Source: an uncultured archaeon
GTDB taxonomy: Archaea > Asgardarchaeota > Lokiarchaeia > Sigyniarchaeales > Promethearchaeaceae
Direction: 5' to 3'
Assembly (NCBI GenBank): GCA_964426185.1
Contig: CAYRPF010000004.1
Coordinates: 1,444 to 33,443, forward strand
Length of the DNA stretch: 32,000 nucleotides
Each line of letters opens with the position of its first letter. Within the stretch, counting starts at the first letter, position 1. Shown here piece by piece: positions 1 through 32,000 of this stretch. The translations under genes and the position numbers were made by a program. The notes under the pieces are model-generated. The model did no database searches. It was not told the origin of the DNA and worked only from the letters and a program-made list of their open reading frames with translations.

Positions 1-660
1 TGACCGAATGTTGTTGTTGCCCATCGGAAGGTGGCCTTCAACAAAATTCAGAACGGAATTAATATTATCCTGTAATTCCTCTTTCGATTGCGATTTCTTT
101 CCCACTTTTAGTTGCATCATTAACTGCTTTTTCATCGTGATTTTCACAATATGGTTCAATTTTGGGAGAAAATTTTGAAGATCTTCATTCGGACGAATAA
201 TTCCGAATCCCTTGGGTTGAGGACGGGGCATTTTGCCTTGTTGACCGAGAAATTGGGCTAAAACACGGGCTAAGTCACGCATTAAATCCGCTCGTGCCAC
301 AAAATATTTATATTTCTTTGCTGTGGCTTTTTTCTCTTTTTTCGATTTTTTCTGTAAATTACTTAAATCGTTTTGGTTCAATACAGCATAGCCCGCTTCC
401 TTCAAATCCAATTCCATTTGATCTTTCACGATAAAGCAGATATCTTTTTTGGTTAGATTGTTCGGGATTGGATGAGGTAGCATGATTTCGTTATCAATTC
501 GATTGTTAGGATTTTTAATGTCGACATCTCTAACATTGATAATCAAATCCACTGTTTCATCGAATTTCCGGACCTTATCGGGTTTTCCTTCTTTCTTGAT
601 GACCGAACTCTCCAATGCCGCTTCAAGTGCTTTTTGAACTTCTTTTTCATTAAGTATCAT
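1..660 (-). CDS. rpl1: 50S ribosomal protein uL1 (archaeal), 3' end runs off the window
   Basis: Not in the ORF track. Manual translation from ATG at 660 gives MILNEKEVQKALEAALESSVIKKEGKPDKVRKFDETVDLIINVRDVDIKNPNNRIDNEIMLPHP, with the RKFxETVDL...LPH L1 signature. It starts 3 bp after the uL11 stop. Confidence 0.95.
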   Translation of the reverse strand, partial: MILNEKEVQKALEAALESSVIKKEGKPDKVRKFDETVDLIINVRDVDIKNPNNRIDNEIMLPHPIPNNLTKKDICFIVKDQMELDLKEAGYAVLNQNDLSNLQKKSKKEKKATAKKYKYFVARADLMRDLARVLAQFLGQQGKMPRPQPKGFGIIRPNEDLQNFLPKLNHIVKITMKKQLMMQLKVGKKSQSKEELQDNINSVLNFVEGHLPMGNNNIRS

Positions 661-663
661 AAA

Positions 664-1164
664 TTATGCACCCTCCTCAGCATTAAGTTGATCATCATAG
701 GCTCCGTTATCGATCTCTTGCAAAATTTCTCGAGCAGTCTTTCCATCAATTTTTATTCCACAACTAAAAGCAGTGCCAATAATAGTTTTCGCTCTTGTTT
801 TCATATTTAAAGCATTCAAAGAGTCTTGTTTCATTCGTGCAATTTTCAGAATTGCGCTGAACGGTAAGTCCCCAATAAAATCGGTGGTTGGTTCCCCTGA
901 ACCTTTAGCGACGCCGAGTTCTTTTAGAAGTAAAGCGGATGCCATAGGTGTGCTGACTTTAATTTCAAATGATTTGTCTTCGGGATTAACCAAGATTGTA
1001 ACTGGGACTTTCAAGCCTTTGAAGTCTTTAGTTTTTTCGTTGATGGCATCTACAACATCCTTAATAGGCACACCAGTCGGACCCACAGCGGGACCAATAG
1101 GTGGACCTCCAGAAGCTTTACCGCCTTCAACAAGAGCTGCAACTTCAATTAATTTGCCTGCCAT
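664..1164 (-). CDS. rpl11: 50S ribosomal protein uL11 (archaeal type)
   Basis: GGKASGGPPIGPAVGP, INEKTKDFKGLKVPV and IIGTAFSCGI motifs; adjacent to uL1. Confidence 0.97.
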   Translation of the reverse strand: MAGKLIEVAALVEGGKASGGPPIGPAVGPTGVPIKDVVDAINEKTKDFKGLKVPVTILVNPEDKSFEIKVSTPMASALLLKELGVAKGSGEPTTDFIGDLPFSAILKIARMKQDSLNALNMKTRAKTIIGTAFSCGIKIDGKTAREILQEIDNGAYDDQLNAEEGA

Positions 1165-1518
1165 AGTAAATCACGTATGATCTCTTAGGGCAGATTAAAA
1201 CGCTATCAATATTGTTGTTCCCGTCAATCCCCTTTGGTTGGTTATTTGTATGTTTTGGCTGGAATATTGTTTTAGCTATAGTGAGTGTGGGAGTAGTATG
1301 GATTGTATGGGGATTTTGAGAACCGATCGTGGTTTAAATCTTTACTTCTATGCAGATTAAGTGGCATATTTTGAAGCAAAGCCGCACAATGGTCGCGTCC
1401 TAATCTACGAAAACTTCCTTAAGAGATTAGTAAGCATTAGAAAGCAGGATAAAATTAAAAATTTATGAATATAGTAGGGTAAAGTGAAACTTCAATTTTT
1501 TCTAAAATTTTAAGTAAA

Positions 1519-4116
1519 ATGAGTTTCAATTTAATTCATATGGGGCTTTATTCTCCAGAAAATCATATCGATCATCAGTGGATTTGTGATAGTTTGGGTT
1601 TATCCGGAGAATGGGGTCAGAAAATGTATCTTACGTTGTTAAATTCAATCCGAAACTATGCAAATTGTATAGCTCCACAAAGCCCTAAAAGCCAAAGAAC
1701 CCCTAAAAGCTCAACATTAGATGGTTCACCTTATGAACAATGGTATCAAGATTTAGCACCATATTATCCCCCAGTAGAGTTGACCCACGAGCTTTTTGCC
1801 AAACATGCACTGCTTTACTCAATTGTAATTGCCATTCTTTCAAAAATCACAACAACTCATTTTGCTCGCTTGCAGAAATACTTACCAATTCCTCCATACT
1901 TCGCTTGGATTACTGCTGATAATGAAGTAAGTGGTGTTTTAAACGAGTTGAAGGTTTTTATTGCAGACTTTTCTTTAGAACCGGAAGATTTGTTTGCGGA
2001 AATTTATCAAGATATTTTCATCAATTCTACCCGACACATTCAAGGAGAATTCTATACTAATGAGGTACTCTGTGAATTGATGGTAAATGAATCATATCAA
2101 TGGGGAAATAAGGTTTTGGATCCAACATGCGGTTCAGGAACTTTTTTATTGATGGTTGCTAAGAAAATTCTGGAATCTTCTCATTCGAGAGAGGAAAAAG
2201 TATCGGCTTTAAAGAAATTGTATGGCGTTGACTGCAATCCTTTGGCTTGTTTGATGACTCAAGCCAACCTTCAAAATTTAATCTCTTTTTACCAGATGAA
2301 GCTCTTTCTATTTCCAATTTTTCACAGAAATGGTCTGGAAATTATTCCCCAAGATTTATCTCTCGAAATGCATGATAAGGTAATTATTGAGCATGAAGCA
2401 AGACCCAAAATTAATGGAAGAAGGGATGAAGAAAATAAAAGTGCGAGCGAAGTGGCTAAAAAACAGAGTAAAATTCGACCGGATGAAGATAACTTGAAGT
2501 GGGATCTCGTGATCGGAAATCCACCATGGCTGGTTCTCAATGGTATCCCTTCCCAAACTGTACAAGCCCGAATAAAATCATTGGGCAAAGAGTTGAACAT
2601 CATTCGAGGAGGTAAATTTGCCACCAGTACCGAAATAACCACCATCTTTTGGCAAAAAATGGTGCGAGACTTTCTCAAGCCAAGTGGAATCATTCATTTT
2701 GTAGTCCCAGCTGGAATTGCTTCTGGAGACCAACATGCTCTTTTTCGGCGGTTCGACAAGGTGAGCGGGGTGGAGATTTGGGATTTTGATTTTGATTTTT
2801 TCAGAATTCACAGTCTTTGCTTGAAAGCTCACAAAATGAGTGAACAAATGAATAATATCTCCGACCAACCATTTGTCGAAAGTTACAACCATTTAACTCC
2901 TTATCCGAAAATTCGCTGGAAAAAACTGCATTGGGATGCCCCAAAAAAGAAATTGGTTTTTGAATCCACCGAGGAGTATATACCGATTATCATAGAACAT
3001 AATACTAACTCAAAACAGTCAACCATTCCTTTCACAAATACCGCCCGTGCTCCAACGTATCAGATGAAAAATTCGTTGGTATTAATCGGAAGATTTGCAC
3101 CTAAAACTCAATTGGAAGCCCTTTTTGGCCGCTCTAGCTCATTAAATCTATCTATGAAATCACAATCTCCCTATAAAAATCTTTTTCGACAAGGTGCTTC
3201 TTTGGTTCCGAGAAATTTAATTTTCGTAGATATTCATGAAAGTAAAATTCCTGATAAAGCAACTCAAAAAGCGGAATCTATGGATTTGGTGCAAATTTCC
3301 CCAGCGGAATCTTTGCAATCAAAAAAAGATAGCACTTGGAATTTTAAAGCCTATGATTCTGTGCCGATCGAGCGGAAATACCTTTTTAAAGTTGCAAAAA
3401 GTACCGGACTGCTCTCTTTCTATTATTACCAATTCTATAATGTCGTTCTACCTCTTGAAAGGCTTGATGTGCAAAATACAAATCCATTAAATTCAGCAAA
3501 AATTACACTTCCAAATGCCCCTTACGCCCGAAAACATTTTCAGAAACTTATCCGCCAGTATTCTCAAAATATTAAATCCGGCGCTAAAATAACACATCTA
3601 TTTGACCGATTAAATTACGGTCGTGCTCTTACAGATCCTAAACAATATAAAGTTCCCAAGGTCATCTTTGCTGGAATCGGAAGCAATGTAAAAGCTGCCA
3701 TCATTCGCCAGCCTGCCGTGATTGACACTTCACTGTATTTCTATGTCCCAAAATCCATTGGAGAAGCATACTACTTGATCGGGATCTTAAATTCGGATTT
3801 TATTATTTCGTTTGCTCGACTAGCAGGTAGTACAGGGGCTAACGGTAGTCTCCGAAATATTCATAAAACGCCCTTAAAACTGCCTATTCCTACCTTTAAT
3901 GCTGCCCATGAAGTTCATTCTCAAATATCATCTGCTGCCATGGAAATCGAAATGTATGTAGAGAAGTTCATTTCGAAATCATTAGAGAAAGATCCAGGTC
4001 TGGAAACTAAAGTTAAAAGTCTTCAAAATAAATTGTTAATTGATCCTATTTATCGCTTAAAGCTTATCGAGTTGACTCAATGGGTTCAAAATTTGATTGG
4101 AAATAACCTAATGTGA
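1519..4116 (+). CDS. N6-adenine DNA methyltransferase, gamma class, type IIG/Eco57I-like MTase + target-recognition region, with no evident nuclease domain
   Basis: GEFYT (motif X), VLDPTCGSGTFL (motif I), YGVDCNP and DLVIGNPPW (motif IV). The C-terminus has the YYLIGILNS...LPIP pattern of TaqI-C-like TRDs. Confidence 0.85.
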   Translation: MSFNLIHMGLYSPENHIDHQWICDSLGLSGEWGQKMYLTLLNSIRNYANCIAPQSPKSQRTPKSSTLDGSPYEQWYQDLAPYYPPVELTHELFAKHALLYSIVIAILSKITTTHFARLQKYLPIPPYFAWITADNEVSGVLNELKVFIADFSLEPEDLFAEIYQDIFINSTRHIQGEFYTNEVLCELMVNESYQWGNKVLDPTCGSGTFLLMVAKKILESSHSREEKVSALKKLYGVDCNPLACLMTQANLQNLISFYQMKLFLFPIFHRNGLEIIPQDLSLEMHDKVIIEHEARPKINGRRDEENKSASEVAKKQSKIRPDEDNLKWDLVIGNPPWLVLNGIPSQTVQARIKSLGKELNIIRGGKFATSTEITTIFWQKMVRDFLKPSGIIHFVVPAGIASGDQHALFRRFDKVSGVEIWDFDFDFFRIHSLCLKAHKMSEQMNNISDQPFVESYNHLTPYPKIRWKKLHWDAPKKKLVFESTEEYIPIIIEHNTNSKQSTIPFTNTARAPTYQMKNSLVLIGRFAPKTQLEALFGRSSSLNLSMKSQSPYKNLFRQGASLVPRNLIFVDIHESKIPDKATQKAESMDLVQISPAESLQSKKDSTWNFKAYDSVPIERKYLFKVAKSTGLLSFYYYQFYNVVLPLERLDVQNTNPLNSAKITLPNAPYARKHFQKLIRQYSQNIKSGAKITHLFDRLNYGRALTDPKQYKVPKVIFAGIGSNVKAAIIRQPAVIDTSLYFYVPKSIGEAYYLIGILNSDFIISFARLAGSTGANGSLRNIHKTPLKLPIPTFNAAHEVHSQISSAAMEIEMYVEKFISKSLEKDPGLETKVKSLQNKLLIDPIYRLKLIELTQWVQNLIGNNLM

Positions 4117-4153
4117 GCATTCAAGAAAATCCTACAATTGAGGAAATCAAAAA

Positions 4154-5311
4154 TTAAGGCGAACAAACATCTTTTAGGTGCTTTGGTGGAAATGTGAGAT
4201 TACGACCTCGAACCCATTCATGTGTTCGACCCACAAGAATAGTCCGAATTCGCACAATCTGCCGCAGCTCCTTGATATTTCTGGCGCCCATTAAACTCAT
4301 GGTAATTTTCATCTGCGTAATAATTTTCAAAAACCAATTTTTGAGGTTTTCCTCATCTGGATATCCAAAATCCTCCATAATCTCAATTAACACCGGGTAA
4401 GCAAAACTTACCAGATCCGCACCCAAAGCTAATGCTTTAACTGCCTCTCGACCGTTTCGAATTCCACCCCCCACAATAAGAGGTATATCCCGATTTTCCG
4501 GCCGCAGTGAGATATCCAGTAAACTCCAAACAGTCGGAATACCCCAAAAATCGAAAGGTCGCTTGATTGGAGGATAAGTTTGCTTTTGTGAGGTTGTTAA
4601 CCCTTTCACTGTTTCAATCCTTGCAATTGAGGTTCCACCCACCCCTTGAATGTTTATTCCTGCCACTCCGACATCCCATAACGGTCTTATGTCTTCATTA
4701 CTTAGGCCGGTTGTAAAACTTTTAATAAATACAGGCACATGCAATTGATACGTTAGATTTCGTAATCGATCAACCAATCCTTGATAACCTGTATTTTGTG
4801 GATCAACCAATATATCAAGTAGAGGGGATACCCAGATTTCCACTCCATCAGCCTTGATGGAATCCACAATTTTCTGAACTGCTTTTATATAATCCGGAGT
4901 TTTCATTATGACAGTTCCCGAAATATTGGCTAACACTAACCCATTTGGATTCTTTTCTCGAATTATTTGAAAACTCTCCAAAATATCTGGATTTACTTTT
5001 TCTTCTAAAAGATAGCGCTGATCTCCTACACCTTGTGCAATTTTGTATTTTGCGGTAAATTCGGCTATTTTTTCATTAATCGGGGTGAATTTCTTATGTC
5101 CTCCAGTAATTGATCCCACACAAATAGGATATTTCAAGTGTTTCCCCATGAAATCGATGGACAAATCTACATCATTAATACCTACTGGTGTCAAGGCGTT
5201 TGGAATAAAATATACCTCTTTCCAGTAATTTTTTCCATGATATTGGATATCCTCTTTTAAAACCGTATCCATGGTCTTTAATTGATACCGCAAAAAATCT
5301 TCGGGTTTCAT
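4154..5311 (-). CDS. Type 2 isopentenyl-diphosphate isomerase (IDI-2) homologue with degenerate substrate-binding motifs
   Basis: FMN TIM-barrel motifs PIxxxxITGG, GVGDQR, ANI, GGTS, WGIPT and GGIRNGREAVKALALGAD. The canonical RKxxH, HLNxxQE and KEVG motifs are altered. Confidence 0.8.
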   Translation of the reverse strand: MKPEDFLRYQLKTMDTVLKEDIQYHGKNYWKEVYFIPNALTPVGINDVDLSIDFMGKHLKYPICVGSITGGHKKFTPINEKIAEFTAKYKIAQGVGDQRYLLEEKVNPDILESFQIIREKNPNGLVLANISGTVIMKTPDYIKAVQKIVDSIKADGVEIWVSPLLDILVDPQNTGYQGLVDRLRNLTYQLHVPVFIKSFTTGLSNEDIRPLWDVGVAGINIQGVGGTSIARIETVKGLTTSQKQTYPPIKRPFDFWGIPTVWSLLDISLRPENRDIPLIVGGGIRNGREAVKALALGADLVSFAYPVLIEIMEDFGYPDEENLKNWFLKIITQMKITMSLMGARNIKELRQIVRIRTILVGRTHEWVRGRNLTFPPKHLKDVCSP

Positions 5312-5497
5312 CGCGCAATATTCTTTTGGTTAGATCGTATTTAGATATTACTTCGATTTCAATCAAACAAAGAAATCACGTATATGCAACGTAATGTTCA
5401 CTAAATACCCATATAAAGATTATTGGTATGTAAAAATCGAAAAAATTTTTACTCATTAAACACTTTAATGAATGAAAGAAGCCCAAATTTAAAAAAT

Positions 5498-5573
5498 GGA
5501 CCCATCGCCTAGCGGATATGGCGCCGGCCTCCTAAGCCGGTTGTCATGAGTTCGAGTCTCATTGGGTCCGCCA
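5498..5573 (+). tRNA. tRNA-Arg(CCU), intronless, CCA encoded
   Basis: Acceptor stem GGACCCA/TGGGTCC; D-loop AGCGGATA with the A20 Arg identity base; anticodon stem CCGGC/GCCGG with CCT at 5531-5533; T-arm ATGAG-TTCGAGT-CTCAT; ends G-CCA. Confidence 0.97.
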
Positions 5574-5596
5574 ATATTTACACTGTTTTGGTTAAA

Positions 5597-6649
5597 TTAA
5601 AGGCTCTTGAAGTAATCGGAATATTCTACAACATATTCCATATTATTAACGTATTTTATTGATTCAATTTTCTTAATTTGTAAATTTAATTCTTGCTTTG
5701 TAATTATGGGAAAATTAAAATACTCATTAATATATTTCGTAGGACCATTCATTTTTATCCTTTCGTTGATGAATTTTCTGTGTGAATCTATTCTATTTCT
5801 TAAATATTCGTTAATTTCATCTAATGAGTTAATTAATCTTGAGTGAATTGTTTCTTTTATATTCTTATCAATATCAATGCCAATACTATTTCTTTCAGAA
5901 GCTATTGCTGCAAGGGTTGTCGTTCCAGTTCCCACAAATGGATCTAAAACAACATCTCCTTTCACAGAATACATATTAATTAAACGATACGCTAATTCAA
6001 AGGGGAAAGCAGCACTCCTTTCTCGGGATTTTTTATTGTTTAAGTTTTGAGATATTCCTTTAAAGTCCCAAACATCAGAAAACCAAACATTCCTTTCTTC
6101 CCAAAAGAAAGCACTTTTCCTTCGGTTAACTTTTTGCTCTTGTTTTTTGAATAATCTTTTGTCTCCTTTTCTAAATATAAGAATATATTCATGTTCTAAT
6201 GTTACATACGCCCCTGGAGGATACATACCAGATCCCATGAATTTATTTGGAGCATTTGTCTGTTTTCTCCAAATTATATCTGGTAATGATTGAAATCCAA
6301 GTTCATGAAATTTGTTAATGATTTCTGAGTGTGAAGGATATAATCTAAAAATTTTATTCACAGTTCTTGTAGCGTCTCCAATATTTATACACGCAATTCC
6401 CCCCTGTGTTAAAACACGAGAAACTTCCTCCCATACTTTGTTTAATTCCTTGTGCATTAGTTTAAATGCGAGATTTCCATTACCGTTGTCTAAAGCGGTT
6501 CTAATGTCTGGGTTTTGTTTTGAGAAGATTTCATCCCACATTTCAATCATAGGGTAAGGAGGAGATGTTATTACCAGTTCAATAGATTCATCTTGAATTT
6601 GTGATAATTTTTGGGCTTCCTGGAAAAGCAATTTGTGATTCGTTTTCAT
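5597..6649 (-). CDS. Beta-class N4-cytosine DNA methyltransferase, M.MthZI/Zim-like (probable CTAG specificity)
   Basis: TSPPYPM precedes DPFVGTGTT (beta order). Blocks INIGDATR, WRKQTNAPNKFMGSG, EHEYILIFRK, FWEERNxWFSDVW and PFELAYRLINMYS match my recollection of the M.MthZI/haloarchaeal Zim family. Confidence 0.85.
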   Translation of the reverse strand: MKTNHKLLFQEAQKLSQIQDESIELVITSPPYPMIEMWDEIFSKQNPDIRTALDNGNGNLAFKLMHKELNKVWEEVSRVLTQGGIACINIGDATRTVNKIFRLYPSHSEIINKFHELGFQSLPDIIWRKQTNAPNKFMGSGMYPPGAYVTLEHEYILIFRKGDKRLFKKQEQKVNRRKSAFFWEERNVWFSDVWDFKGISQNLNNKKSRERSAAFPFELAYRLINMYSVKGDVVLDPFVGTGTTTLAAIASERNSIGIDIDKNIKETIHSRLINSLDEINEYLRNRIDSHRKFINERIKMNGPTKYINEYFNFPIITKQELNLQIKKIESIKYVNNMEYVVEYSDYFKSL

Positions 6650-6792
6650 AAAAAATCATTATTTATTAATGTATCAATTATTATGTTATTAGCTATATAC
6701 GAGTTTTAGGCATCTGGACAACTTCAACAGGTGAATAAAATCCTTCGATTTGAAAATTCATCAAAATATCAAAAAAGTAAAATAATACAATG

Positions 6793-8463
6793 TTAGAACA
6801 AGCCGACAACATCACCGTCGAAATCAATATCAATACTTTCCGCCGCTGGTTTCATGGGTAACCCTGGCATCCTTAACATGCGCCCCGCGATCGGAATTAC
6901 AAATCCCGCACCTGCTGCAATTAATACACGTCGAATTTTTAGGGTAAAACCGCTGGGTGCACCGAGCTTGGATGGGTCATCTGAAAATGATTTCTGTGTT
7001 TTAGCGATACAAATTGGGAGATTATCCAAACCAATTTCTTTTATATCTTTAATATCATTTATGGCATCTGGTTCAAATTCCACATCTGAAGCACCGTAAA
7101 TCTCTTTGGCAACTGTCTGCACTTTTTCTTCAATTGGTTGGCTCCAGTCATAAATTGAGGTGAAAGTTGAAGGTTCATCTGATTCCAATGCTTCAATTAC
7201 AAGTTTAGCCAGTTCTTCTCCTCCTTCTCCACCTTTTTCCCATACTTCCGACAGTGCAATTTTTACTCCCATTTGTTCACAGTATGAGAAGACCATTTCT
7301 ATTTCTGCGGGAGTATCAAAGCTGAATTTATTTAAGGCGACCACTACAGGTATGTTAAATTTTTTCAAATTTGAAATATGTCTGCCTAAATTACTCAAAC
7401 CATCCGAGAGGGCGTTCAAATTTTCTTGCTTGATTCGATCTAAAGGTTGACCGCCGTGCATTTTAAGAGCTTTAATTGTTGTGGTTATAACGGTCAAATC
7501 TGGGGCAAATCCTCCGTATGGACTAACTAAGTTGAAAAATTTCTCTGCACCTAAATCGCTACCAAAACCAGCTTCGGTAATCACATAGTCATTGGTCCGT
7601 AATGCGAAATTGGTGGCTATGATGCTATTTGCACCTTGAGCGATGTTAGCAAAAGGTCCTCCGTGAATAAATGCGGGATTATTTTCCATGGTTTGAACTA
7701 AATTGGGCTTGATAGCATCTTTTAGCAGCACGGTGATGGCTCCCGCTACATTTAAATCCCTACAGTAGACTGGTTTATTTTGATAATCAAATCCAAGTAA
7801 TATATTGCCTATTTTTTCCTTAAGATCGGAAAGGTTTCGCGATAAACAAAGGATGGCCATAATTTCCGAAGCGGCGGTAATATCAAAACCACTTTCGTGA
7901 GTAACTCCATCGGTGGATTTACCTAGACCAACAATTATATTTCGAAGAGCCCTATCGTTCACATCAAGTACACGATTCCATAAAATCTTCTTGGGATCGA
8001 GTTCTACTTTGTGGCGATAGATCGCATTGTTCAGTAATGCAGCCAATGTATTATGAGCAGAGGTTATCGCGTGAAGGTCGCCGGTGAAATGAAGGTTTAT
8101 ATCCTCCATAGGGACACATTGAGCATAACCACCTCCAGCAGCGCCTCCCTTAATCCCAAAAACTGGACCTAAAGATGGCTCTCTCAGGCACACAGCTGTT
8201 TGTTTGTTTAATCTATTCATCGCATCGGTTAATCCGATGGAAGTAGTGGTCTTCCCCTCCCCCGCTGGCGTCGGTGAAGTTGCTGTAACTAAAATTAATT
8301 TTCCTGGTGGATGTTCCATACAATTTAAACAATAAGTTAGATTTATTTTGGCTTTATACGGACCATATAGTTCCAATCCACGTTCGGGGATACCGATACG
8401 TGCAGCAATTTCCTTAATTGGTAGCATATGGGCTTCACGGGCAATTTCTATATCTGGTCTCAT
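6793..8463 (-). CDS. fhs: Formate-tetrahydrofolate ligase
   Basis: TPAGEGKTT, LREPSLGPVFGIKGGAAGGGY, HGGPFANIA, TEAGFGSDLGAEKF and MPGLP motifs; GGAGTGA Shine-Dalgarno-like site upstream. Confidence 0.98.
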   Translation of the reverse strand: MRPDIEIAREAHMLPIKEIAARIGIPERGLELYGPYKAKINLTYCLNCMEHPPGKLILVTATSPTPAGEGKTTTSIGLTDAMNRLNKQTAVCLREPSLGPVFGIKGGAAGGGYAQCVPMEDINLHFTGDLHAITSAHNTLAALLNNAIYRHKVELDPKKILWNRVLDVNDRALRNIIVGLGKSTDGVTHESGFDITAASEIMAILCLSRNLSDLKEKIGNILLGFDYQNKPVYCRDLNVAGAITVLLKDAIKPNLVQTMENNPAFIHGGPFANIAQGANSIIATNFALRTNDYVITEAGFGSDLGAEKFFNLVSPYGGFAPDLTVITTTIKALKMHGGQPLDRIKQENLNALSDGLSNLGRHISNLKKFNIPVVVALNKFSFDTPAEIEMVFSYCEQMGVKIALSEVWEKGGEGGEELAKLVIEALESDEPSTFTSIYDWSQPIEEKVQTVAKEIYGASDVEFEPDAINDIKDIKEIGLDNLPICIAKTQKSFSDDPSKLGAPSGFTLKIRRVLIAAGAGFVIPIAGRMLRMPGLPMKPAAESIDIDFDGDVVGLF

Positions 8464-8533
8464 GTAATCACTCCAAATGATTCGATTTCTTAAAAAATAT
8501 TAAGTAATTGAGAAAATTGTAAATAGGAATAGA

Positions 8534-9793
8534 TTAAACAATCTGTTTTCCCTTGTGGTAAACCAAAAATGGATCTAGAGCGCCTTGGTTATAGACAATT
8601 TCTTGGTATTTATCACACTTAAATGCAATAAAATCTGCGATTTTTCCTGGAGCAAGTATTCCCCGATCATCTAAATCTAAAGCCGCTGCACTGCGAACGG
8701 TAATTCCAGCGAGTGTTTCTGCTATAGTTAATTTTTGATATGCACCCAGTAAAGCGGCACTTGTCAGCAATTCACCCATTGGTGCAGAACCCGGGTTCCA
8801 ATCAGATGAAATGGCAACACACAAGCCTATATCAAGCATTTTTCGAGCGGGGGCAAAATCCATACCCAATCCTAACGAGGCACCAGGTAGGGCTACTGCG
8901 ATTACATTCGCTTCTTTTAATTTTTGTAGTTGTTTCTCATTGGTAACTTCCAAATGTTCTACTGTGAGTGCACCCACTTCGGCTGCAACATCGGAACCAC
9001 CAATAGAAAACTGGTCTCCATGGATAACGACTTGAAATCCTAATTCTTTAGCATAATTTAAGTATTTTTTGGATATTTCAGGTGAGAAGGCGCTTTCTTC
9101 AATAAAAATATCTACGCGCTTTGCCAATTCTTTTTCCTTTACAACAGGCAAAAGTTCATTCATTATTTCTTGCAGATACACTTCAGGGTCAGAGAATTCT
9201 GGAGGACAAGTATGGGCGGCTAAGCATGTGGGAATGAAATCGGGTAATAATGCGCGTGAATGTTTGGCTTGATTAATTACTTCCAACATTTTCAATTCAG
9301 CTTCGACCGTTAATCCATAACCGCTTTTAACTTCACAAGTAGTTATTCCCCGATGGAGGTGAGTCAAGCCTCGCTTGAAAAGGCTGTCAAAAAGTTCTTT
9401 AGGGGTGGCATTGCGGGTTTTTCGAACTGTATCAAGCATTCCGCCTCCTGCTTTCGCAATTTGAAGATAGGTCTCACCGGACAATCTCCGGGCATAATCT
9501 TCCGCTCGGGTACCTGCATAACACATATGAGTGTGACAGTCAATTAATCCGGGCAATGCCACTGCGTTTTCCGTGATTTTGTGAAAAATTGTTCCTGATC
9601 CATGAAATTTCGCATGAGAGACTTCTTTTTCAAACTCATCTTTAGTAAGAATACGATCAATCGTTTCTCCTATAATCATAATGCCCCCATTCGTAATAAT
9701 CTCCAATTGGTCATCCGATATAGGACCCGCTTTGGGTAGATTACGCATGGTTACCATTTGTTTAAAAGGACCAATAAGTTTCTTTTCTGGCAT
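8534..9793 (-). CDS. hutI: Imidazolonepropionase
   Basis: PGLIDCHTH, GITTCEVKSGYG, HGDQ, EHL and SDWNPGS motifs; GGGGAGG Shine-Dalgarno-like site upstream. Confidence 0.95.
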   Translation of the reverse strand: MPEKKLIGPFKQMVTMRNLPKAGPISDDQLEIITNGGIMIIGETIDRILTKDEFEKEVSHAKFHGSGTIFHKITENAVALPGLIDCHTHMCYAGTRAEDYARRLSGETYLQIAKAGGGMLDTVRKTRNATPKELFDSLFKRGLTHLHRGITTCEVKSGYGLTVEAELKMLEVINQAKHSRALLPDFIPTCLAAHTCPPEFSDPEVYLQEIMNELLPVVKEKELAKRVDIFIEESAFSPEISKKYLNYAKELGFQVVIHGDQFSIGGSDVAAEVGALTVEHLEVTNEKQLQKLKEANVIAVALPGASLGLGMDFAPARKMLDIGLCVAISSDWNPGSAPMGELLTSAALLGAYQKLTIAETLAGITVRSAAALDLDDRGILAPGKIADFIAFKCDKYQEIVYNQGALDPFLVYHKGKQIV

Positions 9794-9867
9794 AATGTCC
9801 TCCCCATAAATTACGTAAGTGAGGCAATAACATATTGATTAAATAATTTGCGATTTAAAAGAAAAAG

Positions 9868-9918
9868 ATCTAATATTGAGATAATTTCCGAGCAAAAATC
9901 TAATATTGAGATAATTTC
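9868..9918. repeat. 21-bp perfect direct repeat with 30-bp period, duplicating the GTPase 3' end
   Basis: ATCTAATATTGAGATAATTTC at 9868-9888 and 9898-9918. Confidence 0.95.
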
Positions 9919-10901
9919 GGTAATTCTTTTGTTAATAACCTAAACACCAGCATTACAAATGCTTCTTCTACATTGGAATTTGTTAGTGCGCTGGTTTCGA
10001 TAAATTCCATATTGTATTTATTAGCTAATTGGATTGCTTCGGTATTTGAAACTTCTCTGGGCAGATCAGATTTATTTCCGATAATTAATCCCTCATATTC
10101 GCAACCTGCAAATTTATCCAGTTCTGCTTTCCATTCTGGCAAATGCTCAAAGGTTTTCCTATCATTTAGGTCAAAGACAAAGAGTGCCGCTTTAGTTCCA
10201 ATATAATAGGTTTTTCTCACTCGAGCGAAGACCTTTTGGGAACCAATATCATAGATGTTTAATTGGATTATATTTTGCAGAAACTTGTATTTGTGGGTCA
10301 TGATATTGAGTCCAATTGTTGGGCGAAAATCTACTGGAAAGACTCCATCTACAAATCGATTTACCAGACTGGTTTTCCCTACTCCAGAATCCCCTATTAA
10401 AGTATATTTGAATATCCATTGCTGAGGTTCATTAAACTTGGAATTAAGTAACTTTGCTCCCAATATTTCACCCAATCGGGGGATCTCTACGTTGATCCCA
10501 ACCTCTTGAGTGAATAAACGATAAAATTTCTCAGTAGCTATATATAAGAAAGGTTGAATTTTGTCAATCCAAGCATTATTTGAAACAATGTAAATAAAAA
10601 TCCAATTTTCAATAAAGATGCAGATAATTCGATAATTTTCTGTATCAAAAATGGCATTGGTTAGTGGACTATCCATATTATATTTCATAATGCGTTGTAA
10701 TATAGGATCTAATTCAGAAAAAAGAGAATAATCTTTCATGTTTAAATTCTTTAACATGATTTTTTCTCGATCTTGAAATTTATAAGAATAAACTAAATTC
10801 CCTCCTCTTTCCATTATATTAATTGCAAGTAATTCTGGAATGCTATATGCTAAATTTTCAGACAGAGAGGCTAGAATCTCTTCGTTATGCATTAATTTCA
10901 A
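9900..10901 (-). CDS. Rab/Ras-like small GTPase fused to an N-terminal Roadblock/longin-like domain (likely start ATG 10892)
   Basis: G1 GDSGVGKTS, G2 FRPTIG, G3 YDIGSQ, G4 NKSD, G5 ETSAL, and no CAAX. The about 150-aa N-terminus has a helix/beta-hairpin pattern (LLAINIMERGGNLVYS) of the Roadblock/longin type. Confidence 0.88.
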   Translation of the reverse strand: MKLMHNEEILASLSENLAYSIPELLAINIMERGGNLVYSYKFQDREKIMLKNLNMKDYSLFSELDPILQRIMKYNMDSPLTNAIFDTENYRIICIFIENWIFIYIVSNNAWIDKIQPFLYIATEKFYRLFTQEVGINVEIPRLGEILGAKLLNSKFNEPQQWIFKYTLIGDSGVGKTSLVNRFVDGVFPVDFRPTIGLNIMTHKYKFLQNIIQLNIYDIGSQKVFARVRKTYYIGTKAALFVFDLNDRKTFEHLPEWKAELDKFAGCEYEGLIIGNKSDLPREVSNTEAIQLANKYNMEFIETSALTNSNVEEAFVMLVFRLLTKELPKLSQY

Positions 10902-11196
10902 AAATGAGTTTGAACTTAAGAAAATTTGCTTAAGAAGTAAATTATTTTTTAATTCTTACTAAATGAGTTGTAACATTCGAAGAATGCAGTTGCCACTCTA
11001 AATTCCTTTTTCATCATTTTCTAATAGTATTGTAGGAATTATAATAATATTAAGCATCAAAGGATTGACAAGTAGCATGATATTACAGTGAAATGGTGGA
11101 ATGGGTTAAATTATGGGCATGCTCGCAAGAGATGTGAATTGCAAGAACGCAGTATGTCCAATGGTGTAAGACCAATTATCCGAAATAGACCGTAAT

Positions 11197-11364
11197 TTAT
11201 TTTTTTATCCAAATTGCTGTGTTACATTTCTTACAGCGAATTACTTTCTTCAATCTTGAAGATTGATGCCGATAGATTCCCAAAATTAGTTTTCCTCCAC
11301 AGTTGGCACATCTTTCGTTCAAAATTTTTTCTTGGAGGCAGATACCATTTTTCACAATTTCCAT
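11197..11364 (-). CDS. Small zinc-ribbon protein (55 aa, two CxxC knuckles), below the ORF-track cutoff
   Basis: Manual translation: MEIVKNGICLQEKILNERCANCGGKLILGIYRHQSSRLKKVIRCKKCNTAIWIKK*. Confidence 0.7.
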   Translation of the reverse strand: MEIVKNGICLQEKILNERCANCGGKLILGIYRHQSSRLKKVIRCKKCNTAIWIKK

Positions 11365-11418
11365 TCTAGCTGAAAAAAGTGAAGGATTATTTTTAAGCCT
11401 GTGTAAGTATTAAGTTGT

Positions 11419-12630
11419 GTGGAAAAAATGAATTTTCAGCAATTTCCATTAGGATCAAGTGAAAATCCCTATGATCTAATTATTGTGGGTGCTGGTCCTG
11501 CAGGATTGGCTGGCGGAATCACTGCAGGGCGAAATAAACTTAAAACAATTATATTTGAAAAGGAAGATCGACCTTCACCTTTTCCTAGGGGTGAAACACT
11601 TCACAATGCTCGGATATTCTCTCAAATTTTGGGAGAAAATGTTCTTAATCTAATTTCAACTCATTTAACTGCGGGGAGAAAATTCAACAGCCCAATGTCT
11701 TTAAATTCGGTAGAAGTATTTCGGCGTTCTCCTTCAATTGTTTATGAGTGGAATAAATTAATTGGGCTTTTACTTTCTCGATTAGAAGAAACCTCTGTGG
11801 AACTCAAATTGGGAACGGAGGTTGAAAATTTTATTCAAGAGAATAATATCTGTAAGGGTGTTCTTCTTAAAACTGGAGAAAAAATTTGGGCTACTTCAGT
11901 TCTCGTAGCAGACGGTCATAAAAGCAAAATAGGCCATCGGATTAATATTCCTTATAATCGAATAAATTTCCCAATAATGAAACGAATTATCAGCAATTTC
12001 CGTGGAGATTATACTGGCTTTGAATATTTTTTCCTTGTTCCAGGAATGTTGGAATACGCTCCTCGATTTCCTCCCAGTGTGATTTTTGTATTTCCTCGTG
12101 GTGGGGAAAAATGCGAAGTAGGATTAATGATTTTTTCCGATATGGCACAAAAACTGCAAAAAATATGTGATATCCCTAACGAGGAAGAAATCCGCAGAGT
12201 GTGGGAATTGTTAATTTCTAAATATCCGAGATTTTCAAAACTGATGAAAAATACGATTGTGGAATTTGAAGGATATACATATATTGGGGCGGGTCAAATT
12301 TATTCAGATCCAATGCCTATTCCTGGGCTATTTCTTTCAGGTGAATCGATGGGCTTGATAGAAAAATCGGGTGCTTCAGGAATCGCTACGGCTATGCAAA
12401 GTGCGAAATTTGCGGTAGATTTTATTAGTAATTATAAAATATCATCTTGGTCAAACCAAATAGCGCGGAAATATTCTCAGGAGTTTAAGAAGTCGAAATT
12501 TCTCAAACATTTAAAAGGAAATGCACGTAAAGCACAGTTACAGAAGAAATTTTTCTTTCTTTATCTTAGAACAGCCGAAAGAATAAACCAAAAATGGAAT
12601 CTAGTAAAAAATGCTTATAAATTGAAGTGA
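11419..12630 (+). CDS. FAD-dependent oxidoreductase, geranylgeranyl reductase-like family
   Basis: YDLIIVGAGPAG, FEK, ADG, FVFPRG and LSGESMG...GASGI..AMQSA motifs (variant of the GDAAG...GxGI motif). Confidence 0.8.
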   Translation: MEKMNFQQFPLGSSENPYDLIIVGAGPAGLAGGITAGRNKLKTIIFEKEDRPSPFPRGETLHNARIFSQILGENVLNLISTHLTAGRKFNSPMSLNSVEVFRRSPSIVYEWNKLIGLLLSRLEETSVELKLGTEVENFIQENNICKGVLLKTGEKIWATSVLVADGHKSKIGHRINIPYNRINFPIMKRIISNFRGDYTGFEYFFLVPGMLEYAPRFPPSVIFVFPRGGEKCEVGLMIFSDMAQKLQKICDIPNEEEIRRVWELLISKYPRFSKLMKNTIVEFEGYTYIGAGQIYSDPMPIPGLFLSGESMGLIEKSGASGIATAMQSAKFAVDFISNYKISSWSNQIARKYSQEFKKSKFLKHLKGNARKAQLQKKFFFLYLRTAERINQKWNLVKNAYKLK

Positions 12631-13460
12631 TTAGAAGAAGCTACCAAGGATTTCAATAATTCATAATCCGAATAATAATCTAAATCGACAAAAAAAGGAA
12701 CTTCAAGCGCTTGGTTTTTTTGAGAAGGTAAAGATAACGAAATGGTCTTTATTTCTCTGCCTTCTTCAATCATTTGTAAGATTGCTTGAAAAATTGTTGA
12801 AACTGATGGTGAAGGCATATCAAAAAGAGATTTTATAGTTTTTGTAGAAAGTATCATGAAGGGTAGAATCAGCGGGATTTTCTGTGTATTTGGATTTTCA
12901 CGCCTATATACTTTTCGGGGAACAATTTCTTGAACTTTTTGAAATTTAATGCTTAGTTTAATCTCAATTTCAGCTGAAAATCCATTTTTTTCATTTATTT
13001 TTACTGCATAATTACCGTATTTGTGAGCTAGTGGGAGTTGTGAGTAAAAAAGAATATCTTGATCAAGTTTAGATATTTCAGGAAGTATGCGTTCCAGCTC
13101 TTTCCATATATGAGATGAAAACCACGTATCTGCAGGAAATAATAAAATAGGTTCAAGTTCGCTAATAGAAGTTTTCAAAACCCGAAAGGAAAACAGTGGA
13201 CCTTTTTGATAAGATTGGCGTGCATCTACTAATTTCACATCTTTTCTTTCTTTTGGAACGGCATGAAACCACTGAACCATTGTATTGAAATTTGCTCCAA
13301 TTACCAAAAAAATTTGATCTAAAGGTAATGAAGTTAAATGAGAGAGATTTAAGGATAAGGTTGTCTGATTTGAAGAATCAAGGGGCATCAGCGATTTTGG
13401 GTAGAATCCTTTTTGGAATCTTTTTCCCTTTCCAGCAGCCATGATGACGGCGTTCAGCAT
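12615..13460 (-). CDS. Nucleotidyltransferase, GT-A / sugar- or choline-phosphate NTP-transferase family
   Basis: AVIMAAGKGKRF...PKSLMPL, LLFPAD and VDLD motifs. Confidence 0.75.
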   Translation of the reverse strand: MLNAVIMAAGKGKRFQKGFYPKSLMPLDSSNQTTLSLNLSHLTSLPLDQIFLVIGANFNTMVQWFHAVPKERKDVKLVDARQSYQKGPLFSFRVLKTSISELEPILLFPADTWFSSHIWKELERILPEISKLDQDILFYSQLPLAHKYGNYAVKINEKNGFSAEIEIKLSIKFQKVQEIVPRKVYRRENPNTQKIPLILPFMILSTKTIKSLFDMPSPSVSTIFQAILQMIEEGREIKTISLSLPSQKNQALEVPFFVDLDYYSDYELLKSLVASSNHFNL

Positions 13461-13466
13461 ATTTTC

Positions 13467-14426
13467 TTATTTCCATAATGAGTGATAATCGAAATCTTCC
13501 CACCATGTTGTAGGAATTGCCCCTTCTTTAGTAATTAGAAGAGTATGTTCATGTTGAGCCACTAATCCGTGTGCTCTTTCGACAAAAACATTATATCCTT
13601 GAATAATTCCTTGACGGTGATATTTTAATATGATATCATTAATTCGATCTTGTGGGATAAAATCAATCCATCTAGGTGAAAATGGAAAGGGTCCGAACTT
13701 TTTTTTGAATTTTTGCAGCCGAATTCGCTCAGATTGCGGCATATTTTTCTTCTTACGGATATTTTTTACTTCGAATATGGTTATCTCTTTTCCATTTCGA
13801 ATAGCACCATACCCATTAGTGGTGAAAGGTTCAATGGCAATTTGATCCCCTTCTTGAAGGATGTAATTATCTGTAGTAGAACCAATATTTGGAATGAAGG
13901 GTGCTCCATGAAGGTCCCATTGACTAATTCGATGTCCTCCTAGATTTGAGATAGGGGTTAATCCTTTATATTTTTCAATTTCCGCTTGTATTGCCATTCC
14001 AATCGTTTTTATATTGACACCTGGTTTGGCAAGTTCTATTGCTTTATATAAGGCATCTTTGGCAGCTTGTATTAAATCTTGGTAAACGCCTCCGTCTTTT
14101 CCTAAATTCACTGTGATGGCTGCATCTGCGACATAACCATCTACATGTGCCCCAAGATCAACTTTCAATAGGCCTTTGTTTGGTAATACTTGTTCTTCCT
14201 TAATTACTGGGGAATAATGTGCAGCAATTTCGTCTAAACCGATATTAGCTGGAAAAGCGAGCCCTTCAGCACCTTGAGCTAATATATCATCTTCTAATAT
14301 TTTGGCAAGATCACCCATATTTGTGCCTGGCCGAGCAATTTGGTATGCTAATTTTAAAGCATGAGCAACAGCTTTTCCCGCTTTAAGATATTTTTCAGTA
14401 ATTTCAGTGGTAAGTTCTGGAGCCAT
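13467..14426 (-). CDS. map: Methionine aminopeptidase type II (start taken as ATG 14426, not the track's TTG 14480)
   Basis: AFPANI, AAHYSP, KVDLGAHVDGYVADAA, NLGGH, AIEPF and AQHEHT motifs, plus the type II helical insert. Confidence 0.96.
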   Translation of the reverse strand: MAPELTTEITEKYLKAGKAVAHALKLAYQIARPGTNMGDLAKILEDDILAQGAEGLAFPANIGLDEIAAHYSPVIKEEQVLPNKGLLKVDLGAHVDGYVADAAITVNLGKDGGVYQDLIQAAKDALYKAIELAKPGVNIKTIGMAIQAEIEKYKGLTPISNLGGHRISQWDLHGAPFIPNIGSTTDNYILQEGDQIAIEPFTTNGYGAIRNGKEITIFEVKNIRKKKNMPQSERIRLQKFKKKFGPFPFSPRWIDFIPQDRINDIILKYHRQGIIQGYNVFVERAHGLVAQHEHTLLITKEGAIPTTWWEDFDYHSLWK

Positions 14427-14534
14427 GAATTCTTCAATTGGGAATATGGAAGGGATCTTATTCAACCTTTTGATTATCAATACAACATCAGTTATTTCCC
14501 GAGGATTATTATGTAATGGCTAATTCTTTGCGAT

Positions 14535-15494
14535 GTGGAAAAACATCAAATAACCGCATATATTTACATAATTTTGGCGGTTTTCTTATGGGCAACTATC
14601 GAAATTGTCATGAAGTTAATTCAAAATAACAGCAGCCCCTATTTAATGAATTTTTTTCGCTTTCTCATTGGGGGAATCACCCTTTTAATCTATGCCGTTT
14701 CTTCTCATAAAATGCGAACTATTTGGGGATTCTTTAAAGCTTTTCCTCAGTACTATATACCTGCAGCAGTGATTGGATTAACTGGTGGTTTGCTTCTATA
14801 TTCTTATGGAACCGTAATAACCCAAGCCTTTATGTCTGCTGCGATTATAAGTTCAAATCCTATTTTTATTTCTGTGTATATGATCTTTCTTCAAGGAGAA
14901 AAAAGATCACCTAGTAAAATTGTAGGTATAATTCTGGGATTTTTAGGTATGTTGTTAATTATCACCAACTTCCAATTTGCGGAATTTTTCCAAGATGATT
15001 ACGTTAAAGGGAATTTATTAGTTCTCGCAGGAACATGCTTTTGGGTGGTAGATTTAATTTTAGGTAAATTAGTTATGAAAAAATCTGTTCAAAATCTAAT
15101 AGTTGTGAATACTGAAGGCGATTCTCACGCTTCCGAAAATTTCAACATGAAAGTTTCCAGTTTAGATTTTAATCTGGTTACATTTTTAGTTGCTTCTTTA
15201 GTAATGCTTCCTTATTTGATATTTTCAAGTGAATGGAATAATATGATTCATCAATCTGCTGAAACATGGCTTGGATTATTCTATATAGGAATTTTTACTA
15301 CTGGAATTGCTTATTTATTTTTTTTTAAAGGCTTAGAATCCCTTGAAGCATCAAAAGGATCAAATTTTTTTTACTTGAAACCGATTTTTGCAACTATTCT
15401 TGCTTTTTTCATTTTAAATGAAGCCCCCAGTATCTATTTTTATGTTGGTGTTGTAATTGAAGTGATTGCACTAATTTTAATATCAAATAATTAG
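14535..15494 (+). CDS. EamA/DMT-family transporter
   Basis: About 10 hydrophobic helices in two repeats; FFRF, SNPIF, GEK and YLKPIFATILAFFILNE motifs. Confidence 0.9.
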   Translation: MEKHQITAYIYIILAVFLWATIEIVMKLIQNNSSPYLMNFFRFLIGGITLLIYAVSSHKMRTIWGFFKAFPQYYIPAAVIGLTGGLLLYSYGTVITQAFMSAAIISSNPIFISVYMIFLQGEKRSPSKIVGIILGFLGMLLIITNFQFAEFFQDDYVKGNLLVLAGTCFWVVDLILGKLVMKKSVQNLIVVNTEGDSHASENFNMKVSSLDFNLVTFLVASLVMLPYLIFSSEWNNMIHQSAETWLGLFYIGIFTTGIAYLFFFKGLESLEASKGSNFFYLKPIFATILAFFILNEAPSIYFYVGVVIEVIALILISNN

Positions 15495-15538
15495 GAACGA
15501 AAGCAATAATAATAATGGATTCACATTAATGCACATTA

Positions 15539-17140
15539 ATGGATCCATCATCATCTATTACGACTAATTTCTTTTACAATGAATTTGACTTGACTATTCC
15601 GACCAAACCCAGCAAACTGCATCAAATTTTTCCAGATAATATTCTTTACGTTATAATTTGCTGTTTAGCAATCAAAATCGTGTTTTTTCTTTACAGCCTC
15701 TATTGTTATCAGCATGGAATTCTGGTTGCTTCACAAAACATTTTCAATCGTTTTGCAAATTATTGGTGGGATTTAGAAGGATTAAGTGATTTTACTGGGG
15801 ATTATATAAATTGGCATGCAAATTGGTTAAATGGAGAAAAACTTTACTCAGCTGCTTTTAAAGGGCGTTATCTTTATCCTCCTTTGTATTATTATATGAT
15901 TCATATTTTTGCTCATTGGACTGTTTTTTCCGCTCCTATTGTAATATTTATTTGCAATAACTTAACGGGGTATTTTGTATTTCGGTTAGCTAAAAATCTA
16001 GGTGCCACTCCAAAGGCTGCTAAAATTATGGCAGTTCTTTGCCTTATATCTCCCTTTAACTTGTTTTACAGCGATTTTGTATGGCAGAATACTGGTGTGG
16101 TAACCACTTTTCTGGTCATTTCAATGTTTAAAATTTCACAAGAAAAATATCACTGGGGGATGATTTGGCTGGGTATTGCTATGAGTATCAAGCAAGTTGC
16201 GTTTTTTTTCTATCCTTTTTTCGTGATCGGTGTGGTATATTCCCCTTCAATATTCAAAAAAAAATTTAATGATTCGAAAATTCCTCTTGTGAATTATATT
16301 CGTAATATACCTATTCGTTCTCTCTTATTTTACGGTTTAATTCCGTTGGAAATCTTTTTAATTGCTTCATTTCCCTATCTGTTTGAAGATCCCATGAAAT
16401 ATGTCAACATTCTTTTTGGTAATCATCGAAGCTCTAATTATGAATGGATTTACCAGATTTTTTCCAACATTGTTCCTGTAGAAAGTAATTCTACTTTTAT
16501 CGGATATTTTCCTGACTTAATGCAAAATCCGGATAACCGTCCTTACCAAGTTAATTTCCGTACATCATTACCAATTGCATTTGCATGGATCGGGTATAAG
16601 TTGGGAATTCCTACAAATATTACAGCAAGTTTTGCGGTTTTATTTCATATGCAGTTATTTCTCTATATAATTACCATTCTTTTGGGGGGTGCATATTGGT
16701 GGTTCTTAAATCGCACAAAATTCTCTTCAGATCAAGAATATTATTGGTTTATGTGGTATATTGGAGGTCTTTCTCTATTTACAGTCATACTTTTTGCAGA
16801 AATTGGGATATATAAATATTATTTAGTATCTCTTACTCCATTTTGGGCAATGTTTAGTGTATTGGGCCCTTTAAACCATGATCGATGGACGCGATCACAG
16901 AAATATTCGCTAAGTGAGTTATTTAGCCACCCAAGTCGACTCAAAAATCAATTTTATGGAGGTGGATCATATTTTCATGTAATAGAGCAAATATTTTTGC
17001 AAATTACAATGATTCTTTTCAATAAATGGTTGGCTGTGGCTGTTTTTTATTTACCTCTCTATATTTTTGGAATTACATTCCTTTTTGAAAGGATGTTTCG
17101 ATCAGAATTTCATGATATTTTTCAGAGAAAGCGCTGTTAA
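15539..17140 (+). CDS. Polytopic GT-C fold glycosyltransferase (GT87/DUF2029/PIG-M-like)
   Basis: Acidic loop after TM1 (WWDLEGLSDF..D), YLYPPLYY, NxxTG, GIAMSIKQ and about 11-12 TM segments. Confidence 0.7.
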   Translation: MDPSSSITTNFFYNEFDLTIPTKPSKLHQIFPDNILYVIICCLAIKIVFFLYSLYCYQHGILVASQNIFNRFANYWWDLEGLSDFTGDYINWHANWLNGEKLYSAAFKGRYLYPPLYYYMIHIFAHWTVFSAPIVIFICNNLTGYFVFRLAKNLGATPKAAKIMAVLCLISPFNLFYSDFVWQNTGVVTTFLVISMFKISQEKYHWGMIWLGIAMSIKQVAFFFYPFFVIGVVYSPSIFKKKFNDSKIPLVNYIRNIPIRSLLFYGLIPLEIFLIASFPYLFEDPMKYVNILFGNHRSSNYEWIYQIFSNIVPVESNSTFIGYFPDLMQNPDNRPYQVNFRTSLPIAFAWIGYKLGIPTNITASFAVLFHMQLFLYIITILLGGAYWWFLNRTKFSSDQEYYWFMWYIGGLSLFTVILFAEIGIYKYYLVSLTPFWAMFSVLGPLNHDRWTRSQKYSLSELFSHPSRLKNQFYGGGSYFHVIEQIFLQITMILFNKWLAVAVFYLPLYIFGITFLFERMFRSEFHDIFQRKRC

Positions 17141-17164
17141 TACGAACCTACAACTTCTTTACCG

Positions 17165-17935
17165 ATGTGCAATTTAAAACCTTATCATATGACCAAGCCG
17201 TTATCCATCAAGAATCTAATCTTGGGGAAATTTACCCGAAAACGATTATTACAATATATGATTATCAGTGCTGGGATATTTTTTACATTATTCATAATAT
17301 CTTTGGCGTTCTATCCAAAATCGCTAAATTACAGTATTCTTACTCATACAATTTCTTATTTGGGCGATTATACTCAGAATCCAAAGGGCTGGTTATTTTT
17401 TACTTTATCATTTATCGAACTTGGACTTTCTTTTATTCCTTTGATTATATACATTCATAGGCGGGTAATTTTAATCGAAAGAATGTGGGGTATTATAGGT
17501 TCTCTTCTTTTAATAAGTGGAAGCTTCGGGGTAGTGTTAATTGCCTTTTTCCCGGATGTGCACGGAGCGGATCTTTTCAATGATATGTCCTTCGGGAAAG
17601 CTCACGTCATTGTTTCGTTTATCACTGTTATTTTATTTTCTGCAGGTTTTACAGTATATGGAATTCTTTTTTTGGTAAATGCATATCCAAAATTGCACGA
17701 AGGTAAACCAGATTTGTATCCAAATGCACGTACACGCTATGTATTCTTTGCATTTGCTGTTTTTGGTTTAGGAACTTTGATCACCCAAATTATTTCGAAT
17801 ATTCGTAATTATGCATGGCCAGGTCCAGGAATCTATAGTTTTCCATTATGGGAATGGTTACTATCTTTCACTTTTTTTATTTCTATATATTGGCTTGCTT
17901 ATACTCTTCCAAATGAAATTCCTCCATCAGAATGA
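17165..17935 (+). CDS. DUF998 / Frag1-DRAM-Sfk1-like membrane protein
   Basis: YS..THTISYLG loop, conserved H in KAHVIVS, C-terminal PLWEW; about 6 TM. Confidence 0.65.
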   Translation: MCNLKPYHMTKPLSIKNLILGKFTRKRLLQYMIISAGIFFTLFIISLAFYPKSLNYSILTHTISYLGDYTQNPKGWLFFTLSFIELGLSFIPLIIYIHRRVILIERMWGIIGSLLLISGSFGVVLIAFFPDVHGADLFNDMSFGKAHVIVSFITVILFSAGFTVYGILFLVNAYPKLHEGKPDLYPNARTRYVFFAFAVFGLGTLITQIISNIRNYAWPGPGIYSFPLWEWLLSFTFFISIYWLAYTLPNEIPPSE

Positions 17936-17947
17936 ATTAAAAAATCA

Positions 17948-18655
17948 CTAATTTAGGGAATTTTTCGGAAATATTAAGTAAATTGCATAAAGATAGAAAA
18001 TATAAGACCCCAATAACAACCATTCCCACAGTGGAAGATACATCATAAAAATGAATATTTTCCAGAAATAATAAAGCCAGTAAAATGTGAAAGCAGTTAA
18101 AAAACCTAACATAACTAAATCTGTAATAAGATAGATAAGAACCAATTGCCAAATTTTTATCCAACCTTTTCCATCTTTAATTGTTTTGATGAGAGTATAC
18201 ATATTGAAGGAAAATGCTGTAAAAAATCCAAAAAAGGCTAACCCTGCAAAAAGATAATGAATAATTCCAGAGTCTTCAGAAAAAATTCCAACTCCGATTA
18301 CACCGATGGCGGAAAAAATGAGGATGATGGTGAAAATATATGTGGTTATTCTTGCAATTGAGCGTAACTGCTGAAAAAGAAAAAAAATATAAGGAATTAT
18401 ACCAATACCTGCTACAACCATTCCGAATCTCCAAAAATAATGTCCAATTGGGTTTTTCAAGGTGTTTCCTAAACTACTTACGCTCATTCGAAGAAATTGA
18501 TATTGTCCCGGAAAAGACCATAGTGCATATCCATAAGAACAAAGCAAAATAATTAAAAGAATGAAAAGAAAGATTCCATATGTATGTTTATGGCTTTTTC
18601 CGGTTAAGAAATTTGTAATTGATTTAATAAAATTGCGTTGGGAAGTCGATTGCAT
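17948..18655 (-). CDS. DUF998 / Frag1-like membrane protein, paralogue of 17165-17935
   Basis: SVSSLG...NPIG, GVGIFSED..IHYLFAGLAF and PLWEW motifs; about 6 TM. Confidence 0.65.
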   Translation of the reverse strand: MQSTSQRNFIKSITNFLTGKSHKHTYGIFLFILLIILLCSYGYALWSFPGQYQFLRMSVSSLGNTLKNPIGHYFWRFGMVVAGIGIIPYIFFLFQQLRSIARITTYIFTIILIFSAIGVIGVGIFSEDSGIIHYLFAGLAFFGFFTAFSFNMYTLIKTIKDGKGWIKIWQLVLIYLITDLVMLGFLTAFTFYWLYYFWKIFIFMMYLPLWEWLLLGSYIFYLYAIYLIFPKNSLN

Positions 18656-18736
18656 AGATTTTGTTCACTTAATTTATCATAAATAAAATCTTTTGGAATT
18701 AGGATATTTCTGAGAATTTATATTGGATTTCAAATT

Positions 18737-20992
18737 TTATTCTTTAAAGGTAGCAAGAATACGATATAGTGGTATAAAATCATCTAATGATTCAATATTG
18801 TGATATTCAACCTTGTATTCAGGATAAGTTGCACAATATTCTTCTAATGAAAAATTTCCCAAGCCAAATAGAATAATTTCAAAATCGGGAATTTCTGAAA
18901 TATCCTTAATTAACATAGGTAAGGGAGGTAAATCATCAGGATCGGCATCAGTAAATAACATCAGCTTTCTTGGCCGGTTTTCTTTATCTGATCCCATTTT
19001 TTTTAACAACCTGCGGGTATCCTTAAGTGGTGAATTAAAATGAGAAAAATTCCCCGATTCTAGTTGAAGTTTTTCTTGCAGATTATGAATAAATGAAACT
19101 AAAACTGAAGTACTGTAGATATTTGTGTTTAGCCATTCATCTTGATTTATATTTTGTATTATTTCTTCTTTATCACTGAAAACTAGCACGGATATACGTT
19201 CATCTAACTTACGAGATATTTTTTCCAATAAATATAAATAAAAGAATAGTAAAATGCTTGAAAGGCGTGATAGCTGAGTATTTTTGGTTATCTTAACAAA
19301 AGGTGAATCTAAAGATAATTTTTGAAAGAATTTTTCTACTTTTAATGCGTCATTATAATTTTCACCTACATGAATATCTCGGGCTAATAGACTTCGAGTT
19401 AAATCAATGACCATTATTGTATCAATAGGGAGAATCCCTTCAATTTCTATCTCAATTTCTGAATTGGCAGTAACTTTTCCAATTTCTTGAGGTCCAAGTG
19501 CAGGTGAGCACGATTTAAATTTAAAAATTGCTTGAAAATCGGGATGTTCCACTTGAAGTCCAGGAAAAATTAGGTAATTTAAATAGAAGATTTTTATGCT
19601 TTCTTTTTTACTTTGGATGTTGGAAATTATTAGATTATAACTTTCTGAAGTCTGACGCCATAATTCCGCACCAAGATATAATTTTTTCAAGTTTACTATT
19701 TTTTTCATTCGTTTATTTACAGAAACTAAATCATTGCTCCTGATATTCTTTCCCAAAAGATTAGGATCAATCTCGATTGCTTCATCAGAAATATTAGCTT
19801 CAACTTGGACTTTGGAATAAGTAGAACGTGAATTTGGAACGTTTATTCTTGTTAAGGCAACCACGTCTCCATTTTTTATTCCTAAAGCCCGCGAATTTCG
19901 GAAATTTATCCGGACCTTGCCGACCATATCTGAATTTAATTTGGGCTTTAAAGTTAATTCTTTAACTTGGATGATTGGAGGTTCCATTGAATAGACGACT
20001 AATTTAGGCTCTGAAATATTAATCAATTCGTTATCTTCCCACATTTCTTTATCCATTATTATAATATCTTCTTCTGAAGCACCGAAAATTACAGGTGCTA
20101 TACCATGGTTTCGTGTGATGGGATCTTCCCATCCTAAAAAGGCACCTGGAAAAAGGTTCAATTTTTTCGCCAATTTCTCATGAATTTGAAGATTTCCTCC
20201 CAAATCTTCGTCTTGAACTCGCAATAAGGTAATCTGTGAATTAGGCAATATTTGTTGGAGTTGAGAAATTTCAATCATATCCGGATATTGTTCTAAGGAT
20301 AAATTTGCAATCGATTTTGGAATTGATTCTGGGATCGGTGAACCAATTATTTCCTTTGTATCACTATGTTTTTGTTCTTGATTTTTTGACTTTTTTTCTT
20401 GCTTTTTAGTTAATCCTTCTTGCTTTTCAATATTTATTTCTTGTAGAATTGATGTATCGTTTTTATATTCTTGAGCATTCGTAATTAGAGGTTTTTCTTC
20501 AATATCAGTTTGATCTGAATGATTTTTTTCAGTAGGTTTTCTAGAGAATTTTTCTAAGTTATCCAGGGCAGCAGAGACCTCTGTTTTTAACGACTCGGAT
20601 TCTTTTAAATCATCTGTTTTTTTGTCTAATTTTGATTTTTCTCTAATAAATTCTTCGAAAAGTTGAGCTTGGCTCTTTAACGCCGTTTCATCTACTTGAA
20701 ATTCTTGAAATCTTTCCTTCTCAGAGATAATTTTGGCAGCATTTTCGATACTAACGAACTTTGCTTGAGTGAAAGGGAGAGAATTTAAAAGTTTAGGGAG
20801 AATAACTGTTCCTTCTTCAACATTTGGGCTGATTTTCATCGGAAATATAAAATAATATTGCCAGCGTTTATTTGCTGAAATGAGTCGGATCTTACCTCCT
20901 TCTGGTAAGCCAATCTTAACTGCATCTATTTCATTCATAACACAATGGGAAAATAAGTCTAACTCGCAGAGAAATTTCAAATTAATTCTCAT
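18737..20992 (-). CDS. Multi-domain protein: repeated double-psi beta-barrel (Cdc48/VAT N-like) domains + Cdc48 domain-2-like + C-terminal vWA domain; no AAA ATPase
   Basis: DPBB-like half-repeats (MNEIDAVKIGLPEGGKIRL; IHEKLAKKLNLFPGAFL; VRINFRNSRALGIKNGDVVAL...IRSNDLVSV). Cdc48_2-like FKFKSCSP...GKVTANSEIEI. vWA elements MVIDLTRS, VLVFSD, MLFTDA and ILFGLG. No Walker A motif. Confidence 0.65.
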   Translation of the reverse strand: MRINLKFLCELDLFSHCVMNEIDAVKIGLPEGGKIRLISANKRWQYYFIFPMKISPNVEEGTVILPKLLNSLPFTQAKFVSIENAAKIISEKERFQEFQVDETALKSQAQLFEEFIREKSKLDKKTDDLKESESLKTEVSAALDNLEKFSRKPTEKNHSDQTDIEEKPLITNAQEYKNDTSILQEINIEKQEGLTKKQEKKSKNQEQKHSDTKEIIGSPIPESIPKSIANLSLEQYPDMIEISQLQQILPNSQITLLRVQDEDLGGNLQIHEKLAKKLNLFPGAFLGWEDPITRNHGIAPVIFGASEEDIIIMDKEMWEDNELINISEPKLVVYSMEPPIIQVKELTLKPKLNSDMVGKVRINFRNSRALGIKNGDVVALTRINVPNSRSTYSKVQVEANISDEAIEIDPNLLGKNIRSNDLVSVNKRMKKIVNLKKLYLGAELWRQTSESYNLIISNIQSKKESIKIFYLNYLIFPGLQVEHPDFQAIFKFKSCSPALGPQEIGKVTANSEIEIEIEGILPIDTIMVIDLTRSLLARDIHVGENYNDALKVEKFFQKLSLDSPFVKITKNTQLSRLSSILLFFYLYLLEKISRKLDERISVLVFSDKEEIIQNINQDEWLNTNIYSTSVLVSFIHNLQEKLQLESGNFSHFNSPLKDTRRLLKKMGSDKENRPRKLMLFTDADPDDLPPLPMLIKDISEIPDFEIILFGLGNFSLEEYCATYPEYKVEYHNIESLDDFIPLYRILATFKE

Positions 20993-21086
20993 GATTTCAG
21001 CCCAATTCTATTCTTGGTGATTGAAGTAAATAATGATTTCGCTTAGGAAAAAAAGAAATATCCAAAAAAAATTAAGGAGAAAAAGA

Positions 21087-21476
21087 TTATTCTTCTTTGG
21101 GATAGGTTTCACTTATTTTCTTTGCGTAAAATCTAAAAACCGCAACAGTTTTTCCAAGATCTTTAATTGAACGTGATGCACCAATTAGGAAAAATTTACC
21201 TGCTGCCGAAATAACCATAAAACTTTTTTTCCCTCTTAATACGACCTCTATTAACTGATTATATCCAATTTTTTCTACAGAATCTGTTCCACTTTGTAAT
21301 AATACTGCTCCCATGGCACATAATGCATCAGGATCTATTTCATATTCAGGTACAGCTGAGAAGGCTAATCGCAATCCTTCCTTAGTAACCAATGCAAGTG
21401 CATCTAATTCCGTATTTTGTGTTATATTCGAAAGATAGGCAGAAAGTTTTTGAGCATCATTTTCATTCAACGACAT
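21087..21476 (-). CDS. Roadblock/LC7 (MglB/LAMTOR-like) domain protein
   Basis: 129 aa with LDALALVTKEGLRLA...DALCAMGAVL...EVVLRGKKSFMVI...LG, the Roadblock consensus pattern. Confidence 0.9.
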   Translation of the reverse strand: MSLNENDAQKLSAYLSNITQNTELDALALVTKEGLRLAFSAVPEYEIDPDALCAMGAVLLQSGTDSVEKIGYNQLIEVVLRGKKSFMVISAAGKFFLIGASRSIKDLGKTVAVFRFYAKKISETYPKEE

Positions 21477-21505
21477 AGTAATTCACTTGTGAAACTTGCT
21501 TTTTT

Positions 21506-22267
21506 TCAGAAATTCATTTTTTTCAGAAATTCAATTGCAATAACCTTTTGATCCTTAACTAATACTCTGGGGGCATAACCTTCCGCGAAAAATAAGCCTT
21601 CTGGAAGGGTTGAAATTGGTTCTAATACTCTTTCTATCGATTCTTTCCCCAAAAAAGATTGCTTCTTCTCAGTAACTGAGTAGGAATGATCTCCAACAAT
21701 TACCATTTCTCTTTCAAAACCTTCTGGAATGTCTTCCTTATCCAATAATTGAATGATTTCTTCCAATTTTTCTTTTGTTGGTGTGGAAGTTGTGGTTGAC
21801 GGTGCAGAACTGGTAAATAAATGATCATTTTGACCTGTGTATAATGGACCTGCTTGTTCAATTTGATTGTATCGGGATTTTAATTTAGAAATATTACGGG
21901 ATGATGGGGGTGAATTAGCTGGTTCGCGAAATTCCAATTCTTTTCCTTCTTCACGGATTTCACGTGCAAATCCCTCGCTTGGAATTTCTTCAATTGCTTC
22001 TAAAAAGTCTGGATCTTTATTCATATCCGCTTCTTCTAATGAAATTGAGCGATAACTAAGTCCTACTTGTGATCGTATATCTTGTGAGATTCGGGCACCG
22101 TTAAATTTAGACCTAACTGAAGCATTTGAGCCAATCCATAAATAAACATTTCTCTTTTTATCATCAACAACAACGTAACATTCATTACTTTCTAGCAATT
22201 TCTTTATGGGTGTTTCTTCCTTAATCTCGTGGGCTTCTCCATTTCCCTTGACAATGAAAAGTTGCAT
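21506..22267 (-). CDS. Single gelsolin-domain protein with Ser/Thr/Pro-rich linker and unrecognised C-terminal domain
   Basis: LESNECYVVVDD...VYLWIGSNAS...A matches the gelsolin LxSxDxFILD...YVWxG motif. Confidence 0.8.
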   Translation of the reverse strand: MQLFIVKGNGEAHEIKEETPIKKLLESNECYVVVDDKKRNVYLWIGSNASVRSKFNGARISQDIRSQVGLSYRSISLEEADMNKDPDFLEAIEEIPSEGFAREIREEGKELEFREPANSPPSSRNISKLKSRYNQIEQAGPLYTGQNDHLFTSSAPSTTTSTPTKEKLEEIIQLLDKEDIPEGFEREMVIVGDHSYSVTEKKQSFLGKESIERVLEPISTLPEGLFFAEGYAPRVLVKDQKVIAIEFLKKMNF

Positions 22268-22333
22268 TTTATTACACCTTAAAAAATATTAACAGTTGAT
22301 TCGCTAAAAATCGTTGTATAATTGAAGTTACAT

Positions 22334-23938
22334 TTATAAATTGATAAATATTTTGAGAAATTTTCGAATTTCATTAATCATGTCTGTAGCAGATATTCGA
22401 TGACCTAATTTTTTATCTGATATTTCTCCTAGTTTGCCATTCATGTAGGCTGAACTTATTGCTGATTCAAATGGATCATTCTTGATTGCCAAAAAACTTC
22501 CTGATAAACCTGCTAACACATCACCAGTTCCTCCAACTGTCATGGATGCTGCTCCAGAAGTATTTAGCCTAATTTGTCGATAATTCAGATCTGATCTGTC
22601 TGATTTATTTAACTCGAGAAAACTGTTCAAAATTATATCATATTTGCCCTTATATATGTAAATTCCGCCGATTTGATGGAGTTTTGGAGCAATATGTTCC
22701 ATAAAATTATATATATCCGAAGGGACATCACGAATCTGTGGGGGTAAATATTCTAAAATTCGTTTTAATTCTCTTTGGTGGGGAGTAATGATAGTTGCCG
22801 GATTGGTTAATCTAAAGTTGTTATCATGCACCATTTGCGCAAGCACCTTAATTGCATCAGCATCAATTACTGTTGGTATTTTTTGGGCATCCAGCCAACG
22901 GATCATTTCTTGACAAAATTGAACAGTCTTTACATCATTTCCCAATCCAGGGCCGATCACCACTGAATCTGCCCATTGTGCTAATTCTTTAGCTTTAACC
23001 AGATCAGAAGTCGTAAATATCTCGCTTTTTCCAGATCTTACAATTAAATTAGGAGAAAATGCTCTAATTGTGCCATCAATACTTTTCGGGACGAAAACAA
23101 TCACTAAATCCAATCCAAATTCGATACCTGCTAAAGCTGCAAATGTAGGTGCACCCGCGTAATTCATCGAGCCTCCTATGATCAACAATTTCCCATACTG
23201 TCCTTTATGGGCTACTTTTGGTCTTGGCTTTAATGCATATATAAGATCTCCCTTTCCAACAAACAGTTCCGCTTCCAAAGGAATTCCAATAGAACGAACC
23301 GTTTTATTTGAATCGGATGATAATCCCATTTTTTCTCTGTGAAATGTCACGCGGTAATTACAATTGACTGCAATATCTGGAATTTTTCCCGTGTTCGGAT
23401 CCATTCCTGATGGAATATCTATTGACACAATGGGGATGGAACATTTATTTATCCAATGAATTGTTGAAGTGATGGGTTCTCTAACCTTGCCAGAAATTCC
23501 CGTTCCCAACAAAGCATCAACAATTAAACCGCTTTTCATTTTAACAATTTCCTTCAGAAAAGTTTCAACTTGGCTTGAATCTTTAATAATGTTTATTTTA
23601 ACTGATAATAGTAGGTTATTCAGTATTTTCCAATTTAGTAAAGCTTCTGGCGTTCGTATCTTGTGAGGACTTCCGCATAAATAAACAATTACCTTATATC
23701 CCCTAGAGGCGAAATGACGAGCAGCTACAAAACCATCTCCTCCATTGTTTCCTGTTCCACAAAAAATTAATATTGTTTCATCTTTGGAAAGATCAAAATG
23801 AGAAATAGTTGCTTCAACAACTTGAATTCCAGCACATTCCATAAGCAAATTCTTTGAAATGCTTAAATCTTCGGAATTATTATCAAATCTACCAATATCT
23901 TCAGCAGGAATACTTTGATTTGGGGGGATTGAATTCAT
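22334..23938 (-). CDS. nnr: Bifunctional NAD(P)HX epimerase / ADP-dependent NAD(P)HX dehydratase (NnrE-NnrD)
   Basis: LMECAG, GTGNNGGDG, DALLGTG and DIPSG (epimerase); HKG..G...IGGS..YAGA, IGPGLG, DADA, TPH and GGTGDVLAG (dehydratase). Confidence 0.96.
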   Translation of the reverse strand: MNSIPPNQSIPAEDIGRFDNNSEDLSISKNLLMECAGIQVVEATISHFDLSKDETILIFCGTGNNGGDGFVAARHFASRGYKVIVYLCGSPHKIRTPEALLNWKILNNLLLSVKINIIKDSSQVETFLKEIVKMKSGLIVDALLGTGISGKVREPITSTIHWINKCSIPIVSIDIPSGMDPNTGKIPDIAVNCNYRVTFHREKMGLSSDSNKTVRSIGIPLEAELFVGKGDLIYALKPRPKVAHKGQYGKLLIIGGSMNYAGAPTFAALAGIEFGLDLVIVFVPKSIDGTIRAFSPNLIVRSGKSEIFTTSDLVKAKELAQWADSVVIGPGLGNDVKTVQFCQEMIRWLDAQKIPTVIDADAIKVLAQMVHDNNFRLTNPATIITPHQRELKRILEYLPPQIRDVPSDIYNFMEHIAPKLHQIGGIYIYKGKYDIILNSFLELNKSDRSDLNYRQIRLNTSGAASMTVGGTGDVLAGLSGSFLAIKNDPFESAISSAYMNGKLGEISDKKLGHRISATDMINEIRKFLKIFINL

Positions 23939-24026
23939 AATTACTAAGAATAATGCATTCTCTTTTCTTTAAGATTCCCCTAAAAGATGGCGAAGTAATT
24001 TTACCAAAAAAACAAATCAAAAAATT

Positions 24027-24308
24027 TCAATCTTCACTATATTCGAAGAGTTCACCAAAAGCTTCTCTCTCCTCTTCGGTCATTGATTTTTCTTTTTTAG
24101 TTTCCGTAATAACCATCGTTTTTAAGGCGCGTTTCTTTTCCTTTTTATAAAAATTCCGATCTTTAACTATTTTTTTAATTTCTTTACTTTTTTGAACCCC
24201 ATTTACTTTGTCAATTGGAAAAGATTTTTTACAAACACGACAATAAAGTTCATTAGAATGCTTTTTTGGGTAAAGGAAATTATTACATACTGGACAGAAT
24301 TTCATCAT
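24027..24308 (-). CDS. RpoM/TFS/Rpb9-like N-terminal zinc ribbon protein lacking the C-terminal ribbon
   Basis: MKFCPVCNNFLYP...LYCRVC; no second CxxC pair and no QxRSADE motif. Confidence 0.75.
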   Translation of the reverse strand: MMKFCPVCNNFLYPKKHSNELYCRVCKKSFPIDKVNGVQKSKEIKKIVKDRNFYKKEKKRALKTMVITETKKEKSMTEEEREAFGELFEYSED

Positions 24309-24458
24309 ACTCTAAAGTCAACTTTTTAAAGAGCAGTTTTAATAATGGATTTCTAAATGCAAATGAGTATTTAAAGCTATTCTTTCATAAAATTGGAGAT
24401 GATATTTCTATGATTTTCATTTCCAAAAAAATTTAAAGCTCAAAAATCAAGTTCAGCT

Positions 24459-25220
24459 ATGACTCTTCCATCATTTCGAAAAAAATATTCTATTGCTGTA
24501 CATGCACATCGCGGTTATAGTGCAAAATATCCTGAAAATACTCTTCTAGCTTTTAAAAAAGCCATTGAAGCCGGCGCGGATTATATTGAGCTTGATGTTC
24601 ATGAAAGTTCCGATTCTCATGTAGTCGTTATACATGATAGCTCAACCGGCCGAGTAGCAGATTCTAATTTGGAAATATCCCAATCTACCCTTGAAGAAAT
24701 CAAGAATCTTAATCTGCCAGAAAACCAGAAAATTCCCACTTTGCGCGAAGTATTTGAGTTATGCCAAGGTAAAATTGGGATTAACATCGAAATTAAACAA
24801 GCCGGCATTACTTCACATATTAACGACCTCATTCAAGAATTTAAAATGGAATCTGATGTGATTATTTCTAGCTTTTTACATGAGGAATTAGTGAAATTCA
24901 AGAGGATTAATCCGAATTTAATTTACACCACTCTTGAACCGACTGGTGGTAATATTTGGGCATATATGAAGGCACTTTTCCATACTCGCAAATTTCTGAA
25001 TAATACTGTGGCTGTCGGTGCTCAAGGGACTAATCCTTTCTATAAATACGTTACAAAATCATTTTGTCAAAACGCACATGAATTAAATATTATTGTGAAT
25101 CCATGGACCATTGATTCTCCCAAAATATGGGCTAAACTTATAAAATCGGGTGTGGATAGCATTATCACCAATGATGCACCTGGCCTATTGGAATATTTAA
25201 AGAAGTATCACCCAGAATAA
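24459..25220 (+). CDS. Glycerophosphodiester phosphodiesterase (GDPD, UgpQ/GlpQ-like, no signal peptide)
   Basis: AHRG, PENT, IELDV, VVIHD, IPTL, NIEIK, WTID and GVDSIITN motifs. Confidence 0.95.
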   Translation: MTLPSFRKKYSIAVHAHRGYSAKYPENTLLAFKKAIEAGADYIELDVHESSDSHVVVIHDSSTGRVADSNLEISQSTLEEIKNLNLPENQKIPTLREVFELCQGKIGINIEIKQAGITSHINDLIQEFKMESDVIISSFLHEELVKFKRINPNLIYTTLEPTGGNIWAYMKALFHTRKFLNNTVAVGAQGTNPFYKYVTKSFCQNAHELNIIVNPWTIDSPKIWAKLIKSGVDSIITNDAPGLLEYLKKYHPE

Positions 25221-25267
25221 CTCATAACTCATAAGATATTTTAGGGAATATTCATAGTTGCTTATCA

Positions 25268-26140
25268 ATGACTAACGGGGAACAAAAATACTATTCTGCT
25301 GAAGAATTGGCTGAAAAATGGGAAAATAACCAAGTTGCACTACCGAAAATTCCTTTTTTTTTGATTAATCTTTATCAATTTATCATGCCCCTTGTTGTGG
25401 TTCTTTTTTTCATTGCCCTTGTCATCTGGATTTATGATTATTTCCAAATATACATGTGGATTCAAATTTTACTGGGACCAATAGTTTTTATGTGCTCATT
25501 TTTCCTCTTGATTTGGTCAATGTCTAAGTTTTGCCGATTGTTGAATGCTTATTACGATAAAAAAAGCCCCCCGAGGGAAGGGCTTTATTCGCGTGAATTC
25601 GATCATAAAAATGTGGTCGACCCTGCAGTGCATTACTACCATTTACGGGGTTTTATGTATAAATGGCCTGTTTGGGTCTCAAAAAAGTCAATGTTTCCTT
25701 GGATGGTAAATTTTGTTCTTCGAGATATGGCTGGAAACCAAATTCACAAGAATTTTTATTATGGTGATGCATATGTGTGCTTAGAATTTTCAGATTTAGG
25801 AGATGGGGCAGCTGTAGAAAATGGTGCAGTGATCTCGAGTCATGTTGTTGATAGTATTTTTGGAAATCTGACAGTAAAAAAGGTCACCTTGGAAAAGAAT
25901 GCCGTTCTCAACACTACAGCGGTAATGGCTCCAGGCACTACTATAGAACAAAATACTGCAGTAGGTCCACGGTCTTTTTTGCCCAAAAACTGGAAGATCA
26001 CCTCTGAAAAATCCGAATTTACTTATGGTATTCCCGCAAAGTATTCGGATTATAGAAATTTCTTTGACCTTCTACCAGAAAGATTTCAGAAGCAATGGGA
26101 AAAAAAGAAATTAGAAATGGAAGGAAAATTGAAAAATTAA
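25268..26140 (+). CDS. Membrane-anchored left-handed beta-helix (hexapeptide) acyltransferase-like protein
   Basis: Two N-terminal TM helices, then LGDGAAVENGAVISSH...VTLEKNAVLNTTAVMAPGTTIEQNTAVGPRS...GIPAK. Confidence 0.75.
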   Translation: MTNGEQKYYSAEELAEKWENNQVALPKIPFFLINLYQFIMPLVVVLFFIALVIWIYDYFQIYMWIQILLGPIVFMCSFFLLIWSMSKFCRLLNAYYDKKSPPREGLYSREFDHKNVVDPAVHYYHLRGFMYKWPVWVSKKSMFPWMVNFVLRDMAGNQIHKNFYYGDAYVCLEFSDLGDGAAVENGAVISSHVVDSIFGNLTVKKVTLEKNAVLNTTAVMAPGTTIEQNTAVGPRSFLPKNWKITSEKSEFTYGIPAKYSDYRNFFDLLPERFQKQWEKKKLEMEGKLKN

Positions 26141-26151
26141 ATTTTCTCTAT

Positions 26152-26185
26152 GCGTACGCGTAAACCCCATATGCATGGGGGTTTA
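26152..26185. terminator. GC-rich hairpin/palindrome cluster between convergent genes
   Basis: TAAACCCCAT-ATGC-ATGGGGGTTTA stem with one bulged G at 26161-26185, preceded by palindromes GCGTACGC and TACGCGTA. Confidence 0.45.
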
Positions 26186-26746
26186 ACGTAAATGTGGAGC
26201 TAAGCGCTTTAGTAAATGATTTTTTATTGATTCCTTTAAATTTTTCTCCTCTGGGCTCAAGATTCGTTTACCTTCCAAAATATCTTCAATAATTGTTTGA
26301 TCGATAATTTCTTCAGGAGTCATTTCTTCATAAATAGAAAAAGCTTGAACTTTTTCAAGATCTTGCTCTAAATCTCTTGAAGCAATAACATTAACGCCTG
26401 TTTCTAAGATATTTTCTATTAAAACTTGTCCCATCTTTATTGGAGCTTTGCAGTAGTGTTCATTAACTTTCTTTACTGCTTTTAGCAGAACTTCTTTTGG
26501 AATTGCTTTTTCACTCCGAACTGGTATTACAGGAAGAACGCCGCCTTCTACTCTCATAGTTGTTATAAGCATACGGACAGGATGCAAGTATTCCGACTTT
26601 CCATATTCTAGTCCTCTATTACACTTATTACCGGTTACATGAACTTTTCCTTCTTTATCTTTCCATACAGAAAGCCTGCATGAGTTGGGACAGATGACGC
26701 AAACAATTTCTCGTTCATCAATTCGAGTTTCAACCGATTGTTGCAT
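26183..26746 (-). CDS. DUF1667 (CxxC..C metal-binding) protein with C-terminal extension
   Basis: CVICPNSC, GNKCNRGLEYG..E...PVRMLITT, PVRS...IPK and APIKMG motifs. Confidence 0.88.
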   Translation of the reverse strand: MQQSVETRIDEREIVCVICPNSCRLSVWKDKEGKVHVTGNKCNRGLEYGKSEYLHPVRMLITTMRVEGGVLPVIPVRSEKAIPKEVLLKAVKKVNEHYCKAPIKMGQVLIENILETGVNVIASRDLEQDLEKVQAFSIYEEMTPEEIIDQTIIEDILEGKRILSPEEKNLKESIKNHLLKRLAPHLR

Positions 26747-26747
26747 A

Positions 26748-28067
26748 TTATTTTTCCTCCATAAGTTCTTTTTCTATTATATTCACCGTTTGATCTTTTT
26801 CCACCACGTTAATTTGAATTTCATCTTCAATTAATTCCAATTTTAATTTAGGCGTTAAATGAATCATTTCAGATGGTAGAACAAATCTGTGCCGTTTGGT
26901 ATAGATTTCTTTACCATTTGAGGTTAAAATCGTGCGAATGTTTGATCTTGGGTTTTTAACTCGAAAAGATATGGTGATATTACTAATTTCATCACGATAT
27001 TCAATCCGTTCGGGTTTTACATAGCCGACATTTTCTCCCGGAACGACACAAATCGGTTTTTTAAGTTTTTTTCTTCCGGGAAATTTATCCAATGCGAATA
27101 ATCCGGCATTTTTACCTACAAATTGTGCTTCTTCAGTAACCCAATCTACTAAATCATGAACTTGGAGAACATTCCCGCAAGCAAAAATTCCTGGGATTGT
27201 AGTTTGCAAGAATTCATCAATTTCTGGTCCTCCATTAGAAGATATTACAGCACCCGCTTGTGACGTCAATTCATTTTCAGGTATCAATCCAACACTGAAT
27301 AAAATAGTATCACAATCATAGTATTTTTCTGTACCCGGAATTGGGCGCCATTTTTCATCAATTTGGGCGATAGTAACTCCTTCAACCCGTTCTTTACCTC
27401 TGATATCAATGATGGTATGGCGTAGATAAAGGGGAATGTTGTAATCATCTAAACACTGGACGCGATTTCGAACTAAACCGCTGGGATAAGGCAAAACTTC
27501 TGCTACCGCCAGTACTTTCATTCCTTCAAGCGTACATCTACGGGCCATAATCATTCCTATATCACCACTTCCCAATATCACTACTCTATTTCCGGGCAAA
27601 TATCCTTCCATGTTGATGAATCTTTGGGCTTGTCCCGCAGGATAAATACCGGCTGGGCGCATACCAGGGATATTTATGGCTCCCCGGGTCCTTTCTCTGC
27701 ATCCCATGGCTAATATAATTGATTTTGCTTTTAGATGGATGAGACCCCGTTTTGGGTTGATCACTGTGAGAAATCGGGTAGGGGTAATATTAATGACCAT
27801 CGTTCTAAGCCATACATCTATATTGCTCTTTTTGATCTCATTAATAAACCTCTGGGCATATTCTGGACCAGTTAATTCTTCCTTAAAATGTTTCAAGCCG
27901 AATCCGTTATGGATGCATTGTTGTAGAATTCCACCTAATTCGTTATCTCTCTCAATAATTATGACATTCGCACCAATTTTATTCGCTTCTAAAGCTGCAG
28001 CCATTCCGGCTGGACCTCCGCCTACAACAGCCACATCAATTTCAATTTCTTGAATATTATCACTCAT
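26748..28067 (-). CDS. NAD(P)/FAD-dependent pyridine nucleotide-disulfide oxidoreductase, partner of the G3PDH-like enzyme (start taken as ATG 28067)
   Basis: GGGPAG, GGILQQCIHNGFG, ELTGPEY, AMGCRERTRG, GSGDIG and GNVLQVHDLVD motifs. ATG 28067 lies 1 bp after the upstream stop. Confidence 0.9.
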   Translation of the reverse strand: MSDNIQEIEIDVAVVGGGPAGMAAALEANKIGANVIIIERDNELGGILQQCIHNGFGLKHFKEELTGPEYAQRFINEIKKSNIDVWLRTMVINITPTRFLTVINPKRGLIHLKAKSIILAMGCRERTRGAINIPGMRPAGIYPAGQAQRFINMEGYLPGNRVVILGSGDIGMIMARRCTLEGMKVLAVAEVLPYPSGLVRNRVQCLDDYNIPLYLRHTIIDIRGKERVEGVTIAQIDEKWRPIPGTEKYYDCDTILFSVGLIPENELTSQAGAVISSNGGPEIDEFLQTTIPGIFACGNVLQVHDLVDWVTEEAQFVGKNAGLFALDKFPGRKKLKKPICVVPGENVGYVKPERIEYRDEISNITISFRVKNPRSNIRTILTSNGKEIYTKRHRFVLPSEMIHLTPKLKLELIEDEIQINVVEKDQTVNIIEKELMEEK

Positions 28068-28068
28068 T

Positions 28069-29550
28069 TTATAATCGCTCTCCTTGAAATACTTCAGAAC
28101 AGAGATTTTTTGTGCGTTTGTAAACAATATGTGAATTCTTTCCCATTTTAGTTACTTGTTCATAGATTTTCCCTTGTTCGCGGGAAATTATTTTCATTAT
28201 TTTTGGCAAACAAAATCCACCTTGACAGCGCCCCATTCCAGGACGTAATCTACGTTTTATCATATCTGTATTGGTTATGGGAATCAATCCATGACATGCT
28301 TCAACAATCTCTGCTTCAGTAACCAACTCACAACGGCAAATAATGTTTCCCCATTGAGGATTTTCACGAATTTTTTGAGCTAACTCTGATTCCGAAAGAT
28401 CAGAATAGCGTAATTGTCTCTTTCGTGTGGGGAGGTAATTTCTTTTTTCTATAAATTTGTAATCACACTCATTTTTCAATATTTCTTCAACATATTCGGC
28501 AATTGCAAGACTTGAAGTTAATCCTGGCGAATCAATTCCTGCGACATTGATAAAATGAGGTAACTTAGATAATTGGATAATAAAATCATGCACGAGAGTC
28601 GAAGCTCGAAGTCCCGCAAAATTTGTGATATGTTTTCGAAACGGCAGCTGTTTTACTAATTTCAAACCACCTTGTAGAATTTCATTTAAACCTTGAGTTG
28701 TGGTATTTATACCTTCTTTGGAATCGATTTCATTAGCATTTGGTCCCACGAAAAAGTTTTGATGCATGGTAGGTGAAACTACTATTCCTTTAGAAACTAC
28801 ATTTGGAGTGGGGAATATTATTTTCTGTAAAGGCATAGAATTTTTGTCAAACATAATATATTCGCCGCGTCTGGGAAAGATGTTAAACGAGTCATCTCCG
28901 ATCATTTTTGCTATGGTATCTGCGTATAGTCCTGCAGCATTTATAACCGTTCTGGCTTGAATTACATCTCCTTTTACGGAATTAATTTGATAGATTTGCT
29001 TCTCTCTTTTAATATAGGCCACTTCAAATCCCAAATACACCTGTAAACCATTCATGATACTATGTTCTACCAAGCCAATGGTTAGTTCCCATGGAGTAAT
29101 TATCCCTGCTTTGGGGAAATGTAAAACTGCAATAACGCTATCATTCAATTGTGGCTCTAATTCATGAATTTTCTGTGGATCTTGGATGAGTTGAACTTGT
29201 ACTCCCCGATCTTGGCTTTCTTTTAATTCTCCTTCTAAAGTCTTCAATTCTTTTTCGTTTGTAGCACAGAAAATTGCTCCAATCCTCTTAAAATCGACAT
29301 CAATTTTGGGACAAATTTCATCAAATAAAGTGTTACTTCGCAAACTTAATTTTTCCTTCAGCGAGCCTTTTGTAGTGAAGTAACCTTGATGTATTATTCC
29401 AGAATTTGCTTTCGAGGTTCCCATCGCAACATCTTCTTCTTTTTCAATAAGTGCTATGGAAAGTTGGTACTTGGATAGACGCTGGGCAATTGCTCCACCA
29501 ACGACGCCCCCACCAATAATTGCAATATCATAAGGTTGTTTAGTCATCAT
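28069..29550 (-). CDS. FAD-dependent oxidoreductase with C-terminal BFD-like [2Fe-2S] domain; glycerol-3-phosphate dehydrogenase (GlpA/LhgO-like) (start ATG 29550 or 29547)
   Basis: IIGGGVVG, GTSKANSGIIH, INAAGLYAD, FAGLR, GIDSPGLT, ICRCELVTEAEI and GMGRCQGGFC motifs; GAAGGAAG Shine-Dalgarno-like site before ATG 29550. Confidence 0.85.
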   Translation of the reverse strand: MMTKQPYDIAIIGGGVVGGAIAQRLSKYQLSIALIEKEEDVAMGTSKANSGIIHQGYFTTKGSLKEKLSLRSNTLFDEICPKIDVDFKRIGAIFCATNEKELKTLEGELKESQDRGVQVQLIQDPQKIHELEPQLNDSVIAVLHFPKAGIITPWELTIGLVEHSIMNGLQVYLGFEVAYIKREKQIYQINSVKGDVIQARTVINAAGLYADTIAKMIGDDSFNIFPRRGEYIMFDKNSMPLQKIIFPTPNVVSKGIVVSPTMHQNFFVGPNANEIDSKEGINTTTQGLNEILQGGLKLVKQLPFRKHITNFAGLRASTLVHDFIIQLSKLPHFINVAGIDSPGLTSSLAIAEYVEEILKNECDYKFIEKRNYLPTRKRQLRYSDLSESELAQKIRENPQWGNIICRCELVTEAEIVEACHGLIPITNTDMIKRRLRPGMGRCQGGFCLPKIMKIISREQGKIYEQVTKMGKNSHIVYKRTKNLCSEVFQGERL

Positions 29551-29676
29551 TACTTCCTTCAATCAATCATATGTTCGAATATTAAAAATTTTTTGTATAA
29601 AGTCTTAGATAAAATAGTGGATTTCGAATTTCTAAAAGTAAATTGAAAAATGTGAAAAAAAAACCCCAGATTTGAA

Positions 29677-30420
29677 CTATAAAAATCCTTTTAAAATGAG
29701 AATGGAGCCAGTATTAAAGAAAACAAGACCCCCAATTTCAAGTATAGCGCCCAATATTCCTTGAACCCCTCCAACTAATGTCAAAAAGGTTCCTAATACT
29801 GTGAAACTCATTCCAATTGTAAAAAATGTTATACTTCTTTTTTGTTTTTCCTCTGATTTTGCTCTTAAAGTGATAAATTTTACGAGTACATACAACATCA
29901 GTAAAATTCGGTATCCAAAAACGAAAATAAACCATCCTCTCGGAGTTATGGTATCAACTTGGCCTGCTGCATATTTATCATAATCCAGTGTTGGCACCCA
30001 AATCAGGTATCCAAAGGTTGATAAAATGAAGGTTAATATGGGAATACTTACATATTTCAAGCGGAGGATGCGTTTTTCGGAAAATTCTATAATTAATTCC
30101 GTGAATAATAACCAAGACATAGCGATGTTGAACATTACTTGCGCAGTGATCATTATCCCGATAACAAAGCTTGCGTTATTTAGGATTAAATGATAAATGG
30201 TATAGAAGAAAAATCCAAAAGCTGCTGAGATGAAAAACGCTGCAAATGATCGGTTGAGCCAATAATCTGGATTTTTTTTAATCTCTATATAGCCGCAAAA
30301 TATCCCTATAATAACAGTAATCGCCGAAATGATAATTTTCAGTAAACTTATGGTATCCATAAAAATATCACACTTTTTTAACTTAAAGAACTTCTGATTT
30401 TTGATTTTCTCAGAAATCAA
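29677..30420 (-). CDS. Stand-alone 7TM membrane protein resembling HisKA_7TM-type sensor input domains (possible start ATG 30360)
   Basis: Seven hydrophobic segments and KKNPDYWLNRSF after TM1. The protein ends right after TM7. Confidence 0.6.
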   Translation of the reverse strand: MISEKIKNQKFFKLKKCDIFMDTISLLKIIISAITVIIGIFCGYIEIKKNPDYWLNRSFAAFFISAAFGFFFYTIYHLILNNASFVIGIMITAQVMFNIAMSWLLFTELIIEFSEKRILRLKYVSIPILTFILSTFGYLIWVPTLDYDKYAAGQVDTITPRGWFIFVFGYRILLMLYVLVKFITLRAKSEEKQKRSITFFTIGMSFTVLGTFLTLVGGVQGILGAILEIGGLVFFNTGSILILKGFL

Positions 30421-30469
30421 AAAAAGAAATTTGCCATAGGTTCAAAAAAGGATAAATCTTTTTCTCATT

Positions 30470-31828
30470 ATGGAAAAAATCTCGAAAGAAGAACTAATTG
30501 CAAAATCACACGAACCTGCTAAAAATGCAATGAAAATGCACCCCTTTTATCATGGTAAAATCCAGGTAATACCACGATGTCGGGTGGAAAATTATGATGA
30601 TTTCGGTATTTGGTACAGCCCTGGTGTGGCCGCACCTTGTCTGGACATAAAAAATAACCCAGAACATGTTTACAAACATACAAGTAAATGGAATTACGTT
30701 GCAGTCGTTTCGGACGGTACACGGGTCCTAGGTTTAGGAGACATTGGTCCAGAAGCAGGTTTACCTGTTATGGAAGGTAAAGCTCTACTATTTAAATATC
30801 TAGGGGGAGTGGATGCATTTCCTATGTGTGTTGGCCCTAATATGTCTGCAGAAGATATCATTCAGCTAGTTAAATGGATTCAACCCACTTTTGGAGGTAT
30901 TAATCTTGAAGATATCTCGAAACCAAAATGTTTCAAGGTATTGGATACGCTAAGAAAAGATCCAGAAGTTAAAATTCCCGTTTGGCATGATGATCAGCAA
31001 GGAACGGCGTGCGTGACAGTAGCTGGAATGTTAAATGCCATCAAGCTCGTTAATAAAAAGAAAAGTGACGTGCGAATTGTCTTCAATGGTGTTGGCGCCA
31101 GCAATTTTGCCATTCAGAGATTGTTGAAAGCTGCAGGTTTTGAGACTAAAAAGGCAGTATTTGTAGATTCTCGAGGTATACTCTATAAAGACAGGCTAGA
31201 TTTGGTTGATCCGGAAAATTATAAATATGAAATTGCCCAAAACAGCAATCCCGAACAAATTCAAGGCACTCTCAAGGAAGCATTGGATGGTGCAGATGTT
31301 CTGATTTCCCTCTCCCGACCTGGACCTGATATTGTCAAAAAGGAATGGATTACTAAAATGGCCACCGATCCTATCGTTTTTGCTTGTGCTAACCCTGTTC
31401 CTGAAATATTTCCTTGGGAAGCCAAGGAAGCGGGAGCAGTTGTAGTAGCTACCGGTCGTAGCGACTTTCCTAACCAAGTCAACAATTCGATTGGATTTCC
31501 CGGTATTTTCCGTGGAACATTAGATGTGAGAGCTACTACGATATCGGACGAGATGTGTATTGCTGCGGCTGAAGAACTGGCTTTATTTGCCGAAGAGAAG
31601 GGGCTTTCTCCGGATTTTATAGTCCCTACTATGAACGATCAAGAAGTTTTTATTAGAGAGGCTGTGGCGGTTGGACAGATGGCTCAACGGCAGAATTTGG
31701 CTCGGATTTCTTTAAGCAAAGAGGAAGCCTGTGAGGTTGCCCAAAAATATATTCAAGAATCTCATGATATGACAAAATTACTAATGAGTAAAGGGTTTAT
31801 ACCAACGTATCATATTAACACAGACTAA
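30470..31828 (+). CDS. NAD(P)-dependent malic enzyme (MaeB-type, without PTA domain)
   Basis: [50 protein letters not shown] and [13 protein letters not shown] motifs. Confidence 0.96.
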
Positions 31829-32000
31829 AATTTTTTTCTTCTTTTCCCATAGTTGATTTACTCCGCCACAGTCATCCCCCTTTACCCAAATTCCGACCTT
31901 ATGCCTCGCTATTTCATGCTCAATCAATTACTATCACAAATCATGGTTCCGTTAGGAACCACCATTACGTTATAACGTTAGTTCGACCCTCAACAAACAT

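Follow-up and report, generated by a model that had tools for sequence, protein, structure and literature searches.

An Asgard-wide Cdc48N-vWA protein family and its probably orphaned, fast-evolving member in a lokiarchaeal genus

The window, by which we mean the whole 32,000-nucleotide stretch of archaeal DNA analysed here, encodes a non-catalytic protein in which a Cdc48-type N-domain is followed directly by a vWA domain, with no ATPase module. The protein belongs to an undescribed Asgard Cdc48N-vWA family. In our view it is probably a binding or scaffold protein, a fast-evolving orthologue that has been orphaned from the genes with which other members of the family are inherited.

The reading frame noticed in the initial annotation, 18737..20992, was recovered; it lies on the minus strand and its product is 751 aa long. 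The parts of the protein are as follows.

20738..20992, minus strand: barrel 1, the N-terminal double-psi beta-barrel, aa 1-85 (AlphaFold2 strand order, hhalign, sub-threshold Molydop_binding match)
20291..20737, minus strand: K/E/S/Q-rich linker, aa 86-234, mostly disordered (pLDDT, composition)
19967..20290, minus strand: barrel 2, double-psi beta-barrel, aa 235-342, folded core 250-335, with the family motif GWEDPxTR (pLDDT, hhalign)
19436..19966, minus strand: complete Cdc48/p97-type N-domain, aa 343-519, consisting of the Nn double-psi barrel and the Nc beta-barrel
18740..19435, minus strand: vWA domain, aa 520-751, with a degenerate MIDAS

Modelled by AlphaFold2, the full-length protein had a pLDDT of 79.9, with barrel 2 at about 94 and residues 124-223 of the linker disordered at values below 50. 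The core modelled by itself (aa 343-751, 409 aa) reached a pLDDT of 89.8 and a pTM of 0.84. The order of strands and helices in the model is identical in all three barrel segments and is the order known for double-psi barrels. By hhalign, aa 1-100 and aa 235-342 were matched to the Cdc48-N profile of the family with probabilities of 95.6% (E 1.3e-8) and 97.6% (E 3.5e-12), respectively, and barrel 1 also matched Pfam Molydop_binding below threshold (E 5.4e-5). The three double-psi-barrel-like segments that the initial annotation had read from the letters are therefore all present in the predicted structure. Its other structural readings held as well. The charged linker after the first barrel contains 23 K, 23 E and 15 S among 149 residues, and the proposed Cdc48 domain-2-like segment and vWA took shape in the model as a complete N-domain and a vWA with which the protein terminates. 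The partly kept MIDAS consists of D530-L-T-R-S534 and T681-D682-A with the loop Thr missing, as compared with the family consensus of DxSxS..T..TDG. The absence of a P-loop was also confirmed, as neither a Walker A pattern in the 751 residues nor a Pfam AAA family match was found.

A single-sequence search of the PDB with the protein alone returned a chance-level match only (RPB5, E 0.3), and an NCBIfam search returned no match. The family was defined by alignment A2, with membership taken as a full-length match to the core of about 405 aa comprising the Cdc48-N and vWA domains. The window protein matched the family profile across the whole core with an E of 5.2e-123 in hmmsearch and with an E of 6.5e-115 in the genome-wide profile search. 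Among protein cluster representatives, 41 proteins were found at E <= 0.001, mostly from Asgard archaea and one from Korarchaeota. Pfam VWA was matched by 30 of the 36 aligned members and CDC48_N by five. The survey across Asgard lineages that had been proposed at the outset placed the family in 259 of 400 Asgard genomes and in 66 of the 90 high-quality ones, including Heimdallarchaeota and further Asgard lineages. The conserved core is a single Cdc48/p97-type N-domain fused directly to the vWA; the long forms found in Lokiarchaeia, in which barrel 2 occurs, add two flexibly tethered barrels. Of 29 family proteins, 26 have a canonical MIDAS, and the site is degenerate only in the window copy and its two closest relatives. 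Shape and feature searches of the ESM Atlas yielded nothing beyond the family's own cluster and generic vWA clusters, except that the shape search also brought up AAA ATPases carrying a Cdc48-N domain.

The genes surrounding the family gene point to a set of partners. In five loci from other taxonomic families (L003, L051-L054) the family gene is followed, in this order, by the gene for an uncharacterised protein that we call c5, by a GCS2-type ATP-dependent carboxylate-amine ligase gene and by an Amidohydro_2 hydrolase gene; a sixth locus (L004) has the same order with only a detectable c5 missing. Within the taxonomic family of the window itself, other genera likewise have the three genes no more than a few genes away from the family gene. 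For c5 there was no PDB sequence match, no consistent Pfam family and no informative ESM Atlas neighbour. The Amidohydro_2 family is present in 249 of the 400 Asgard genomes, and its presence and absence agree with those of the Cdc48N-vWA protein across taxonomic families (30 family tallies listed) except for two low-count cases, namely f15 with 1/12 for the Cdc48N-vWA protein versus 0/12 for the hydrolase, and f19 with 3/19 weak matches versus 0/19. One genus has neither. The family is part of a widespread and unstudied Asgard gene set of adaptor, ligase, hydrolase and c5. At the level of single assemblies in family f3, about eight of the listed MAGs had the Cdc48N-vWA protein without the hydrolase and about 11 had the reverse, a pattern that assembly gaps could produce as well.

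The window's genus departs from this arrangement. While c5, GCS2 and Amidohydro_2 adjoin the family gene in sister genera, none of the three was found in the window's genome, which is 92% complete, or in two congeners. Since one of the two congener genomes is a single contig, the partner genes were presumably lost from the genus. The distribution of constraint along the protein has changed as well. Among 325 canonical pairs, 99% show stronger conservation in the vWA than in the N-domain, and over the 83 canonical pairs of comparable divergence the mean advantage of the vWA is 13.7 points. In the window's clade the order is reversed, with N-domain versus vWA identities of 62 vs 49, 38 vs 31 and 44 vs 33, so that the usually best conserved part of the family is the least conserved there. 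Constraint on the vWA is relaxed in this clade, the barrels are better conserved and the gene is intact. The identity between the window protein and its congener orthologue is 49%, as compared with an estimated 74% or so for syntenic neighbours, and only one of the 16 syntenic orthologue pairs is more divergent. Against canonical orthologues the identity is 22-27%, compared with 53-82% for their Roadblock neighbours. Judged from these sequence identities, the protein in the window's clade evolves at roughly double the rate of its neighbours. The fast evolution could reflect adaptation to a new partner instead of relaxed constraint.

The genus may be looked upon as a natural experiment, in which the enzyme genes are missing and the collapse of the metal site and of vWA conservation is seen only in the window's clade. 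This coincidence points to the purpose of the metal site; the suggested link between the site and the three enzymes draws on co-occurrence and on one evolutionary event in a single clade. A perfect correlation between the metal site and c5 was rejected, as the single-contig genome G188 keeps a canonical MIDAS with no c5 found.

Upstream of the gene, two neighbours are shared with other Lokiarchaeia.

21087..21476, minus strand: Roadblock/LC7 protein, 129 aa, upstream neighbour across a 94-nt gap (Pfam Robl_LC7, E 1.1e-4)
21506..22267, minus strand: two-domain gelsolin (2DGel) homologue, 253 aa, second upstream neighbour (gelsolin family profile match to 'Lokiarchaeota gelsolin (2DGel)', 7whg_G, E 3.7e-11)

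The Roadblock family profile matched PDB Roadblock proteins 7f8m (E 6e-5) and 9jue (E 8e-5). Synteny with canonical orthologues extends over YjeF, gelsolin, Roadblock and the family gene. Roadblock adjoins the family gene in 11 of the 27 loci examined, and gelsolin stands alongside Roadblock in all 11 Lokiarchaeial loci that have Roadblock. Is Roadblock then a mere bystander? This was confirmed only in part: the gelsolin-Roadblock pair also occurs in lineages that lack the Cdc48N-vWA family (L093, L096), yet a gelsolin gene adjoins the family's gene set in the distant Asgard family f21. Complex prediction for the window protein and Roadblock scored 0.33 versus 0.02 for the best control (runs of 0.44, 0.01 and 0.33), with a run-to-run contact agreement of at least 2% and a partner pLDDT of at least 78. 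Of 80 solved complexes, 58 reached the mark used for such predictions, as did two of 110 mismatched pairs, and at scores up to 0.60 only seven of the 80 solved complexes reached it, together with both passing mismatches. The prediction lends weak support to a binding of Roadblock by the window protein.

How might the protein work? Typical members would dock an acidic residue of a partner at the intact vWA metal site and use the barrels to bind a peptide or a small beta-grasp-like ligand. The docked partner would belong to, or be a substrate of, the co-inherited trio of c5, ligase and hydrolase. After the presumed loss of the trio, with the metal site decayed and the vWA under relaxed constraint, the protein would probably retain a scaffolding role that needs no metal and relies on the barrels and the vWA surface, possibly in conjunction with the conserved Roadblock and gelsolin pair. 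Canonical orthologues would accordingly be the choice for studying the system, and the window copy for studying what the barrels do alone.

The initial annotation had proposed an Asgard relative or precursor of the GATOR1 scaffold, with the domain order of DEPDC5/Iml1. The order itself is borne out. When the 409-aa core model was searched against the PDB with Foldseek, the eight best matches were all GATOR1/DEPDC5 and yeast SEA-complex chains (E 6.5e-12 to 1.3e-9), in alignments of about 430-466 columns covering both domains, and they outranked p97/Cdc48 N-D1 by about two to three orders of magnitude. The chains matched include 9v0j_C, 9xzy, 9o5e_H and 7t3a_A of human GATOR1 and 8adl_W and 8ae6_W of the yeast SEA complex; for the last two only the entry title is given, and their length and co-ranking lead us to read them as Sea1/Iml1. 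This ranking indicates that the shared domain order, a Cdc48-N-like domain directly before a vWA-like one with no ATPase, is real. It is compatible with a deeper relation in addition to the orphaned adaptor that we favour.

Specific kinship is another matter. With TM-scores of 0.24-0.30 and an rmsd of about 15 Å to the DEPDC5/Iml1 chains, the two domains do not appear to be arranged as they are there. With a cut-off of E <= 10, Pfam IML1 (PF12257) had no match at the gene in the window's genome or in five other Asgard genomes; it was absent from the Pfam scans of the protein and family members, and had no cluster among the results of the ESM Atlas shape and feature searches. The family profile did match DEPDC5 chain 9xzy_H (E 1.6e-4), but this chain is a tandem DEPDC5 that counts twice, and with the N-domain profile alone it ranks under designed barrels, TER94 and Cdc48. 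We rejected the match as a specific DEPDC5 signal; it does not rise above the scores of other double-psi and Cdc48-N barrels. DEPDC5/Iml1 was not among the 50 matches listed in rigid-body structure searches, which does not by itself prove dissimilarity. Taken singly, the domains look like a generic p97 N-domain and a p44/Rpn10/ArnB-type vWA. A generic prokaryotic, MoxR-associated vWA had been named in advance as counting against the proposal, and the result goes part of the way in that direction: by sequence the vWA is nearest to the archaeal ArnB type (E 1.6e-13). No MoxR/AAA gene appeared among the window ORFs, the genes called in six related loci or the recurrent neighbours in 27 loci. The apparent mismatch in geometry, the lack of an IML1 match and the generic single domains argue against specific DEPDC5 kinship.

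We therefore assign a rather low probability to the view that the Cdc48N-vWA core is homologous to the NTD-SABA part of DEPDC5/Iml1, be it as a relative of the GATOR1/SEACIT scaffold or as its precursor, in which case the Asgard protein would already serve as a platform for Roadblock/longin-type small-GTPase regulators. The Foldseek ranking, the presence of the family in Heimdallarchaeota and other Asgard lineages, and the Roadblock gene directly upstream in Lokiarchaeia with its weakly supported predicted complex all speak for it. Against it, the family tracks the hydrolase and ligase across Asgard archaea rather than GTPases, and Roadblock is chiefly paired with the gelsolin gene, also where the family is absent. 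In addition, because both folds are ancient and widely shuffled, the same domain order could have arisen twice.

An improbable outcome is that function disappeared with the partners and that the gene is a relic drifting towards a pseudogene. The missing partners, the degenerate metal site, the relaxed vWA and the high divergence from the congener would all fit. However, a stop-free frame of 728-769 aa is kept in the window, L001 and L002, although the latter are only 35-49% identical to the window copy. Among these lineages barrel 1 (orthologues P0004, P0005 and P0006) is 48-59% identical and the Cdc48-N domain 38-62%. Confidence in the predicted fold is high, and the place behind Roadblock and gelsolin has been kept. 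Together these features indicate continued purifying selection. We see just as little likelihood in a receptor or adaptor for ubiquitin-like proteins serving Cdc48 or the proteasome, with a Ufd1-type Cdc48-N fold and an Rpn10/p44-type vWA, for which the N-domain fold, that of the adaptor-binding domain of p97, and a C-terminal ubiquitin-like domain in family member P0042 (sub-threshold Pfam E 3.1e-5, 24.1 bits vs a cut-off of 25.4) could be cited, but the fusion is a single sub-threshold case and gene context gave this alternative of the initial annotation no support, as neither the window ORFs nor the genes called in six related loci showed any Cdc48, proteasome, ubiquitin, E1, E2 or E3 family and none of these recurs as a neighbour in the 27 loci compared.

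Set against known systems, the fast-evolving orphaned adaptor that we favour shares with Cdc48/p97/VAT, and likewise with PEX1-N, NSF-N and Ufd1 UT3, an N-domain made of a double-psi barrel and a beta-barrel. It differs from the Cdc48/p97 AAA+ ATPases in that the vWA replaces D1, no AAA+ module is present and the barrels are triplicated on a tether. The vWA has the alpha/beta fold of its superfamily, with an unusual stretch inserted after strand 1 and ahead of helix 1 (aa 533-575), and may be likened to the eukaryotic intracellular vWA scaffolds TFIIH p44/Ssl1, proteasome Rpn10, Ku and the Sec23/24 trunk. Its sequence relation is to ArnB/ArnE (VWA2) of Sulfolobus, vWA proteins that regulate the archaellum network (PDB 8s05, 5a8j). 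ArnB combines a beta-sandwich with a C-terminal helical domain, and its binding of the ZnF/FHA protein ArnA follows phosphorylation (PMC12852372), whereas the window protein ends with the vWA, carries Cdc48-N barrels in place of the sandwich and helical domains, and has no FHA or ZnF gene adjoining it.

DEPDC5/Iml1 offers the closest parallel in layout, a Cdc48/NSF-N-like domain directly followed by a vWA/Sec23-trunk-like domain with no ATPase. The incomplete metal site of the window copy is also reminiscent of DEPDC5/Iml1, while a perfect MIDAS is typical of the family. The SHEN, DEP and CTD domains of DEPDC5 are absent from the window protein, each of its single domains appears nearer to generic Cdc48-N and vWA domains, and its gene context is the ligase/hydrolase set with gelsolin and Roadblock, not Rag GTPases or NPRL-type longins, with no NPRL-type gene in the window. 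In a review of GATOR1, the NTD was likened to the N-domain of NSF/Sec18 and SABA to the Sec23 domain, and the domain composition of Iml1/DEPDC5 was described as found in no other protein (PMC8534245); an Asgard survey for GATOR1 parts reported NPRL2-like longins and no DEPDC5 homologue (bioRxiv 10.1101/2020.10.19.343400). A family with the same two-domain front is for these reasons a concrete candidate for the origin of the DEPDC5 scaffold. Conceivably, though we lean against it, the eukaryotic NTD-SABA front was built from the Asgard Cdc48N-vWA core and the window's clade displays the same transition in miniature, in which an adaptor would lose its metal site and its enzymes and persist as a metal-independent scaffold next to genes for a Roadblock protein, with its GTPase-regulator fold, and for an actin regulator.

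The 751-aa protein of the window is built from known folds and is an atypical member of an undescribed Asgard adaptor family. Its gene was the sole open reading frame at its position, in a window where GC content ranges from 31 to 40%:

18737..20992, minus strand: Cdc48N-vWA protein, 751 aa, ATG start

The start codon is right, because the N-terminus is conserved among the closest relatives, of which the nearest named ones, from Lokiarchaeota and Ca. Harpocratesius, are 47-49% identical. Searching Pfam with this sequence alone gave nothing above threshold; the sub-threshold matches were VWA_2 (E 3.4e-4) and Molydop_binding (aa 17-67, E 5.4e-5), a family with a double-psi-barrel fold. The full-length AlphaFold2 model, obtained from an alignment of 36 sequences, had a pLDDT of 79.9 overall and about 94 across aa 230-640, with residues 124-223 disordered, and the core (aa 343-751) modelled alone reached a pLDDT of 89.8 and a pTM of 0.84. 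One strand-helix pattern is repeated in the model at aa 5-84, 252-335 and 345-427, which we read as the double-psi-barrel order. The barrels at aa 5-84 and 252-335 are related in sequence to the family N-domain (hhalign 95.6% and 97.6%, respectively). A Walker A motif was not found in the protein. The domain description in the initial annotation, three barrel-like segments and a vWA fold with a partly kept metal site (MIDAS) and no P-loop, was correct in all parts.

A search of protein cluster representatives returned 41 family proteins at E <= 0.001. The named members come from Promethearchaeota/Lokiarchaeota, Sigyn-, Hel-, Heimdall-, Odin- and Thorarchaeota and Asgardarchaeia, together with one Korarchaeota protein. 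Pfam VWA was matched by 30 of 36 members and CDC48_N by 5 of 36. Many members are about 410-430 aa long, exactly the Cdc48-N + vWA core, and the 680-1010 aa forms from Lokiarchaeia and sister classes add two extra barrels; one member carries a sub-threshold match to a C-terminal ubiquitin-like domain. Of 400 Asgard genomes, 259 contain a match to the core profile, as do 66 of the 90 high-quality ones.

Gene context was compared over 27 loci. The Lokiarchaeial order is YjeF, a two-domain gelsolin of 250-330 aa, a Roadblock/LC7 protein of 126-137 aa, and then the Cdc48N-vWA gene. The two nearest upstream neighbours in the window are:

21506..22267, minus strand: homologue of the Lokiarchaeota gelsolin 2DGel, 253 aa, family profile E 3.7e-11 to 7whg_G
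21087..21476, minus strand: Roadblock/LC7 protein, 129 aa, very strongly conserved

In Lokiarchaeia the Roadblock gene always comes next after the gelsolin gene. Loci L005 and L040 have other surroundings and a Roadblock gene in reverse orientation, but there too gelsolin, Roadblock and the Cdc48N-vWA gene adjoin. The gelsolin family (128 of 151 genomes) is far wider than the Cdc48N-vWA family and, like the gelsolin-Roadblock pair (L093 and L096), extends to Asgard families without a Cdc48N-vWA protein. A distant family, f21, nevertheless has the gelsolin gene in divergent orientation next to a coiled-coil gene, the hydrolase described below and the Cdc48N-vWA gene; the ligase lies past these, on the other strand. 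A weaker second gelsolin match lies elsewhere in the window's genome (G000:C20:26466-26735), and a zinc-ribbon gene of RPB9/TFS type (24027..24308, minus strand, 93 aa, Pfam Zn_ribbon_RPB9 E 3.7e-8) is kept in synteny with YjeF. When two Roadblock copies were modelled with aa 230-751, the complex scored 0.33 and the best control 0.02; the individual runs gave 0.44, 0.01 and 0.33, with partner pLDDT of at least 78 and contact agreement of at least 2%. Of 80 solved complexes 58 passed the mark, as did 2 of 110 mismatched pairs; those passing at <=0.60 comprised just 7 of the 80 solved complexes plus both mismatches. The prediction lends weak support to a possible contact between Roadblock and the Cdc48N-vWA protein.

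Outside the Lokiarchaeial order, the gene is followed by three others, which encode c5, a protein confined to Asgard, a carboxylate-amine ligase of GCS2 type and an Amidohydro_2 hydrolase. Among the conserved columns of the hydrolase are an HxH motif and other His and Asp positions. The hydrolase family was present in 249 of 400 genomes, and its tallies agree by taxonomic family with those of the Cdc48N-vWA protein over the 30 families listed, except for two low-count cases (f15, 1/12 against 0/12; f19, 3/19 weak matches against 0/19); one genus lacks both. The conserved set was seen in other Asgard genomes at L003, L004, L051-L054 and L090; at L090 the ligase is part of a fusion of 1191 aa, and a coiled-coil gene comes before the hydrolase. 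On one metagenome contig (L006), a zinc-ribbon protein of 287 aa is encoded between three tandem Cdc48N-vWA paralogues, and this pairing of zinc ribbon and vWA recalls ArnA/ArnB; the array is preceded by a transglutaminase-core gene and followed by a GCS2 gene.

Within the window's taxonomic family, sister genera carry c5, ligase and hydrolase all beside the Cdc48N-vWA gene, no more than a few genes away. None of the three was found in the window's genome (92% complete) or in two congeners, one of which is a single 4.4-Mb contig. The MIDAS is canonical in 26 of 29 family proteins and degenerate solely in the window's protein and its two closest relatives. In 99% of 325 canonical pairs conservation was higher in the vWA domain than in the N-domain, with a mean difference of 13.7 points in 83 comparably diverged ones; in the window's clade this is reversed, the N-domain and vWA identities being 62 vs 49, 38 vs 31 and 44 vs 33. 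Divergence of the protein normally tracks that of Roadblock closely. Here, the window's Roadblock is 90-91% identical to its two closest orthologues (L001 and L002) and 79-82% to those of sister genera, and over comparisons in which Roadblock scores 79-91% the Cdc48N-vWA protein reaches merely 22-49%; against canonical orthologues the values are 53-82% and 22-27%. Its identity to the congener orthologue is 49%, beside roughly 74% by estimate for 16 syntenic neighbours, only one of which is more divergent. Even so, an intact gene is kept in the window and in two other lineages (L001 and L002) whose proteins are only 35-49% identical to the window's, and the barrels are conserved.

The enzyme partners were presumably lost from the window's genus, leaving an orphaned adaptor whose metal site decayed and which probably survives through its barrels or by putting the vWA surface to new use. 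We read the protein in this way on the strength of one evolutionary event. The link between metal site and partners is not absolute, because genome G188 keeps the MIDAS though c5 was not detected there. What is new is that the genus is orphaned and MIDAS-degenerate in this way and that the relative conservation of N-domain and vWA is reversed.

Several other genes share the window. Directly downstream of the Cdc48N-vWA gene, 14535..18655 encodes an EamA transporter, a GT87-like GT-C glycosyltransferase and two convergent Frag1/DUF998-type membrane paralogues. A Ras/Rab-type small GTPase (9900..10901, minus strand, 333 aa, Pfam Ras E 6.9e-41) carries about 160 extra aa at the N-terminus that match no family, and a similar gene sits at the matching relative position of the congener locus L001. 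An FMN_dh-family gene (4154..5311) lies between a fused, type IIG-like methylase of 865 aa (1519..4116, plus strand; N6_Mtase, Eco57I and TaqI_C domains) and a separate N4/N6 DNA methylase (5597..6649, minus strand).

The initial annotation had likened the protein to DEPDC5/Iml1. Whether the full model or the core was searched against the PDB with Foldseek, the eight best chains were identical:

8adl_W, 8ae6_W, 9h4q_X: yeast SEA complex, which we take to be Sea1/Iml1
9v0j_C, 9xzy, 9o5e_H, 7t3a_A, 9o5a_B: human GATOR1; given their length, these chains have to be DEPDC5

With the core, the matches cover some 430-466 aligned columns, in which 10-13% of residues are identical (E 6.5e-12 to 1.3e-9), and p97/Cdc48 N-D1 ranks behind them, from E 3e-9. 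The NTD of DEPDC5/Iml1 has been likened to the NSF/Sec18 N-domain and SABA to a Sec23 domain (PMC8534245). From this and the Foldseek ranking, the common order of domains is real. The likeness is supported in part; a joint superposition, a Pfam IML1 match at the gene and a specific profile signal did not appear. The TM-score of 0.24-0.30 and rmsd of about 15 Å indicate that only one domain superposes at once, even though the model's own inter-domain arrangement is confident. A profile match to DEPDC5 was rejected, as any Cdc48-type barrel scores equally well and a tandem chain counts the match twice. Among sequence matches of the vWA domain, archaeal ArnB/ArnE come closest (E 1.6e-13 and 3.6e-10). 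Evidence more specific than domain order for kinship with DEPDC5 thus fails or does not decide. In the papers searched, NPRL2-like longins are reported in Asgard and a DEPDC5 counterpart is not (bioRxiv 10.1101/2020.10.19.343400); another paper on Asgard treats longins only. We consider it unlikely that the Asgard family was ancestral to the GATOR1 scaffold, and DEPDC5/Iml1 stands as the best-ranked solved counterpart of its Cdc48N-vWA domain order.
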